This document shows, piece by piece, positions 1-64,000 of a stretch of DNA of 64,000 nt. A model generated the notes under the pieces. It did no database searches. It saw only the letters and a list, made by a program, of their open reading frames with translations, and had not been told where the DNA came from. The translations under genes were made by a program, and so were the position numbers. Within the stretch, counting starts at the first letter, position 1, and every line of letters starts with the position of its first letter. Origin of the DNA: Candidatus Saccharimonadales bacterium (lineage in GTDB: Bacteria > Patescibacteriota > Saccharimonadia > Saccharimonadales > EFPC-124); NCBI GenBank assembly GCA_035457485.1, contig DATIBO010000006.1, positions 242,659-306,658 on the forward strand. Reading direction: 5' to 3'.

Positions 1-396
1 AATTCGCGAGCCAACCTGCAATATAATGCCACCACCAATATCGGCCCTCGCTGAAAAATTAAGCAAAATATTAGGACTAACTTGCTGCCGGAACCAGCTG
101 GTAATTTGCTGTTTCACTCCGTTTGTCGGAGGTGCCGAAAGTATTATATTGACCGTTGGAGATTTTACCAAAAAAGCTTTTAATTGCTCTTTTAAGCTCT
201 CTAGTTCGTCGGTGCTGCTGGTTTTTACACCCATGGCGCTAAAAACTTGAGCTAACCCGGTTGGCGGCAATGGTGTTGGTGTACTGCGCGCTTTGCTGTC
301 GCGAACACTGCTTATATAGCGGTCCAGCTCAAAAATAGCTAGGTTTATAAGATCGGGCGAATATAGTTCGGTCGGAATCGGAGCTTGAGTGTTCAC
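1..396 (-). CDS. Partial CDS (first 132 codons; 3' end lies beyond the window start): possible F-type ATP synthase delta/OSCP-like subunit
   Basis: Absent from the ORF track because there is no stop in the window. Hand translation of the minus strand from GTG at 396..394 stays open to position 1. That GTG overlaps the upstream TGA as GTGA. The visible end ...NILLNFSARADIGGGIILQVGSRI closely resembles the OSCP/delta C-terminal signature. Confidence 0.4.
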   Translation of the reverse strand, partial: MNTQAPIPTELYSPDLINLAIFELDRYISSVRDSKARSTPTPLPPTGLAQVFSAMGVKTSSTDELESLKEQLKAFLVKSPTVNIILSAPPTNGVKQQITSWFRQQVSPNILLNFSARADIGGGIILQVGSRI

Positions 397-992
397 GCTA
401 AAATATCTTTCTTAATATCTTGCTTGTGTTCTTCGAGCTTTTGCAAAATTACACCAATTTGAGCATTTAAATCAACATTGCTGCCAAGCGATTCGACTAT
501 GTAGCTCGAAATCACATCATTTATTCGCGCATTTAACAGATCAACGCGCCTTTCGTGCTCGGCTATTACCTGTTTTTGAAGCTGCTCCACCATTTGTTCG
601 CGCTGCGTGTCCAAATCTTTTTGCAGTTTGCCAAATTCAGTAATACTTTGTTCACGTAACGCCTGTAAGCTTAGCTGATACTTTTGAAACTCTGCGTTCA
701 AAGTTGTATTGGTCATTTCTTCTACGTGTTCAGCGATCCTACTGATTGCCCCGTTGATTGCTCCCTGGATTTTTTCGGCGCCTTGCTGAGTGGATTTTTG
801 CAGTTGCTCGATTGTTTGTTTTTCAATTTCGGCTGTGTCGATTTCGGGTAGAACTTTATCGGCGTTAACTTCTACATGGTAAACTCTGGTTGTGTTTGCA
901 GGCTTGCCAAAGGTGGCTCGCAAAATAAAAGCAACTGCAATAAGGGCTACTACAACTAGCGCAACAATTATTGTAATTAAAAGTGAGTCCAC
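393..992 (-). CDS. N-terminally membrane-anchored coiled-coil protein; possibly ATP synthase F0 subunit b-like
   Basis: 199-aa ORF. It has a single N-terminal TM helix (LLITIIVALVVVALIAVAFIL) followed by a long Q/E/K-rich helical region. Its end overlaps the start of the OSCP-like ORF, which is the b-delta order. Confidence 0.45.
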   Translation of the reverse strand: MDSLLITIIVALVVVALIAVAFILRATFGKPANTTRVYHVEVNADKVLPEIDTAEIEKQTIEQLQKSTQQGAEKIQGAINGAISRIAEHVEEMTNTTLNAEFQKYQLSLQALREQSITEFGKLQKDLDTQREQMVEQLQKQVIAEHERRVDLLNARINDVISSYIVESLGSNVDLNAQIGVILQKLEEHKQDIKKDILA

Positions 993-1001
993 CCAATCCC
1001 C

Positions 1002-1826
1002 TTATGTCGTTAATATAAAGTATATTGCAATAACCGTTAACAGTAAAATACCCAAAACAATTAAACCAATTTGCCACAAGCTTTTGTAAACGGCGTGCTC
1101 CGAAAGTGGGTTACGACCAATTGAGATAACGCTCGATTTAACTGATGAATAAAGCAAAATTGCCATAGTAATAAGTGCCACGAGCAGGATTAAAAGCGCT
1201 ACAATAATTCTAACCGGCGAGACTTGACGGCCGGCAACTGTGCTTGCAAGATCGTTTAAAATTGGCGGCAAGTTGGTCTGCTCGGTCGGGGTTTGGTAAA
1301 AATTCACGCTCACCTGGACGGGAATTTTATTTATCATAACCTTTTTACGGCTACCGTCTTTTTGGGTGATTGTTTGTTCGACCGCTCCGTCCGTCGAAAA
1401 GTTGGATTGCGCAGTTCCTAAAATAATGTTGCTCTCAAGCGTTTTCATGCCAACGCCGCGGATTGGCGATGTTGTGATTTTATCTCCTGTCTGAATTGTT
1501 CCGCTCATATCGCTAACCAAAGCGTAAGTTACGCCACTAGTCACCACCTGCACCTGCACCTGTTTGTTGTCGCTATCGAGCTCAAGTAAAGGGCGATCAT
1601 CTAAAACGCCAACCAACTTTTGTGTGTTTGTTGGGTCGGCCAAGGTTACGGTATCGGCAGTATTGGTCAAGCTCATCAAGGCGCCAGGTGCTAGGTTCGT
1701 GTCGCTGGTTTGGAATCCGCGGGCTATTGCCGTATTGGATTGCGCATGTAACAAATTAGAAAACAGAGACAAAGCAATTAAAGCTACGCCTAACAGGGGT
1801 AAAACATATCTTTTAAAAATTACCAA
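1002..1826 (-). CDS. Secreted/membrane protein: signal peptide, ~190-aa extracytoplasmic domain, C-terminal two-helix hairpin
   Basis: 274-aa ORF. N-terminal signal-like segment LPLLGVALIALSLFSNLLHAQS. The C-terminal TM-loop-TM has a loop SVISIGRNPLSE. Confidence 0.6.
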   Translation of the reverse strand: MVIFKRYVLPLLGVALIALSLFSNLLHAQSNTAIARGFQTSDTNLAPGALMSLTNTADTVTLADPTNTQKLVGVLDDRPLLELDSDNKQVQVQVVTSGVTYALVSDMSGTIQTGDKITTSPIRGVGMKTLESNIILGTAQSNFSTDGAVEQTITQKDGSRKKVMINKIPVQVSVNFYQTPTEQTNLPPILNDLASTVAGRQVSPVRIIVALLILLVALITMAILLYSSVKSSVISIGRNPLSEHAVYKSLWQIGLIVLGILLLTVIAIYFILTT

Positions 1827-1882
1827 ACCATTAACCCTTACTGCTAATGATTATATCTTTTTAAAAAATAAAATACAGTTGA

Positions 1883-2431
1883 TTAATTTACGTCAATTAA
1901 CTTATGAACCCTAGCATTCTCTAAGCGTGGGGTATCGTAAAATTCTGTCGGTTTTTGACCATTTGCAATAATTTGCAACATTCTGCCAACATTCATGTGG
2001 CACACGATGAGAATGTTTTTGTGTTTTGCTTGCGGTAAAATATCTTTTAAAAAATGATTAAGCCGAGCATGCAAATGTTCTAATGATTCTATACCTTTTA
2101 CAGTTTCGGTCTCGGGGAAGTTTCCGTTCATTCGTGGATTTTTGGCGTAGCTTTTGTTCTCGAGTTCGCCTAAGGCGCGCTCTGTTAAATCTGGATCAAT
2201 AATAATCGCCGAATCTGGGTAACCAATTTGGTTGGCAATAATTTTTGCTGTGTCCTTGGCGCGCTCAAGCGGTGAGCAAACAATAAGGCCAATGTTTAAA
2301 TCTTTAATCAGATTACTGGCATGTTCAGACTGGTGTTGGCCTACTGAAGTTAGTTTCGACTCCTGCTTGCCAGTTACAACTTTATTAGCATTGCTTTGAC
2401 TTTGGCCGTGGCGCATATAATAAATAGTCAT
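1883..2431 (-). CDS. Histidine phosphatase family protein (phosphoglycerate mutase-like)
   Basis: N-terminal YYMRHGQSQSN (RHG catalytic motif) and a downstream CHMNVG histidine. Confidence 0.75.
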   Translation of the reverse strand: MTIYYMRHGQSQSNANKVVTGKQESKLTSVGQHQSEHASNLIKDLNIGLIVCSPLERAKDTAKIIANQIGYPDSAIIIDPDLTERALGELENKSYAKNPRMNGNFPETETVKGIESLEHLHARLNHFLKDILPQAKHKNILIVCHMNVGRMLQIIANGQKPTEFYDTPRLENARVHKLIDVN

Positions 2432-2449
2432 GAATCAATTGTACACCTG

Positions 2450-2478
2450 TTACTGATAATGCGTTTAAATGGTATAAT
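2450..2478 (+). promoter_or_regulatory. Putative sigma70-type promoter for yebC-ruvCAB
   Basis: TTACTG, a 17-nt spacer, then TGgTATAAT (extended -10, TATAAT at 2473..2478). AAGAGG Shine-Dalgarno lies before the ATG at 2502. Confidence 0.4.
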
Positions 2479-2501
2479 AAGTAAAAACTAAGAGGTTATT
2501 T

Positions 2502-3215
2502 ATGGCTGGCCACTCAAAATGGGCACAAATTAAACGACAAAAAGCAATAACCGACAACAAGCGCGGTGCGGCTTTTACAAAACTAGGCAACACAATTGCC
2601 GTTGCGGCGCGTGGTGGTGCTGATCCTGATATGAACTTTACGTTGCGGCTTGCTATAGATAAAGCTCGTGCGGCTAACATGCCGGCGGCCAATATTCAGC
2701 GATCGATTGATCGTGGGTCGGGCAAACTTGGCGGCGCAGCCATTCAAGAAGTTATCTACGAAGGTTATGGCCCAGGAGGCACCGCGATAATTGTTGAATG
2801 TGCCAGCGACAACTTAAACCGAACTTTGCCCGAAGTTAAGTTGGCGTTTAGTAAAAATGGCGGGAACATGGCCGAAAAAGGCGCTGTAGCTTTTCAGTTT
2901 GAACGCAAAGGTATGATTACGGTAAAAGGCAGTGGCGATGATCTGACGATGCAAGCAATTGAAGCCGGCGCCGAAGACATTGTCGAAGAAGGCGACGAGT
3001 CTATCATTTACACCGACCCCAAAGAGCTGGGCAAAGTGCGAGACGCGCTAATTGGCGCGGGAGTTCGGGTGGTGGAAGCCGAGCTTACATTTAAGCCGAT
3101 CAATACGGTAAAAATTGAGCAAGAGGAAACCGCGAATAAGGTCATGAAACTGCTTGATGCATTAGAAGACCTAGAAGATGTTACCGCAACTCACGTTAAC
3201 TTTGAACTAGAATAA
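2502..3215 (+). CDS. yebC: YebC/PmpR family DNA-binding transcriptional regulator
   Basis: MAGHSKWAQIKRQKA N-terminus and full-length family-typical sequence; precedes ruvC. Confidence 0.9.
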   Translation: MAGHSKWAQIKRQKAITDNKRGAAFTKLGNTIAVAARGGADPDMNFTLRLAIDKARAANMPAANIQRSIDRGSGKLGGAAIQEVIYEGYGPGGTAIIVECASDNLNRTLPEVKLAFSKNGGNMAEKGAVAFQFERKGMITVKGSGDDLTMQAIEAGAEDIVEEGDESIIYTDPKELGKVRDALIGAGVRVVEAELTFKPINTVKIEQEETANKVMKLLDALEDLEDVTATHVNFELE

Positions 3216-3682
3216 TGCGAATTTTGGGGGTAGACCCGGGAACTGGAATAATGGGCTTTGGGGTTGTCGAGGGCAAGCTCAAACATAAAATGATTGATGC
3301 GGGCGTAATTCGTACGGCAGTTCATCAGCCAGAGCCAGAGCGGCTCGAGATTATTTTTGATTCGTTAAACGAGATTGTGGAGCTTACAAAGCCTGATGTG
3401 GTTTCGGTGGAAAAACTGTTTTTTGCGCGCAATGTAACTACCGCCATGACAGTCGCACAGGCGAGGGGAGTGGTTTTGCTTGTAGCGCAAAAGCAAAAAC
3501 TGCCGGTTTTTGAATATACCCCGATGCAAATTAAACTTTCGTTAACTGGTTACGGTAAAGCTGATAAAAAACAAGTTCAAGAGATGGTTCGCTTGCTACT
3601 CAACTTAAAAGTTGTGCCAAAGCCAGATGACGCCGCAGATGCTTTGGCGGCTGCACTAACGCATATGTCGGCGTCGCGTTAA
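3215..3682 (+). CDS. ruvC: Crossover junction endodeoxyribonuclease RuvC
   Basis: MRILGVDPGTG start, 155 aa, C-terminal DAADALAAAL. Start overlaps the yebC stop. Confidence 0.9.
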   Translation: MRILGVDPGTGIMGFGVVEGKLKHKMIDAGVIRTAVHQPEPERLEIIFDSLNEIVELTKPDVVSVEKLFFARNVTTAMTVAQARGVVLLVAQKQKLPVFEYTPMQIKLSLTGYGKADKKQVQEMVRLLLNLKVVPKPDDAADALAAALTHMSASR

Positions 3683-3721
3683 TACATTTGTCGTGCGACC
3701 AGTCTGCGATATACTAACCCC

Positions 3722-4291
3722 ATGATTGCACATGTTTCTGGGGAGATTGTAGAAAAAACAAATAATTCATTAATTATCGATGTAGGCGGAATTGGCTACG
3801 AGATTCAGGTTGCTAGTACAGATTTTGAGTCTGTTAAAAATGGTGATCGCGTCAAGTTCTATACGCACGACCATCTGCGCGAAAATGCGCATGAGCTGTT
3901 CGGATTTTCGCAACTGGCGGCTAAGCGACTTTTCGAAATGTTAATTTCAGTTTCGGGGGTTGGTCCAAAAATGGCGCTTGCCATTTTGAGTTTGGGCGAT
4001 ATCGAGGCTACGCGAAGTGCGATTGCTAACGCAGACAGCTCATTTGTCCAGCGCGCAAGTGGCGTGGGTAAGCGTTTGGCTGAGCGTATAACGGTTGATT
4101 TGCGCGATAAAGTTGGCGCACCCAGCATGGCTTCGGCTACGCTTACAGCTTCGGCTGGCGACGATGCCCTAGATGCGCTTTTAGCTTTAGGCTATGGCTT
4201 ACAGGAGTCAAGTGAGGCTTTGCAGGGAGTTGATTCTTCGCTAGACGTTCAGTCAAGGATTAAAATTGCACTGAAGGCTATTACTATCTGA
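3722..4291 (+). CDS. ruvA: Holliday junction branch migration complex subunit RuvA
   Basis: MIAHVSGEI...GGIGYEIQV OB-fold start, helix-hairpin-helix region VSGVGPKMALAIL, located between ruvC and ruvB. Confidence 0.9.
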   Translation: MIAHVSGEIVEKTNNSLIIDVGGIGYEIQVASTDFESVKNGDRVKFYTHDHLRENAHELFGFSQLAAKRLFEMLISVSGVGPKMALAILSLGDIEATRSAIANADSSFVQRASGVGKRLAERITVDLRDKVGAPSMASATLTASAGDDALDALLALGYGLQESSEALQGVDSSLDVQSRIKIALKAITI

Positions 4292-4369
4292 GCTAGAGCG
4301 CGGAGTTAAACTCTTAGTTTAGGGTATATTAAAGAGCCGGTTTCGCGTTTAACCCCAAAAAGTGCAATA

Positions 4370-5401
4370 ATGATCATGATGATCGACCGAATTGTAGATA
4401 CCTCAGCCGAAGAAACTCCCGAAGAGCAGATTTTTGAAAACAGCCTGCGACCAAAAGATTTTAAAAGTTACATCGGCCAAGAGCGCCTAAAAACTAACTT
4501 AAAATTAGCGATAGACGCCGCAAAAAAACGTGGCGAACCTATTGATCATGTACTTTTATATGGTCCACCAGGTTTAGGCAAAACCACAATGGCTGCTGTA
4601 ATCGCCAACGAAATGGGCAGCAACATCAGAGTTACTAGCGGTCCTGCCGTGGAACGTGCTGGTGACCTGGCAAGTTTGTTAACTAATTTGCAAGACGGTG
4701 ATATTTTATTTATTGATGAAATCCACAGATTGAATCGTGTCGTGGAAGAAGTTCTGTATAGCGCGATGGAAGATTTTAAGCTAGATATTATGCTTGGCAA
4801 GGGTCCGAGTGCGCGCAGTTTACGCTTGGATTTGCCCAAGTTTACGGTTATTGGGGCAACCACCCGAACTGGTAATTTGGCGGCACCCTTGCGTGATCGC
4901 TTTGGATTGATCCATAGGCTTGAATTTTATAAACCTAACGAAGTTGCACAGATTATTACTCGTTCAGCTGAGATCCTAAATGTAAAAATCGGCAAAAACG
5001 CCGCCGATGAACTAGCCAAAAGGTCACGTTTAACTCCGCGAATTGCTAATCGCTTGCTAAAACGAGTGCGTGATTTTGCAGACGTAAATGGTGATGGAAT
5101 AATAGATGACGATATTGCAACCAAAGCCCTGAAGCTTTTAGAGGTTGACGAGCTTGGGCTTGATCCAGCTGACAGATTGCTGCTAGAAAAGATTATTGAA
5201 AATTTTGCTGGTGGTCCGGTTGGTGTAGAAACCCTAGCAGCTATAACGGGCGATGAGCGCAGTACGATAGAGGATTTTTACGAACCCTACCTAATGCAGA
5301 TCGGACTTCTTGAGCGTACACCACGTGGCCGCAAAGTGACGCTTAGGGCATATACTCATCTGGGGAAGACCCCTGTAAGTAACCAAATAGAACTGGTATA
5401 A
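4370..5401 (+). CDS. ruvB: Holliday junction DNA helicase RuvB
   Basis: [13 protein letters not shown], Walker [10 protein letters not shown], Walker [11 protein letters not shown]. Confidence 0.95.
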
Positions 5402-5410
5402 TGTAAGTAA

Positions 5411-6148
5411 ATGAAGAATCAAACACAGCATCACACTCGCGACCTAGCAACAGGGCACTCCTCTGTTCATCCGCATGGGAGTTATAAGCCGGCCCCACCT
5501 TTAAGCGGAACGGGTCAGGCCGACAAGCCTGAGGATTCGCTTGCGTCGGAGATTCAAGCTAAGCACGAGGAGTCAAAAAAACGCTATCCAGAACTCTCGC
5601 TTTCGCGCAACGAGTATGTGATTGAGTCGATTCGTCGTCACCCAATCGGCTTGGTTTCGATCTGGGCTTTGGTTATATTTTTGGTTTTAATTGCATTGTT
5701 CGGCTTGGTGCTTTATGAATTTAGCCGCCCGACTCTTTCGGAGTCTTTTGCAATGTACGGTCAGCTTCCAACTGCTATGTCGCTGTTCCCAGGGGTACTA
5801 TTGTTAGATGCCTTCTTTGTTTTGGGTGGAGTGATTTCTACTATCGTCTATAACGGCAACCGTTTTTATCTTACAAACGAAAGTATTTTCCAGCATGTGC
5901 AAAGCAGCCTATTCTCCACTCGAATGCAGGTAGTTAACCTCATAAATGTCGAAGATGCCAGCAATGATCAAAAAGGTATTTTGCAACAGGTCTTAAACTA
6001 CGGAACCCTGCGGCTCTCTACTCAAGGCGAAGAAACAACCTATCACTTTTATTACGTAGCCAACCCTAAACGAGTTGTGGGAGTTGTTAACGAAGCGGCA
6101 GAAAGAGCCGTTATGCGACTTGAAGGTATACCTGTTAACGAGCGTTAA
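5411..6148 (+). CDS. Membrane protein with bacterial PH (YdbS/YdbT-like) domain
   Basis: His-rich N-terminus, two TM helices, and a SIRRHPIGL segment before TM1 typical of bPH_2 proteins. Confidence 0.5.
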   Translation: MKNQTQHHTRDLATGHSSVHPHGSYKPAPPLSGTGQADKPEDSLASEIQAKHEESKKRYPELSLSRNEYVIESIRRHPIGLVSIWALVIFLVLIALFGLVLYEFSRPTLSESFAMYGQLPTAMSLFPGVLLLDAFFVLGGVISTIVYNGNRFYLTNESIFQHVQSSLFSTRMQVVNLINVEDASNDQKGILQQVLNYGTLRLSTQGEETTYHFYYVANPKRVVGVVNEAAERAVMRLEGIPVNER

Positions 6149-6537
6149 TTGCGGCTGATCTTTACAAAGTTGGCTTCGTTGTCTAGTAGGGCGACTAACG
6201 TATATCCCCTACATTTTCCCTCGACATTGCAGCCATACGGTTCATAGCGTAATGTACTGGTTGCTTCGGTTATCGGAATGCCAGCGGGATCGGTTAAAAG
6301 ACTCGGAGTTAGTCCTTTGAACTGTTCTAGGGTTATTACTTCTGGGTAGAAGCCGTAGGTTGGGTAGTAAATAGCTTCTAGGTTGTGATACAGGGTATTG
6401 GCAGTAGTTTTGCGCTGAGTATCGAGATTGGCGGTTACTAGATCTCGCTTTTGAAAGTAGAAAAAAGCGCCTGCTGCAACAATAACAACGATTGCGATTA
6501 TAATTTCTAGTGCGGTAAAACCATTTTGATTTTTCAT
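6145..6537 (-). CDS. Type IV pilin-like protein (prepilin N-terminal cleavage/methylation motif)
   Basis: MKNQNGFTALEIIIAIVVIVAAGAF gives a G/FT-x-x-E class III signal. C-terminal Cys pair (GCNVEGKC). Confidence 0.8.
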   Translation of the reverse strand: MKNQNGFTALEIIIAIVVIVAAGAFFYFQKRDLVTANLDTQRKTTANTLYHNLEAIYYPTYGFYPEVITLEQFKGLTPSLLTDPAGIPITEATSTLRYEPYGCNVEGKCRGYTLVALLDNEANFVKISRN

Positions 6538-6608
6538 ATTTGCTCCTATTTAATTCTAATGCATGTAGGGTCAAACGCAAAAATGTAGATAACAGATTTA
6601 AAAAGATT

Positions 6609-6637
6609 TTGTTTTTAGGGCCAGCTGTGTTTATAAT
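6609..6637 (+). promoter_or_regulatory. Putative promoter of recA
   Basis: TTGTTT (6609..6614), a 17-nt spacer, TATAAT (6632..6637). GAGAGAGGG Shine-Dalgarno lies before the ATG at 6663. Confidence 0.4.
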
Positions 6638-6662
6638 GCAGCAATGAAAGAGAGAGGGTAAA

Positions 6663-7694
6663 ATGGCAGATTCGACTAAGAAAACTGACTCCAATAAAAA
6701 AACTGATGAAGGTAAAATTAAGGCGCTTGGCCTTGCAATGGAGCAGATTGAAAAACAATTTGGCACTGGTGCAATTATGCGTTTGGGAGAACATCAGTTA
6801 GCTGATGTTGAATTTATTCAATCTGGCGCGCTCAGTTTGGATTTGGCCTTAGGTGGCGGTTATCCAAAGGGTCGTATTATTGAGATCTTTGGTCCAGAGA
6901 GCTCGGGTAAAACTACTTTAACGCTACATGCGATCGCCGAGGTTCAAAAGGCTGGTGGAACAGCAGCTTTTATCGATGCCGAGCATGCGCTTGACCCAAG
7001 TTACGCACGAAAATTAGGAGTAGACACCGATAACCTATTAATCAGCCAGCCGGATAACGGTGAGCAGGCGCTGGAGATCGTTGATACTCTGGTTCACAGT
7101 AACGCGGTAGACCTAATTGTGGTGGATTCCGTTGCAGCGCTAACCCCACAAGCCGAAATTGAAGGCGACATGGGCGATAGTCATATGGGCTTGCAGGCAC
7201 GATTAATGAGTCAGGCGTTACGCAAATTAACTGGAATTATAAACAAAAGCAAAGCCACGGTTATATTTTTGAACCAGATCCGCATGAAGATTGGGGTAAT
7301 GTTTGGTAACCCAGAAACTACAACCGGCGGTAACGCTCTTAAGTTCTATGCATCGGTTCGCTTAGACATTCGAAGAACCGGTCAAATCAAAACTGGTGAG
7401 GATGTAATTGGTAACCGCACAAAGGTTAAAGTTGTCAAAAACAAGGTTGCTCCACCTTTCCGTAATGCTGAGTTCGACATTATGTACGGTGGCGGAATTA
7501 GTACAACAGGCGACGTTCTTGATTTAGCTGTTCAACATGGCGTAGTAGATAAAGCTGGCGCCTGGTTTGCCTATAAAGATGGCAAAATTGGCCAAGGCCG
7601 CGAGGCTGCAAAAGCTTACTTAAAAGAAAATCCTAAGGTTTTGGCCGAGATAGATAAAACCGTTCGCGCAAAAGTAGCAACCGAGGAAGTTTAG
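6663..7694 (+). CDS. recA: Recombinase RecA
   Basis: [17 protein letters not shown], Walker [32 protein letters not shown]-type L2 region. Confidence 0.97.
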
Positions 7695-7695
7695 C

Positions 7696-8340
7696 TTGGT
7701 TCAGGCTCATTCTGCTGGCCGGGACGAGCCTGTTACTAAAAAAATAACGGGTCTAAAAGTACAGGTCAAAAATCTTGAGCGGGTCTCGGTATTTGTTGAT
7801 GGCAAGTATAGTTTTTCGCTTAACCAGAACCAGCTTTTGGATTTAAAATTACGAGTCGGGCTGGAGGTTACCGACCAGGAAATTGAGAATTTTAAACGAG
7901 CCAGTGACTTCGGTAAAAATTATGAGCGTGCGTTGATTTATGTAATGATTCGACCACGATCTACTAAAGAAGTTCGCGATTACTTTAAGCGCAAAAAGGT
8001 TGATCATAACGACGCAGAATTAATAATCGATAAGCTTAAGGCTAAGCGATACTTGAGTGATGAAAACTTTGCCCGATCATGGATTGAAAACCGAAACTTA
8101 GGTAAAAAAACCAGCGCTCGCAAGCTAAAAATGGAGCTAAAGCAAAAAGGCTTGAGCGAATCCTTAATTAACGAGGCGTTAAGCACTAGTAACTTTAGTG
8201 AAGACGATGCCCTGAAAAACTTAATTGCAAAAAAACGAAAAAATGTAAAGTTTGCGGCTGATCCGCAAAAGTTAATGCAATATTTAGCCCGCCAAGGGTT
8301 CGGGTTTGATGAAATAAAACAAGCTATGTTTCAGGACTAG
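7696..8340 (+). CDS. recX: Recombination regulator RecX
   Basis: TTG start 1 nt after the recA stop. 214 aa, helical-repeat composition and position typical of recX. Confidence 0.75.
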   Translation: MVQAHSAGRDEPVTKKITGLKVQVKNLERVSVFVDGKYSFSLNQNQLLDLKLRVGLEVTDQEIENFKRASDFGKNYERALIYVMIRPRSTKEVRDYFKRKKVDHNDAELIIDKLKAKRYLSDENFARSWIENRNLGKKTSARKLKMELKQKGLSESLINEALSTSNFSEDDALKNLIAKKRKNVKFAADPQKLMQYLARQGFGFDEIKQAMFQD

Positions 8341-8341
8341 T

Positions 8342-8914
8342 TTACTCCTGATTGTGTGCTACGTCGGGCTGCGGACGACCCCTAAAAGACGAGTCAATTA
8401 TGTGACGGGCGCCAAGTGCACCTTCCTTTACTGATGCAGATTTAACAACTATGGCGTTGTCGTTAATTTCTATAATTTGCGAACGGTCAATTATATGTTC
8501 TGTTGTGTGTAATGCCTGAAAAAATCCAGGCTGGACATGAATCTTAATAATAAAAAATGTATTAGTCTCGATAGAGTAGCTAGATACTTTGCCAATTTTC
8601 TTACCAGAATCGTCAATCACCTTCATGCCAACAAGGTTAAAGTCAAAATCAATAATTTGCTGGAGCCTGACAAGGTCTTCAGGCGACATAATATCTTCGG
8701 CGCTGTCAACAATCATGCCCATGCTGCTGACTTCGCGGATATCATCCGTGTGCAGGACGGCAGGGTCGATATCTAGATTGGGTCCTTCGCAGTAGTAGGC
8801 GATAACATGAAGTTGACGAGGGTCGACAATCGCTTTGGCAAGTGTAGCCAGTTTACGACCGGTCTGGAGACTTACGACTGGCATCGTTAGGATTTTATCA
8901 TTTAGCAATAACAT
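8342..8914 (-). CDS. PRC-barrel domain protein (two PRC-like repeats)
   Basis: MPVVSLQTGRKLATLAKAIVDP... and MKVIDDSGKKIGKVSSYSIE... segments resemble tandem PRC barrels. Confidence 0.5.
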   Translation of the reverse strand: MLLLNDKILTMPVVSLQTGRKLATLAKAIVDPRQLHVIAYYCEGPNLDIDPAVLHTDDIREVSSMGMIVDSAEDIMSPEDLVRLQQIIDFDFNLVGMKVIDDSGKKIGKVSSYSIETNTFFIIKIHVQPGFFQALHTTEHIIDRSQIIEINDNAIVVKSASVKEGALGARHIIDSSFRGRPQPDVAHNQE

Positions 8915-8990
8915 AATTTGATTATACTTTAATCCACCCTGTTAAAGCCATTAGCGTTATGTGGTTATTTTTTATACAATATAAGTAATC

Positions 8991-10337
8991 ATGGGTGTTT
9001 TGGATTCCAAATTAGATTTGATTATAAAAAAGTCGCACAAAATTGGTAGCGAATATGAAACTGCTGCCGAAGATTCGCCTATCGCTGACGCTGCGAATTT
9101 AATTTTAGAGTATGGAATAAAAGCTCGCGCATCCGATATTCATCTTGAACCGCGCGAAGATGCTTTGGTGGTTCGATTTCGCGTTGATGGTATTTTGCAG
9201 TCAGACGATAAACTGCCAAAAAACTTGTCTGCGCCAATTGCGCTTCATATCAAAAATCTTTGCAACCTAAAAACTACAGAAAACCGAGTTCCGCAAAATG
9301 GCATGTTTAGGTTTGTGGCAGCGGGCAAAGTGTACACGCTTAAGGTTTCAACCCTGCCAATCCAAGATGGCGAGAAGCTTGTTGTAAAAGTTTTGGACGA
9401 ATCCAAAAAGGACCTTAGTCTGCAGCAGCTTGGTTTTTGGGGTCATAGTCTAAAATCGCTTAATGCTGCGATTAAACAATCACGCGGACTAGTAATCATT
9501 TCAGGTCCAACCGATTCCGGAAAGACTGCAACTTTGTACCAAATTTTGAATTCTCTGAATAACCCTGACGTGTGCATTTCCACTATCGAAGACCCCGTGG
9601 AATACAAGATTAGTAGCATCAATCAGAGCCAAGTTAATTTAAAAGCGGATGTAACTATGGCCGATGGGTTGTGCGCTCTTCTTAGGCAAGATGCAAATAT
9701 TGTGATGGTGGGAGATATTCGTGACTATGAAACGGCTGATTTAACTACTCATGCAGCATTAACTGGTCGTTTGGTTTTTGCGGCAATCAACTCGGTAAAA
9801 GCCAGCGACTACTTTGCGCGAATGTCTGCTATGGGAGTAGAACCTTACTTGACGGCGAGCGTCACAAGAACAGTTGTAAACCAGCACTTAATTCGAAAAC
9901 TTTGTCCAGATTGCAAAAAATCTTATAAACCGAACAAAGCCGAGTATCAAGCGGTTATGGCGGCTCTGTGCATAGATGCCAATTTAGAATCGACTCAGAT
10001 TGAGCAATTAGAATCCATGGCGATCGACCAAGGTGTGGGCGCTGATTCTGGTAAAACTGCCTCTTTTACGAATGGCGTAATAACTAAAATGTGGCGCGCA
10101 AAAGGTTGCGATGCATGTGGACATTCTGGGTACAAAGGACGAACCACTGTTAACGAGGTCTTAGTAAACTCTGAATCAATCCAACATCTTGTAATGTGCA
10201 AGGCGCCAACGAATGAAATCCGGGCTGAAGCCAAAAAAGAAGGCATGGTAACTCTTAAAATGGATGCATTTGTAAAGGCCTTACGAGGCGAGACCAGCGT
10301 AGATGAATTGTTGAAGCTAGCGCGCGTATTAAATTGA
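8991..10337 (+). CDS. GspE/PilB-family secretion ATPase paralog with degenerate catalytic motifs
   Basis: Walker A GPTDSGKT and Asp box STIEDPVEY are present. It has VMVGDIRD where GEIRD is expected and TGRLVFAAINSV where TGHLVLSTLHTN is expected. The tetracysteine motif CPDCKK...CDACGHSG is retained. It is ~120 aa shorter than PilB at the N-terminus. Confidence 0.8.
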   Translation: MGVLDSKLDLIIKKSHKIGSEYETAAEDSPIADAANLILEYGIKARASDIHLEPREDALVVRFRVDGILQSDDKLPKNLSAPIALHIKNLCNLKTTENRVPQNGMFRFVAAGKVYTLKVSTLPIQDGEKLVVKVLDESKKDLSLQQLGFWGHSLKSLNAAIKQSRGLVIISGPTDSGKTATLYQILNSLNNPDVCISTIEDPVEYKISSINQSQVNLKADVTMADGLCALLRQDANIVMVGDIRDYETADLTTHAALTGRLVFAAINSVKASDYFARMSAMGVEPYLTASVTRTVVNQHLIRKLCPDCKKSYKPNKAEYQAVMAALCIDANLESTQIEQLESMAIDQGVGADSGKTASFTNGVITKMWRAKGCDACGHSGYKGRTTVNEVLVNSESIQHLVMCKAPTNEIRAEAKKEGMVTLKMDAFVKALRGETSVDELLKLARVLN

Positions 10338-10396
10338 CAACGAATACGCTTATGATTGATAATTTAATTATACATTCTTATTAATTAGGGGGCCTC

Positions 10397-10858
10397 ATGC
10401 TTCAAAAAGCGTTACAAAAAGGTTTTACAATAGTCGAGCTTCTGATTGTTGTTGTAGTTGTTGGGGTGCTAGCATTCTTAGTGTTTAATGCTTTTTCTAC
10501 GGTTCAAAATCGTTCCGATGATTCCCAGCGACAGACTGACATAACGGCGCTTGCGACTCAGCTTGAAGTTTACTATCGAGCCAATAATACGTATCCTGCT
10601 TTTAGCCAGATAGATTCTACAGAAAAAGCTGTAGTGCTTTTGCCTGATTTAAACCCAGATAACTTGAATGCGCCTGGCCAAGGTTATAGTCTGCAAGGAA
10701 ACGCAAGTACAAATAAAAATCAGTACGGATACGTAACCAACCCGGCCAATTGTAACGGAACTGCCGAGAACCCCTGTACAAGTTTTGTCTTGAGCTTTAC
10801 AAAAGTTAGCCCGTCTTCGGGTGAAACGAATCCGATTCTTAAAAATAGCCTAAATTAA
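10397..10858 (+). CDS. Type IV pilin-like protein
   Basis: QKGFTIVELLIVVVVVGVLAF prepilin signal; C-terminal Cys pair (NCNGTAENPC). Confidence 0.85.
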   Translation: MLQKALQKGFTIVELLIVVVVVGVLAFLVFNAFSTVQNRSDDSQRQTDITALATQLEVYYRANNTYPAFSQIDSTEKAVVLLPDLNPDNLNAPGQGYSLQGNASTNKNQYGYVTNPANCNGTAENPCTSFVLSFTKVSPSSGETNPILKNSLN

Positions 10859-10882
10859 TTTTGCCCACATCTGTTATAATAT

Positions 10883-11368
10883 TTGCAAATGATTAAGATT
10901 AATTGCAAAGATGTTGAACAAACCAAAAAGCTCGGCGCGGCTATTGGGCGGGTTTTGCGTGGAGGTGAGGTATTTGAGCTTAAAAGTGATCTTGGTGGTG
11001 GCAAGACGACTTTTACTAAAGGCTTGGCTGTCGGCATGGGTGTGGCAGATGTAGTTCAGAGCCCGACTTTTACGATTAGCTTTATCCATAAAGCGGCGCG
11101 CGATTTAGAGCTTCATCACTTTGACTTTTACCGATTGCAAGACGCTGGCATAATGAACGAAGAGCTCAAAGAATCTTTGAACCAACCTAATACTGTTGTT
11201 GTGATCGAGTGGGGTGATATTGTTCATAAAATTTTGCCAGGCGATTTGATCAGTGTGACTTTGCGTGTTCAAAATGACGAGAGTCGTGATATCGAGTTTG
11301 AAATCCCAGAAAATTTTGATTACATAACTAATGCGGTAAAAAAGTTTAACAATGATTCTCACAATTAA
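10883..11368 (+). CDS. tsaE: tRNA t6A37 biosynthesis ATPase TsaE
   Basis: GEVFELKSDLGGGKTTFTKGL P-loop and VQSPTFTI motif. Confidence 0.85.
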   Translation: MQMIKINCKDVEQTKKLGAAIGRVLRGGEVFELKSDLGGGKTTFTKGLAVGMGVADVVQSPTFTISFIHKAARDLELHHFDFYRLQDAGIMNEELKESLNQPNTVVVIEWGDIVHKILPGDLISVTLRVQNDESRDIEFEIPENFDYITNAVKKFNNDSHN

Positions 11369-11741
11369 AACAGACAGTCCTACAGCTGAACTTACTATTT
11401 TTAGCAATGGCAAAAGAACAGATGAATATATCTGGGAAGCCAATCGCGAACTTGCACGTGATCTGCTTAAAAAAATCCAAGAACTTTTACGTAAAAATAA
11501 CGCAGACTTTAATGATTTAACAGGACTTGTGGTTTACAGTGGTCCAGGGTCGTTTACTGGTTTACGAATCGGACTTACCGTTGCGAACACGATCGCCTAT
11601 GGTCAGAACATTCCAATAGTTGGTTCAACTGGCGACGACTGGCTGCAGGATGGTTTGCAAAAGATTGCATCTGGGCAAAACGATAAAGTTTCAATGCCTT
11701 ATTACGGGGCTGAAGCAAATATTACTGCGCCTAAAAAATAG
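11352..11741 (+). CDS. tsaB: tRNA t6A37 biosynthesis protein TsaB (short form)
   Basis: VVYSGPGSFTGLRIGLTVANTIAY motif. Only 129 aa; overlaps tsaE by 17 nt. Confidence 0.7.
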   Translation: MILTIKTDSPTAELTIFSNGKRTDEYIWEANRELARDLLKKIQELLRKNNADFNDLTGLVVYSGPGSFTGLRIGLTVANTIAYGQNIPIVGSTGDDWLQDGLQKIASGQNDKVSMPYYGAEANITAPKK

Positions 11742-11928
11742 AATCGACGGTTATTTGGACAAATTTGACGTAAATTATCCAACAAGCGTACAATAAAAAC
11801 AGGTTTTAATTTGTGAACCAACTGACCGATTTCAATAACTTTTTATATTTTCAGAATTCCAGAACCGCTTGGCATGTTGTGCCATGCGTGCAAGCTTTGT
11901 CAAACGGTGGCTGAGAAAGGATAACATT

Positions 11929-13446
11929 ATGGAGCTAGGAATAATCTTAGCCGCTGTAATCGGCGCTGCGGCCGGTGCGGGCGGTTTGTTTGTTGTTAAC
12001 CAAAAGCAAGGCGCTGCTGGCGCGGCAAGGGCTGATAAAATTCTAGCAGAGGCTAAAAGCGCCGCAAAAAAGATCGAACTCGAAGCTAAAGACAAAGCTT
12101 TAGAGATTACCAACGAGGCCACCAAAGAAGAACAAAAGCGTCGCAAGGACTTAACTGCCGTAGAGTCGCGCATGGCCGAGCGTGAAACCTCGCTTGATAA
12201 AAAGCTAGAAGAACTCGACAAGCGCAGCGAAAAGCTTCGTAAAGAAGAGGGCGAAGTTGATGATTTGAAGAATGAAATTCGTGAAATTCGCAAAAAACAA
12301 CTAGAAAAGCTAGAGAAAGTCGCCGGTCTGACTAAAAGCGATGCCGCCGACAAACTTATGCAAATGACCGAAAAAGATATCCAAAAAGATCTCGTTGGAT
12401 TGGTTAGCAAGTTGCAAAATGACGCCGTAAAAGACGCCGAAGAGCAAGCCCAGACAATTTTGGTTAGCGCTATGGAGCGAATGGCGAGCGAAGTTACGAG
12501 CGAAAAAACTGTTACTGCGATCAGACTTGAAGATGAAGAGATGAAAGGCCGGATTATCGGTAAAGAAGGTCGTAATATTCAAGCTTTGCAGCGTGAAACT
12601 GGCGTAGATATTTTGGTGGACGATACGCCCGGCATGATTGTGCTTAGTAGTTTCGATCCGATTCGTCGTCAAGTTGCGCGAATTGCACTCGAAATGCTGA
12701 TGAAAGATGGCCGAATTCACCCTGCGCGAATTGAAGAAGTTGTGGCGAAAGCTCAAAAACAGATCGACAAAGAGATTCTTCAGGCTGGTGAGGATGCAGT
12801 TCGTGAAGTTGGAGTGGTTGGGCTTGTTCCAAAAGAGATGGTCCATTTGCTTGGTGAACTAAAATTCCGTACAAGTTATGGGCAGAACGTGCTTAAGCAT
12901 TCTACCGAAATGGCACACATTGGCGGACTGATTGCCCAGGAAATTGGTGCGAATGTGCGGAATGTTAAAGTCGCAGCTTTGTTGCATGATGTGGGTAAGG
13001 CGTTAACTCACAAAATTGAGGGTAAGCACCATCATATTAGCGCCGAAATGGCGCGCAAATATGGAATGCCAGATGATATAGTCCATGCAATTGAAGCTCA
13101 TCACGACGACATAGAGGCGACTACACCCGAAGCTTTGGTTGTTCGTGTGGTTGACGCGCTCAGCGCTGCTCGCCCTGGTGCGCGAAACATTAGTGCCGAG
13201 AACTTTGCCGAACGAATGCGCGAACTTGAAAACGTTGCAAAAAGCTTTGACGGAATTGAAAAAGCGTATGCAATTAGTGCTGGTCGTGAAGTCCGCGTGA
13301 TTGTAAGGCCGCAAAGAATCGATGATTTGGGCGCGATTAAACTTGGTCGTGATATTGCCACAAAAATCGAAAGTACTATGCAGTACCCTGGAACGATAAA
13401 AGTTACAGTTATCCGCGAGACTCGCGCAATAGAATATGCTAAGTAG
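11929..13446 (+). CDS. rny: Ribonuclease Y
   Basis: N-terminal TM (MELGIILAAVIGAAAGAGG), KE-rich coiled coil, KH domain IIGKEGRNIQALQ, HD domain LLHDVGKA. I chose the ATG at 11929 rather than the track start at 11869. Confidence 0.93.
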   Translation: MELGIILAAVIGAAAGAGGLFVVNQKQGAAGAARADKILAEAKSAAKKIELEAKDKALEITNEATKEEQKRRKDLTAVESRMAERETSLDKKLEELDKRSEKLRKEEGEVDDLKNEIREIRKKQLEKLEKVAGLTKSDAADKLMQMTEKDIQKDLVGLVSKLQNDAVKDAEEQAQTILVSAMERMASEVTSEKTVTAIRLEDEEMKGRIIGKEGRNIQALQRETGVDILVDDTPGMIVLSSFDPIRRQVARIALEMLMKDGRIHPARIEEVVAKAQKQIDKEILQAGEDAVREVGVVGLVPKEMVHLLGELKFRTSYGQNVLKHSTEMAHIGGLIAQEIGANVRNVKVAALLHDVGKALTHKIEGKHHHISAEMARKYGMPDDIVHAIEAHHDDIEATTPEALVVRVVDALSAARPGARNISAENFAERMRELENVAKSFDGIEKAYAISAGREVRVIVRPQRIDDLGAIKLGRDIATKIESTMQYPGTIKVTVIRETRAIEYAK

Positions 13447-13543
13447 GCCCAGCTAGGCAAAGGAGTGCCTAGGACACGATTGAATATCTTGAACTTAGTT
13501 AAAATAACTATACATTCATGGAATATTGTGCCATAATCTGTAT

Positions 13544-13927
13544 ATGGCAGACTTCTCTTACGATACTGTCCGTAGAGCTGCACAAGAGGCTGTGAGTAAC
13601 TTGCAGTCGAGTCTTAACGAAGTCCGCGACAACGTTCATAACTGGCGTAACGATTCTAGGACTAGTGATGTACAGATTAGAATTCAAAACGTCGAACGAT
13701 CTTTAAATGAGCTTAGCCCAATTGTTCAGAGAATGGAAACGTTGATGCAGCAGATGTATCAACAAAACTATACTCAAGAACAATGGCGTAATCAGTTTGA
13801 TGCACAGCGTTTTCATCAGCGAGTTGTAAACATAGAAAAGTATGCAATGGACGTAAATCGTTACTTGCAAGAAATCCATAAACAGATGGGCAGGCTGCTT
13901 GATTCAAGTGATCAGCGTGTACAATAA
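13544..13927 (+). CDS. Hypothetical Q/R/N-rich helical protein
   Basis: ORF inserted between rny and ymdB. No recognisable motif. Start set at the second ATG (MADFSYD). Confidence 0.45.
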   Translation: MADFSYDTVRRAAQEAVSNLQSSLNEVRDNVHNWRNDSRTSDVQIRIQNVERSLNELSPIVQRMETLMQQMYQQNYTQEQWRNQFDAQRFHQRVVNIEKYAMDVNRYLQEIHKQMGRLLDSSDQRVQ

Positions 13928-13932
13928 AACAG

Positions 13933-14733
13933 ATGAATATTCTTTACTTAGGTGATATTATGGGCCGCCCTGGGCGCGATGTTGTTAAAAAGCTTTTACC
14001 AGGTTTGCGTCGCAAATTTAACGTTGATTTGGTGATTGCTCAGGCTGAAAATGTGAGCCACGGTAAAGGCATGACATTTGGCCACATGCTCGAGCTTAAA
14101 GAGCAGGGCGTAGATGTTTTTACTGGCGGAAACCACTCGCCCGAACGCCCGGCCTCGATCACCATGTTTGAAGACCCCAATCAACCCGTGCTTGCACCTA
14201 TTAATCAGCCTGGCGTAAAGCCGGAGTGGGGCGTAAAAAATGTACAAACTAAACTCGGGGCGGTTCAGGTTATAAGCTTGCTCGGAACTACCTTTCCTAA
14301 CCTGAAAGAACCGATCGGGAATCCGCTAAAAGCGATAGATGAAGTTTTGCAAAATACTAAAGATCAAAAATTCGCCGCTCGAATTGTGAATTTTCATGGT
14401 GATTTTTCGAGCGAGAAAAAAGTAGTAGGCTATTATTTAGATGGTCGCGTTAGCGCCGTAATTGGCGATCACTGGCATATACCAACAGCTGACGCCATGG
14501 TCCTGCCAAAAGGTACGGCTCATATAACAGATGTTGGAATGTGCGGAACTTTATTAACAAGCCTAGGCGTAAGTACCGAGATAATTGTAAAACGTTGGCG
14601 CGATGGCGCAAAAAATAAAAACGACATTGCCGAGCACGGACCTTTTCAGTTGAATGCGGTTTTGGTTGAGGTTGGTAAGAGCGGGTTGGCCAAGAGGATA
14701 GAGCAAGTTAATTTGGTTAAAAAAGAATTATAA
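13933..14733 (+). CDS. ymdB: YmdB-family metallophosphoesterase (2',3'-cyclic-nucleotide phosphodiesterase)
   Basis: MNILYLGDIMGRPGR start, GNHS and GDHWH metal-binding motifs, conserved position after rny. Confidence 0.85.
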   Translation: MNILYLGDIMGRPGRDVVKKLLPGLRRKFNVDLVIAQAENVSHGKGMTFGHMLELKEQGVDVFTGGNHSPERPASITMFEDPNQPVLAPINQPGVKPEWGVKNVQTKLGAVQVISLLGTTFPNLKEPIGNPLKAIDEVLQNTKDQKFAARIVNFHGDFSSEKKVVGYYLDGRVSAVIGDHWHIPTADAMVLPKGTAHITDVGMCGTLLTSLGVSTEIIVKRWRDGAKNKNDIAEHGPFQLNAVLVEVGKSGLAKRIEQVNLVKKEL

Positions 14734-14871
14734 GAAGTATTTCTGTTTTTCGGAACTTAGCTGCTGTTGTCAACAAACCATTTCTAAATTGGTAAGAGGG
14801 TTTATGTGCGGTCACGCTCGCTGTTCCGATTGCAAGTTATGGTTATCTCGATGGAAACGGACCGATCTGTG

Positions 14872-14897
14872 AAAAAAGAACTCCATAAAGAGTTCTT
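14872..14897 (-). terminator. Rho-independent terminator after tRNA-Pro
   Basis: On the minus strand, AAGAACTC-tttatg-GAGTTCTT is followed by TTTTTT. Confidence 0.65.
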
Positions 14898-14917
14898 ATA
14901 AACGATGATTTCGTACC

Positions 14918-14993
14918 TGGTCGGGGTGAAAGGACTCGAACCTTCGACCTCACGGTCCCAAACCGCGCGCGCTACCAACTGCGCCACACCCCG
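14918..14993 (-). tRNA. tRNA-Pro (anticodon TGG), CCA encoded
   Basis: Hand-folded cloverleaf: acceptor CGGGGTG/CACCCCG, anticodon loop TTTGGGA, T-loop TTCGAGT. Confidence 0.9.
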
Positions 14994-15087
14994 AGATGTG
15001 ACAAACGTTATTATACCTTAAGTTTGCAATTGCCTCAAGACTAATAACATCTTTAACTTTGTGGCAGATTACCCTACAATTTAGCTT

Positions 15088-16743
15088 ATGGTTATTTCAC
15101 ATGCGCAGACTGACGAACCCGATACTCAGCAGGAACTTACTAGCTTTGTAAAAATATTTTCGCTACTTGGTTTGATTGTGCTGGTTTTGTTTGGTGCTCA
15201 AAGCATTGCGTTTGAAGGCGACTACAGGGTAGGGTATTTTGAATTTATAGCCGGACTTATAATGGGGCTAAACTTTATTACCTTAAAAATTACCAAAAAC
15301 GTTAATGTTGCGCGCAATGTATTGCTGAGTGTATTGCTAGCAATTTTAATGATGATGCTTACGACTGGTGGCCTTCAGGGTACTGGTCTTTATTGGTTTT
15401 ATATTTTTCCGGTAACGGCATTTTTTGTTTCGGGCAAACCACGTGGAATAATCTGGGTTGCAATTTTATATTTGTTTACTCTTGTAGTTTTGGGTTTGGA
15501 TGCGGCTAAAGTTTTAAGTATTCCGTTTAGCGCGATGCAAGTAGTGCAAATGCTGATAATTTTGTTTATTGTGTCGTTCGCTATTTATGTTTATCAGCAG
15601 GTTCGCGAAACGGCAACATCTGCTTCTAAACGCAATAAAGAGGATCTTCAGACTGAACGAGTAAGAGTCGATGCTGTTGTAGAGAACATAGCCGAGGGTG
15701 TAGTTTCTTTGGACGTTGATGGTCGTGTTAATTTTATGAATCGCGCCGCCGAAGATATGTTAGGTTGGTGGCAGCATGACTTGCAAGGTAAAAAGTTTGT
15801 GAACGTTGTCAAAACGCAAAACGAGAACGGCAAAGAAGTTAAGATGGACGAATGGCCACTTGGTGCAAACAAAAAAGATAAAAAATCTACAGTTTTAAAT
15901 TACATAAAAAAAGACGGAACAAAGTCATTACTTTTAGCAAACGGCTCGCCTATCATGCGTGAAGGCGAGTGTGTGGGCTACGTTGCTAGCTTGCGTGACG
16001 TAGCAGAGGAGCGTGCGATTGAACGCGCAAAAAGCGAGTTTATGACCGTGGCGTCGCACCAGTTAAGGACGCCGATCTCGGCGATATCGTGGTTTAGTGA
16101 AATGTTGCTTAATGGCGACGCTGGAAAACTAAACGATGAGCAAGAACAAGATGTTACGCAGATTCATCAGAGCACGCAGCGAATGGCGCGTTTGGTTGGG
16201 GATATGTTAATTGTAGCGAGACTGGAATTAAATAATCTTCCGGTTGTGCCGCAAGCAATTAACCTGCCGGTGATGTTGCGTAAAGTTGTGAGGGAGCAGC
16301 TGGAGGGTATACCAGAAGGTCGACTGCCGAAGATAAAAGAGCATTTTGATCAAAACATATCAGACATTTATGTTGATCCTGAGATTGTAAAAATAATCTT
16401 ACATAACCTAGTTGGAAATGCCGTAAAGTACACCCCCAAAGGAGGTGATGTGTCGATCGAAGTGATTGGCAGTGGTAATGAACCTGACAGCAAACTGACG
16501 ATTATAGTGAGCGATAGCGGTTACGGAATTCCAAAAGCGCAGCAAGCCAAAATTTTTACCCGATTCTTTAGGGCTGAAAACATTCGCGATAAAGATACCG
16601 ACGGAACTGGGCTAGGTCTTTTTATTGTAAAATCGCTGCTAGACTACATCGGAGGTGATATATCGTTCACATCCGAAGAAAACCAGGGTACGATTTTTGT
16701 AGTGCATTTGCCCTATACCAAAACTATGAGTGGTAAAAAATGA
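15088..16743 (+). CDS. Sensor histidine kinase (polytopic membrane sensor, PAS, HisKA, HATPase_c)
   Basis: About 6 N-terminal TM helices, PAS-like region, H-box VASHQLRTPISAI, G-boxes DSGYGIP and GTGLGL. Confidence 0.9.
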   Translation: MVISHAQTDEPDTQQELTSFVKIFSLLGLIVLVLFGAQSIAFEGDYRVGYFEFIAGLIMGLNFITLKITKNVNVARNVLLSVLLAILMMMLTTGGLQGTGLYWFYIFPVTAFFVSGKPRGIIWVAILYLFTLVVLGLDAAKVLSIPFSAMQVVQMLIILFIVSFAIYVYQQVRETATSASKRNKEDLQTERVRVDAVVENIAEGVVSLDVDGRVNFMNRAAEDMLGWWQHDLQGKKFVNVVKTQNENGKEVKMDEWPLGANKKDKKSTVLNYIKKDGTKSLLLANGSPIMREGECVGYVASLRDVAEERAIERAKSEFMTVASHQLRTPISAISWFSEMLLNGDAGKLNDEQEQDVTQIHQSTQRMARLVGDMLIVARLELNNLPVVPQAINLPVMLRKVVREQLEGIPEGRLPKIKEHFDQNISDIYVDPEIVKIILHNLVGNAVKYTPKGGDVSIEVIGSGNEPDSKLTIIVSDSGYGIPKAQQAKIFTRFFRAENIRDKDTDGTGLGLFIVKSLLDYIGGDISFTSEENQGTIFVVHLPYTKTMSGKK

Positions 16744-18947
16744 AACTTGTAACCAGGGTAGCAATAATAATTGCATTGGTGGCTGTACCGGCTGCAATCA
16801 TTGCCTTCTCTTTTGTCTATAATTTACTTCGCAACGAAATTATAAATCCATCAAAAAACGATCAGCTGACACTCACTAAAAATAATTTAAATACAGTAGA
16901 TAGATTTTTAGAGGAGCGTCAGGTTAGCATTGCGATTTTAGCTGATTCGCAAATTGCTTTAAATTTGGCCAACAATCCCAGTTCGACGCCAGATCTACAG
17001 GCGGCTACAAAAACCCTGTCAAGTTTCGTTGAAGGTACAGGTTACTGGGACTCGGTTGTGATGGTTTCGGGGAATGACCAGATCTTGGCATCGAGTTCAG
17101 CCGACAACTCCGAAATAGAGCAGACACTTAAACAGAATCAAGCGGTTGTCACTAAGGCGCTCGGTGGTGATACTACTTATAGTAATGAGTTTGTTGATCC
17201 CTCGGGAGACCAAACTATGATTTTTGCTTCACCGGTTCAAAATGGAACTGCGGTTATTGGGTTTATAAAATGGCGGGCAATTAGCGATGTTTTAGCGAGC
17301 CTGCCCGGTAATTTAATTGGATTATTTAATAGCGAGGGTAAGATGATCGGGTCGAGCGACCCCGAAGAAATCGTTGTACCTACGGCAGTAACGACCGCTG
17401 GTCAATCCAAAGAGGGTATCGAGGTGGAAACTTTAGATAATGAACAATTCATAGTTTCTTATACTTCGGAAACTGGATATAAAAACTACGCTGGGAACAA
17501 TTGGATCATGACAATTTCCCGGCCGGCCGCCGAGGTCTATACTGTTGCCGAACGTTTGCCTCGCGCTCTGATTGTTTCGTTCAGTCTTTCAACGCTGGGA
17601 GTGATGATCTTGCTCACTTTGTTTATTGCACGCTTGCTGCGCCCGATAAATAATATGACTACTACGGCTAACAAGATTGCCCTCGGTGACCTAACTCAGC
17701 GAGTACAGATTAGGTCTAGTGATGAATTTGGTCAACTTGGAAAGGCCTTTAATAACATGGCTGATCGGTTGCAGTTAATCTACAAAAACCTGGAGAGCAA
17801 AGTTCAGGAGCGAACTAACCAGTTAGCCCAAAAAGTTGATGAAGTAGAGCGTGAGAGAGCTAAAGATGAGGCGATTCTTTCGAGCATTGGTGAAGGTATG
17901 ATCGCGGTGAATGCGGACGGAACTGTCGCGATAGTTAATCGTGTAGCTACACAAATGTTGATGCTTGATGAAAATCAGGTAATCGGTAAACCTGTTTTAC
18001 AGGTTATGAAACTTTTGACCGGGGTTGGCCTACCAGTAATAGACAAAGAATCTCCAGTTGCACTTGCACTTCAAACTGGCAAAATGTCAGACGGTGTTTT
18101 TGGGATGCAAGACGAGCAAGGCAAGCGGCAGATTGCAATTGTTGCGAACCCAATTTTTCAGGACCGTAAGATTATCGGCGCCATTATGATTTTCCATGAC
18201 GTTACAAAAGAGCGCGAAATTGATCGAATGAAAACAGAATTTATTTCGCTGGCGTCACATCAGCTGCGAACACCGCTTTCGGCGATTAAGTGGTTTAGTG
18301 AAATGTTGATTAGTGGCGATGCAGGCAAACTTACCGAAGATCAAACAGAGTTTGCAAAAAATATTTATGCTTCAACCGAACGTATGATTGAGCTTGTAAA
18401 CTCGCTTCTTAACATTTCTAGGATTGAATCGGGCAGAATTATAGTTGATCCTAAGCCAACTGATCTTAAAGAGTTGGTAAATGGAATCGTTCAGGACCTT
18501 AAAGAGAAGCTGGAGCAAAAGCAGCAAACCTTAATAATTAGCGTTCACGAAGATTTAGGTAAGATTAATCTAGACCCTCGCTTGATTAGTCAGGTGTACT
18601 TAAACTTCCTGACTAACGCAATCAAATACACGCCCAAAGGCGGCGAGATATCGGTGTTTATTTCACGCAAGGGCGATGAAGTGGTATCGCAAGTTGCTGA
18701 TAACGGCTACGGAATTCCAAAGGCTCAGCAAAATCGTGTATTTAATAAGTTCTTTAGGGCTGAAAACATTGTTAAAGTTGAAACTGAGGGCACCGGGCTT
18801 GGACTTTATCTCGTTAAGGCCATAGTGGAATCTTCGGGCGGTAAAGTATGGTTCAGGAGTGAAGAGGGCAAGGGCACTAGCTTCTGGTTTAGTCTTCCAA
18901 TCACAGGAATGAAGGCTCGTGCTGGCGAAGTCTCGCTTGACGCATAA
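16740..18947 (+). CDS. Sensor histidine kinase (periplasmic Cache-like domain, HAMP, PAS, HisKA, HATPase_c)
   Basis: Two TM helices flank a ~250-aa extracytoplasmic domain. HAMP-like segment, H-box LASHQLRTPLSAI, DNGYGIP and GTGLGL. ATGA overlap with the upstream kinase. Confidence 0.9.
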   Translation: MKLVTRVAIIIALVAVPAAIIAFSFVYNLLRNEIINPSKNDQLTLTKNNLNTVDRFLEERQVSIAILADSQIALNLANNPSSTPDLQAATKTLSSFVEGTGYWDSVVMVSGNDQILASSSADNSEIEQTLKQNQAVVTKALGGDTTYSNEFVDPSGDQTMIFASPVQNGTAVIGFIKWRAISDVLASLPGNLIGLFNSEGKMIGSSDPEEIVVPTAVTTAGQSKEGIEVETLDNEQFIVSYTSETGYKNYAGNNWIMTISRPAAEVYTVAERLPRALIVSFSLSTLGVMILLTLFIARLLRPINNMTTTANKIALGDLTQRVQIRSSDEFGQLGKAFNNMADRLQLIYKNLESKVQERTNQLAQKVDEVERERAKDEAILSSIGEGMIAVNADGTVAIVNRVATQMLMLDENQVIGKPVLQVMKLLTGVGLPVIDKESPVALALQTGKMSDGVFGMQDEQGKRQIAIVANPIFQDRKIIGAIMIFHDVTKEREIDRMKTEFISLASHQLRTPLSAIKWFSEMLISGDAGKLTEDQTEFAKNIYASTERMIELVNSLLNISRIESGRIIVDPKPTDLKELVNGIVQDLKEKLEQKQQTLIISVHEDLGKINLDPRLISQVYLNFLTNAIKYTPKGGEISVFISRKGDEVVSQVADNGYGIPKAQQNRVFNKFFRAENIVKVETEGTGLGLYLVKAIVESSGGKVWFRSEEGKGTSFWFSLPITGMKARAGEVSLDA

Positions 18948-18993
18948 ACGTAGCTTAGATGATAGTTAAAAAAGTTTATGGTAAAGTATAAGT

Positions 18994-19431
18994 ATGTCAA
19001 AGCAACATCCAACAATAATGGTAGTAGAGGACGAAGCACTTTTACTACAGGCTATTACTAAAAAGATTAAGTTATCTGGTTTAGAGGTTGTATCTTGTTC
19101 GACTGGCAAGCAAGCAATGGATTATCTTGAGAGTATGGACGAGCTGCCAGACGCCGTTTGGTTGGACTATTACCTTAAGGACATGAATGGGTTGGCGTTC
19201 ATGGAAGAATTAAAAAACAACCCAAAATGGAATCATATCCCTGTGGTTGTCGTGAGTAATTCGGCTAGTCCAGACAAAGTCCACAACATGCTCGGCCTTG
19301 GCGTTAAAAAGTATGTTCTAAAGGCCGAGTATAGGCTCGATGAGATAATTGATATGCTAAAAGAATTGATTGTTAATGGTAAAAACGATAACCCTTCGGA
19401 GTGGCAACATGGCCAAAGTTCTAGTAGTTGA
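18994..19431 (+). CDS. Stand-alone response regulator receiver protein
   Basis: VVEDE acidic pocket, phospho-acceptor context AVWLDYYL, conserved VVSNS and K. No output domain. Confidence 0.85.
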   Translation: MSKQHPTIMVVEDEALLLQAITKKIKLSGLEVVSCSTGKQAMDYLESMDELPDAVWLDYYLKDMNGLAFMEELKNNPKWNHIPVVVVSNSASPDKVHNMLGLGVKKYVLKAEYRLDEIIDMLKELIVNGKNDNPSEWQHGQSSSS

Positions 19432-19777
19432 AGATGATCGATTTTTGACAAGCGCCTACAAAGCCAAGCTGGTTAGAAGCGGTTTTGACGTCCAGATTGC
19501 GTCCGATGGCGAAGAAGCGCTCGAGATTCTGAAAACCTTTGTACCCGATATAATTCTACTTGACCTTGTCATGCCGCGAAAAGATGGATTTGCAACCCTG
19601 GCCGAAATTAAACAACAAGAAGCTCTTAAAAATATTCCAGTAATTGTAGCGTCTAACCTTGGTCAAAAAGAAGACTTAGACAGAGCGATGTCGCTTGGTG
19701 CACAAGATTACATTATTAAGAGTGATTTGTCGATGGATGCGTTGATCGGCAAAATCAACGAAACGATTAAGGCATAA
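19409..19777 (+). CDS. Stand-alone response regulator receiver protein (CheY-like)
   Basis: MAKVLVVEDD, IILLDLVMP, VIVASN, K at YIIKS. Start moved to the ATG at 19409. No output domain. Confidence 0.85.
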   Translation: MAKVLVVEDDRFLTSAYKAKLVRSGFDVQIASDGEEALEILKTFVPDIILLDLVMPRKDGFATLAEIKQQEALKNIPVIVASNLGQKEDLDRAMSLGAQDYIIKSDLSMDALIGKINETIKA

Positions 19778-19794
19778 CTTGACCTGAGGGTGGC

Positions 19795-21495
19795 ATGGGA
19801 ATAGATGACGAACAGTTATACAAACTGCTTGCTGAGCTCGACTACCTTTCTGTCGATGATTTAAACAAGGCTCGTGATTTAGCTAAGACCGAGGCTAAGA
19901 GCTTATATGACGTGCTTTTAGATCGCGATTTGGTCTCGGATGAGAATCTAGGTAAACTAATTGCTTACTCGCTAAAATTGCCGTTCGTGACTTTGTCGCA
20001 ATCTACAATCCCTGAGGATGTTTTAAAAATCACCCCCGAACAAGTTGCCAGTAAGTTTAAGGTCATCACTTTTGGTATAGATGATAAGGGCTTAAAAATT
20101 GCCACATCCAACCATTTGCAGCCAGATTTGTTCCCTATGTTGGCTAAAAAGGCTGGTCAAAAAAGTTACCGAGTATTTTTTGCGACCGAGCGTGATATCG
20201 AGTCAGCTCTGCGACTTTATAAAAAAGATTTAACGCGAGTTTTCGAAGGCCTACTGCCAAAAGGTGCTGCGCTCAGCGAAGTCCCGGTTGCTAAAATTGT
20301 AGACACAATTATTGAGTATGCAAACTTCAACAAAGCCTCGGACGTTCATATCGAACCAACCAGAGGATACAGTCAGATCCGTTTTAGAATTGATGGAATC
20401 TTGCATGATGTTGTGCGACTTCCAAAAATGCTTCACGACCAGCTGGTTACCAGAATAAAAGTCATGGCGCGTCTTAGGACAGACGAGCATTTGAGCGCTC
20501 AAGACGGTCGAATGCGGGTTTTGATCCAGGGCAAAACAGATGAGGATGTAGATGTACGTGTATCGATTGTGCCAATTACTAGTGGCGAAAAGGTAGTTTT
20601 ACGTTTGTTGTCGTCGCACAATCGACAGTTTGGTTTGGCTGACTTGGGTATGAGTGAGTCGAATCTAAAAAAGATCCAAAACGGATTTTTAAGGCCATAT
20701 GGAATGGTGCTTTCAACCGGCCCAACTGGCTCGGGTAAGACTACTACAATGTACGCCATTTTAAAGATTTTAAATACTCGCGATAAAAACATTGCAACTA
20801 TTGAAGATCCGGTTGAGTACGAAATCGCCGGCCTCAACCAAATTCAGGTTAATGCCAAAACTGGGCTTACGTTTGCTAACGGACTTAGGTCCATATTGCG
20901 TCAAGACCCAGATGTGATGTTCGTAGGTGAGATTCGCGATGAAGACACGGCTAGTATTGCAATAAACTCGGCGATGACGGGCCACTTAGTGCTTTCGACT
21001 TTACACACCAACGATGCCGTAACTGCTCTGCCGCGCTTAATCGATATGAAAGTTGAGCCTTTTTTGGTGGCTTCCACAGTTAACGTTATAGTTGGTCAGC
21101 GCTTGGTGCGAAAAATTTGCAATACCTGTAAAGTCAGTCAAGAAATAGTCCGAACACCAACTGGCTTAAAAGGCGACACTAAGCTTGCCGCTCAGATTGT
21201 TACGCTTAATCCACGATTAGTTAATAAATATTTTGGTACAGGCAATATCCGTGTTTATAGGGGAAAGGGCTGTCAGGTTTGTAATAACACTGGTTTTATT
21301 GGTCGCGTAGGAATTTTTGAAGTTTTAGTTGTTACCCCTAAGATTCAGGAGCTAATAAGTAAAAAATCTAACTCAGAAGTAATTTTCCAGCAGGCAGTGG
21401 CTGAAGGAATGGAAACTATGATGGAAGATGGACTAAGTAAAGTCCAAAGTGGGCTCACAACAATTGAAGAAGTTTTGAGGGTAACGAGGGATTAA
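19795..21495 (+). CDS. pilB: Type IV pilus assembly ATPase PilB (GspE family)
   Basis: Walker A GPTGSGKTT, Asp box IATIEDPVEY, Walker B DPDVMFVGEIRD, His box TGHLVLSTLHTN, C-terminal Cys motifs CNTCK...CQVCNNTG. Confidence 0.92.
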   Translation: MGIDDEQLYKLLAELDYLSVDDLNKARDLAKTEAKSLYDVLLDRDLVSDENLGKLIAYSLKLPFVTLSQSTIPEDVLKITPEQVASKFKVITFGIDDKGLKIATSNHLQPDLFPMLAKKAGQKSYRVFFATERDIESALRLYKKDLTRVFEGLLPKGAALSEVPVAKIVDTIIEYANFNKASDVHIEPTRGYSQIRFRIDGILHDVVRLPKMLHDQLVTRIKVMARLRTDEHLSAQDGRMRVLIQGKTDEDVDVRVSIVPITSGEKVVLRLLSSHNRQFGLADLGMSESNLKKIQNGFLRPYGMVLSTGPTGSGKTTTMYAILKILNTRDKNIATIEDPVEYEIAGLNQIQVNAKTGLTFANGLRSILRQDPDVMFVGEIRDEDTASIAINSAMTGHLVLSTLHTNDAVTALPRLIDMKVEPFLVASTVNVIVGQRLVRKICNTCKVSQEIVRTPTGLKGDTKLAAQIVTLNPRLVNKYFGTGNIRVYRGKGCQVCNNTGFIGRVGIFEVLVVTPKIQELISKKSNSEVIFQQAVAEGMETMMEDGLSKVQSGLTTIEEVLRVTRD

Positions 21496-21496
21496 A

Positions 21497-22543
21497 ATGA
21501 CAAACCCAAGGCTAAGGGCGCGTGATCGCCTAAACTTAATTACAAATCTGGCTACAATGTTGTCGGCTGGGATTCCGATTTTGGAAGCGGTAGATACGCT
21601 GTTGGTCGAAAGTAAAGGTTCGAGCAAAGAGGTTCTAACCTTGATCCGTAAGGGCCTGGAACAGGGTAAGCCAATTTCCGAATCTATGAAAGCGGCGCCG
21701 TTGGCGTTTGACCCGGTAACAGTTAACATCGTTCGAGCCAGCGAAGAGGCTGGGACGCTTGATCAGGCCCTTACGGATCTACAGGCGACAATTAAAAAAG
21801 ATATCGATTTCACTGATCGGCTGAAAGCTAGTTTGATTTACCCAGTATTTGTAATCGGGGTGTTTTTGGGTGTTTTGATTCTAATTTTAACTTTTGTGAT
21901 TCCGCGTGTTTCTAAAGTTTTTGACGGCTTGCGCATAACTTTGCCGCCAACCACCAAGGCGTTAATTGGTTTGTCGGAATTTGTCTTGGCTAATTACATC
22001 TTTATTTTTATCGCGATCGCGCTTATTGGCGTGGGAATCTTTATGCTCATTAGGTTTAAGCGTCGCCAAGTTGTAAATGTGCTTTTGTCGTTGCCTTTTT
22101 TAGACAACTTAGGTCGTCAAATTGATCTAGCTAGATTTACGAGGACACTCAAACTGCAGCTAAAGGCTGGATTGCCGCTGTCAGAGGCGTTGGAGCTCAG
22201 TCGTGGTGTGGTTTCAAAAAAAGAGATTGAATCGGCGATTATAAGTATGAAGCGTGCAGTTGATAACGGTGAGCCAATTTCCGAAGGCCTAAAACATTAT
22301 AAAAAAGTTGTGCCTTCGGTGATGATTAGAATTTTACAAACTGCCGAAAAAAGTGGAACGCTAGAGAAAACTATGCAAGATTTGGCCGACTATTTTGATG
22401 AGCAGGTTACTCGAACTCTAAAAAATGTCAGTGAGCTAATTGAGCCCGTCCTGATAGTAGTAATCGGCTTATTGATTGGCGGAATGATGCTTTCGATTAT
22501 CGCGCCGATTTACGGATTAATCAGCCAACTTGGCGGACGTTAA
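21497..22543 (+). CDS. pilC: Type IV pilus platform protein PilC (GspF family)
   Basis: 348 aa with two GspF-type repeats and three TM helices; immediately follows pilB. Confidence 0.85.
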   Translation: MTNPRLRARDRLNLITNLATMLSAGIPILEAVDTLLVESKGSSKEVLTLIRKGLEQGKPISESMKAAPLAFDPVTVNIVRASEEAGTLDQALTDLQATIKKDIDFTDRLKASLIYPVFVIGVFLGVLILILTFVIPRVSKVFDGLRITLPPTTKALIGLSEFVLANYIFIFIAIALIGVGIFMLIRFKRRQVVNVLLSLPFLDNLGRQIDLARFTRTLKLQLKAGLPLSEALELSRGVVSKKEIESAIISMKRAVDNGEPISEGLKHYKKVVPSVMIRILQTAEKSGTLEKTMQDLADYFDEQVTRTLKNVSELIEPVLIVVIGLLIGGMMLSIIAPIYGLISQLGGR

Positions 22544-23014
22544 ATGGCGGGTCGTGCTGGATTCACGATGGTTGAGGTTGTAGTAGTTATGGCGCTACTG
22601 GCTATTTTAGTCGGCTTAGCCGCAGTTAATATTATCGGTAGTCAGCGGCAAATTGTTTCGGATTCGGCGGTAAATATGTTGATCGCCGACCTAAGATCGC
22701 AGCAAATTAAATCAATGATGGGCGATGACGACGGTGGATCGACTGCACAGTCCTACGGTGTTTTGTTCGAAGCAAACAGCTATACGCTTTTTTCTGGATC
22801 ATCTTACTCGCCCAGCAATCCCACTAATTTTCAGGTTCAAGTTGAGGGTCTTAGCCTAAGTTCGACATTTCCGTCGAATACTTTAATTTTTGCAAAAGCT
22901 TCGGGCGAGGTTTCGGGATACAACGCCAGTCAAGACACAATAACTTTCACGAATTCGGTTGGTGATCAAACTGTTGTTGAGGTAAACCTGTACGGAGTTG
23001 CAAATGAACTTTAA
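22544..23014 (+). CDS. Minor pilin (FimT/GspH-like)
   Basis: RAGFTMVEVVVVMALLAILVGLA prepilin signal; 156 aa. Confidence 0.75.
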   Translation: MAGRAGFTMVEVVVVMALLAILVGLAAVNIIGSQRQIVSDSAVNMLIADLRSQQIKSMMGDDDGGSTAQSYGVLFEANSYTLFSGSSYSPSNPTNFQVQVEGLSLSSTFPSNTLIFAKASGEVSGYNASQDTITFTNSVGDQTVVEVNLYGVANEL

Positions 23015-25511
23015 GCAGCGCGGACAAACGCTTGTTGAGCTTTTGGTGGTGATTGGAATTATGGCTATCATGCTGCCAGCGCTCGCTACGGCTATGGTCG
23101 CGTCTCGTGAGGGTAGGGTTCAGGAGTCTGCGCGTTTGCAAGCAGCATCATTTTTAAATGAATCGCAATCTGCGGTTCAGGTCGTTCGCGACGCTGGTTG
23201 GCAGCAGTTTGCCGTAAATGGGACGTACCATCCTGTGGTTAGCGGAACAACCTGGGGGTTGAGTGCTAATGCAGAAGTCGTTGACGGATTTACTAGAAGT
23301 GTCCAGATTTCTGACGCTCAGCGTGACACAAACGGGGCGATCGTTGAAGCTGGTGGAACCGTTGATCCCTCTACTAAAAAAGTCACATACACAGTTTCTT
23401 GGAATACACCGATTGCAAGTACGCTCTCTAGTACTGCCTATTTTCAACGATATGAGGGGAATGCTTCCTGGACTCAGACTACCGAGGTGGAGTTTAATAC
23501 TGGAACGAAAAGCTCAACTACTGTCGATGCGACTGGTGGAGGACAGGTGTCGTTGTCTACGGGGGGATCATCTATAAATTTCGTACAGAGCGCGGTCGCC
23601 ACCCCAGAGGATAATTTTGACTATTTACTAAGTAAAAGTTTTAGTACTAATGTAACAGCGGGCAACGCGATCATAGTGGCTTTCTCTTGGGATCCGGCGA
23701 ATGGCCCGATTGCATCGTGTTCGGACGACCGTAGTAACACCTATGGAACTGCAGTTATGATCGAAGATACAACCATGCAACAATCAATTGGGATATGCTA
23801 CGCATTAAATGTTACGGGCGGCGCCACTACTATTTCGGCTAACTTTAGTACGCCGGCTGGATTTAGGAGAATGGTAATAACTGAGTACAGTGGAGTTGCT
23901 TCGACCGATGCTCTTGACGTAGTGGCGAGCGCAACTGGCGCGGCAAGCACTGCTACCGATGCTGTGAGCTCAACCGCAGCTACAACCACGATGGCTAACG
24001 AACTTGTCTTTGGTGCGGTTATGGACACAGAGGGTCAGACTACTATAAATCCGGGTACGGGCTTTACTCAACGTAACTACTCTAATAACAAGGATCTTGC
24101 CGTTCAGGATAAAAACCAGGCTACGGCGGCTTCGGTGAGTTCAACTCAGACATTTGGAACCACGCATAGATACGCTGCGGCGATGGCGGTATTTAGGCCG
24201 AGCTATACCAGTACAGCTAACTGGACGCCGTTAACGCAAGTTAGTACGTACGATGTTCCATCAAGTATTACAGATGCGACTAGAGTTTTTGTAGATCAAG
24301 ATAGAGCTTACTTGGTATATGGTTCTACTCTAAGAACTTTTAGCGTCACTAATCCTTCGTCGCCAATTTCATTAGGCACGTACACCGCACCAGGTATTAT
24401 TAACGATGTTTTTGTTAAAGACAAATATGCATACTTAGCCACGACGGCCAATTCGGCTGAGCTTATAATGGTCAGGCTTACTGATCCGGTATTTCCGGTA
24501 GCGGTTGCTTCGGTGGATCTGGCTGGGACCCACGATGGTCGCTCGGTCTTTGTCGCCGACAACAAAGCCTATGTAGCTAGGGTTGAAAATGCAACCGCAG
24601 GGCAGGATGAATTTTTTATAGTAAATGTTCCTACGCCAGATTCTCCTTCGGTGGCCGGGTCGGTTAACCTGACAGGTAACACGAACGATTTGTTTGTTTC
24701 GGGTAACTTTGCTTACCTCGCTACAGCAAACTTAGTCGGCGACTTAACAGCTATAAATGTCACGAACTCAGCTTCTCCTACAGTTGCTGGAATGTATGAC
24801 GCCGCAGGTTCGGGTGCTGGGCGTGGTGTTTTTGCAATCGGCACCACTGTGTATTTTGTTAAAGACCAGGCTAGTGGTGGGCCGGAATTTTATATTTTTA
24901 ACGCCACCAACCCGGCAAGCATTTCGGTCGTGGGTTCGTATGAAGCGGGTGCAACTCTTCAGAGTGTTTTTGTAAGTGGAAACCGAGCGTTTATTGCTGG
25001 GGCAATTGCGAGCGCGCATTTAAGGGTACTTAATATTTCGACACCGTCATCGCCGACCGTTTATAGCAGTTTGAACATGAATGCTACAATTAACGACGTT
25101 TTTGTAAATGGAAACTATGCCTATATGGCTTCGACCTCTGACACGGCCGAACTTGCCATAGCTAGAGGAGTAATTTCGCGAACACCGACTGGTGGCGGGG
25201 GCGGTTATCAATCTGCGGGAACATTTGAATCTGCTAGTTTTGATGCAGGATCAACTGTGGCATTCAACAATATAATATTTACCATAAACGAGCCGGCAAG
25301 TACCGATGTTAGATTTCAGGTTGCAACAAACACTAACAATAGTACTTGGAATTTTGTTGGTCCAGATGGAACCTCGGGTACGTACTATAGCGCAAATTCA
25401 CCGATTCTTTTTGGCACGAGCGGCAGGTATATTAGGTATAAGGCAACGTTAACCGGACCCGGATCAAGTACGCCAACGATAAGTGATGTATCGATAAACT
25501 ATTCACCATGA
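22998..25511 (+). CDS. Giant minor pilin-like protein with fused LVIVD-type beta-propeller (putative pilus-tip adhesin)
   Basis: N-terminal QRGQTLVELLVVIGIMAIMLPALA prepilin signal; 837 aa; seven ~45-aa repeats; C-terminal ~100-aa domain ending RYIRYKATL...ISDVSINYSP. Confidence 0.8.
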   Translation: MQMNFKQRGQTLVELLVVIGIMAIMLPALATAMVASREGRVQESARLQAASFLNESQSAVQVVRDAGWQQFAVNGTYHPVVSGTTWGLSANAEVVDGFTRSVQISDAQRDTNGAIVEAGGTVDPSTKKVTYTVSWNTPIASTLSSTAYFQRYEGNASWTQTTEVEFNTGTKSSTTVDATGGGQVSLSTGGSSINFVQSAVATPEDNFDYLLSKSFSTNVTAGNAIIVAFSWDPANGPIASCSDDRSNTYGTAVMIEDTTMQQSIGICYALNVTGGATTISANFSTPAGFRRMVITEYSGVASTDALDVVASATGAASTATDAVSSTAATTTMANELVFGAVMDTEGQTTINPGTGFTQRNYSNNKDLAVQDKNQATAASVSSTQTFGTTHRYAAAMAVFRPSYTSTANWTPLTQVSTYDVPSSITDATRVFVDQDRAYLVYGSTLRTFSVTNPSSPISLGTYTAPGIINDVFVKDKYAYLATTANSAELIMVRLTDPVFPVAVASVDLAGTHDGRSVFVADNKAYVARVENATAGQDEFFIVNVPTPDSPSVAGSVNLTGNTNDLFVSGNFAYLATANLVGDLTAINVTNSASPTVAGMYDAAGSGAGRGVFAIGTTVYFVKDQASGGPEFYIFNATNPASISVVGSYEAGATLQSVFVSGNRAFIAGAIASAHLRVLNISTPSSPTVYSSLNMNATINDVFVNGNYAYMASTSDTAELAIARGVISRTPTGGGGGYQSAGTFESASFDAGSTVAFNNIIFTINEPASTDVRFQVATNTNNSTWNFVGPDGTSGTYYSANSPILFGTSGRYIRYKATLTGPGSSTPTISDVSINYSP
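24273..25166 (+). repeat. Seven tandem LVIVD-like coding repeats (beta-propeller blades)
   Basis: Recurring pattern h-F-V-x-G/D-x-Y/F-A-Y-h-A...h-x-h-h-N-h-x-x-P-x-x-P at aa ~426-723 of the 837-aa protein. Confidence 0.7.
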
Positions 25512-25996
25512 AAAATATATTTGATAAAGCCGGCTTTACCTTAGTAGAACTCATAATCGTTATGGGAATTACGTCGATTTTTGTGGTAGTACTAACTGAT
25601 ATTTTCGTAAGTTTGACAGCCGCTAAGCTAGAATCGGAGGCGACTGCGGCGGTCGTTGAAGATGGAAGATTTATTTTAGCTCGCCTAACCTACGATGTAG
25701 AGAGATCAACAACAATCACCACACCTTTAATATTGGGTAGCAGCGGATCGACGCTGGTTTTAAATATAGGAGGCACAAGCCATACTTATGCACTCTCCGG
25801 TGAAAATCTAACATTAAACAATTCATCAACAACTAGCAATTTAAATAGCAACCGAACCGCAATTTCGGGAATTACTTTTCAAAAACTTGGCAACTCAGGT
25901 ACACAAACAGTTAGGGTAACATTTACTGTAACCGGACAGGCGGTCAACCAAGCGCCCATTTCGCAAACATTTTCAACAACGGTGGCAAAGCCATGA
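25508..25996 (+). CDS. Minor pilin (PilW/GspJ-like)
   Basis: KAGFTLVELIIVMGITSIFVVVL prepilin signal; ATGA overlap with the upstream gene. Confidence 0.75.
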   Translation: MKNIFDKAGFTLVELIIVMGITSIFVVVLTDIFVSLTAAKLESEATAAVVEDGRFILARLTYDVERSTTITTPLILGSSGSTLVLNIGGTSHTYALSGENLTLNNSSTTSNLNSNRTAISGITFQKLGNSGTQTVRVTFTVTGQAVNQAPISQTFSTTVAKP

Positions 25997-26376
25997 CCCA
26001 AAACAGAGAATCTGGTCAAACGCTGATAGTTTTACTGGCATTTATGACGATGGCTATAACTTTAACCTCGGCAGCCGTTGTAGTCACCGTTGCAAGCATA
26101 AGGGCCACATCTGTGTATTCGGCTGGACAAAATGCATTAAGTTTGGCGGAATCTGGAGCTGACAATGCCATTATGAGACTTATTCGGGATGCAAGTTATA
26201 GCGGCGAAACGCTCACTTTGCCAGAAGGAGTTGCTATAATAAGCGTAACCGGTTCGGCACCCACAAAAACAATCATCTCCGAAGGTGTGGTTGGGGATTA
26301 CCGCCGAAAAATTCAGGTTGTAGTCAATCAGTCGAATAATGCGGTTAGCGTAACTAGCTGGAGCGAAGTCCCGTAA
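25993..26376 (+). CDS. Minor pilin-like protein (PilX/GspK-like, lacks Glu5)
   Basis: ESGQTLIVLLAFMTMAITLTSAAVVV hydrophobic N-terminus without the +5 Glu; overlaps the upstream gene. Confidence 0.6.
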   Translation: MTQNRESGQTLIVLLAFMTMAITLTSAAVVVTVASIRATSVYSAGQNALSLAESGADNAIMRLIRDASYSGETLTLPEGVAIISVTGSAPTKTIISEGVVGDYRRKIQVVVNQSNNAVSVTSWSEVP

Positions 26377-26907
26377 ATGTTTTTCTCTAAAAAACCACAA
26401 ATAGTAGTGTACCTGAGGCGTGATAGCCTTGACGTTTTTGGTAAGTCGGCTGCCAAGTTTGTATTCCCGGATGGATTGGTTCAAAATCTTGAGGTTGAAG
26501 ATAGTCACTTGCTCCATGATCAAACGCTGCAGTTTTTGACGAGTCAGCAAATTGTAAAAGAATCAGGGATTTTACTCTTGGACGATAGTGTGGTTTTTCA
26601 AAAGGTTATGCCCGTAAGTGCCAACTCTAATATAAAAGCTTTGCAGGATGATTATGCTCAGCGTACGCCTTTCGACCCGTCTGGCGTAGTGGTTGTAGGC
26701 TTGTTGGCGCGCGAGCAGCTGATACTGATTGCGGCAAACAAGAATTTTTTCATGCCAATTGTGGCAGCATTCTCAGATTATGGATCTAGGATTAACTCAG
26801 TATCTCCCGCAGGGCTTTTTGGTAAAGGCGTGATAACCCAAGATTCAGCCGAAACAATTTTGGCAAACGCAAAAAATGCAGAAAAGGCTAATTTTTTACA
26901 AATATAG
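26377..26907 (+). CDS. Hypothetical pilus-locus protein
   Basis: 176-aa ORF whose ATG directly abuts the previous stop. No TM helix or motif recognised. Confidence 0.5.
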   Translation: MFFSKKPQIVVYLRRDSLDVFGKSAAKFVFPDGLVQNLEVEDSHLLHDQTLQFLTSQQIVKESGILLLDDSVVFQKVMPVSANSNIKALQDDYAQRTPFDPSGVVVVGLLAREQLILIAANKNFFMPIVAAFSDYGSRINSVSPAGLFGKGVITQDSAETILANAKNAEKANFLQI

Positions 26908-26959
26908 TTACCAAAAATGCTTATGTTTGTAGTATAATTTTGGTAGAAAAGGTAATAAT

Positions 26960-27439
26960 ATGGGCAATAAACTTAATAAATTTCAAAAAGGCTTTACGTT
27001 AATCGAAATTCTGGTTGTCATCGGAATTCTTTCAATACTACTTGCGATCGTTTTGATTGCTATTAACCCGCAGCAGCAGTTCCAGCAAGCTAACAATACT
27101 CAGCGAAGCTCGGATGTTAGCGCAATTTTAAACGCGATTAGTTCCTACGCAGCACAAAACAACGGCGATCTTCCAGCAGGAATTGCCGCGACTGCAAAGA
27201 CATTAGGTAAGCCCACAGCAGCCGATATTGTAGACTTATGCTCGGCGCTCGTCCCAACTTACATAGCAGATCTCCCTATGGATCCTACTACCGGCACAGT
27301 AACTGGCGGCGACACTCCATGTGCCACTGCTACAACTGCTTACGATACCGGCTATACTGTTCAGACGAGTGCAGGTAATCGCGTCACAGTTAGTGCGCCT
27401 GATGCCCAGGGCGGCGAAACTATAAGTATTACTCGCTAA
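26960..27439 (+). CDS. Type IV major pilin (PilA-like)
   Basis: QKGFTLIEILVVIGILSILLAIVLIAINP prepilin signal; own Shine-Dalgarno and intergenic spacer; 159 aa. Confidence 0.85.
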   Translation: MGNKLNKFQKGFTLIEILVVIGILSILLAIVLIAINPQQQFQQANNTQRSSDVSAILNAISSYAAQNNGDLPAGIAATAKTLGKPTAADIVDLCSALVPTYIADLPMDPTTGTVTGGDTPCATATTAYDTGYTVQTSAGNRVTVSAPDAQGGETISITR

Positions 27440-27457
27440 TAGAGTAAAATAAGCTTA

Positions 27458-28663
27458 GTGCTAAGCTTTAGAGAAGAACATAAAAAACGTTGGCCATGGC
27501 TTGTCGTTGCGATTCTGGTAGTGTTGCCGACAAGCTATATTGCCATTTTGGCTAACTTGCAACTTCCGCAAGTCACAGTTAATCAGCGGATATTTTCTCA
27601 TGAGGTTGATACTGGGGTCAGCGATCAAATAACGTGGCCCGACTCTGACCAAGCGGCTGTTTTTGTTCCTGATCTTAATGTAGTCAAAACGTTCGGCGAG
27701 CAAAAACCGCAACCAACTGCCAGTGTAGCAAAAGCAATGACGGGACTTGCTTTAATGAGAAAGTCGCCCTTGGCGGCCGGTGAGCAAGGGCAATTTATTA
27801 CAATCAGCGATCAAGACGTGGCGATCTACAGGCAGTATGTGGCAGACGGTGGGTCGGTGTTTGCTGTTTCTGCAGGGCAACAGCTTACTCAATACCAAGC
27901 TATGCAGGCGCTTTTGCTGCCGTCGGCTAACAATATGGCCGTTACTCTAACTAGATGGGCGTTTGGAAGTGATCAGGCATATATTGATTATGCCAACCAA
28001 TTAGCCAAAGATCTGGGTATGAAAAATACTAACATAGCTGATGCTAGTGGCTTTTCTGAACAAACTACTAGTACCACAGAAGACCTTGTAATTTTAGGAA
28101 ATGCCGTTCTTAAAGAACCAGTCTTAGCACAGATTGTAAATCAAAAGTCTGCTCAGATTTTAGGCCGTGAGGTAAACAATGTAAACACGAGCCTTGGTGT
28201 TGCGGGGATAAACGGTATCAAGACCGGCTTTACGTTTGCAGCTGGCGGCTGTCTATTGTTTTCTTCTACTAAAGATGTGTTTGGAAAACCTACAACAGTT
28301 ATTGGTGCAATTTTGGGTGCTGAAACTAGAGATGTTGCCTTGGCATACGCTCCTAAAATTGTAGAAAGTAGCTGGCCAAATATAATTCAGGTTAACCCGG
28401 TTGCTGAACGACAAGTAATTGCTGATGTCACGACTGAATGGGGCGAGAAAGCGCAAATCATAAGTAATGATGCGATTAATTTTGTCTTGTGGAAGGGTAG
28501 TCCTTTGAACCTAGAAGTCATGCTCGACAAGCAGAAATTAACCGGCGAAATTAGCGTTGCCAGCCAAACACAGCAGCTTGAACTCAGCAATAAGATTAAC
28601 GAGCCAAATCTTTGGTGGCGCTTAACTCATCCCCGCCAGATGTTAGCTAGTTATGTACGATAA
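27458..28663 (+). CDS. Serine-type D-Ala-D-Ala carboxypeptidase (peptidase S11, PBP5-like)
   Basis: SxxK (SVAKAMT), SxN (SANN) and KTG (IKTGFT) motifs; N-terminal TM; GTG start. Confidence 0.8.
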
Positions 28664-30086
28664 CTTTTGTGCCAATTGGTGCAAAGTCGTATAAAGCTTT
28701 TGCATCAGCTTCACGCATATTAATACAGCCATGGCTCATTGGTGTTCCAAAGTTGTTATGCCAGTATGCGGTGTGAAAGCCGTAGTCTTTGTAAAAATAG
28801 CTAACCCAGGTTACATTCGGAAGATAATAGTAGTCGCCGGATGCGCGCGAACCACCGGTCATTACCTGGTTTGGGGTTTTATACCAAATAGCATATTCAC
28901 CGGTTGGGGTGTAAAAAGGTGCTACACCCGAAGAAATTATAAAACTTGCGACTTGCGTATCACCACTCCATAAGGTAGTTCTTTGTTCGCTCAAGTCAAC
29001 TTCTACCCAGTTCTGTCCTCCGCCCGATAAGGTAACGGTTTTAAACGGAGCAGTGACAACGGCAACTTCTTTCTCGACTGATTGATTGCTTTCTAACGCG
29101 CCTAAGATCTCACCCGCAAGCGCTTCAAGGTTTGCTAGTTGCTTGCCTTCGCGACCAGCCTGAATAACAGTCTCCGTACCAGTTTCTGGATTACGTAGAA
29201 CTTTTGCATCAAGTGGTGGCGAGGCTACGCTCGGACTCACCTTCTGACGCAAAAACTGCTCAATTTTAGCGGCGTCATAACTAAACTTAACAGTTTTATT
29301 GTCAACATCTTGAGTAATTGTCGTTATCTCGGCTATATCCTGAGGTTCGGCAAAATACATTAACCGACCTTGGTACAAAAACTTCAGCGATAGGCTTAAT
29401 CGTTTGTTAATTTCATCTTGAACGCCCTGTAGGCCATCTGGTTTAATCGCTGGCTCAACAACTGTTGTGCTCACGGTAAGAGCAACGGGCTCAGGTGTTT
29501 TTGCGACCTGCTGAAGCGAATTCGAGTACTCTGTTAAATCAAATCCTTGTCCTGGCACGCCGTCTTTAATTGTAAACTTTCGCTCTTCGGCATTGTAAAT
29601 AAGCTCAGCGTCTTTGGCGTCCGTGACCGTCTCTGGGAAGTTTTGCTTGGCAAAGTTTATAGCTGCGCCAAAATCACTAGTGTAATATAGCCCGAGTTCA
29701 CGATTTTCCCACGGTTTTGACAATTCGGCAAAAGTTCGGCCAGAATTTATGGCATCTTCTACAGTTTGGCTTACGTCGTAATGCACACCCAGATCTTGAG
29801 GTTTAGCTTCGACACGCTTTTCGCCTTGCTCGAAGATTAGACTAACTTTAGCAATCTGTTCCTCGGCAATTTTAGTGATTTCCTGGCGAGTTTTGCCTCC
29901 CACGTTAACACTACCAAGCATAGTGTTTGGTAGTGCGCGGTCTTTGAAATACCAAAGCGTGCCACAAACAGAAGCCATAATTAGTACCAGAACAGCACCA
30001 ACAATAGCCAAGCCAATTGTCTGTTTTTTTACACGCTCATCATAGCTAACATCGCCATGCTTTATATTGTTTTGATCGTCCGACAT
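28647..30086 (-). CDS. L,D-transpeptidase (YkuD domain) with N-terminal TM and PG-binding-like domains
   Basis: C-terminal catalytic motif HGCINM; single N-terminal TM. Confidence 0.85.
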
Positions 30087-30135
30087 AAAATACTAGTTGC
30101 CCACCGCCATTTAAAGTGAGTATATCATAATTGTC

Positions 30136-30849
30136 TTAATATTTACGCTTTTTTGCAGTTTCACGGGCGGCGTAAGCGTAGTGATCACTGATCGGCTTTA
30201 GCTTAAATTCGCCAAATAAGTTCGAGGCTGCGGTAGCGATTAAGCCATCAGTAAACCTTGGATTATTTGGCAGCATTGGTCCGTGCAAATATGCACCAAA
30301 AACGTTGTTAGTCTGTGCGCCTTCGGTTCCATCTTGACCGTTATTACCATTGCCGCGTAAAACCTTACCAAGGGCATTCTGACCTTGGTTTAAAAATGTG
30401 CGACCGCTGTGATTTTCGAAACCGTATAAAATTCCAAATTCACTATTAACTTTTAGATTTCCGACCATACGTTGGCTGCTGGCGCGAGTTTCGGCATCAA
30501 AAATACCAATTCCTTTAATTTCTTCGCCTGTGTTAGTGATAAATTTATGACAAAAGAGCTGGTACATGCCGCATATCATGAGCATTGGTACTCCGGCGTC
30601 GGCCAGCTTGTGGAGCTCATCGCCGATCATTAAAATGTCATCTTGTATATCAGACTGCGCCGAATCTTGCCCGCCACCACCCAAAACGATATCGATATTT
30701 TTTGGTAAAGTGTTTTTTGCATGATGAAAATGCACAACTGGTTCAAAACCGTGCCACTCTATGCGGCGCATCAACGTGAGTAAGTTGCCGCGATCCCCGT
30801 ATATGTTCATTTCATTAGGGTAGAGGTGTAGAATATTAATTTTTTTCAT
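30136..30849 (-). CDS. gatD: Lipid II isoglutaminyl synthase, glutaminase subunit GatD
   Basis: INILHLYPNEMNIYGDRGN start, CGMYQ nucleophile context; overlaps murT. Confidence 0.85.
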   Translation of the reverse strand: MKKINILHLYPNEMNIYGDRGNLLTLMRRIEWHGFEPVVHFHHAKNTLPKNIDIVLGGGGQDSAQSDIQDDILMIGDELHKLADAGVPMLMICGMYQLFCHKFITNTGEEIKGIGIFDAETRASSQRMVGNLKVNSEFGILYGFENHSGRTFLNQGQNALGKVLRGNGNNGQDGTEGAQTNNVFGAYLHGPMLPNNPRFTDGLIATAASNLFGEFKLKPISDHYAYAARETAKKRKY

Positions 30850-32120
30850 AAGGTTTTACCCGCTTGTTTTTTGAGGATCTTGTAAAACTGCAACATGGCG
30901 CTGTAAGTAGTAAAAATTAGCTTATCGCCCTTTTGTCGGCTAAATTGCTTGAGCGCATCTTCGATTCTTGGCTCAATTCGCTCAACCTTAACGTCATCAT
31001 ACTGCAATCGCAACGCCATGTCGGCGGCGCGAGTTCCGCTTGTTAGTAAAACTTTTTTGCCAGCCAAGCTCATAAAATCAACATCCCAAAGCCAGCTTAC
31101 ATCGCGTCCGTCAGCATAATTATCGTTTACGGCAAACATTACCGGGCTAGTTGTAGCTGGGTAAGACGCCAGAGCTTGTCTAAAACCGGCAGGGTTTTTT
31201 ACTAAAACTAGTTGGATTTTTGACCCATCCTTTAATACAAATTCTTCGCCGCGACCAAATGCTGGTTTGACCGTGGCTAATTGTGCAACCAAAGCTTCGG
31301 GCGAGGCTTTTACTAAAGCATTCACAAGCGTTAATGCGGCCGCAGCGTTTTGGTAATTGTGCTGGCCGCTTAATTGCAACTGGGCACTAAATTCTTTTTT
31401 GCTAAAAGCATAGGTTACTTTTTGGCCATCAAAACCGGCAAGTTCGACGTCACGATGGTGAGTTTTTGTTTTCGGGGTAAGTTTTTCAACTGCCACGAGC
31501 TCGTCGTCGATAGGGAAGAACCGGCGAAGTTTTGGCTTAACTCCAAAAAAGTGGAGCTTTTGGCCGTGCTTACCTGTGATGGTTTTTGCAAGGTCGACCA
31601 AGCGCGAATCATCATCGTTTACAACAATCCCAATTTTAGCCTCGTGCATAGTTGCGCCAATCATTTTAGCGGCCGTGTCGAGCTCACCAAAACGATCCAA
31701 CTGATCGCGCATAACATTTAGCGCTAAAACCCAATTTGGCTTAACTTGAGTAACAAATTGGCGGGCGTAAGCCTCGTCGAGTTCGAAAACTCCAATATCA
31801 AAAGGTAGGTCACCTGTGAATTTAGCTTGTTGGGTTAAGCTAGATATGATCCCACGCGTAAAGTTACTGCCAGTGGGGTTAGTTAAGACTCTTTTGCCGT
31901 TTGCTTGCAAAAGCTCTACAACCATTTTTGTGGTTGTAGTTTTGCCATTAGTGCCAGTAATTACCACTACGCCATCTGGTAATTGTTGAAGCATATTTTG
32001 CAGATAGTTTGGCAAAATGCGCTCTACGACAAGCCCAGGCAGAGCTTGGCCGCCTGAACCGCGAACCTTAGTAAACCCACGAACTAGCTTGCCTAAATTT
32101 GTGCCAAAAAAACGATGCAT
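30846..32120 (-). CDS. murT: Lipid II isoglutaminyl synthase, Mur-ligase-like subunit MurT
   Basis: ITGTNGKTTTTKM P-loop, Mur ligase central domain; paired with gatD. Confidence 0.85.
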   Translation of the reverse strand: MHRFFGTNLGKLVRGFTKVRGSGGQALPGLVVERILPNYLQNMLQQLPDGVVVITGTNGKTTTTKMVVELLQANGKRVLTNPTGSNFTRGIISSLTQQAKFTGDLPFDIGVFELDEAYARQFVTQVKPNWVLALNVMRDQLDRFGELDTAAKMIGATMHEAKIGIVVNDDDSRLVDLAKTITGKHGQKLHFFGVKPKLRRFFPIDDELVAVEKLTPKTKTHHRDVELAGFDGQKVTYAFSKKEFSAQLQLSGQHNYQNAAAALTLVNALVKASPEALVAQLATVKPAFGRGEEFVLKDGSKIQLVLVKNPAGFRQALASYPATTSPVMFAVNDNYADGRDVSWLWDVDFMSLAGKKVLLTSGTRAADMALRLQYDDVKVERIEPRIEDALKQFSRQKGDKLIFTTYSAMLQFYKILKKQAGKTL

Positions 32121-32150
32121 AGAGGTATTATAACGTGATACGATAAAGAT

Positions 32151-32525
32151 ATGCTAGGTGGGTCGTTTTTAATTTGGTGGTACACCTTGGGGTGGACAAG
32201 GCTAATGCACGATGTTCTTGATCGTGTACTTGGGGTGCTGAAGTTTTTTTCGGTCGGGATATTAATTACTAGCCTGTTCGCACCTTTTAGACAGATTTCG
32301 GCAGGTCAAGTTCGAGGCAACATTAAAACTAGGCTCATTGCTTGGGCTGATCGGCAATTTTCGCGCATAATTGGTGCAATTGTTAGACTAATAATAATCA
32401 CAATTGGGTTAATTTTAGCGACTATAGTTGGAGTTTTTGGGGTGCTACTGATAGTTATCTGGCCTTTTTTACCAGTAGCGCCGTTGATCGGGATTTTCTT
32501 AATGCAAAGTGGAATTACTAAATGA
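32151..32525 (+). CDS. Small polytopic membrane protein
   Basis: 124 aa, 3-4 TM helices; ATGA overlap with the downstream AAA+ gene. Confidence 0.55.
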   Translation: MLGGSFLIWWYTLGWTRLMHDVLDRVLGVLKFFSVGILITSLFAPFRQISAGQVRGNIKTRLIAWADRQFSRIIGAIVRLIIITIGLILATIVGVFGVLLIVIWPFLPVAPLIGIFLMQSGITK

Positions 32526-34912
32526 CGCCAAATTTAAAAAGTTTACGATCAAAGCAGGCACAAGCATATGTTTTTTTAAGCAACAAACTCCTAAGAGGTC
32601 TACTTTTGGTATTTGCATTTGGTTTTATTTTTGTAGGGCTATTTTTTGTTTATCAGGGTCAAAGTAGTGGTTGGCTGATTATGACTTTAGGAGTGTGGCC
32701 GTTCTTGCCTGTGCTTTGGTATGAATGGTGGCTTAAGGTTCTGCCGGTAAATAAAACTTCTAAAAGTGTCGATGATCTTTTGGAGCCTGGGCTACTTGGC
32801 AAGCTCCCTGTTAATGCGTCGCCATCTTTAGTTGCACAAATCGTAATGAAGGAACCCGGAGGCCTGTTTTTTACAATCAGATTTGGTATTGGTCCAAATT
32901 TTTTAAAAGATCTTAGTAGCCAAAACAGTACTGATAGCGAAGAACTTTGGGAAACTTGCATACAGCTCCAGCGCGATCTAAATTTACGTGATGTTTCTAG
33001 TAGTTTGGTTGTGGCGGCGCTGATCAGAGTTTTGCCAAATCGTGATCGACTACTGGGTCAGTTGCAAATTAACTTCGATGACATTTTAAGTGGTGTTCGC
33101 TGGCATCATCACCTGAAGGATCTTATAGATAAATTTGACGGCCGTAAAATGGGTGGCGGCATCGGTCGCGACTTAAGTTTTGGCTACACAAATTTGTTGA
33201 GTCAATTTACACAAAATGTTAGCCAAGAGGTTCAGCAGGCGAACGTGTCGCGTGAGCTTGAAGGGCATCAAGACATTTTGCAGCAGCTCTTAAAGCAACT
33301 AGCCAACGGTGGAAAGCAGAATGCAATTCTGATTGGCCCAGCCGGTGTAGGTAAAACTAGTATTGTTAGAGCTCTGGCAGAGAGAATTATGCTGGATGGG
33401 CCGATGGTACCTAAAGAACTGCGCTTTTTGCAGGTCATGGCACTGGATCCGGCTGCGATTATTTCCAAGGCTCCTGGGCGAGGTGAGGTTGAGGCGCTGG
33501 TGAGTCAACTAATGTCCGAGGCCTACTTGGCTAAAAATGTAATTTTATACTTAGACAACGCCGAGCTATTTTTCACAAACCAAACAGGCGCCGTGGATCT
33601 GCAAAACATTCTGCTTCCGATTCTGGAGGCGGGTAATCTTAAAATTATCTTAAGTATGGATGAGCAGCACTTTCTGCAAATCAGCAGATCTAATCCTAAC
33701 TTGTCGCAGCAATTGAACCGCATATCCGTGCCAGCAATGAGTGAATCTGACACATACTTGGTTTGTGAAGATAAGGTTATTGAGTTTGAAGCACGACAAA
33801 AGGTTGTTTATATGTATCAAGCTCTCAAGGCGGCATATAGATTGGGCGGGCGTTACGTTTCTGACCGTGCTATGCCTGGCCAAGCGCTGACGGTTTTGGA
33901 GTCGGCGGCTCAATTTAATGACAGAGGCTTAGTTAATGAAGCTAGCATTGAAAAAACAATTGAGCAAACTTTTGGCGTTAAAATTCAAACTGCAACTAAC
34001 ACCGAAGACAAGCAAACTCTTTTAAACCTGGAACAGCTTATTCATCAGAGAATGATTAATCAAACTCGCGCGGTTGGGGTTGTGGCTAATGCACTGCGTC
34101 GTGCTCGTAGTGGTGTTCGTAATCAAAAGCGCCCAATTGGAACGTTTTTATTTTTGGGTCCGACAGGGGTTGGTAAAACCGAGTTAGCTAAAGCTTTAGC
34201 GGCGGTCTATTTTGGTGGCGAAGATCGAATGGTCCGCTTGGACTTAAATGAATACAGTCAGCCAACTGACGTGTCACGATTGATCGCTGATGCTAGCGAC
34301 GATCCTATGAGCCTAACGGCGCAAATTTCCAAGCAGCCCTTTAGTGTTGTTTTGCTTGATGAGATAGAAAAGGCGCATCCTAATGTCTTAAATACCTTAC
34401 TACAACTTTTAGATGAAGGTATTTTGCAGGATGAAAACAACCGTCAGATAAGTTTTAGGGACTCAATCGTGATTGCAACTAGCAATGCTGGGGCGGATTT
34501 GATCCGTAAGTATATTTCTGAAGGTAAGCAGCTAGATCAATTTGAGGAAAGCTTTATTAATCAGTTAATTGATTCAGGCCAGTTTAAACCGGAATTTTTA
34601 AACCGATTTGATGAGATAACTGTGTTTAGGCCGCTAACCGTTGACGAGCTATTGCAGGTGGTCGATTTAATTTTACAGGATGTTAGTAAAACGATTTCGC
34701 AAGAAGGTATTGAGGTTAAGGTGGATGAGGCAGCAAAGAAAAAGTTGGTTGAGATTGGCTACGATCCTAGATTGGGAGCCAGGCCACTGCGGCGCGTTGT
34801 CCAGCGAACTGTCGAGAACATTATTGCCAAGCGTGTGCTCAGTAACGAGCTGACACCAGGGTCAACTGTGGTATTATCGTTAGTAGATATCGAAGAGGCA
34901 TTAAAAGCATGA
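32522..34912 (+). CDS. Membrane-anchored two-ring AAA+ ATPase of the Clp/Hsp100 family
   Basis: Two N-terminal TM helices. NBD1 has Walker A GPAGVGKT with Walker B LYLDNAE. NBD2 has Walker A GPTGVGKT with Walker B VVLLDEIEKAHP. GARPLRR sensor-2 region is present. Confidence 0.85.
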   Translation: MTPNLKSLRSKQAQAYVFLSNKLLRGLLLVFAFGFIFVGLFFVYQGQSSGWLIMTLGVWPFLPVLWYEWWLKVLPVNKTSKSVDDLLEPGLLGKLPVNASPSLVAQIVMKEPGGLFFTIRFGIGPNFLKDLSSQNSTDSEELWETCIQLQRDLNLRDVSSSLVVAALIRVLPNRDRLLGQLQINFDDILSGVRWHHHLKDLIDKFDGRKMGGGIGRDLSFGYTNLLSQFTQNVSQEVQQANVSRELEGHQDILQQLLKQLANGGKQNAILIGPAGVGKTSIVRALAERIMLDGPMVPKELRFLQVMALDPAAIISKAPGRGEVEALVSQLMSEAYLAKNVILYLDNAELFFTNQTGAVDLQNILLPILEAGNLKIILSMDEQHFLQISRSNPNLSQQLNRISVPAMSESDTYLVCEDKVIEFEARQKVVYMYQALKAAYRLGGRYVSDRAMPGQALTVLESAAQFNDRGLVNEASIEKTIEQTFGVKIQTATNTEDKQTLLNLEQLIHQRMINQTRAVGVVANALRRARSGVRNQKRPIGTFLFLGPTGVGKTELAKALAAVYFGGEDRMVRLDLNEYSQPTDVSRLIADASDDPMSLTAQISKQPFSVVLLDEIEKAHPNVLNTLLQLLDEGILQDENNRQISFRDSIVIATSNAGADLIRKYISEGKQLDQFEESFINQLIDSGQFKPEFLNRFDEITVFRPLTVDELLQVVDLILQDVSKTISQEGIEVKVDEAAKKKLVEIGYDPRLGARPLRRVVQRTVENIIAKRVLSNELTPGSTVVLSLVDIEEALKA

Positions 34913-35469
34913 AGCAAAAATTTGAACAGTATTTAGGTGAGTTTGTTTATGGGGCGATTGACGGCACAGTTACTACCTTTGCCGTTGTGGCGGGTGCGGC
35001 AGGAGCCGGATTAAGCTCTAAGGTGATAGTAATCTTGGGGTTTGCGAACTTGGTCGCAGATGGGTTTTCTATGGGTGCAAGCGCTTATCTCTCGGCAAAA
35101 TCCGAGCGCGACCTAAAGATCAAAAAACATATTGAGCAAGGCGGACGTGTCGAAGACCATAAACACAATGAAACTCCACTGCAAGATGGGCTGGTAACTT
35201 CCGGTGCTTTTATCGTCGTTGGCCTACTGCCATTCATACTGTACTTAATTGACAGTATCTTTAATTTGGGGATAAACGCTAATCTGCTATTTATTTGGAG
35301 TGCAATTCTAACCGGAATCACTTTTATTGTGATCGGATTGCTTAAGGCTGTAGTGACCAAAACTAAACCGTGGCGCGCGGCACTCGAAACTTTTGGCTTG
35401 GGTGCTATTGCTGCAGTAATGTCTTATGTTTTGGGTGATGTTTTAGGTGGAGCTCTTGGCGCCAAATAG
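34909..35469 (+). CDS. VIT1/CCC1-family iron/manganese transporter
   Basis: GAIDGTVTTFAVVAGAAGAG N-terminal motif and C-terminal TM helices. Confidence 0.75.
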   Translation: MKQKFEQYLGEFVYGAIDGTVTTFAVVAGAAGAGLSSKVIVILGFANLVADGFSMGASAYLSAKSERDLKIKKHIEQGGRVEDHKHNETPLQDGLVTSGAFIVVGLLPFILYLIDSIFNLGINANLLFIWSAILTGITFIVIGLLKAVVTKTKPWRAALETFGLGAIAAVMSYVLGDVLGGALGAK

Positions 35470-35564
35470 GTAAGTTCGCTCGCTAAAACAAGCAGAGGTT
35501 AGATTAAATAGCAACATAACTTATTTTGTTTTTAGCAATGTGGTGCTATAATCTGATCTGTACC

Positions 35565-35639
35565 GCGGGTGTGGTATAACGGCTATTATTCCAGTTTTCC
35601 AAACTGGCGACGAGAGTTCGATTCTCTCCACCCGCACCA
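35565..35639 (+). tRNA. tRNA-Gly (anticodon TCC), CCA encoded
   Basis: Acceptor GCGGGTG/CACCCGC, anticodon arm CCAGT-TTTCCAA-ACTGG, T-arm GAGAG-TTCGATT-CTCTC. The D stem is weak. Confidence 0.85.
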
Positions 35640-35640
35640 T

Positions 35641-35674
35641 AAAAAATCAGTCATCGAGGCTGATTTTTTATTTT
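35641..35674 (+). terminator. Rho-independent terminator after tRNA-Gly
   Basis: AAAAAATCAGTC-atcga-GGCTGATTTTTT hairpin followed by ATTTT. Confidence 0.7.
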
Positions 35675-35761
35675 AAGTGGTTTTCCACACCCCCTTGCCA
35701 AATATAATCAATGACGTTAATAATTAATATCATTAAGATAATTAAAATAAAAAGGCAAATA

Positions 35762-36355
35762 ATGGCAAAAAACAAGGTTAAAAAGTCTAGCCCAGCTTCG
35801 AATACGAGTCCTAACGGCTCTCAAAAAAAAGATAATAACGGGTTGATATACGCAATATTTTTGATCCTGTTAGCGCTTTTGTTAGCGTGGGCGGGTTGGA
35901 TGTTATGGCGCTCACAGCGCTCGGCAACACCACTTGATACTGCCGCCCTTCAAACTGGTTTAACGGATACAGCTGGCGAGCTTGGAACTATCGGAACAAC
36001 TGGTAGTGGCGGTGGCTCTACAACTACTATTGTCGCGGTACCCGGCGCTACAGGTGCAACCGGCGCAGCAGGAAAACCAGGAGCGAACGGAAGTAATGGT
36101 GGTGATGGGTCGAATGGTGGCGTTGTAGTACCTGAAGTTGACTTGGGAACATTATCTCTTGGTTTGAACGCAGGTGACAGCCGCGCAACCGTAGAGTCTA
36201 AATTGGGTGTTTCGCCAACTTCATGTGCAGTGGTCAGCGATCTTCCGGTTGTAGGCACGACCGAGCTTTGTACCTTCCGTAACTCGGCTGGCGGCGAGGT
36301 TCAGGTTCTTTACTTAAACAATTCGGTGATTGATATAGTTAGAATCGGTCTTTAA
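35762..36355 (+). CDS. Membrane-anchored protein with short collagen-like G-X-Y run and small Cys-pair C-terminal domain
   Basis: Start moved to the ATG at 35762 (MAKNKVKK). One TM helix. Nine consecutive G-X-Y triplets GATGATGAAGKPGANGSNGGDGSNGGV (nt 36044..36121). Confidence 0.65.
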   Translation: MAKNKVKKSSPASNTSPNGSQKKDNNGLIYAIFLILLALLLAWAGWMLWRSQRSATPLDTAALQTGLTDTAGELGTIGTTGSGGGSTTTIVAVPGATGATGAAGKPGANGSNGGDGSNGGVVVPEVDLGTLSLGLNAGDSRATVESKLGVSPTSCAVVSDLPVVGTTELCTFRNSAGGEVQVLYLNNSVIDIVRIGL

Positions 36356-36369
36356 AGTTAATTAAACGA

Positions 36370-36404
36370 ATACAGTTCCGATAAAATGGAGCTGTATTTT
36401 TATT
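36370..36404. terminator. Hairpin terminator between convergent fibre genes
   Basis: TACAGTTCC-gataaaat-GGAGCTGTA (9 bp including one G-U pair) followed by TTTTTATT. It abuts the stop of the minus-strand gene. Confidence 0.6.
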
Positions 36405-38001
36405 CCGACGGAATATACTCGATCGTTACCAAGAATCCGCTCAAGCCCAAGCTCGCAACGTTAACATCATATAAAAATGTATAAACATCACCGGCGCTAA
36501 ATGTTGTTCCGGCCAGCAGGGTAGGGCTTTGTGGAGTAAATGCGCCCAGAGATACTAGTCCTAGGTTAGTGCTGGCAACGGTTGCGGCTGTAGCGGTTTT
36601 GCGCTCGATAGAAATCGTCCCGCCACCAACCCCTAAGTTTGCCCCGTTCGTAAATGTAACTTTTGTAATTGTCCCTGCAGTTGGCGCAATGAACACAGGA
36701 CGTTCAATATCACTAAGAACTGACGTAATATTACCCATTTGCACAGCTACAGTCTTGGTGTTGCTAGCCGTAGAGAGTTTACCTGTAGTCACTGCTGAAT
36801 TTCCAATTTGCAGAGTTCCAATCGCCCCATCTACAATATTTCCGCTCGCAATTGTATTGCTAGCAATCAGCCCGCCGGTGATTGTATTTGGCGCGATTAA
36901 GCTGCCAGTGATAGCCCCGAGCGCAATGTCTACTGCACTAATGCTGCCATCTATTATATTGGCACTATTAACGGCATTATTTGCAAGTAGAGTATTAGTT
37001 ATCGATCCCGGAGCGATTTTTAAGGTTGTAATTGCACCGTCTAAGATCTGTAAAGTGTCGATCGCCCCATTAGCAATGTCAGTACCTAAAATTGTACCGT
37101 TTAAAATATTACTACTAGTTATGGTGCCGGTAGCAATATCTAGACTATCTATGGTCCCGTCTAGGATTTTGCTAGAATCCACCGATCCAGCTGCGAGCTC
37201 CAATGTTCCTACGGCACCATCAACAATTTTACTGGCGTTTACGCTATCGCTCGAAAGATCCATAAACTGAACGGCACCGTCATCTATAAGAGAGCTTACT
37301 ATTGCGTCGGTCGCAATGTTGGCCGTATCGATTGTGTTGTTGGCGACATCTGTGCCCAAAATCGATCCATTGATAATATTTGAAGTACCAACGGAGTTAT
37401 TGGCTAATAGAGAGTTTGTTATTGAGCCTAAAGCAATTTCCAAAGTCCCAACGGTGCCATCTAGGATTTTATCGGCGTCAACTGATCCATTAGCGAGCAA
37501 ACTATTTGTGATCGAAGCTACAGCAATATCGACTGTGCTTATTGTACCGTTCAAAATTTTAGCAGATGTAACCGCTTGATCTAAGATATTAGTTGTGCCG
37601 ATTAAAAGACCAGATACGTCAACCGGAAGTGAGATTCCAAGGCTATTCATTAAATCCAAAACCTGCCGAGTTAAGTTCGACACAACAGTGGGGTTGTTTG
37701 CTGTTTGTTCGCCGATATAATCTACAGCCTCGGTACTCAGGTTATTAGAATTAACACTGTTATTACCGAGCCTAATATTTGTTGTATCGCCTCCGTCGCC
37801 GCCTTGAACTGTTATGTTCGTAAAGTTCGGCAATGATCGCGATGAAATATTGGCTGTTATGCCTTCTTGCGTTACAAACTCAGATTCAAATCTAGCTTGG
37901 TTCATTCGCGAGAATGCATCGAGCGAGAGCCAAGACAGTGCCAATACTAAAATAACAACAAGCGATATAACGCGGTAAACGTTAGATAGTTTCTTTTCCA
38001 C
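36400..38001 (-). CDS. Membrane-anchored fibre-like protein with 27 uninterrupted decapeptide repeats and a C-terminal globular domain
   Basis: 533 aa with an N-terminal TM (VISLVVILVLALSWLSL). Residues ~141-410 fall into exact 10-residue units such as DGTVGTLEIA, LGSITNSLLA and NNSVGTSNII, with no indels. Confidence 0.8.
   Translation of the reverse strand: MEKKLSNVYRVISLVVILVLALSWLSLDAFSRMNQARFESEFVTQEGITANISSRSLPNFTNITVQGGDGGDTTNIRLGNNSVNSNNLSTEAVDYIGEQTANNPTVVSNLTRQVLDLMNSLGISLPVDVSGLLIGTTNILDQAVTSAKILNGTISTVDIAVASITNSLLANGSVDADKILDGTVGTLEIALGSITNSLLANNSVGTSNIINGSILGTDVANNTIDTANIATDAIVSSLIDDGAVQFMDLSSDSVNASKIVDGAVGTLELAAGSVDSSKILDGTIDSLDIATGTITSSNILNGTILGTDIANGAIDTLQILDGAITTLKIAPGSITNTLLANNAVNSANIIDGSISAVDIALGAITGSLIAPNTITGGLIASNTIASGNIVDGAIGTLQIGNSAVTTGKLSTASNTKTVAVQMGNITSVLSDIERPVFIAPTAGTITKVTFTNGANLGVGGGTISIERKTATAATVASTNLGLVSLGAFTPQSPTLLAGTTFSAGDVYTFLYDVNVASLGLSGFLVTIEYIPSE
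36772..37581 (-). repeat. Coding tandem repeat, 30-nt period (27 units)
   Basis: Protein-level period of exactly 10 residues, consensus [ND]-G-[STA]-[IV]-x-x-x-x-[IL]-[AIL]. An aliphatic residue recurs every 5th position. Confidence 0.8.
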
Positions 38002-38068
38002 CCAATCACACCCTTCAAATAATATAGTAACTTAATCATGTTACTAAAAATAGTCTGACATGTGGTGG

Positions 38069-38116
38069 CAAACAAAAGCCCCCGGCCACCGAAAGTGGCT
38101 CGAGAGCTCTTGTTTG
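38069..38116 (-). terminator. Compound GC-rich hairpin after the islet gene
   Basis: Inner stem GCCAC-cgaaa-GTGGC lies within an outer stem CAAACAAAAGC/GCTCTTGTTTG, immediately after the TAA at 38120..38122. Confidence 0.5.
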
Positions 38117-38119
38117 TGG

Positions 38120-38707
38120 TTAGACCATGGCCGTTATCACAGGAATGGTTGGCGCGCTCAGGATGCGACCAGCCATCGCCTGAAGGTGCGGCGGTCGGCT
38201 GTTGGTGGTGTTGAGCCAGTCGCAGTCCGGGAACTTGGTGAGCAGCAGGCCACGGATCCCGTTGACGAAGCTCTGTGTAATCTTCTTCGTCAGTACAGTG
38301 CTTTGTTGCGCGCTCAGGCCGTGTCCAGCGGCGATGACATCGTCGTACACAATACTGCCGGGCACTCCGCAGTCGTGTCGCGTGAGCAAGTGACGCTGCC
38401 GGCTCAGGATGTCGCTGGTGGACACCCCGAACTTCAGGTGCGCCGCGAGCTTGGCGAGCACGAACTCCATTTGTTCTTGGGCCTTGTCGCCGAAGACGAT
38501 GGTCGTCATAATGCGCTGATCCAGTGGTGTATTGCTGTGCCACGGATCAGTGGGGTTCAGTATAGCCATGGTGAAGTCGAAACTTCCCAGGGCTAGATGA
38601 GCCGACGCGTATTGCCCGCCGAACTGGATGGCTCGCGCGATCTGCTCGCCGAGCTCGGTGTCGGAGATCTGGTCGTACCACGGGTTTGCGCCCAGGATGT
38701 ACTCCAC
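38120..38707 (-). CDS. Hypothetical protein with high-GC3 codon usage (likely foreign origin)
   Basis: 195 aa. Nearly all codons end in G/C. This is the only one of the three overlapping frames without Arg/Pro-rich junk composition. No motif recognised. Confidence 0.6.
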   Translation of the reverse strand: MEYILGANPWYDQISDTELGEQIARAIQFGGQYASAHLALGSFDFTMAILNPTDPWHSNTPLDQRIMTTIVFGDKAQEQMEFVLAKLAAHLKFGVSTSDILSRQRHLLTRHDCGVPGSIVYDDVIAAGHGLSAQQSTVLTKKITQSFVNGIRGLLLTKFPDCDWLNTTNSRPPHLQAMAGRILSAPTIPVITAMV

Positions 38708-38804
38708 GATAACTCCCTAATTTCGGTGTCTGCAGGGTATCCACAAACAAGTAAACTAATACTAAAATATTAATTCTTCGTAGTCAATCTAACAGATAAG
38801 TTCT

Positions 38805-38882
38805 TGGGGCGAATGATGGGGGTTGAACCCACGGCCTCCGGAGCCACAATCCAGCGCTCTAACCAACTGAGCTACATCCGCC
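38805..38882 (-). tRNA. tRNA-His (anticodon GTG) with encoded G-1 and CCA
   Basis: Acceptor GCGGATG/CATTCGC, anticodon loop TTGTGGC, T-loop TTCAACC. An extra 5' G sits opposite discriminator C. Confidence 0.9.
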
Positions 38883-38926
38883 AAGACATTGCTATTCTAA
38901 CACGAATAACAGATATAACCAATAGA

Positions 38927-40486
38927 TCAAATCTCTTCGCGCTTATCTCGCAAAAAATCTACCCAACTTCGTAACGTCGCCAGAATAGTCTTAAGTGGAA
39001 GCTCAATTGCCAGATCTAGCAAAAATGCAACTAAATTTACCTGACGATATTTGTCACTCAAAAACTGGCCCAGTTGAATAAAGGGTAGATATAAAAAGTC
39101 AGCTAGTGCAGCAAAAACCGTCTGCGGGCGATCAACAATCTCGAGCTCGCGCGCTGACTGAATAATCCTAAATCGGAGCAAACTCGTGCCCGACATAAAC
39201 ATAAAAAAGATAACTGCATGAACAATATGAAAGCCAACTTTTGCTAACAGCCAGCCAACCAATGTCAGCGATGCTACGGCAATAACTGCATAAATTGCGT
39301 TAAACCATGTGCGTTTTTTGCGGCCGACTCGTGCGCGCAATCGATAAGTCACCGGATTGTCGGTATTATAAATAATTCTCTGAGCGTAATTAATGATCCC
39401 CATAGTGTTGCGACCATCAGGTTTTTTTATGCTGTAAATTGCGCTGACCATGTAAATGATTGGCACGATCAACGTAATCGCCAACGGAATGTAGGCGATG
39501 TGCCCCATAACCAACAGATCATACGGTATCTCGATCGCTATACCCACCAAAAGTTTTGTTATAAAAATAAAAATCACCGCGCGCTTTATGCTTTTTTGCA
39601 ATTTTTGCTGGGTGGAGTTGTATAGGCCCAAGATTGTTTCTTCGAGAGCGCTTAAAAATTTGGGCCGGTTATGCAAATCTAGGCTAAGGTTATTTTGCAA
39701 AGTTTCTTTTATGCTGCGCTGTGGTGCGCCGTAGCGATTAATTAATCGACCAATTTTGTTAGTTTGCGGAGTATCGAACCATTCATCGATCTGTTGACAT
39801 GCAGCAATAAAATCGTCGATCCTTTTATTTTTGTCGGCACCAATGCTTAGCCAAACGCTCAAAGTTGTAGCTTGATCAGAGTTAAATAGCGCGCGCATAG
39901 TGGCGCAATAAACAGCAATTCTAACCTGTTCGGGAGTTAAGCCGTCAAAAACTCTAGCGTCAATCGCCTGTAAGTAATGATTGTAAGCAAAGTCGATAAA
40001 CGGGTCTGTTATATACTGCGGATCCAAAAGCCGCTCGAGCGCCACCGACAAAATCTGATAAGTCCAGCGCGAAGCCGACTGATGACCAACTAAGTTTTGA
40101 GCTGAATTGTAAAAATGAGTGTATTCGGCTACAAACCTATTGATTTCGGTCAAAGTTTTAATTGCAATCGAATCGTTGCTAAAATAGCGAGCGTTTGTAA
40201 GCTCGATAACCAAGTCTTTTGCAATCTTTTTAGGATGTGCGCCAGTTTTTAAGTTAAGGTTTCGGCGCAAAAATCGCTCAATTGCTGAGCGCAAAATAAG
40301 ATGTTGCTGGGAATAATCTGCGGCGTTTCGCAGCTTTTCGTAGGCAAAATAAACATCGCCTGCTAATCCCGAAACATGCAAATTTTCGCCAGCGGCCGTG
40401 GACAGATTAGATTTTTGTTGCGCCTGCGCCAAAAGTATATCCAAGCGCCGAGCTATAGGTGAAAGCTCTTGAGAATCCATGTGCAA
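38927..40486 (-). CDS. Large conserved-looking membrane protein of unknown function
   Basis: 519 aa: a ~300-aa soluble helical N-terminal region, then about 5 TM helices. Confidence 0.6.
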   Translation of the reverse strand: MHMDSQELSPIARRLDILLAQAQQKSNLSTAAGENLHVSGLAGDVYFAYEKLRNAADYSQQHLILRSAIERFLRRNLNLKTGAHPKKIAKDLVIELTNARYFSNDSIAIKTLTEINRFVAEYTHFYNSAQNLVGHQSASRWTYQILSVALERLLDPQYITDPFIDFAYNHYLQAIDARVFDGLTPEQVRIAVYCATMRALFNSDQATTLSVWLSIGADKNKRIDDFIAACQQIDEWFDTPQTNKIGRLINRYGAPQRSIKETLQNNLSLDLHNRPKFLSALEETILGLYNSTQQKLQKSIKRAVIFIFITKLLVGIAIEIPYDLLVMGHIAYIPLAITLIVPIIYMVSAIYSIKKPDGRNTMGIINYAQRIIYNTDNPVTYRLRARVGRKKRTWFNAIYAVIAVASLTLVGWLLAKVGFHIVHAVIFFMFMSGTSLLRFRIIQSARELEIVDRPQTVFAALADFLYLPFIQLGQFLSDKYRQVNLVAFLLDLAIELPLKTILATLRSWVDFLRDKREEI

Positions 40487-40552
40487 ATATTAGTTTACCA
40501 CCCCATAGACAAACCTGCCAAATATGGGGTGATTCTGTTATAATAATTACAT

Positions 40553-40629
40553 GCCCCGGTAGCTCAGCTGGACAGAGCAGGAGACTTCTAAGCTTCAGGT
40601 CGTTGGTTCGAGCCCAACCCGGGGTACCA
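40553..40629 (+). tRNA. tRNA-Arg (anticodon TCT), CCA encoded
   Basis: Acceptor GCCCCGG/CCGGGGT, anticodon loop CTTCTAA (one A-G mismatch closes the stem), T-arm GTTGG-TTCGAGC-CCAAC. Confidence 0.88.
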
Positions 40630-40649
40630 GAGATTATATAAAACTAGGA

Positions 40650-40919
40650 ATGAAAATTTTCCAGTTAGAAGAGATTATGAAACGCAAATGGGATTCCGAA
40701 AACGCCGAGCTTAATAAGAAATGCGTGAACGAAATTATAGCGCGGATCGACGAGATTGAAGACTCAGTTGGTGTAGTTGCGGCGCAAGATGTAATTGATA
40801 TTGTGCTAGAAAATTTAGCGCCAGAAATCTACAACAAGGGAGTGGCTGACGCTAAAAAGTCTATTCAAGAGAAGCTTTTAGATATTGAGGTTGACCTGGA
40901 TTCACTTAAGCAGAGTTAG
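40650..40919 (+). CDS. Small acidic hypothetical protein (DUF2164-like by recollection)
   Basis: 89-aa ORF; the segment VGVVAAQDVIDIVLENLAPEIYNKGVADA resembles that family. Not verified. Confidence 0.4.
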   Translation: MKIFQLEEIMKRKWDSENAELNKKCVNEIIARIDEIEDSVGVVAAQDVIDIVLENLAPEIYNKGVADAKKSIQEKLLDIEVDLDSLKQS

Positions 40920-40928
40920 TGAATCCCA

Positions 40929-42452
40929 CTAGATTTCTCGAATTATCTCAATCTTTGCGCCTAAGGATTTTAGTCGCTCGGCTAAGTCTTCGTAGCCGCG
41001 GTTGATCGAGTAAATGTTGCGTAAAACCGATACGCCCGGCGCGGCTAACATGCCGATTAACAATACCACTGCCGGACGCAAAGCCGGTGGGCAAATTACT
41101 TCGGCTGGTTTCCAGCGAGTCGGGCCGTTAACGTACGCTCGGTGAACGTCGGCTAAAGAGACGTCGGCGTTTAGTTTGCTTAGCTCTGTGTAGTATATGG
41201 CACGGTTTTCGTAGACCCAGTCGTGGATCAAAGTTTTACCCCTAGCAGTTGCTGCGATTGGTACAAAGAAAGGTAGGTTGTCTATGTTAATTCCTGGGAA
41301 TGGGTGGGCTTCGATTTTATCTTCGAGCGATACTAGTTCGCCACTTTCTTTGCAGAATATATCGATCAGATTAGTCTGGCCGTTTTTAGCTTTGTACGTT
41401 TCACCTAATTCGAATTTAAAACCCATTTTTTCGAGTTTAAGCAGCTCAAGATCCAAAAAGTCGATTGGCGCGCGCTTGATTGCGATTGGCGAATTTGTGG
41501 TTGCGGCGACGCTCAAAAAGGTCATCGCTTCGATTGGGTCTTCGCTTGGCCAATATTCAACGTCAAGGTTGATATTTTTTATACCATGAACACGCAGAGT
41601 ACTAGTTCCGATTCCTTCGATTTTAACACCTAGTTTTTCTAAGAAAAAACAAGTGTCCTGAACCATATAGTTGCTGGAGGCGCGGCGAATTTCGGTTACA
41701 CCAGGCGTGCGAGCTGCGGCCATTAAAGCGTTCTCGGTAGGAGTGTCGCCCTCTTCGTACATCACGACTTTACTTGGTTTTTTATGTTCAACTGTGCAGC
41801 GGTACCAGCCCTGTGTTGTTAGGACATTTAGGCCGAATTCTTCGAGTGCAAAAAGGTGAGGTTGAATTGTGCGTTCGCCCAGTTTACAGCCGCCGGCGTA
41901 GGGTAACATGAATTCGTCAACGAGATGCATAAGCGGACCCATAAACATCACAACGCTGCGAGTGCGGCGTCCGGCTTCTTCGTTCATTTTGTCGAGTTGC
42001 AAAGTTTTTGGTGGTTTTATCTCGAGGTCAAAGTCGTTTAACCAGCGCACTTTTACGCCAATACTAACCATGACTTCTAGTAGTCGATTGACTTCTTCGA
42101 TCCGTGGCATCCGCCGCAAAGTAGTAGTACCTTTGTTTAAGAGCGATGCGCAAAGTAAGGAAACAGCTGCATTTTTACTGGTGTTAATTGTGACCTCGCC
42201 GCTTAGTTTGTGGCCGCCTTCAACTCTAAAATTTAGGCTGCCAGTACTCAAGGAGACGATCTCGCTTTGCAGAGCATCCGAGATTCGGGCCAGCATTTCC
42301 ATACTTAGGTTTTGGCCACCGTTCTCGATGCGATTTACGGCACTTTGGCTAGTGCCTAGCGCTCGAGCTAGTTCGATCTGAGTCATGTTGCGATCAGAGC
42401 GAATTCTTTGAATTAGTTTACCAATTTTTTGCTTGTAATCTACTTCGTTCAT
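40929..42452 (-). CDS. murA: UDP-N-acetylglucosamine 1-carboxyvinyltransferase (MurA) with N-terminal XRE-type HTH domain
   Basis: N-terminal HTH IRSDRNMTQIELARALGTSQSAVNRIENG. The MurA body starts at FRVEGGHKLSGEVTINTSKNAA. Active-site loop YAGGCKLGERTIQPH. An alternative GTG start at 42638 would add 62 aa. Confidence 0.85.
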   Translation of the reverse strand: MNEVDYKQKIGKLIQRIRSDRNMTQIELARALGTSQSAVNRIENGGQNLSMEMLARISDALQSEIVSLSTGSLNFRVEGGHKLSGEVTINTSKNAAVSLLCASLLNKGTTTLRRMPRIEEVNRLLEVMVSIGVKVRWLNDFDLEIKPPKTLQLDKMNEEAGRRTRSVVMFMGPLMHLVDEFMLPYAGGCKLGERTIQPHLFALEEFGLNVLTTQGWYRCTVEHKKPSKVVMYEEGDTPTENALMAAARTPGVTEIRRASSNYMVQDTCFFLEKLGVKIEGIGTSTLRVHGIKNINLDVEYWPSEDPIEAMTFLSVAATTNSPIAIKRAPIDFLDLELLKLEKMGFKFELGETYKAKNGQTNLIDIFCKESGELVSLEDKIEAHPFPGINIDNLPFFVPIAATARGKTLIHDWVYENRAIYYTELSKLNADVSLADVHRAYVNGPTRWKPAEVICPPALRPAVVLLIGMLAAPGVSVLRNIYSINRGYEDLAERLKSLGAKIEIIREI

Positions 42453-42706
42453 ACCATCTATAATATCATATGTGATGTAAATACAAAAGCAAAATAAATT
42501 CAGACTTCTAGTTAGACGGGCGGACACTTTTAGCATCTGACCGTCTGCCTCGCTCAGCGACTTCAGATCGACGTAGCCCCGGACGCTAATGACTTCAGCG
42601 CTTGAGGTGTCGGCGACCGCTTTCTTCCTTACTTCCACGATTCCTCCTGTGGAGTGTGGTATGAGCTATATAAATATACAATAAAAATCATATTAGTCAA
42701 AAAATC

Positions 42707-42736
42707 TTGTAAAGGCTAGTATGGTGCAGCTACAAT
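42707..42736 (+). promoter_or_regulatory. Putative promoter of glyA
   Basis: TTGTAA (42707..42712), an 18-nt spacer, TACAAT (42731..42736). Confidence 0.35.
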
Positions 42737-42790
42737 AAAAACCATGATCTAAAAGTCGTTCAAAAAATCGCAAACTAAACGGGTAAAATT

Positions 42791-44068
42791 ATGAACGATA
42801 CTTTAATTGCAAAACTTATACAACAAGAGGAACAACGCCAGCGCGAGGGTTTGGAGCTTATCCCGAGCGAGAACTACGTTAGCCGCGAAGTGCTTAATGC
42901 GCTTGGAAGCGTTTTAACAAATAAATATTCCGAGGGCTATCCTGGCAAACGATATTACGGCGGCCAAGAATTTACCGATCAAATCGAGCAATTGGCGATC
43001 GATCGCGCTAAACAGCTTTTTGGTTGTGACCATGCCAACGTGCAGCCGCATTCTGGCGCGCCGGCAAACATTGCGGTTTACCAAGCCTGGTTACAGCCTG
43101 GCGATGCGGTAATGGCTATGGAGCTCAGTCACGGTGGCCACCTAACCCATGGCCATCCAATTACCAGTAGCGCCAAACTTTATAATTTTGTGCGCTACGG
43201 AATTAAAGATGTCGAAACTGGCGAAATTGACTATAACGCAATGCGAGATTTAGCAAAAAAGCATCGCCCAAAGATCTTGCTTGCGGGTTTTAGCGGCTAT
43301 CCACGCAGTCTGGATTACCAAAAATTTGCAGAAATTGGCCGCGAGGTTGGTGCAATGCTAATGGCAGATATGGCACATATTGCCGGGCTTATTGCTGGCA
43401 AAGCGTTACCTAATCCTTTTGACTTTGGTTTTAACGTTGTTACAACGACAACCCACAAAACCTTGCGTGGGCCGCGTGGAGGAATGATTTTAAGTAATGG
43501 AACGGTCGGCAATCCGCTTAAAGCGCCCGAACAAACTCTGCAAAATCTACCAACCTTAATTGATCGCGAGGTGTTTCCTGGATTCCAAGGCGGCCCGCAC
43601 ATGCATAGTATTGCTGCAAAAGCCGTAAGTTTTAACGAAGCTCTGCAGCCAGAGTTCCAAGTTTACGCCAAGCAGGTTCTAAAAAACGCTAGCCGCTTGG
43701 CTAACGAGCTTATGAAGCGCGGTTTTAAACTTGTGACAAATGGTACAGACAACCACATGATTTTGGTCGATGTGATGACCTCGTTTAAAATCGATGGTAA
43801 AGAAGCCGAGGAAGCGCTTGATAAAATTGGTTTGACGCTTAACAAAAATACAATTCCGCACGACACGCTACCGCCGTTTAAGCCAAGCGGAATTCGCCTT
43901 GGAACACCGGCAATGACGACGCGTGGACTAACTGAGCATCACATGGAGCAAGTTGCAGAGTGGATGAGATTGGCAATTAAACATCGAGGTGACGATAAAA
44001 AATTGGCCGAGCTTAAGAGCCAGACAAAAGAATTCGCCTTGCAGTTTAAGTTACCGAGTGACAATTAA
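42791..44068 (+). CDS. glyA: Serine hydroxymethyltransferase
   Basis: LELIPSENY, SHGGHLTHG, TTTTHKTLRGPRGG (PLP-binding lysine). Confidence 0.97.
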   Translation: MNDTLIAKLIQQEEQRQREGLELIPSENYVSREVLNALGSVLTNKYSEGYPGKRYYGGQEFTDQIEQLAIDRAKQLFGCDHANVQPHSGAPANIAVYQAWLQPGDAVMAMELSHGGHLTHGHPITSSAKLYNFVRYGIKDVETGEIDYNAMRDLAKKHRPKILLAGFSGYPRSLDYQKFAEIGREVGAMLMADMAHIAGLIAGKALPNPFDFGFNVVTTTTHKTLRGPRGGMILSNGTVGNPLKAPEQTLQNLPTLIDREVFPGFQGGPHMHSIAAKAVSFNEALQPEFQVYAKQVLKNASRLANELMKRGFKLVTNGTDNHMILVDVMTSFKIDGKEAEEALDKIGLTLNKNTIPHDTLPPFKPSGIRLGTPAMTTRGLTEHHMEQVAEWMRLAIKHRGDDKKLAELKSQTKEFALQFKLPSDN

Positions 44069-44093
44069 CGCAAAACCCTTTACAATTAAGGCG

Positions 44094-44591
44094 ATGAATG
44101 GTGTTGCCGACTGGAAAAGAGTTGAAAACAAAGCTCATGAGATATTAAACAAGTTTAATATCAAGGAGCCTTTAATTGACGTTTACTCTATCGCCGATGC
44201 CGAAGGTATAAATATTAATCCGGTTATTCCTGGAGAAGACCATGAATTTAGCGGCTTCTTAGACAGCAACGGTGAAAAACCGGTCATGTATGTTAATGCC
44301 GATGAATCCGTTACCCGACAAAACTGGACGATCGCCCACGAACTAGGCCACTATTATTTACAGCATAAGCCAGACGAATGGGGAATTGCTTGGCGAAACC
44401 AGTCCGATAAAAACGAATTTGAGCAAGAAGCCGACTACTTTGCTGCTTGTTTACTCGTGCCCGAACAAATGCTCCGAAGTTTAATGCGCAAGTTTAAACT
44501 TAAAGCTGAGGATAGTTTGCTTTTGTCTCAGATGTTTGGAGTTTCCGAGCGAGCTATGAAGAACCGACTTAACTTTTTACGAATTACTTAA
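44094..44591 (+). CDS. ImmA/IrrE-family zinc metallopeptidase (DUF955-like)
   Basis: HEXXH motif AHELGHYYLQH plus downstream EQEADYFAACLLVP. Start moved to the ATG at 44094. Confidence 0.75.
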   Translation: MNGVADWKRVENKAHEILNKFNIKEPLIDVYSIADAEGININPVIPGEDHEFSGFLDSNGEKPVMYVNADESVTRQNWTIAHELGHYYLQHKPDEWGIAWRNQSDKNEFEQEADYFAACLLVPEQMLRSLMRKFKLKAEDSLLLSQMFGVSERAMKNRLNFLRIT

Positions 44592-44939
44592 ATGGCCGAT
44601 AAACGACAACTTATTAAAGAAAGCCAGCCGATCCCCAGAGAGCAGTGGAGACTCGATAACTGGACGACTTTGAGCGACAAAGAACAGCGAGCCTTTTTGA
44701 TTTCACGCGAGCATGCCGAGTTAATTAAGCATAGAGGTTACTGGAGTTTTTCGCTAATTGGAATCGTAATCGCGATTAATATTGTTAGCTTGGCGGTGGT
44801 GATCTTGATTGGACTTGGAAGAATGCAATTTAACGGCGATCTTGCGGTGCCATCTATAATTACGGCAAACTTTGTTCAAACCTGGGCTTTGACAAAAATT
44901 GCCATGAAGTTCTATTTTAGTGACGACAAAAAATCCTAA
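44592..44939 (+). CDS. Small membrane protein (two TM helices), coupled to the ImmA-like gene
   Basis: ATG directly follows the TAA of the upstream gene; central hydrophobic hairpin. Confidence 0.55.
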   Translation: MADKRQLIKESQPIPREQWRLDNWTTLSDKEQRAFLISREHAELIKHRGYWSFSLIGIVIAINIVSLAVVILIGLGRMQFNGDLAVPSIITANFVQTWALTKIAMKFYFSDDKKS

Positions 44940-45955
44940 AGCAGTTCGGGTTCTTGCTCAAGTGTAATTCCAAATTTGTTATAGACTTTCTTAACAATTT
45001 CGTCTTGAAATGCCTTAAGATCCTTGTAACTTTTTGCTGATTCGTTGACGAAAACCAGCGCGTTTTTTTCGTAGGTTTTCATCCCGTGTGCCGAGTAGCC
45101 TTTGAGCCCGGCTTGATCTACAAGCCACCCCGCTGCAAACTTAACTTGCGAGTCAGGCATTGGCCAATGAGGTGCGTTAGGCGCGATTTTTAGCAAGTTT
45201 TCGGCGTCTTCTTCGGTTACAATTGGATTCTTAAAAAAACTTCCGGTGTTTGCAATTTTTTTAGGATCTGGCAAAATGGCCGAGCGGATTTCGGTGATCG
45301 CTTTACGAATCTGCGCAGGAGAATAGTCCGTAATCTTATTGTCGTCAAAATATTTTTGCAGGCGTGGGTAAAATGGCGGTTTTAGTTGGGACTTGCTCAA
45401 TTTTAATGTGATATCAATTATGATGTAGCGACGGCCGGCTAGCGGTTTAAAAATACTGTTGCGATAGCTAAACTGGCAATCTTTTTTACTCAAAACGACA
45501 AAATCATCGGTTTTCGTATCGTATGCCTGTAATTCGACAAAAGTTTGTGAAATCTCCTGTCCATAGGCACCAACATTTTGAACAGGAGTCGCACCTGCTC
45601 GACCTGGAATTGCGCTAAGGGCTTCGATGCCGCTTAAACCAAGTTCAACGCTTTTACCTACGACTTCGTCCCAGTTTTCGCCCGCGCCAATTTTTACACT
45701 TACGCCATCTGGTAAAACCTCGAATCCAGTAATTCGATTTAAAATTACCAAACCGGCAAAACCTTCGTCGCGCACAATCATGTTGCTGCCATCACCTAAA
45801 ACCAAAATTGGCAGGTTTGTTTGTTTAGCGAAATTGATAGCCTCCACAAGTTCATTTTTATTTTGCACGGAAACCACATTTTTAGCCGGCCCACCAAGCT
45901 GCATGGTTGTCAGAGTTGCCATTGGGATTTGATTTTGCATCTGCATGTAAACCAT
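44936..45955 (-). CDS. murB: UDP-N-acetylenolpyruvoylglucosamine reductase
   Basis: FAD-binding region LGGPAKN...ILVLGDGSNMIV; C-terminal GSFFKNP motif. Confidence 0.9.
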   Translation of the reverse strand: MVYMQMQNQIPMATLTTMQLGGPAKNVVSVQNKNELVEAINFAKQTNLPILVLGDGSNMIVRDEGFAGLVILNRITGFEVLPDGVSVKIGAGENWDEVVGKSVELGLSGIEALSAIPGRAGATPVQNVGAYGQEISQTFVELQAYDTKTDDFVVLSKKDCQFSYRNSIFKPLAGRRYIIIDITLKLSKSQLKPPFYPRLQKYFDDNKITDYSPAQIRKAITEIRSAILPDPKKIANTGSFFKNPIVTEEDAENLLKIAPNAPHWPMPDSQVKFAAGWLVDQAGLKGYSAHGMKTYEKNALVFVNESAKSYKDLKAFQDEIVKKVYNKFGITLEQEPELL

Positions 45956-45970
45956 TATACTAATTACATA

Positions 45971-46492
45971 ATGATTTATACGCTTTTTATACCGATTGCG
46001 CTGATTTTTGTACCTTGGTTGGTGGTAAGGTTTATTTTTACTACTGATAAAACTAAAAGTTTACCTTACTTAAAACACGCAGGTTTTTTGTGGACGGCGA
46101 GTGCGGCCTGGTTTTTGTCGCAGTGGCTGCCAAATATTCCAATTTCACCAGAGACTGATACATTTACAATGCACACCATGGGCGGTGTTGTGGCGGCAAT
46201 TTTATTTGTTTACGTGTGCAAGGTTTACGAAATCCAGTTTAAATATTGGTGGCAAGCTTGGCTTTGCATGTATTTTTTTGTAAGTGGTTTAGGGGTTTTA
46301 AACGAGCTTTTTGAATTTTTTATAGATCGCACGGGTATTTTTGACGTAATCGGCGGTGATGAATGGTGGGATCTTCTGGCAAACACAATCGGTGGGTTTT
46401 TGGCGTACGGTACTTATGCCATTGTGAGGGTACTTAAAAGTCGTAATGGAGCTCGTGGGGTCAATGGGTTCAGACCAGGCTCTGACGCATAA
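45971..46492 (+). CDS. Polytopic membrane protein, unknown function
   Basis: Start moved to the ATG at 45971 (MIYTLFIPIALIF); about 5 TM helices. Confidence 0.5.
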   Translation: MIYTLFIPIALIFVPWLVVRFIFTTDKTKSLPYLKHAGFLWTASAAWFLSQWLPNIPISPETDTFTMHTMGGVVAAILFVYVCKVYEIQFKYWWQAWLCMYFFVSGLGVLNELFEFFIDRTGIFDVIGGDEWWDLLANTIGGFLAYGTYAIVRVLKSRNGARGVNGFRPGSDA

Positions 46493-46497
46493 ATTAT

Positions 46498-47154
46498 CTA
46501 AGCTTTACTCGGCTCAATCTCAATCTTGCGAACTTCTTTACTAAGATTGCGGCCATCTTGGTCGACCTCGTAAATCAAAATCTGGTCAAAAGTCATTTCA
46601 ACGTCAGCGATACCTTCGTCGCTGATATTCTCAAGGTACTTAATGAGTGAGCGGATTGTGTTGCCGTGCGAAACCACTAGAACAGTATTTCCAGCTAAAA
46701 GCTGCGGTACTATTGCGTCTTTGTAAAACGGAACGGCTCGTTCATAAACCATTTTCATTGTTTCGCCGCCAGGAATCGGGTGTTCCCAGCCACGACGGAT
46801 TCCGGTGAACATCTCGTCGCCTACGAGTTTTTGAACTTCCCATTTGTTTTTGCCGGTGTATTCGCCGTAGTGACGTTCGTTAAGCTGTGCGGTTGGCTTG
46901 TGTGCTGGCGCGTTTGGTTTTTCGGCCCCAGTTAGCAAGTGCTTTAGTGTTTGCTGTGTACGAACTTGTTCGCTTGTGTAGATAAAATCTGGATCTAAGT
47001 CTTTGATCAGTCCGCCAAGTTTTGCGGCGTCTTTTTGACCTTTTTCGGTAATATTAACATCAGTTTGGCCGGTCCATAGGCCTAAAGCGTTCCATTCGGA
47101 TTCGGCGTGGCGAACTAAAATTAATTTACCTGAAGTTGTATTTGTCTGCGACAT
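46498..47154 (-). CDS. gpmA: 2,3-bisphosphoglycerate-dependent phosphoglycerate mutase
   Basis: LILVRHAESEWN RHG-type motif, VVSHGNTIRSL; adjacent to eno. Confidence 0.85.
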   Translation of the reverse strand: MSQTNTTSGKLILVRHAESEWNALGLWTGQTDVNITEKGQKDAAKLGGLIKDLDPDFIYTSEQVRTQQTLKHLLTGAEKPNAPAHKPTAQLNERHYGEYTGKNKWEVQKLVGDEMFTGIRRGWEHPIPGGETMKMVYERAVPFYKDAIVPQLLAGNTVLVVSHGNTIRSLIKYLENISDEGIADVEMTFDQILIYEVDQDGRNLSKEVRKIEIEPSKA

Positions 47155-47226
47155 AATTCTTAAACCTTTGATTTAAACCTGGCGAGAGCTATTATAGATG
47201 CGATACCTAAAAAGAGGAATAGTAAT

Positions 47227-48504
47227 ATGCAGATTAAAACGATTATTGCCCGTCAAGTTTTTGACTCTCGAGGTAATCCTACCGTTGAAAGTGATGTTAT
47301 TTTGCGCGACGGCAGCATGGGCCGAGCAATTGTTCCGTCTGGTGCATCGACTGGTGCCGGTGAAGCTTTAGAGCTGCGCGACGGCGAGAGCGCCTTTAGC
47401 GGCAAGGGCGTAGACAAAGCGATCAATAATGTAAACACTGTGATCGCAAATGCACTTGCTGGAATGGACGCTAACGACCAAAAAGCTGTCGATGCTAAAT
47501 TGCTAGAACTTGACGGCACCGAAAACAAAAGTAAGTTAGGTGCAAACGCAACATTGGCTGTAAGTTTGGCGGTTGCAAAAGCGGCTGCGGCCAGCAAAAA
47601 AATGCCACTTTACCAACACATTGGCGACTTGGTCGGAAACACGACTTTTACTTTGCCTATGCCGATGCTAAATATTTTGAACGGTGGCAAACACGCCGAA
47701 GGTTCGACCGACATCCAAGAGTTTATGGTTATGCCGGTTGGAGCCGACAGCTTTGTAAAAGCTATGCAAATTTCTAGTGAGGTTTACCACGCGCTTGGTA
47801 AATTGCTCCATGAGAAAGGTTTTGCAACAACTGTAGGCGACGAAGGCGGCTATGCTCCATCTGTTAATGGCGGTACTAACGAAGCTCTAGAATTGATCGA
47901 AGCTGCTGTCGCAAAAGCGGGCTATAAATTAGGTAAAGACGTAGTTTTAGCCCTAGACGTGGCGGCAAGCGAGTTGGTTGACGACGGTGAATATAACTTT
48001 GAGCGCGAAGGCATTAAATACACAACCGAAGAGTTGATCGCAAAATACGAAGCGTTGGCCCAAAAATATCCACTAGTTTCGATCGAAGATGGATTGGGCG
48101 AAGCTGATTGGGACGGATGGAAGCTCATTACAGAAAAACTTGGCGACAAGCTACAGCTCGTAGGTGACGATCTTTTGGTTACCAACACAAAATTGCTTAA
48201 AAAAGCGATTGACGAAAAAGCTGCGAACGCGATTTTGATCAAGCCGAACCAGATTGGAACTTTGAGCGAGACAATCGAGGCAGTTCAAATGGCAAAAGCC
48301 GCTGGCTGGAACACGGTAATGTCTCATCGATCGGGCGAAACCGAGGACGCGACAATCGCGCATTTGGCGGTCGGTCTTAACACTGGTCAAATTAAAACTG
48401 GTTCATTTAGCCGATCCGATAGGGTTGCCAAATATAACGAGTTAATTCGTATCAGCGAACTACTAGAAAATCCGGTATTGGCTCAGCCGTTTAGTCAAAA
48501 ATAA
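47227..48504 (+). CDS. eno: Enolase
   Basis: [41 protein letters not shown]. Confidence 0.97.
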
Positions 48505-48519
48505 TTTGATTTTGGATAT

Positions 48520-48558
48520 ATGTGGCGCTAGTATCTTCTGGCGCCACATGGCGTTTTA
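48520..48558 (+). terminator. Rho-independent terminator after eno
   Basis: ATGTGGCGC, a 12-nt loop, GCGCCACAT, followed by GGCGTTTTA. Confidence 0.6.
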
Positions 48559-48598
48559 CAAAAGTCATTTTATAAACTATAATACATCCGTTATATGC

Positions 48599-48675
48599 GG
48601 GTCCATAGCTCAGTTGGTTAGAGCATCTGCCTCTTAAGCAGAGTGTCCTGGGTTCAAGTCCCAGTGGACCCTCCA
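48599..48675 (+). tRNA. tRNA-Lys (anticodon CTT), CCA encoded
   Basis: Acceptor GGGTCCA/TGGACCC, anticodon arm TCTGC-CTCTTAA-GCAGA, T-arm CTGGG-TTCAAGT-CCCAG. Confidence 0.92.
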
Positions 48676-48738
48676 GATTTTATCAAGCTCCGATACAAGG
48701 AGTTTTTATTTGCAAAAAATTATATTTTATTCTAGTAT

Positions 48739-49137
48739 ATGCGTGTCGTGCTAGATCCGCCGACTCAAAGAGTTAGGCGGTCATCGTATCGTAGAGGAGT
48801 TGCAAGTCGCGTGACCTTGAAAAAGCTTCGCTGGGGGGTCCGAAAGATCACCCGAACTAGGAAGTTGGTGCCGAAGGCCCTCTGCTCGATGGCGGTCGTC
48901 GGTATGGTGCTCAGTGTGGTGGTGGGATACATCAACATGACTGAGCGCGTGAGCGAGTTCTTCTTTCGTCTTTCCGTGTACGGTTTCGTGACTTGTGTGG
49001 CCGTGGGACTCCTGTCCTTATTGTCGCTTACCTGCGACATCAACGAGCCGAACCGAGTGAAGCCTAAGAAGAGAGCTGTTACAACTCCGAACGAGTCCGT
49101 TGCAGCGGACAGACCTTCCACTCCCGATGCCCGCTGA
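48739..49137 (+). CDS. Hypothetical two-TM membrane protein with Arg/Lys-rich N-terminus (GC-rich islet gene)
   Basis: 132-aa ORF with two clear TM helices. The plus strand is favoured because the downstream hairpin is followed by a T-rich tract on this strand. Confidence 0.45.
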   Translation: MRVVLDPPTQRVRRSSYRRGVASRVTLKKLRWGVRKITRTRKLVPKALCSMAVVGMVLSVVVGYINMTERVSEFFFRLSVYGFVTCVAVGLLSLLSLTCDINEPNRVKPKKRAVTTPNESVAADRPSTPDAR

Positions 49138-49160
49138 CGGCATGCGCCAGTGGTCGGTAC

Positions 49161-49201
49161 CCGGTCAGGTTCTGCTCCGATTTGTGGGCGGACCTGACCG
49201 G
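49161..49201 (+). terminator. GC-rich hairpin terminator of the islet gene
   Basis: CCGGTCAGGT, a 21-nt loop, ACCTGACCGG, followed by TTAATCGAATTTATT. Confidence 0.55.
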
Positions 49202-49214
49202 TTAATCGAATTTA

Positions 49215-50009
49215 TTATGGTTTAAAAATCAGCGAAACGACGAACATTGCCAAAGCCGCCAAAACAATTGCGCCACCTGCAGCTATGCCGGCATAAAAAG
49301 CGACCAACAATCCAACTACAACTGCGATCACCGCGACAATAATTGCGATAAAAATTGTCTGAACAAAGCTCCTAGCAAACCTACTAGCTGTTATAACCGG
49401 TATAACGATTAGCGCGCTAATTAATAATCCACCTACGATCCGTAAGCTTAAAACTACCATTACGGCTGTAATAGCCGCTAGAACATAGTTTAATGTCGCA
49501 ACTTTAAAGCCGGCAATTTTGGCACTGTCTTCATCGAATGCGATATGCAGAAGCCCGCGATAGTTGAACGCTACTATCGAAAGTAAAGTTATAACAGCGA
49601 TTGCTAACAGTATTAGATCGTTAGGGCTGGTTGTTGCAATACTGCCAAATAAGTAGGCGTTAAAGTCAACACGAGCGCCCTGAGCGAGGCCAGCTAAGAC
49701 TACCGCTATTGCCAAACCACCACTCATTAGTATGGCTAAGCTGGTCTCGCCACTTATGCGTTTGTTTTGGCGCATGTATTCTAGCAGAAGAGCGCCGGCT
49801 ACAGTTACGGGTATGGCTACCAAAACTGGGGTGCCACCGAGCAACAAGCCTGCTCCAATTCCGGCCAAGCTAACGTGCGCTAGGCTGTCGGCGATTAATG
49901 AGTAGCGACGAGCGACTAAAAAGCTACCTAAAACAGGAATGCTTACGGCGATCAGTAGTCCAGCTAAAAGCGCGCGTATCATAAAGCTATAATCAAAAAT
50001 TTCAAGCAT
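49215..50009 (-). CDS. Metal (Zn/Mn) ABC transporter permease
   Basis: 264 aa, 8 or so TM helices, ZnuB/MntB-like composition; in an operon with the ATPase and binding protein. Confidence 0.85.
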   Translation of the reverse strand: MLEIFDYSFMIRALLAGLLIAVSIPVLGSFLVARRYSLIADSLAHVSLAGIGAGLLLGGTPVLVAIPVTVAGALLLEYMRQNKRISGETSLAILMSGGLAIAVVLAGLAQGARVDFNAYLFGSIATTSPNDLILLAIAVITLLSIVAFNYRGLLHIAFDEDSAKIAGFKVATLNYVLAAITAVMVVLSLRIVGGLLISALIVIPVITASRFARSFVQTIFIAIIVAVIAVVVGLLVAFYAGIAAGGAIVLAALAMFVVSLIFKP

Positions 50010-50769
50010 GCGAAACTCCGTGCTTATGATGAAGTAACTTATGTTTTTCGGCGTAAAGTTTACTCATGTATCGTTCGGCCTCAAACTTTTCAGGGGCGCC
50101 GTCGTATAAAATTGTCCGGTTCAAGCAAATTACGCGACTAACTTGCCGTAAAACCGCATCAATATCGTGCGAAACCATAACGATTCCTATTCCACTTTTG
50201 TGCAAATCTTGTAAAAGTTTATAAAAATTGGCCTGTGATTCCTCATCGATTCCAGTCGTGGGCTCGTCTAAAATTAGTAATTCGGGATTACTCGCCAAGG
50301 CCTTCGCAATTAAAATTCGTTGCTGTTGACCACCCGAAAGCTCGGCAAAATTCTTTTTGTGCAATTCTTGCAAACCGACGGTAATTAAGGCTTGCTGCCA
50401 GTTTTTTCCGCCCAAACCTACGACTTCTGCGACGCTGATTGGGATCTGTTGACTTTGTGCTGAGCCACGCTGAGGGATGTAGCTTATTGACCCTTTTTTA
50501 AGCGTGACCTTTCCGTAATTTGGTTTTATTAAACCCAAGATCGCTTTTAGTAGCGTGGTTTTTCCTGCGCCGTTTGGTCCGATTAACCCTACGAACTCGC
50601 CAGCGTGTAAGCAAAAAGAGACGTCGTTTATAACCTTTTCGCTAGCCATAACCACCGAGAGGTTGTCTACATCAACTAATTGTTTACTGGCATGCAAGGG
50701 CTTGTCTAAGATTGGCGAGGTTTTGCCGCTGGATACTGAGGTAGTTTTTGCCGTTTCGTTGATCTTCAT
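50002..50769 (-). CDS. Metal ABC transporter ATP-binding protein
   Basis: Walker A GPNGAGKTT, signature LSGGQQQR, Walker B LLILDEP. The true start may be an internal TTG near 50700 because the track ORF overlaps the upstream gene by 86 nt. Confidence 0.88.
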   Translation of the reverse strand: MKINETAKTTSVSSGKTSPILDKPLHASKQLVDVDNLSVVMASEKVINDVSFCLHAGEFVGLIGPNGAGKTTLLKAILGLIKPNYGKVTLKKGSISYIPQRGSAQSQQIPISVAEVVGLGGKNWQQALITVGLQELHKKNFAELSGGQQQRILIAKALASNPELLILDEPTTGIDEESQANFYKLLQDLHKSGIGIVMVSHDIDAVLRQVSRVICLNRTILYDGAPEKFEAERYMSKLYAEKHKLLHHKHGVSHA

Positions 50770-51568
50770 CGGTTAATCCTTCGATCGGATCTAAAACTGC
50801 TGTTTTAGCGCCGGTTTCTCTTGCTATTGTATCAGCCAAGCGCGAGCTGATTAAATTTTCTAAAAATATATAACTCACATCTTGCTGCTTAACCACGTCG
50901 CTGATTTGGGCTAATTTTGCGGGACTTGGTTCTTCGTCGGGGCTGATACCGGCGATCGAAACGATGTTTAGGTTGTAGCGTTTTGCCAAGTAGTTAAATG
51001 ACTCGTGCGAGGTTACAACTGTTCGGGTTTGGCAAGTGGCTAAGCCTTGGGTAAAATCTTGGTCGAGTTTGTCGAGTTCAGCTTTATAACTAGTGGCGTT
51101 TGTTAGGTAGTAATCTTGGTTGACAGGGTCAAAAGCGATAATTCCGGCTAAAATGTCATCGACCATTTGCTTGGCTAAGATCGGATCAAGCCAAAAATGC
51201 GGATCGTCTTGTCCGGAATCTGTTTGTAGAAGTGGGACATTGAGACTAGACCTTACTGCAATACCTTTGTAATCTGGTAAAAAACCACCAAGCCAAGGCT
51301 CGAAATTTACCCCGTTAAAAATGAAAACTTTGGAATTTTGAGTACTCGCTAAACTCTGCGGTGACGGCTCAAAGTCATGAGGTTCGGCTCCTGCTGGGGT
51401 TATATTTTGAACAGTGGCTTTACCTCCAGCGATCTGTTTAGCGAACTCGTACACTGGGTAGAAGGTCGCGGTGATTTGAGCGTTTGTTTGGCGGCTAATA
51501 CTAAAAATAACTAGCGCAACAACAACGATTAACGTAGCTAAAAGCAGCAATTTGTAAATGATTTTCAT
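50684..51568 (-). CDS. Metal ABC transporter substrate-binding protein (ZnuA/TroA family)
   Basis: N-terminal TM/signal, PHDFEPSP and DPHFWLDP metal-ligand motifs. Confidence 0.85.
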   Translation of the reverse strand: MKIIYKLLLLATLIVVVALVIFSISRQTNAQITATFYPVYEFAKQIAGGKATVQNITPAGAEPHDFEPSPQSLASTQNSKVFIFNGVNFEPWLGGFLPDYKGIAVRSSLNVPLLQTDSGQDDPHFWLDPILAKQMVDDILAGIIAFDPVNQDYYLTNATSYKAELDKLDQDFTQGLATCQTRTVVTSHESFNYLAKRYNLNIVSIAGISPDEEPSPAKLAQISDVVKQQDVSYIFLENLISSRLADTIARETGAKTAVLDPIEGLTDEDQRNGKNYLSIQRQNLANLRQALACQ

Positions 51569-51653
51569 ATCTGAATGCTACGGTGCTAATTTGTTTTTTG
51601 CAAATCTGTCGCAAAATGTTTGTAAAATTGCTACATAACGCTTTAATGTTAAA

Positions 51654-52736
51654 ATGACTGTAATAGGGGGATTTGTGGAAAAAGCTCAAGAAATCGCTTA
51701 CTTTAAACAGACTTACAAGAAAACACTTGATAAAATTGACAAAAAGCTAAACCTAGTTAACGACCTAGTGGCCCCAACTTTTGCTGCCAACGATCCAATG
51801 CGGCTAGAGTCGCAGCGATTTATTGTCCAGGGTGGCAAGAGGTTGCGTCCAGCGCTAGCGCAGACGATCGCAGGTTCTTATGGATTTAACGATGTCTGGC
51901 CGAGCCTCGCGCTGGAAACGTTCCATAAGTATATTCTGACCCACGATGACATTATCGATCGCGACGAAATGCGCTATGGCAATCCGACGGTTCATACAAA
52001 AATGCAACAAATTTGCATTAATAAAACTGAAGCAGAGCATTTTGGTAATTCTCTTGCAATTGTGGCCGGTGATCTTATGGAATCGGCGACGTATAAGATC
52101 ATCTTAACGTCTGAGCTCAGTGCCGATAAAAAAGTCGAACTTTGTAAATTAATGGCAGACGCCATGGATAACGTCGGTTGGGGCTGGTACGATCAGTTCT
52201 TAATGGATTACGAGGAACTTGATTCGTCAAACTTATCATTTGAGCGCATTGAAAAGTCGATTATATGGGTGACAGGTAAGTACAGTATTGAGCTGCCGAT
52301 GAGATTTGGTTTTGCGCTGGCAGGCGAGAATACACCTAAGCAGCTTGAGGCCTTCACTAGTTCGGCTGGACTTTTATATCAGACGAAGGACGATATTATG
52401 GGGCTGTTCGGGAAAGTTGAGGATACAGGTAAATCAAACTTTGGGGACATATCTCAAGGCAAAAAAACGCTTCCAATGTGGCTTGCCTATGCAAACTCCG
52501 GCGATAGCGACAAGCGAACACTCGAACACTTAGTTGGCAATAAGAACTTAACTTCAGATGAAGCTCAGGTGGTTCGAGAAATCGTTAAAAGCAGCGGGGC
52601 TCTTAGCCGGTCCCAAGATATGATGCGTGAGTATCGTGACGCCTGTCTGAACATGGTCCAGGAAATGCACATAAAATCAGACCTTAAAAAGTTTTTGCGT
52701 GGTTTTGTGTATTATCTCGAAGATCGCGACCGCTAG
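51654..52736 (+). CDS. Polyprenyl diphosphate synthase family protein
   Basis: KRLRPAL, first Asp-rich motif THDDIIDRD. The second motif reads YQTKDDIMGLFG (DDxxG where DDxxD is usual). Confidence 0.8.
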   Translation: MTVIGGFVEKAQEIAYFKQTYKKTLDKIDKKLNLVNDLVAPTFAANDPMRLESQRFIVQGGKRLRPALAQTIAGSYGFNDVWPSLALETFHKYILTHDDIIDRDEMRYGNPTVHTKMQQICINKTEAEHFGNSLAIVAGDLMESATYKIILTSELSADKKVELCKLMADAMDNVGWGWYDQFLMDYEELDSSNLSFERIEKSIIWVTGKYSIELPMRFGFALAGENTPKQLEAFTSSAGLLYQTKDDIMGLFGKVEDTGKSNFGDISQGKKTLPMWLAYANSGDSDKRTLEHLVGNKNLTSDEAQVVREIVKSSGALSRSQDMMREYRDACLNMVQEMHIKSDLKKFLRGFVYYLEDRDR

Positions 52737-53110
52737 TTACCCGCAAGCCATTTTATGGCGCTTTGTTCGTCGCGAAAGCCCTTAATTTTGGAGCTGAACT
52801 CAATGTGCATGGCCTCGAGCGAGGAAGTTAACATCCAGCCCATTTCGTCCCCCCGGAAAATAATCGCGACTTTTTTGAAGTGTTGGAGTTTCCAGAGCAT
52901 TCCTAAACCCTTTGCTTGAACAGGAATACTTATATTTGCGCTGTCAACATCGCGAATGTCGTCGAGAAGTTTAGTAATTTGCTTTTCTTTAGCTAATTCA
53001 ATTGCCGTGTCAACGGGGTCATGCAAGTCCTCAGTCTTGAGTTCGCCCCAAGTTTTTAAGTGGATAAAGTCGCCCTCTATTTTTGCCGAAAACTTTTTAG
53101 TAACATCCAT
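52733..53110 (-). CDS. Hypothetical protein, STAS/SpoIIAA-like (DUF3478-like by recollection)
   Basis: 125 aa; pattern FKKVAIIFRGDEMGWM. Not verified. Confidence 0.4.
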   Translation of the reverse strand: MDVTKKFSAKIEGDFIHLKTWGELKTEDLHDPVDTAIELAKEKQITKLLDDIRDVDSANISIPVQAKGLGMLWKLQHFKKVAIIFRGDEMGWMLTSSLEAMHIEFSSKIKGFRDEQSAIKWLAGN

Positions 53111-53173
53111 ATGAAATTGTTTATACTGTTAATGTTTTTATTATATACCGCAAGCGTACGATAGAATAGTCCT

Positions 53174-54289
53174 ATGCAGTCCGATATTTTAGTAAAACTT
53201 TTAAATCAAACTTGGTCAAGTCCAGTGTTTGGTGACTCTTTCATCAATGTAAACCAAAAGGCAGTTATTGCGCAGATAAAACAAATAACTAACGGGGTAA
53301 AAAACGATTTAACAAAAATAATTGGCATGGGTATGCCCGAGCTCACTCAGGATCAAGTGAATGAGATCGTTGGGCAAATTGTTCCTAAGACTGTAAGTTT
53401 CTGCCCAGCTTTAACGGCAGGTGAGATTACCGATACTAAAAAACTACAGGCAGCAGCTACGGCGATTGGGGTAATGTACTGGGGCGACCAAACAATGGAT
53501 CGTGGAGACATGTCAATGCCATTCGCGCTGAAACGTTTAGGTGGTCAAAATGTTGATGTGCCTGCCGAAATTAGGTATTTAGTAGAGGCAAGATTAGAGG
53601 CTTTACGGCAGATCGAAGCTCAAATTGCGTTTTTTGCCAAATCCGAAGATGTTGAAATAGTTCTAAGCTGTTTTGTTGAACAGGTGCTTGCAAATGAGGT
53701 GAAGCTTCACGAACTTAGTTTACGATATTTGCGCGCTCAGAATAAGGACAAGTTTATTACGTCAAACGCAAAAGAAATCGCAAGGCTTATGGTGGTTGAT
53801 GCTGGTTTCCCAAGTGTTTCATCGTCGCTCTATGCGATTTATCGACATGAAAATGCGCGGTTAATTCCATTGTCGCAGTTGTATGCGGACATGCAAATTA
53901 CTACATTGTTGCAAATTTGTAATGCTGTCGTTCGCGCGGCAGATGAGTTTGGTGACTGGAAGATGGATCGTGGGCATGATGCTAAATGGGGCATTTTTGT
54001 AATAAATTTATTTAATCAGGCCAACCATGCACTGATCAATGAATTTTTATCCCTAGCAGAGATTAAGCCAACTCTACAGATAACTGACGCATTTTTGAAT
54101 TTTGCAGAGAATCGTGAGAAAAACGGCGCGTTTTTAATGAAAGTGTTTTTTGATCATATCAAAGAGCATATCAAAAATTTGCCTGAGCATACTGCAAAAA
54201 AGAATGAGCACTACATTTTACTATGTAAACGTGTGCTTGAGATAGGAAAGGTTAACGAACTTGGCGATATAGAGCTTTCTGAGAAATAA
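53174..54289 (+). CDS. Hypothetical all-helical protein with two DxxxD motifs ~150 aa apart (possible divergent class I terpenoid synthase fold)
   Basis: AAATAIGVMYWGDQTMDRGD (aa 94-112) and LLQICNAVVRAADEFGD (aa 245-261) resemble Asp-rich motif contexts of trans-IPPS and squalene/phytoene synthases. Confidence 0.35.
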   Translation: MQSDILVKLLNQTWSSPVFGDSFINVNQKAVIAQIKQITNGVKNDLTKIIGMGMPELTQDQVNEIVGQIVPKTVSFCPALTAGEITDTKKLQAAATAIGVMYWGDQTMDRGDMSMPFALKRLGGQNVDVPAEIRYLVEARLEALRQIEAQIAFFAKSEDVEIVLSCFVEQVLANEVKLHELSLRYLRAQNKDKFITSNAKEIARLMVVDAGFPSVSSSLYAIYRHENARLIPLSQLYADMQITTLLQICNAVVRAADEFGDWKMDRGHDAKWGIFVINLFNQANHALINEFLSLAEIKPTLQITDAFLNFAENREKNGAFLMKVFFDHIKEHIKNLPEHTAKKNEHYILLCKRVLEIGKVNELGDIELSEK

Positions 54290-54303
54290 GCTTTGTCGCG
54301 AGA

Positions 54304-54654
54304 TTAATTCGTGAGCTTTGCGCCAGCCGCTTGATACTTATCCCCCCAAGCCGCCATACTTTTTAAAATTGGAATTAGATCGGCCCCCTTTTGAGTGAGG
54401 GCGTATTCTACACGGGGCGGAACTTCAGGATAAGTGGTTTTTGTAAGAATTGCGTTTTCCTCAAGTTCGTCCAGGCGCTGAGATAGAGTTCGCGGACTAA
54501 TACCTGTCAAATTTTGCAAAGTTGAAAATCGATGTGAGCCTTTCGAAAGAAGCAAAATTAAAAATGGCGTCCATTTGTTGCCCATTATGGCAGTGGCCGC
54601 TGCAACGCAGCCCGGGTGCTGTTCGATTTTAGAATTGGTGGCTTCAATTTGCAT
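54304..54654 (-). CDS. HxlR-family winged-helix transcriptional regulator
   Basis: CVAAATAIMGNKWTPFLILLL...RFSTLQN...ISPRTLSQRLDELEENAIL. Confidence 0.85.
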   Translation of the reverse strand: MQIEATNSKIEQHPGCVAAATAIMGNKWTPFLILLLSKGSHRFSTLQNLTGISPRTLSQRLDELEENAILTKTTYPEVPPRVEYALTQKGADLIPILKSMAAWGDKYQAAGAKLTN

Positions 54655-54723
54655 AGTGGCTATATTTTGTATAGTATTGAATATACTAACAAGCTTTCAT
54701 AAGCATACCACAAGGAGAGGAAG

Positions 54724-55332
54724 ATGAAAAATTACGCTGAGACAGTGTCGCAAGACGAAGTTGCGAGGACAAAACGCTCACTTGAAGCTAAAGGTTTTAA
54801 AGTAAAGATAGCCGAAGATAAGCAACAGGCAAAAGAGCTTGTTTTGCAGATGATTCCAAAAGGCGCAGAGGTGTTTACGTCAACTTCGGTGACCTTAGAC
54901 CAGCTTGAATTGCCACAGGAACTAAACGGACCCGATTACACATCACTCAGGGGTAAATTTATGGAGCTCTATGGTCAAGATGACAAAAAGCATGATATGA
55001 AACGAATCGGTTCTGTGTCCGAATATACTGTCGGAAGTGTGAACGCGATAACAGAGCAGGGTGAGATTCTAATTACCTCGGCGACTGGTAGTCAAATCCC
55101 CAACTATGCTTATGGCGCAAGTAATTTAATTTTGGTAGTTGGTATAAATAAGATAGTTAAGGACATGAATCAGGCAATGGAGAGATTGGAAAAACACATT
55201 TTCCCGCTAGAGGATGTACGCTCGCAAAAGGCCTACGGGGTGCCGTCTTCTATTACGATGAATCTGATTTATCGTAAAGATCCAACAAATCGAGTCACTG
55301 TCATATTGGTTAACGAGTCGCTTGGTTATTAA
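54724..55332 (+). CDS. LUD-domain protein (LutC/YkgG-like)
   Basis: 202 aa; composition and length typical of LUD_dom proteins; divergent from the HxlR regulator. Confidence 0.55.
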   Translation: MKNYAETVSQDEVARTKRSLEAKGFKVKIAEDKQQAKELVLQMIPKGAEVFTSTSVTLDQLELPQELNGPDYTSLRGKFMELYGQDDKKHDMKRIGSVSEYTVGSVNAITEQGEILITSATGSQIPNYAYGASNLILVVGINKIVKDMNQAMERLEKHIFPLEDVRSQKAYGVPSSITMNLIYRKDPTNRVTVILVNESLGY

Positions 55333-55371
55333 AAATTTGGGCATCTTAGCAGAATAATGTCGTGAATGTTC

Positions 55372-55408
55372 TGTGGGCGAGCTCGGGGAAGTCCCGCGCT
55401 CGCCCACA
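55372..55408. terminator. GC-rich hairpin between convergent LUD gene and islet lipoprotein gene
   Basis: TGTGGGCGAGC...GCTCGCCCACA with an inner CGGG-gaagt-CCCG stem. Confidence 0.55.
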
Positions 55409-55413
55409 ACGAA

Positions 55414-56184
55414 CTACTGCCAGTAAGGCGCGCTGGTTGTGACGATCTCGCGCCAAGGGCCGATCGGTACATCGTTATCGTCGACGAACCGCCAATCCAC
55501 GACACCGAAGCCGGCGTCGATGTTCAGGCCCAGGGCCAAAGCCGTTGCAGGTGAGACGTCCAGGCCAGCCTTAAGTCCGAACTGAGTTTTGGGTCGCTGG
55601 TCAGTAGTACTGAATACGTACTCGCAGTCGTTCTCAGTCTCCGAACCCGTCTCAAACGGACCAGTTTCCTCGATCTGCGCGTACACAGTTTTGTCGTTGA
55701 GCGTGATCTGAACCCAGCGGTTCTTGAGCGCTGAGCCTTCTGGGCGATCAGTGCTCCACGGAATCTGGTTCTTGATGGCCATGAACCCCGAGGTTTCGCC
55801 GTTCTCGTTGAACTCGTTGCAGGGCAGGGACGCGTAGAACGGGTTCTCGCGCGGCTTGAAACCGGACGGCCAAGCACCATCGTGCTGGCGGCTGTCGGGG
55901 TCATCGACTCCGCCGAAGCAGTGCTTCCAGTCGCTGCAGTACGCAGTCTCTTCGTTCGTTTGCCAGTTGTTGTCCTCCGACTCTACCTCGCCGCCGTAGA
56001 AGATCGTGGCGATAATGTTGGTGTGGTCGGGGTATGTACTGGTTGGCGCGCTACTTGCTGCTTGAGTCGCGGTGGTCGTCGGAGCTGCGGCTTGCGCGGA
56101 AACATTCGTTTCCGGCTTAGCACCACAGGCTGCCAATACTATCGCCGACGCAATCAGCCCGATGGCTGCCGATCTGAATCTCAT
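55414..56184 (-). CDS. Secreted lipoprotein, high-GC codon usage; possibly a double-psi beta-barrel (RlpA/expansin-like) wall-binding fold
   Basis: Start moved to the ATG at 56184. Signal plus lipobox MRFRSAAIGLIASAIVLAAC. Ala/Thr/Pro linker. The ATIFYGG...NRWVQITLNDKTVYAQIEETGPF...DVSPATALALG pattern is reminiscent of DPBB domains. Confidence 0.6.
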   Translation of the reverse strand: MRFRSAAIGLIASAIVLAACGAKPETNVSAQAAAPTTTATQAASSAPTSTYPDHTNIIATIFYGGEVESEDNNWQTNEETAYCSDWKHCFGGVDDPDSRQHDGAWPSGFKPRENPFYASLPCNEFNENGETSGFMAIKNQIPWSTDRPEGSALKNRWVQITLNDKTVYAQIEETGPFETGSETENDCEYVFSTTDQRPKTQFGLKAGLDVSPATALALGLNIDAGFGVVDWRFVDDNDVPIGPWREIVTTSAPYWQ

Positions 56185-56237
56185 CGTGTCCCTCCTCGAT
56201 TGATCAGAATGATAATTATACAATAATTTCTTAATTT

Positions 56238-56313
56238 TGGTACACCCGGAGAGATTCGAACTCCCGACCCTCTGTTCCGAAGACAGATGCTCTATCCACT
56301 GAGCTACGGGTGC
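56238..56313 (-). tRNA. tRNA-Arg (anticodon TCG), CCA encoded
   Basis: Acceptor GCACCCG/CGGGTGT, anticodon arm TCTGT-CTTCGGA-ACAGA, T-arm GGGAG-TTCGAAT-CTCTC. Confidence 0.9.
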
Positions 56314-56366
56314 GTACCAAAATATTATAGCAGATATGAGGTGGGTTTTGTAGTAAAATATACTTA

Positions 56367-57257
56367 ATGATTAATGTCAAATTAAAACCTGGCCGCTATG
56401 TGGTGGCGGTATCGGGCGGCGTGGACTCGATGGTGCTGCTGGATATTTTGCGAAGACAGCCTGAGCTTGAGCTGTTAGTAGCGCATGTTAATCATGGTAT
56501 TCGCAAAGATTCGCAGTATGATGAAGAGCTTGTTCGTAAAGTTTGTACTGATCTTAAACTAACTTTTAGGAGCACAAGGCTTAACTTAAAAGGTAACTCA
56601 AGCGAAGAGGTGGCTCGCAATTTACGTTATGCTTTTTTGCAACAATGTAGCAAAAAATTCAAAGCAGATGCGATCCTTGTGGCGCACCACAAGGACGATT
56701 TAGTTGAAACGGCACTCATTAACATAATCCGCGGTACGGGCTGGAGGGGCTTGGCACCATTTGTAGAGTCGCGAGTTTTACGTCCGTTACTCGATTTTAC
56801 AAAGGATCAAATTATTGGATATGCTCGTAAAAACAATGTTGTATGGCGCGAAGACTCAACCAATAGTAATGAAGCTTATTTGCGAAACTATATAAGGTTA
56901 AGTCTAATTCCTGCGCTTAATCAAAAGTCTCAGACTTGGGATAAAATCATTTTGCAACAAATTCGCAAACAGCAATATTTATCAACTCAGATAGATGTTG
57001 AGCTTGAGATTCTGTCGCAGAAATCTAAAATAGAATCCGGGATTAGTCGTTACTGGCTAATCATGCTTCCAAAAAAAGTTGCGTACGAGCTTTTGCAGTT
57101 CTCATTCAAAAAGTATACGGGTAATTCGCTGCAACAAAAGTTGGCTGAATCAACATTGTTATTTGCCAAAGTGGCTAAGGCTGGTAAAGTAATTCTGTTG
57201 GGCAAAAAGTGGCAACTAGCTGCGACCAAAAAAGAAGTCCTACTGCAACAAATCTAG
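56367..57257 (+). CDS. tilS: tRNA(Ile)-lysidine synthase
   Basis: PP-loop VAVSGGVDSMVLL; precedes ftsH as in many bacteria. Confidence 0.88.
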   Translation: MINVKLKPGRYVVAVSGGVDSMVLLDILRRQPELELLVAHVNHGIRKDSQYDEELVRKVCTDLKLTFRSTRLNLKGNSSEEVARNLRYAFLQQCSKKFKADAILVAHHKDDLVETALINIIRGTGWRGLAPFVESRVLRPLLDFTKDQIIGYARKNNVVWREDSTNSNEAYLRNYIRLSLIPALNQKSQTWDKIILQQIRKQQYLSTQIDVELEILSQKSKIESGISRYWLIMLPKKVAYELLQFSFKKYTGNSLQQKLAESTLLFAKVAKAGKVILLGKKWQLAATKKEVLLQQI

Positions 57258-57291
57258 TATGATAAGATAAAATAATAAGCTATATATAGAG

Positions 57292-59148
57292 GTGACTGTG
57301 AAGCCAAAGAAACATAATCAATTGAAAATAATCCGTTTAACAGTTTTTTGGGTGCTGTTAATTGGTATAGGGGTGATTGTTTTTGCGTTTGCTAATCCGC
57401 AAAAAAGCCTTAATGAAGTTGCATTTAGTAATGTCATAGATCGTGCAAACAAAGGCGAGGTTTCTAAGATTGTAATTGAGGGCAATACTTTACTAGTTAC
57501 TCCAGATGGCCAAGAACAACCGACTGAAAAGTCTTACAAAGAGGCGGGTAGCAGTATTTACGAGCAAGGCTTAAATAAAGATGCCGAAGTCGAAGTTACA
57601 GTCAAGCAGCCATCCGAAGTGGGTAGTACATTTTGGAACTTTGCAGGAATTATTTTGCCAATCTTGTTAATAGGTGGATTCTTGTTTTTTATTTTTAGGC
57701 AGGCGCAAGGGCAAAGTAACCAGGCTTTAGGATTTGGTCGGTCAAAAGCCCGCTTATACGGCAACGAAAAAGAAAAGATCTTGTTTAAAGAAATTGCTGG
57801 TAACGAAGAGGCTAAAGAAGACCTTGTTGAAGTCGTAGACTTTTTGAAGCATCCTAAAAAGTTCAAAGAGGTTGGCGCTAAAATTCCAAAAGGCGTTTTG
57901 TTGGTTGGTCCTCCGGGAACTGGTAAGACAATGCTTGCCCGTGCAGTCGCGGGTGAGGCTAACGTTCCGTTTTTTAGTATATCGGGTTCAGAATTTGTGG
58001 AAATGTTTGTGGGTGTTGGCGCGAGTCGTGTCCGCGATTTGTTTGCCAAAGCTAAAAAGAACGCTCCGTGCATTGTTTTTATAGATGAAATCGATGCAGT
58101 TGGACGGCGCCGCGGTAGTGGAATGGGCGGTGGTCACGATGAACGTGAACAAACCTTAAACCAAATTTTGGTTGAGATGGATGGTTTTGAACAAGATACA
58201 AATGTGATTGTTTTGGCTGCAACTAACCGATCTGACGTTTTGGATCCTGCACTACTTCGTCCAGGCCGTTTTGATCGTCGCGTACAAATCACTTTACCTG
58301 AGCGCAACGATCGCTTGGCGATTTTGAAAGTTCACTTTGCTAACAAGCCAACCGAAAAAGATGTCGACCTTGATGCTTTGGCTGCAAAGACAGCCGGTTC
58401 ATCTGGTGCAGATTTAGCTAATATTGCTAACGAAGCTGCAATTGTGGCTGCTCGCCATAATCGCAAAACCGTTAACAACAGCGATATCACGGCTGCATTC
58501 GAGAAAGTTGCAATCGGTCCTGAGCGCAAGAACCGCATTATGAACGAAGCCGACAAAGAGCTAACTGCCTACCATGAGGCCGGTCATGCGCTTGTTGGTC
58601 ACGTTTTACCTGACTCTGATGATGTTCACAAAGTTACTATCATTCCGCGCGGCGGAACTGGTGGCGTAACTTGGTTCTTGCCTCCAGAAGATCGTAAATA
58701 TACTTCGATTGTAGAGTTTAAAGATATTTTGGCGCGTGCACTTGGTGGTCGTATTGCCGAAAAGGTAAAATACGGTGCTGACCGCGTAACAACTGGAGCC
58801 AGCAGTGACCTACGCAAAGCGACTGAAATTGCTCGGGATATGGTTATTGAACAGGGCATGGGTAAGGAGCTTCGTGATCAGGTTTTTCACGAAGACAACG
58901 GAGGAATGATGTTCGACCGAATGGTACACGAACGTCCGTACTCTGACGCAACGGCTCGAATGATTGACCAAGAAGTGGAAGCCTTGATGCGCGAAGCTGC
59001 AAAACGTGCTGACATTGTAATTAAAGCGAACCCTAAGCCACTCGAGCGTTTGGCTAAAGAATTGCTCGAAAAAGAAACTGTTGACGGTAAGGAAGTTAAG
59101 GAACTGTTAAAAGACGCTAAACTCCCGCCTGAAGCTAAATTGTACTAA
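57292..59148 (+). CDS. ftsH: ATP-dependent zinc metalloprotease FtsH
   Basis: Two TM helices, Walker A GPPGTGKT, Walker [13 protein letters not shown] region, HEAGHA zinc site; GTG start. Confidence 0.96.
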
Positions 59149-59162
59149 GGCTTAAGACGAAA

Positions 59163-59206
59163 AAAGCTCCGGTGCGCCAAACCAGTGGTAAGGCGACCGG
59201 AGCTTT
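59163..59206. terminator. Long GC-rich hairpin, bidirectional terminator (ftsH and islet ORF)
   Basis: AAAGCTCCGGT.GCGCC ... GGCGACCGGAGCTTT. On the minus strand it is followed by TTTTTT. Confidence 0.6.
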
Positions 59207-59211
59207 CGCGT

Positions 59212-59511
59212 TCAGATCGATCTGAGGTAGGAGGCAGCGTTCTCGATGGCTTGCTCGAGTTCGGTGGTGATCCAGTCGTAGTTGTAGAGTCGGTTCATCG
59301 TCGCCACGACCAGTTTGTGGCTGAGATCCCCATCCACTAGCAGGATTGTCAGAATTGCCAGCTCAGCCATCTGATCAGGCATAAGCGACTCCAGGGTACC
59401 CTGGGACAAAACGATCAACTCCTGGTGACGCTGGAGCATTTCGCGGGACCAGCCCCGGCTGCGAACCACCATCAGATTGCTCGAAATGACGGGGGCGGGT
59501 TTGCTCTCCAT
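59212..59511 (-). CDS. Small hypothetical protein in a GC-rich patch
   Basis: 99-aa ORF. Hand count gives 33 G+C in the 60 nt 59281..59340. It is inserted between ftsH and murJ. No motif recognised. Confidence 0.45.
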   Translation of the reverse strand: MESKPAPVISSNLMVVRSRGWSREMLQRHQELIVLSQGTLESLMPDQMAELAILTILLVDGDLSHKLVVATMNRLYNYDWITTELEQAIENAASYLRSI

Positions 59512-59645
59512 CTAATCTCCTGTCGCGAAAAAGCGCAAAGTTGGATGCGCAAAGTTAATCATAAAATGTAAATCCTAAGTAGTCAATATAATTGTTATCT
59601 TGCTGCTCTGTTATAATTAATCTAGTTCCATGATCAGGTCATTTA

Positions 59646-61277
59646 ATGGTTAAAAACTTTCTATCGCGCGTAAATAGCCGTACAAGTATTGGTTTGGCAG
59701 CTTCGTTTTTGGCGGGGTCAACTTTAATTGCAAGCTTGCTGGGGCTCTATCGCGAGAAACTGTTGCTAAGCTACTATTTTGATACTTACCCACAAGCTAT
59801 CGACGCATACAAAGTTGCCTTTACAATTCCAGATTTCATGTTTTTCATTTTGGTTTCTGGTGCCCTGAGTGTAACATTTATACCTGTTTTTAACGCCCGA
59901 CTGGCGCACGGTAATAAGAAGTCGGCCTGGGAACTTTCTTCGAGTTTACTTAACCTACTAGCTATTATTACTTTTTTTGCCAGCATTCTGATAATTATTT
60001 TTGCCGAGCCGCTAGTGCAATATGTTTTGGCTCCGGGTTTCGACGAGAGTACTCGTGGTCTCGCTGTCTCGATGATGCGCGTTATCGCGATAAATCCATT
60101 CTTATTCTCTATTGCTAGTGTGCTTTCTAGCATGCAGCAGGCCGTCGGACGATTCTTTTTTTACGCCTTAGCGCCAGCGGTTTACAACATTGGAATCATT
60201 TTTGGAATTGTATTTTTAACTAACGGGATCAACATTTTTGGCTTGCAAGTTTTTGAAGGCGGAATTATGGGGGTGGCTCTTGGAGTTGTGATCGGCTCTA
60301 TCCTGCAGCTCGCAGTCAGTAGTATTGGAATGGTTGGCATGAACTTTGAGTATAGCTTCAAGATTTTTTGGCGAAACTTGGGACTGCAACGAGTTTTAAG
60401 GCTTTTGCCACCGCGTTCAATTGACCAAGGCATAGATTACATCAACAACTTGGTCGAGATAAACTTGGCGTCGCGACTTGGACCAGGTAAAATTACGGCT
60501 TATCAGGTAGCAACAACCCTGCACATGCTGCCAATTAACTTAATTGGTGTGGCAATCGCAACTGCTGCCTTTCCTAAAATGACCCAACGAATTGCCAGTG
60601 GCGAAGAAGGACTATTTAAAAATGAGCTTCAGTCAGTTCTACGCGTGATTATTTGGCTGGCGCTACCGGTCGCTGCAATCACTTTCCTGGCTCGTGGCTA
60701 CATTGTGGCTTTTGTGAAGGTTGGAGGCGACCCTGAGATCGCCGGTGTTTTAGGTGTCTTGGCGCTTGCAATCCTATTTAGGTCCGTTTACCACTTAGCA
60801 TCGCGCAGTTTTTATGCTCAGCAGGACACCAAAACTCCTTTGTACATTTCGTTGGTCACGATAGCCTTAAATATAATCCTCTCAATAACCTTTGTGCTGC
60901 ATTTAGGACTTAATATTTATGGTCTGGCAGCCGCTCAATCAATTACGGCCTTTGTAGAAGTTGTAATATTGTTTATAATAATGAGCCAGCGTATACCTAA
61001 ATTGTTTGACAAGAGGTTAATTAACGCAGTTCTTCGGATGGTGTGCGCCACAGGTATAATGTTTATCGCAACCTATACTATGGTTAAGGCGTTCAATTTA
61101 AGCGAAATTGAACAAAGCTTCTTTGCACTTTTGCCGCCGTTTGCGCTAATCGTATCCGTAAGTTTTGCAATTTATTTACTACTTTGCCGAATTTTACGAA
61201 TCGAAGAAGTCAAGCCAGTGCTTGAATACGCCAAGAAAATATTATTTTATAACCAATTCTGGTCCCGCAAAAAATGA
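59646..61277 (+). CDS. murJ: Lipid II flippase MurJ (MviN family)
   Basis: 543 aa, about 14 TM helices, N-terminal pattern ...SLLGLYREKLLLSYYF...DAYKVAFTIPDFMF...GALSVTFIPVF. Confidence 0.85.
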   Translation: MVKNFLSRVNSRTSIGLAASFLAGSTLIASLLGLYREKLLLSYYFDTYPQAIDAYKVAFTIPDFMFFILVSGALSVTFIPVFNARLAHGNKKSAWELSSSLLNLLAIITFFASILIIIFAEPLVQYVLAPGFDESTRGLAVSMMRVIAINPFLFSIASVLSSMQQAVGRFFFYALAPAVYNIGIIFGIVFLTNGINIFGLQVFEGGIMGVALGVVIGSILQLAVSSIGMVGMNFEYSFKIFWRNLGLQRVLRLLPPRSIDQGIDYINNLVEINLASRLGPGKITAYQVATTLHMLPINLIGVAIATAAFPKMTQRIASGEEGLFKNELQSVLRVIIWLALPVAAITFLARGYIVAFVKVGGDPEIAGVLGVLALAILFRSVYHLASRSFYAQQDTKTPLYISLVTIALNIILSITFVLHLGLNIYGLAAAQSITAFVEVVILFIIMSQRIPKLFDKRLINAVLRMVCATGIMFIATYTMVKAFNLSEIEQSFFALLPPFALIVSVSFAIYLLLCRILRIEEVKPVLEYAKKILFYNQFWSRKK

Positions 61278-63052
61278 ACCAACAAAACATCCGAAATTTT
61301 TGTATTATTGCCCATATTGATCATGGGAAGTCTACCCTTGCCGATCGCTTGCTCGAGATAACCGGAACGGTAGAAAAGCGCGACATGAAAGCGCAGCTCC
61401 TAGATAAAATGGACTTAGAGCGCGAAAAAGGAATCACAATCAAACTTGCTCCAGTCCGGATGGACTACAAGAACTATCAGTTGAATCTGATCGACACCCC
61501 AGGGCACGTTGACTTTAGTTATGAGGTTTCAAGAAGCCTGGAGGCATGTGAGGGGGCGATTTTGGTCGTGGACGCCACTCAAGGCATGCAGGCACAAACT
61601 CTAGCTAATGTTTATTTGGCGATTGCGGCTGACCTTAAAATTATTCCGGTTTTAAACAAAATTGATCTGCCTGCTGCTGATGTTGAGCGAGTAGGCGCAG
61701 AAATTGTAAGTTTGCTCGGTTGTAAGTTTGAAGATATTTTGCAGATTTCGGCTAAAACTGGCATGGGAGTGCCTGAGCTTTTGGATAAAGTTGTCGAACA
61801 AGTTCCACCGCCAAAGGGCGAGCCAACTCAAGCGACTCGTGCACTAATTTTCGACAGCTACTACGATGATTATCGAGGCGTGATCTTGTATGTACGAGTT
61901 TTTGATGGAAAAATTGCAAAAAATTCGCAAATTAGCATGCTAGCTACCAAAAAGGCTGGTATTGCGCTGGAGGTTGGATCGCTAAGGCCAAACATGACTC
62001 CTTTAGGTAGTTTGCAAACTGGCGAAATTGGCTATATTGTTACTAACCTAAAAAGTACTAGAGAAGCTAAAGTGGGCGATACTGTGACGTTGGTTGGGTC
62101 TAACAATGTCAAGGCTTTGCCAGGCTATAAAGATGTGAAACCGTTTGTTTATGCAGGTTTCTTTCCCGAAAGTAACGAGCACTATCAGGAGCTTAAGGAC
62201 GCGATTGAAAAATTGTCACTTAGTGATTCGGCGCTACAGTTTGAGCCAGAAAACTCTCCAGTTTTAGGTTTTGGTGTGCGAATTGGATTTTTGGGTCTTT
62301 TGCACATGGAAATCGTTAGGGAACGTCTAGAACGTGAATACAACTTGGAGCTTGTGGTAACAAACCCGTCCACCGATTACCAGATAACGCTTTTAAACAG
62401 CGAAGAAATCGATATTAAAAGTGCGACAGATTTACCTGATCCGGCTAAAATCCGTGAAATTCGCGAACCGTGGATTAAAGGCGAGATTGTGGCACCAACT
62501 CAGTTTGTTGGTCCGATTATCCAGTTAATCAATAGTAAGCGCGGTATCCAAAAAAATCAGAGTTATATTGAAGATCGCGCGCTTGTTAGTTTTGAAGCGC
62601 CGCTTGCGAATTTGCTGACTGATTTTTATGATCAGCTAAAGAGTATTACAAGTGGCTACGGGTCGTTTAATTACGAGCTCGATAATTATCGCGCAGAAGA
62701 TTTAGTGAAATTGGATTTTTACGTTGCTGGCGAGCGTGTAGATGCCTTGAGTTTGATGGTTCATCGTAGTGAAGCGCAAAGCGTGGGGCGCGAGATTGTT
62801 ACAAAACTCAAAGAAGTTATACCTAGGCAGCAGTTTGCTGTTGCGCTCCAGGCGGCGATTGGCGGCAAGTTTATTGCTCGCGAAGATGTTAGTGCATTCC
62901 GTAAAGATGTTACAACAGGCCTGTATGGCGGCGATGTGTCCCGCAAAAAGAAAGTTTTAGCCAAGCAAGCCAAAGGCAAAAAGCGCATGAAACGCTTCGG
63001 TAAGGTTGACATCCCTTCGGACGCTTTTACAGTTTTGCTCAAACGCGATTAG
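61274..63052 (+). CDS. lepA: Translation elongation factor 4 (LepA)
   Basis: IRNFCIIAHIDHGKSTLADRLLE, DTPGHVDF, NKIDL, and the LepA-specific C-terminal domain. Confidence 0.96.
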   Translation: MNQQNIRNFCIIAHIDHGKSTLADRLLEITGTVEKRDMKAQLLDKMDLEREKGITIKLAPVRMDYKNYQLNLIDTPGHVDFSYEVSRSLEACEGAILVVDATQGMQAQTLANVYLAIAADLKIIPVLNKIDLPAADVERVGAEIVSLLGCKFEDILQISAKTGMGVPELLDKVVEQVPPPKGEPTQATRALIFDSYYDDYRGVILYVRVFDGKIAKNSQISMLATKKAGIALEVGSLRPNMTPLGSLQTGEIGYIVTNLKSTREAKVGDTVTLVGSNNVKALPGYKDVKPFVYAGFFPESNEHYQELKDAIEKLSLSDSALQFEPENSPVLGFGVRIGFLGLLHMEIVRERLEREYNLELVVTNPSTDYQITLLNSEEIDIKSATDLPDPAKIREIREPWIKGEIVAPTQFVGPIIQLINSKRGIQKNQSYIEDRALVSFEAPLANLLTDFYDQLKSITSGYGSFNYELDNYRAEDLVKLDFYVAGERVDALSLMVHRSEAQSVGREIVTKLKEVIPRQQFAVALQAAIGGKFIAREDVSAFRKDVTTGLYGGDVSRKKKVLAKQAKGKKRMKRFGKVDIPSDAFTVLLKRD

Positions 63053-63681
63053 AGTGATTTTTGAGAGAGTTCGTAAAGCTTGTTCACGATTTCTTGTTGA
63101 ACTTGTTCTGGTGGTTGATCACCTTTTACGCGAACGAGCATGTCTCGCTGCTCGTAATCTTGGATTACGGGCATGGTTTTTTCGCGAAACTCATTAAGTC
63201 TTGTTGCTAAAACCTCAGTGTTGTCGTCGCCACGGCCGCGATTTCCGCTTTTTTCGAATCGATCCAATACCGTTTCTTCTGTTATGTCTATATAAATTAC
63301 GGCTTTGGTTGGATGGCCTGCTTCGGCCGCTGCGTCGCAAATTGGTTTTTGCTCGCCATCCCAGCGCCCGATTGAACTCAAGATGATTGGTTTACCGTCA
63401 AATTCATCGCGGCTAAAGTAGCGTGTTACGAGCGCTAAAAACTCGTCGGTTGGAGCAAGTTGCCCCTTGTCGTGAGACTCGCGCAAGTGCGCGGCTTCTT
63501 CTTGGGTCCGAATAATGTCGCCGCCGCCAATAATTTCTGTTCCCATCCAGGCGTTAATTAGTGAACATTGTACGTCTTTACCTGCGAACGGTCGGCCAAA
63601 AACATTTATGGAGCCGGTTCCCAGCCAGCGTAAAATCGCTTTTTGTTTTTCTTTTGTGCTAAGCGTTTCGTTTTTTTCCAA
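63049..63681 (-). CDS. Adenylate kinase-like nucleotide kinase with atypical P-loop
   Basis: GRPFAGKDVQ where GPPGAGKGTQ is usual; RGRGDDNTEVLATRLNEFREKTMPV matches the Adk R-x-DD...Rl..y region. Confidence 0.6.
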   Translation of the reverse strand: MEKNETLSTKEKQKAILRWLGTGSINVFGRPFAGKDVQCSLINAWMGTEIIGGGDIIRTQEEAAHLRESHDKGQLAPTDEFLALVTRYFSRDEFDGKPIILSSIGRWDGEQKPICDAAAEAGHPTKAVIYIDITEETVLDRFEKSGNRGRGDDNTEVLATRLNEFREKTMPVIQDYEQRDMLVRVKGDQPPEQVQQEIVNKLYELSQKSL

Positions 63682-63740
63682 AATAAAAAACCTTTTTAGT
63701 TGACCTAAAGTATAACTTTATTTGGTATAAAAGCGCAACC

Positions 63741-64000
63741 TTAAAGTTGAATTAAGCGACGTCGTTGCACGAATATTGGCGGCTGGACTTGGGACAGAGT
63801 CGGTCGATGGGCTGTTTTAACGGCCCTTACAGGTTGTTGCGCTGTTGACCTGGCGAAGCCGTCGATTGAGCGCGCCAACTTAGGTCTAACAGCTTGGTGA
63901 ACCGGAGCAGCGGGCCTTACTCGAGGAAGAGTCTGATGTGGATTAGCGTAGGTCTTTGGTGCGGGTTCTTTTATTTTAAACTCAGCAATACGTGTTTTGG
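63741..64000 (-). CDS. Partial CDS (C-terminal ~86 codons; 5' end beyond window end), Pro/Arg/Gln-rich tail
   Basis: Hand translation of the minus strand is open from nt 64000 to the TAA at 63743..63741: ...KEPAPKTYANPHQTLPRVRPAAPVHQAVRPKLARSIDGFARS...FVQRRRLIQL. It is absent from the ORF track because there is no start in the window. Confidence 0.4.
   Translation of the reverse strand, partial: KTRIAEFKIKEPAPKTYANPHQTLPRVRPAAPVHQAVRPKLARSIDGFARSTAQQPVRAVKTAHRPTLSQVQPPIFVQRRRLIQL

Follow-up and report, generated by a model that had tools for sequence, protein, structure and literature searches.

The only murA gene in the 64,000-nucleotide stretch of DNA analysed here (the window) encodes a MurA preceded by an XRE-type helix-turn-helix (HTH) domain, and its product, HTH-MurA, is probably a bifunctional enzyme and autorepressor, a reading to which we assign a probability of roughly 0.7. 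Comparison with relatives establishes the fusion itself, the intact catalytic residues, the conservation of a palindrome upstream of the gene, the fixed position of this palindrome and its co-occurrence with the HTH. A preliminary description of this DNA had offered autoregulation as one of the possible explanations of the fusion, and the conserved palindrome on the gene's own promoter now gives strong comparative support to that suggestion. Thousands of database entries already carry the fusion in their annotation; a full-text literature search found no paper describing it or its operator.

The coding sequence occupies positions 40929..42452 on the minus strand, with an ATG start at 42452 and a TAG stop at 40929-40931, and translation of this ORF gives 507 amino acids: an XRE/Cro-C1 HTH (aa 1-65), a short linker and a complete MurA body. 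The union of a ~65 aa HTH with a full MurA had been proposed from the letters alone and is confirmed by Pfam, which finds HTH_3 at aa 14-65 (E = 1.7e-14, 54 bits; cutoff 23), identifying an XRE domain, and EPSP_synthase (PF00275) at aa 77-494 (E = 2.8e-42). Among the NCBIfam profiles, the MurA subfamily model NF006873 scores above its cutoff (320.6 bits; cutoff 297), and TIGR01072 (equivalog; 301.6 bits, cutoff 392.7) and NF009470 (213 bits, cutoff 552) score below theirs. At the level of sequence, an enzyme domain and a DNA-binding domain thus share one chain. The HTH string MTQIELARALGTSQSAVNRIENG quoted in the preliminary description lies at aa 23-45, and the quoted catalytic loop was also found, with its cysteine retained as Cys189. 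The statement that this is the sole murA holds as well, no other ORF of at least 80 aa in the window matching either the MurA body or the HTH. The public annotation of the gene (P0001) is a 569-aa product starting at a GTG at 42638. This call is very probably over-extended by 62 codons, because homologs begin with MNEVDYKQ and the extra codons contain the conserved promoter and operator described below; an alignment of 120 homologs supports ATG 42452 as the proper start. Automated names for the family switch between 'MurA' and 'helix-turn-helix domain-containing protein'.

The N-terminal HTH and linker (aa 1-72; 42237..42452, minus strand) were delimited with Pfam HTH_3 and an AlphaFold2 model of mean pLDDT 90, in which the HTH helices span aa 3-20, 25-32, 36-43 and 51-61 (pLDDT 82-92). 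The linker (aa 62-72) is of low confidence, so that the model is silent on inter-domain coupling; as a model of the monomer it confirms both folds and is uninformative on dimerisation or domain contacts. The closest solved structures to the HTH are those of C.BclI and PezA. Its recognition-helix segment TSQSAVNRIENG (aa 34-45; 42318..42353, minus strand) was compared across 86 aligned sequences from Saccharibacteria and Actinobacteria, in which T34, S35, Q36, S37, A38, N40, R41, E43 and G45 are invariant. The core TSQSA[IV]xR[IM]E, itself the anchor of the search, is present in fused homologs of as little as 32% identity, and 108 of 121 homologs from the Parcubacteria side match a looser form of the motif.

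The enolpyruvyl transferase body (aa 74-507, 434 residues; 40932..42233, minus strand) matches MurA sequences of the PDB in a phmmer search (E = 7e-56). Foldseek aligned the model to MurA structures with TM-scores (target) of 0.91-0.94, and NikO and AroA scored lower. The nine residues checked that bind ligands or take part in catalysis are intact (K22, N23, R91, C115, R120, D305, R331, R371 and R397 in E. coli numbering), and the same catalytic set (Cys115; Arg120, Lys22 and Arg397 for PEP; and Asp305 as the base) occurs in Saccharibacterial, Actinobacterial and most Parcubacterial homologs. Alignment to the E. cloacae and E. coli enzymes places Cys189 and Arg194 of the loop YAGGCKLGERTIQPH (aa 185-199; 41856..41900, minus strand) at Cys115 and Arg120; the pLDDT of this loop is below 50, as expected of the flexible Cys115 loop. 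The canonical Asp369-Leu370 motif is absent, Asp369 being replaced by Pro or Ala within PPALRP throughout the subfamily, unfused members included, and kinetics or ligand responses may for that reason depart from those of model MurAs.

A survey of domain architectures, which the preliminary description had called for, found HTH_3 and EPSP_synthase together in all 120 best database clusters (71-100% identity, 506-513 aa). At the species level there are at least 598 genome matches to the fused gene, the best 80 of which are nearly all Saccharibacteria and yielded about 74 complete fused genes of 505-514 aa. It is also found in Parcubacteria, in lineages such as Liptonbacteria, Colwellbacteria, Taylorbacteria and Paceibacterota, 113 of 121 homologs from that side being catalytically intact by residue check. 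Streptomyces and its relatives among the Actinobacteria have the fusion as a conserved paralog. Judged by these database records, the fusion is the usual form of MurA across Patescibacteria. The remark that it is not the textbook MurA architecture is therefore right with respect to E. coli and wrong for the gene's own lineage. The same distribution disposes of the idea that a sequencing or assembly error had joined two genes: the preliminary description had judged this unlikely from the continuity of the frame, and a continuous frame of 505-514 aa in hundreds of independent assemblies, Streptomyces isolates and the closed Southlakia genome among them, now excludes it. In the tree, the Actinobacterial fused genes lie inside the Saccharibacterial radiation, a position that, if it holds, would be a rare instance of transfer from an epibiont to the lineage of its hosts. 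Streptomyces 'murA2' (vnz_28735, a BldM-WhiI target) was considered as a candidate for the HTH form and rejected: its published cloning primer encodes MPTPTAS..., not MADDYL..., and murA2 is therefore a different paralog.

Upstream of the gene lies an 18-bp candidate operator (42462..42479), which reads TACATCA-CATA-TGATATT on the minus strand, agrees with the consensus TATATCA-N4-TGATATA at 12 of 14 positions, ends 9 nt 5' of the ATG and keeps its position in relatives. The palindrome is located 8-12 nt upstream of the start codon, with at least 12 of 14 positions matched in 62 of 78 loci; an anchored search found it at the equivalent position (at least 11 of 14) in 77 of 86 fused-gene loci, about 9 of the 86 having no clear palindrome at the expected place. 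Across 788 kb of locus sequence, 76 of the 89 sites matching at 12 or more positions are at a murA start, and shuffled sequence gives 3-13 sites. Both half-sites hold similar information in the position-frequency matrix. The palindrome accompanies the fused gene over protein identities of 32-100%, GC contents of 32-73% and varied gene neighbourhoods: it is found in glyA-divergent contexts in Saccharibacteria, in mreB-divergent ones in Parcubacteria and, in Streptomyces and Kitasatospora (72% GC), as the perfect palindrome TATCTCAT-GG-ATGAGATA where the fused gene is located 3' of an ABC transporter gene (the Streptomyces site reads TATCTCATGGATGAGATA). Two unfused relatives, used as a negative control, have no such palindrome in front of the gene. 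Comparative genomics thus points to this 7-4-7 inverted repeat as the cognate operator of the HTH.

The right half of the operator is overlapped by an extended -10-like element, TGATATTAT (42460..42468, minus strand), which ends 7 nt before the ATG; in 71 unique sites the position-frequency matrix has TG-n-TATAaT at the -10 position. With so short a distance the mRNA is expected to be leaderless or nearly so, the transcription start site being placed from this element. Because the operator overlaps a good extended -10, part of its conservation is due to promoter function. The preliminary description had proposed the murA-glyA intergenic region, with its AT-rich segment at 42640..42790, for EMSA of the HTH. 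The likely site is outside that segment, at the palindrome in 42462..42479, and the segment has only a distal sigma-70-like promoter (42673..42700, minus strand; TTGACT, 16-nt spacer, TATATT), a consensus match at 10 of 12 positions. A wider regulon was considered and rejected: apart from the operator, 12/14 matches occur in the 64-kb window at just two positions (16645 and 45410), both within coding regions and in line with chance expectation, and a 13/14 palindrome immediately 5' of murB was seen in just two related loci (L035 and L040).

The overlap with a promoter raises the question whether the palindrome is mere promoter architecture, for example back-to-back extended -10 boxes, or the site of another regulator, with the target of the HTH elsewhere or non-existent. 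The right half with its flank does read TGnTATAAT, the mirrored left half reads TGATATAWW on the opposite strand, and the upstream gene is divergent in 70 of 88 loci. However, the left half-site is as well conserved where the upstream gene is co-directional (6.29 of 7 positions, n = 7) as where it is divergent (6.24 of 7, n = 70), so the palindrome is no by-product of divergent promoters. Further, a perfect AT-rich palindrome stands out against the 72% GC of Streptomyces and Kitasatospora, the HTH-bearing gene is the sole constant neighbour of the site, unfused relatives lack it, and in one locus (L084) it precedes two genes of an operon that contains the fused gene. We consider this explanation unlikely. 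A somewhat smaller chance still is given to the possibility that the HTH binds protein and tethers MurA to the cell-wall synthesis machinery. There is a precedent in cell-wall biology, as the XRE-type HTH of RodZ binds MreB. Moreover, in the Parcubacteria loci the fused gene and mreB are divergent neighbours, and AlphaFold2 shows four helices in the HTH, where five are usual. This leaves unexplained why a symmetric palindrome should keep a fixed distance from the start, follow the gene across phyla and be gone where the HTH is missing. In addition, the recognition helix carries the typical DNA-reading signature TSQSxxxRIExG, the adjacency to mreB is lacking in Saccharibacteria and Streptomyces, and HTH-MurA has no RodZ-like transmembrane segment, none being found in its sequence or model.

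Another question is whether the protein makes UDP-GlcNAc-enolpyruvate at all, or works here chiefly as a transcription factor whose sensor derives from MurA, the reaction being left to another enzyme. Three loci (L081, L085 and L086) give some ground for the latter, since they have an unfused murA alongside a fused copy that has lost C115, R120 and R91 and kept the HTH and the site, the palindrome sitting between the two genes; moreover, our murA search covered 64 kb of an 889-kb genome. Against it, all nine residues checked are intact in HTH-MurA, as they are in the 113 Parcubacteria homologs mentioned above, and a second ORF of the EPSP-synthase family was found neither in the 64-kb window nor, at up to 6 kb, in 80 related loci. 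The ortholog (SEML1_0687, 1524 bp, adjoining the SHMT gene) in the complete genome of Southlakia epibionticum, a cultivated member of the Saccharibacteria, is the only PF00275 protein of that genome and was scored essential by Tn-seq in three out of three analyses (PMC10633639, Tables S1 and S2). Table S2 of the same study assigns it the ECOD class 'lambda repressor-like'; both Pfam domains are given in a supplementary table, and the gene is absent from the main text (PMC10633639). A mainly regulatory role therefore seems very improbable in the present organism, a tiny parasitic bacterium, and the body of HTH-MurA is presumably its working MurA, taken to feed MurB. The catalytically dead copies are informative in their own right: retention of the HTH and the site on them indicates selection on the DNA-binding function itself, and their residue pattern (D305 and R331 retained, PEP-binding residues lost) hints that UDP-sugar sensing is perhaps retained. 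Together with the adjacent unfused murA they constitute a natural experiment in which regulation is parted from catalysis.

The gene neighbourhood was also analysed. Divergent from HTH-murA is glyA (serine hydroxymethyltransferase; 42791..44068, plus strand; Pfam SHMT, E = 3e-163); 69 of 80 loci show the two genes arranged in this way, as does Southlakia (SEML1_0687 and SEML1_0688). The murB gene, which encodes the enzyme using the MurA product, is at 44936..45955 on the minus strand (Pfam MurB_C and FAD_binding_4); in 52 of the 80 loci it is separated from HTH-murA by no more than 6 kb. A neighbouring Peptidase_M78 gene (ImmA/IrrE-type) was considered as a conserved XRE-cleaving partner and rejected, as none of the 80 related loci has it. 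No structured RNA was detected in the murA-glyA spacer by Rfam searches of the whole window (gathering thresholds) or of positions 42300-42900 (E up to 1). The GC-rich segment at 42490-42665 folds no better than its shuffles (z = -0.2) and has no homolog in any related locus retrieved.

According to the mechanism that we favour, the MurA body, as UDP-GlcNAc enolpyruvyl transferase, would catalyse the first committed step of peptidoglycan synthesis, and the HTH would bind the 18-bp palindrome at 42462..42479, presumably as a dimer. The operator would lie downstream of the -35 region and ahead of the start codon, over the extended -10 of the gene's own promoter, and its occupation would block RNA polymerase, so that the amount of MurA would limit its own synthesis; repression is thus considered the more plausible outcome than activation, and the murA mRNA would probably be leaderless. 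MurA is generally monomeric, and the AlphaFold2 model, which shows just four helices in the HTH and lacks any obvious element for dimerisation, counts against a dimeric repressor. UDP-MurNAc is a feedback ligand that locks canonical MurA in a dormant complex. By analogy with biotinyl-AMP for BirA, it can be speculated that the state of the MurA domain (open or closed, or bound to UDP-GlcNAc, PEP or UDP-MurNAc) alters the affinity for the operator.

The protein was also compared with known systems. Canonical MurA (E. coli and E. cloacae; PDB 1UAE and 1EJC) has the same two-lobed fold and presumably catalyses the same reaction, whereas HTH-MurA is only ~28-31% identical to it, carries the additional N-terminal 72 aa of HTH and linker and has Asp369 replaced. 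BirA, PutA and NadR likewise combine an enzyme and a DNA-binding domain in one polypeptide, and HTH-MurA most probably works, by analogy, like the BirA type of enzyme-repressor; in BirA, too, the DNA-binding domain is N-terminal and the operator is a palindrome on a promoter of the same pathway. The two proteins are not homologous, however: the HTH of BirA is a winged helix rather than an XRE domain, its target is a separate biosynthetic operon whereas the candidate target of HTH-MurA is its own promoter, and control of DNA binding by a ligand, proven in the case of BirA, is a hypothesis in that of HTH-MurA. By sequence, the HTH is matched best by C.BclI, PezA, HipB and 434 Cro/CI, which also use a short inverted repeat on their own promoter with half-site centres about one helical turn apart, but these are small stand-alone proteins or are paired with a toxin or a restriction-modification system, whereas the HTH considered here shares its chain with a housekeeping enzyme. 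NF006015/PRK08154 ('anaerobic benzoate catabolism transcriptional regulator'), in which an XRE HTH precedes a shikimate kinase, weakly matches the HTH part; its enzyme domain is a different one and it is unrelated to HTH-MurA beyond the HTH. RodZ resembles HTH-MurA in placing an XRE-type HTH in a cell-wall protein, and mreB adjoins the fused gene in Parcubacteria only, but RodZ, a membrane protein, has neither an enzyme domain nor a known operator, whereas HTH-MurA has a conserved palindrome that speaks for DNA binding. Post-translational control of MurA is exerted by ReoM/ClpCP in Firmicutes and by CwlM in mycobacteria. In these systems, as in the one proposed here, the supply of peptidoglycan precursors is regulated at MurA, by way of its amount or its activity; they rely on proteolysis or on an activator protein, whereas HTH-MurA would control transcription through the enzyme itself.

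A more far-reaching proposal combines two parts: a Patescibacteria-wide precursor homeostat, in which ligand state would set the affinity of the HTH for the operator, and passage of the gene-operator module from a soil Saccharibacterial epibiont to Actinobacterial hosts. Taken jointly, we regard these as tentative and rather doubtful. If the homeostat is real, the precursor pool would tune transcription of murA and, in some lineages, also of murB, Mur ligase genes and the unfused murA; if the transfer took place, the module would have persisted in Streptomyces as a conserved extra paralog.

MurA carries out the committed step of peptidoglycan synthesis and is the target of fosfomycin. Most of what is known of how it is regulated concerns proteolysis in Firmicutes and an activator protein in mycobacteria. 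The system lends itself to experiment, as Southlakia and Nanosynbacter are genetically tractable, a close Streptomyces ortholog has a perfect palindrome and the predicted site is only 18 bp long. If the proposed autorepression is true, an enzyme that regulates its own transcription would add a third way of controlling MurA, simpler than the other two and shared by a very large and mostly uncultured fraction of bacterial diversity, with tiny genomes and few regulators.

The minus-strand reading frame running from ATG 42452 to TAG 40929 encodes 507 amino acids, in which Pfam recognizes HTH_3 at residues 14–65 (E = 1.7e-14) and EPSP_synthase at residues 77–494 (E = 2.8e-42). This confirms the fusion of an XRE-type HTH to a MurA body proposed in the preliminary description, whose quoted HTH and catalytic-loop peptides were located at residues 23–45 and 185–199, respectively. 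The gene had also been taken for the only murA of the window, and indeed no second reading frame resembling the HTH or the MurA body was found in the 64 kb. Among solved structures, those nearest to the body are MurA enzymes (E = 7e-56) and those nearest to the N-terminus are C.BclI and PezA. The protein scores above the cutoff of the NCBIfam MurA subfamily model NF006873 (320.6 versus 297 bits) and below that of the stricter equivalog TIGR01072 (301.6 bits; cutoff 392.7). In terms of family membership, HTH-MurA is a MurA subfamily protein carrying an HTH_3 domain. A database protein (P0001) is 100% identical to the window protein.

The fusion is genuine, and in the lineage of this Candidatus Saccharimonadales genome it is the usual form. 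Both domains are present in all of the 120 nearest protein clusters (71–100% identity; 506–513 amino acids). When genomes (one per species) were scanned with the N-terminal 125 amino acids, at least 598 species-level matches were confirmed; nearly all of the best 80 come from Saccharibacteria, oral Nanosynbacter and Nanogingivalaceae among them, and about 74 of these 80 yielded complete genes of 505–514 amino acids. Full-length fused relatives were found down to 32% identity among 1.84 billion cluster representatives. A profile search returned 1864 proteins (E up to 1e-20), of which the best 120 are fused without exception and bear the names Liptonbacteria, Colwellbacteria, Taylorbacteria, Paceibacterota, Parcubacteria or ‘Patescibacteria group’.

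The enzyme half appears functional, and is probably the cell's MurA. Alignment with the E. coli and E. cloacae enzymes indicates that K22, N23, R91, C115, R120, D305, R331, R371 and R397 are all kept; Asp369 is replaced, within the subfamily motif PPALRP. The AlphaFold2 model (mean pLDDT 90, pTM 0.82) superposes on MurA structures with TM-scores of 0.91–0.94, its Cys loop being of low confidence, as expected of a flexible loop. In the window, 2.5 kb separate the gene from murB, and in 52 of 80 loci the distance is no more than 6 kb. The cultivated Saccharibacterium Southlakia epibionticum, whose genome is closed, has an ortholog, SEML1_0687 (1524 bp), that adjoins the SHMT gene, the same arrangement as in the window; it is the sole PF00275 protein, has HTH_3 at residues 14–65 in the same table and was essential in all three Tn-seq analyses, and it is not mentioned in the paper's text (PMC10633639).

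When upstream regions were aligned on the start codon, a palindrome, TATATCA-N4-TGATATA, emerged 8–12 nt 5' of the ATG, matched at 12 or more of its 14 positions in 62 of 78 loci. An anchor-based search found a site of at least 11/14 at the fixed distance in 77 of 86 sources (71 unique sequences). The locus DNA, 788 kb in all, contains 89 sites of at least 12/14, and 76 of these occupy the murA-start position, as against 3–13 sites in shuffled sequence. The candidate operator of the window (42462–42479, minus strand) reads TACATCA-CATA-TGATATT, 9 nt from the ATG; elsewhere in the window, 12/14 matches occur only within coding regions (16645–16662, and 45410–45427 within murB), in a number compatible with chance. 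Directly 5' of murB, a 13/14 operator-like site, TATATCAAGGGTGGTATA, occurs in two related Saccharibacterial genomes (L035 1400–1417 and L040 1441–1458), which hints that murB may be a second target in some lineages.

The right half of the palindrome and the bases that follow form an extended -10 box, TG-n-TATAAT, the end of which is about 7 nt short of the ATG, and the left end of the palindrome adjoins a TTGAC-like -35 element. From the position of this box we infer that the mRNA is leaderless or nearly so, in agreement with the lack of a Shine-Dalgarno sequence at the start. Information content is similar in the two halves (~1.0–1.9 bits left, 1.2–2.0 right). Could the palindrome be merely two back-to-back -10 boxes, one for each divergent gene? 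The left half-site is equally conserved where the upstream gene is co-directional (6.29/7, n = 7) and where it is divergent (6.24/7, n = 70), which argues against this explanation.

Rather than to the gene neighbourhood, the palindrome appears to belong to the HTH. The consensus is found 8–12 nt from the ATG in Saccharibacteria, where glyA is divergent; a 13–14/14 site lies exactly 8 nt from the ATG in Parcubacteria (L088–L090), where mreB is divergent or IF-2/RbfA lies upstream; and a perfect TATCTCAT-GG-ATGAGATA is embedded in 72% GC DNA in Streptomyces and Kitasatospora, where the fused gene is 3' of an ABC-transporter gene. The site is 13/14 in a locus with a co-directional upstream gene (L087), and where the fused gene takes third place in an operon (L084), 13/14 sites stand before the first and second genes. 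No palindrome was found upstream of the two unfused relatives examined (L091 and L092). The genes behind the L084 sites (3685–3702 and 4241–4258) encode a NUDIX protein and a nucleotidyltransferase, and their operon also includes a catalytically degenerate fused gene (P0151). In Liptonbacteria, Paceibacterota and Taylorbacteria it is mreB, not glyA, that is divergent from HTH-murA (L088 2855–3862; L089 2619–3683).

Among 121 Parcubacteria-side homologs, 113 are catalytically intact and 8 belong to the degenerate clade described next. In three loci from low-GC lineages clustering with Patescibacteria sequences (L081 2624–5503, L085 95–5003 and L086 3558–6530), a dead fused copy lies head-to-head with an unfused murA, 3' of which comes murB or a Mur ligase gene; a Mur ligase gene is also directly 3' of the fused gene in L085 and L086, and one gene further, after a Ddl-domain gene, in L081. 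C115, R120 and R91 are missing from the fused copies, as are, variably, K22 and R397; the unfused copies retain all of these. In spite of this loss the fused copies keep the HTH, the TSQSA..RIE helix and the palindrome, which indicates that selection preserves DNA binding as a function separate from catalysis. The two genes are divided by a short spacer (60 bp in L081) that contains the candidate operator, and in L081 it would sit on both divergent promoters.

The NCBI version of the window gene is 569 amino acids long and starts at GTG 42638, yet homologs start at the equivalent of ATG 42452; the conserved promoter and operator fall within its 62 extra codons. An AGGAGG followed by this in-frame GTG accounts for the public annotation. 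Both lie in a GC-rich segment (42490–42660; 171 nt, 53% GC) of an intergenic region that is otherwise 24–28% GC. The segment lengthens the murA–glyA spacer to 338 nt (the start codons of the two genes are at most ~100 nt apart in related loci); it has no Rfam match, its fold stability is ordinary (z = -0.2), and none of the fetched loci contains a homolog. A sigma-70-like promoter (TTGACT, 16-nt spacer, TATATT; 42673–42700, minus strand) stands ~220 nt 5' of the murA start and, if used, would yield a long leader or an N-terminally extended isoform. Immediately 3' of murA are a DUF2164 frame (40650–40919) and tRNA-Arg(TCT) (40553–40629), with tRNA-His(GTG) further on (38805–38881); in Southlakia, tRNA genes (Lys, Arg, Gly, His) are likewise found just 3' of the ortholog. 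Between glyA and murB are a Peptidase_M78 (ImmA/IrrE-type) gene (43989–44591) and a 115-codon frame without a Pfam family (44592–44939). Such proteases usually cleave XRE-type repressors; as a partner of HTH-MurA this one was rejected, since it is missing from 80 of 80 related loci and is thus probably a strain-specific insertion.

Unexpectedly, a 509-amino-acid ortholog, ~60% identical, is found throughout Streptomyces, Kitasatospora, Streptacidiphilus, Actinacidiphila, Marinactinospora and Nonomuraea (proteins P0121 and P0287–P0406; genes at 5992–7521 in both L060 and L074), one 90% cluster alone having 4337 members. The loci are 71–73% GC, that is, from genuine high-GC genomes, and carry a perfect palindrome upstream. 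In simple distance-based trees, built without model testing, the Actinobacterial clade falls inside the Saccharibacterial radiation (neighbour-joining; 100/100 bootstraps for the MurA body, 60/60 for full-length sequences of 103 taxa with a Parcubacteria outgroup), and in the 103-taxon tree its sister is a soil MAG (L013). Identity is at least 85% within the clade, with the Saccharibacterial radiation far more diverse (down to 52%). Actinobacteria are the host phylum of cultivated Saccharibacteria, and the nesting suggests, as a lead, that gene and operator were transferred from epibiont to host phylum. The additional murA that has been studied in Streptomyces, murA2, is a different gene.

We propose that one protein would be both the MurA enzyme and a repressor of its own promoter, excluding RNA polymerase when on the palindrome. 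The autoregulation envisaged earlier has gained strong comparative support, from a conserved palindrome that lies on the gene's own promoter and tracks the HTH; it is by such comparison only that the regulatory half of the bifunctional reading is supported, and binding to the operator, formation of a dimer, the direction of control and the site of transcription initiation are all inferred. The idea that ligand state is coupled to transcription is attractive but unproven: ligand-driven closure of the MurA domain would modulate DNA binding. Canonical MurA is known to become dormant when complexed with UDP-MurNAc and PEP (structures such as 3SWD and 3SU9, both among the structure matches to the model). 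The closest functional counterparts of HTH-MurA would be BirA-type enzyme-repressors and the small XRE proteins that regulate their own genes. A RodZ-like identity was rejected: HTH-MurA lacks the membrane anchor of RodZ and possesses a conserved candidate operator.

A full-text literature search brought up no account of either the fusion or its site; the architecture itself is already visible in public annotation. Comparative evidence supports regarding HTH-MurA as an enzyme-repressor fusion. What is new is the candidate operator, the breadth of the fusion in Patescibacteria, the catalytically dead and putatively regulatory paralogs, and the link to Actinobacteria.
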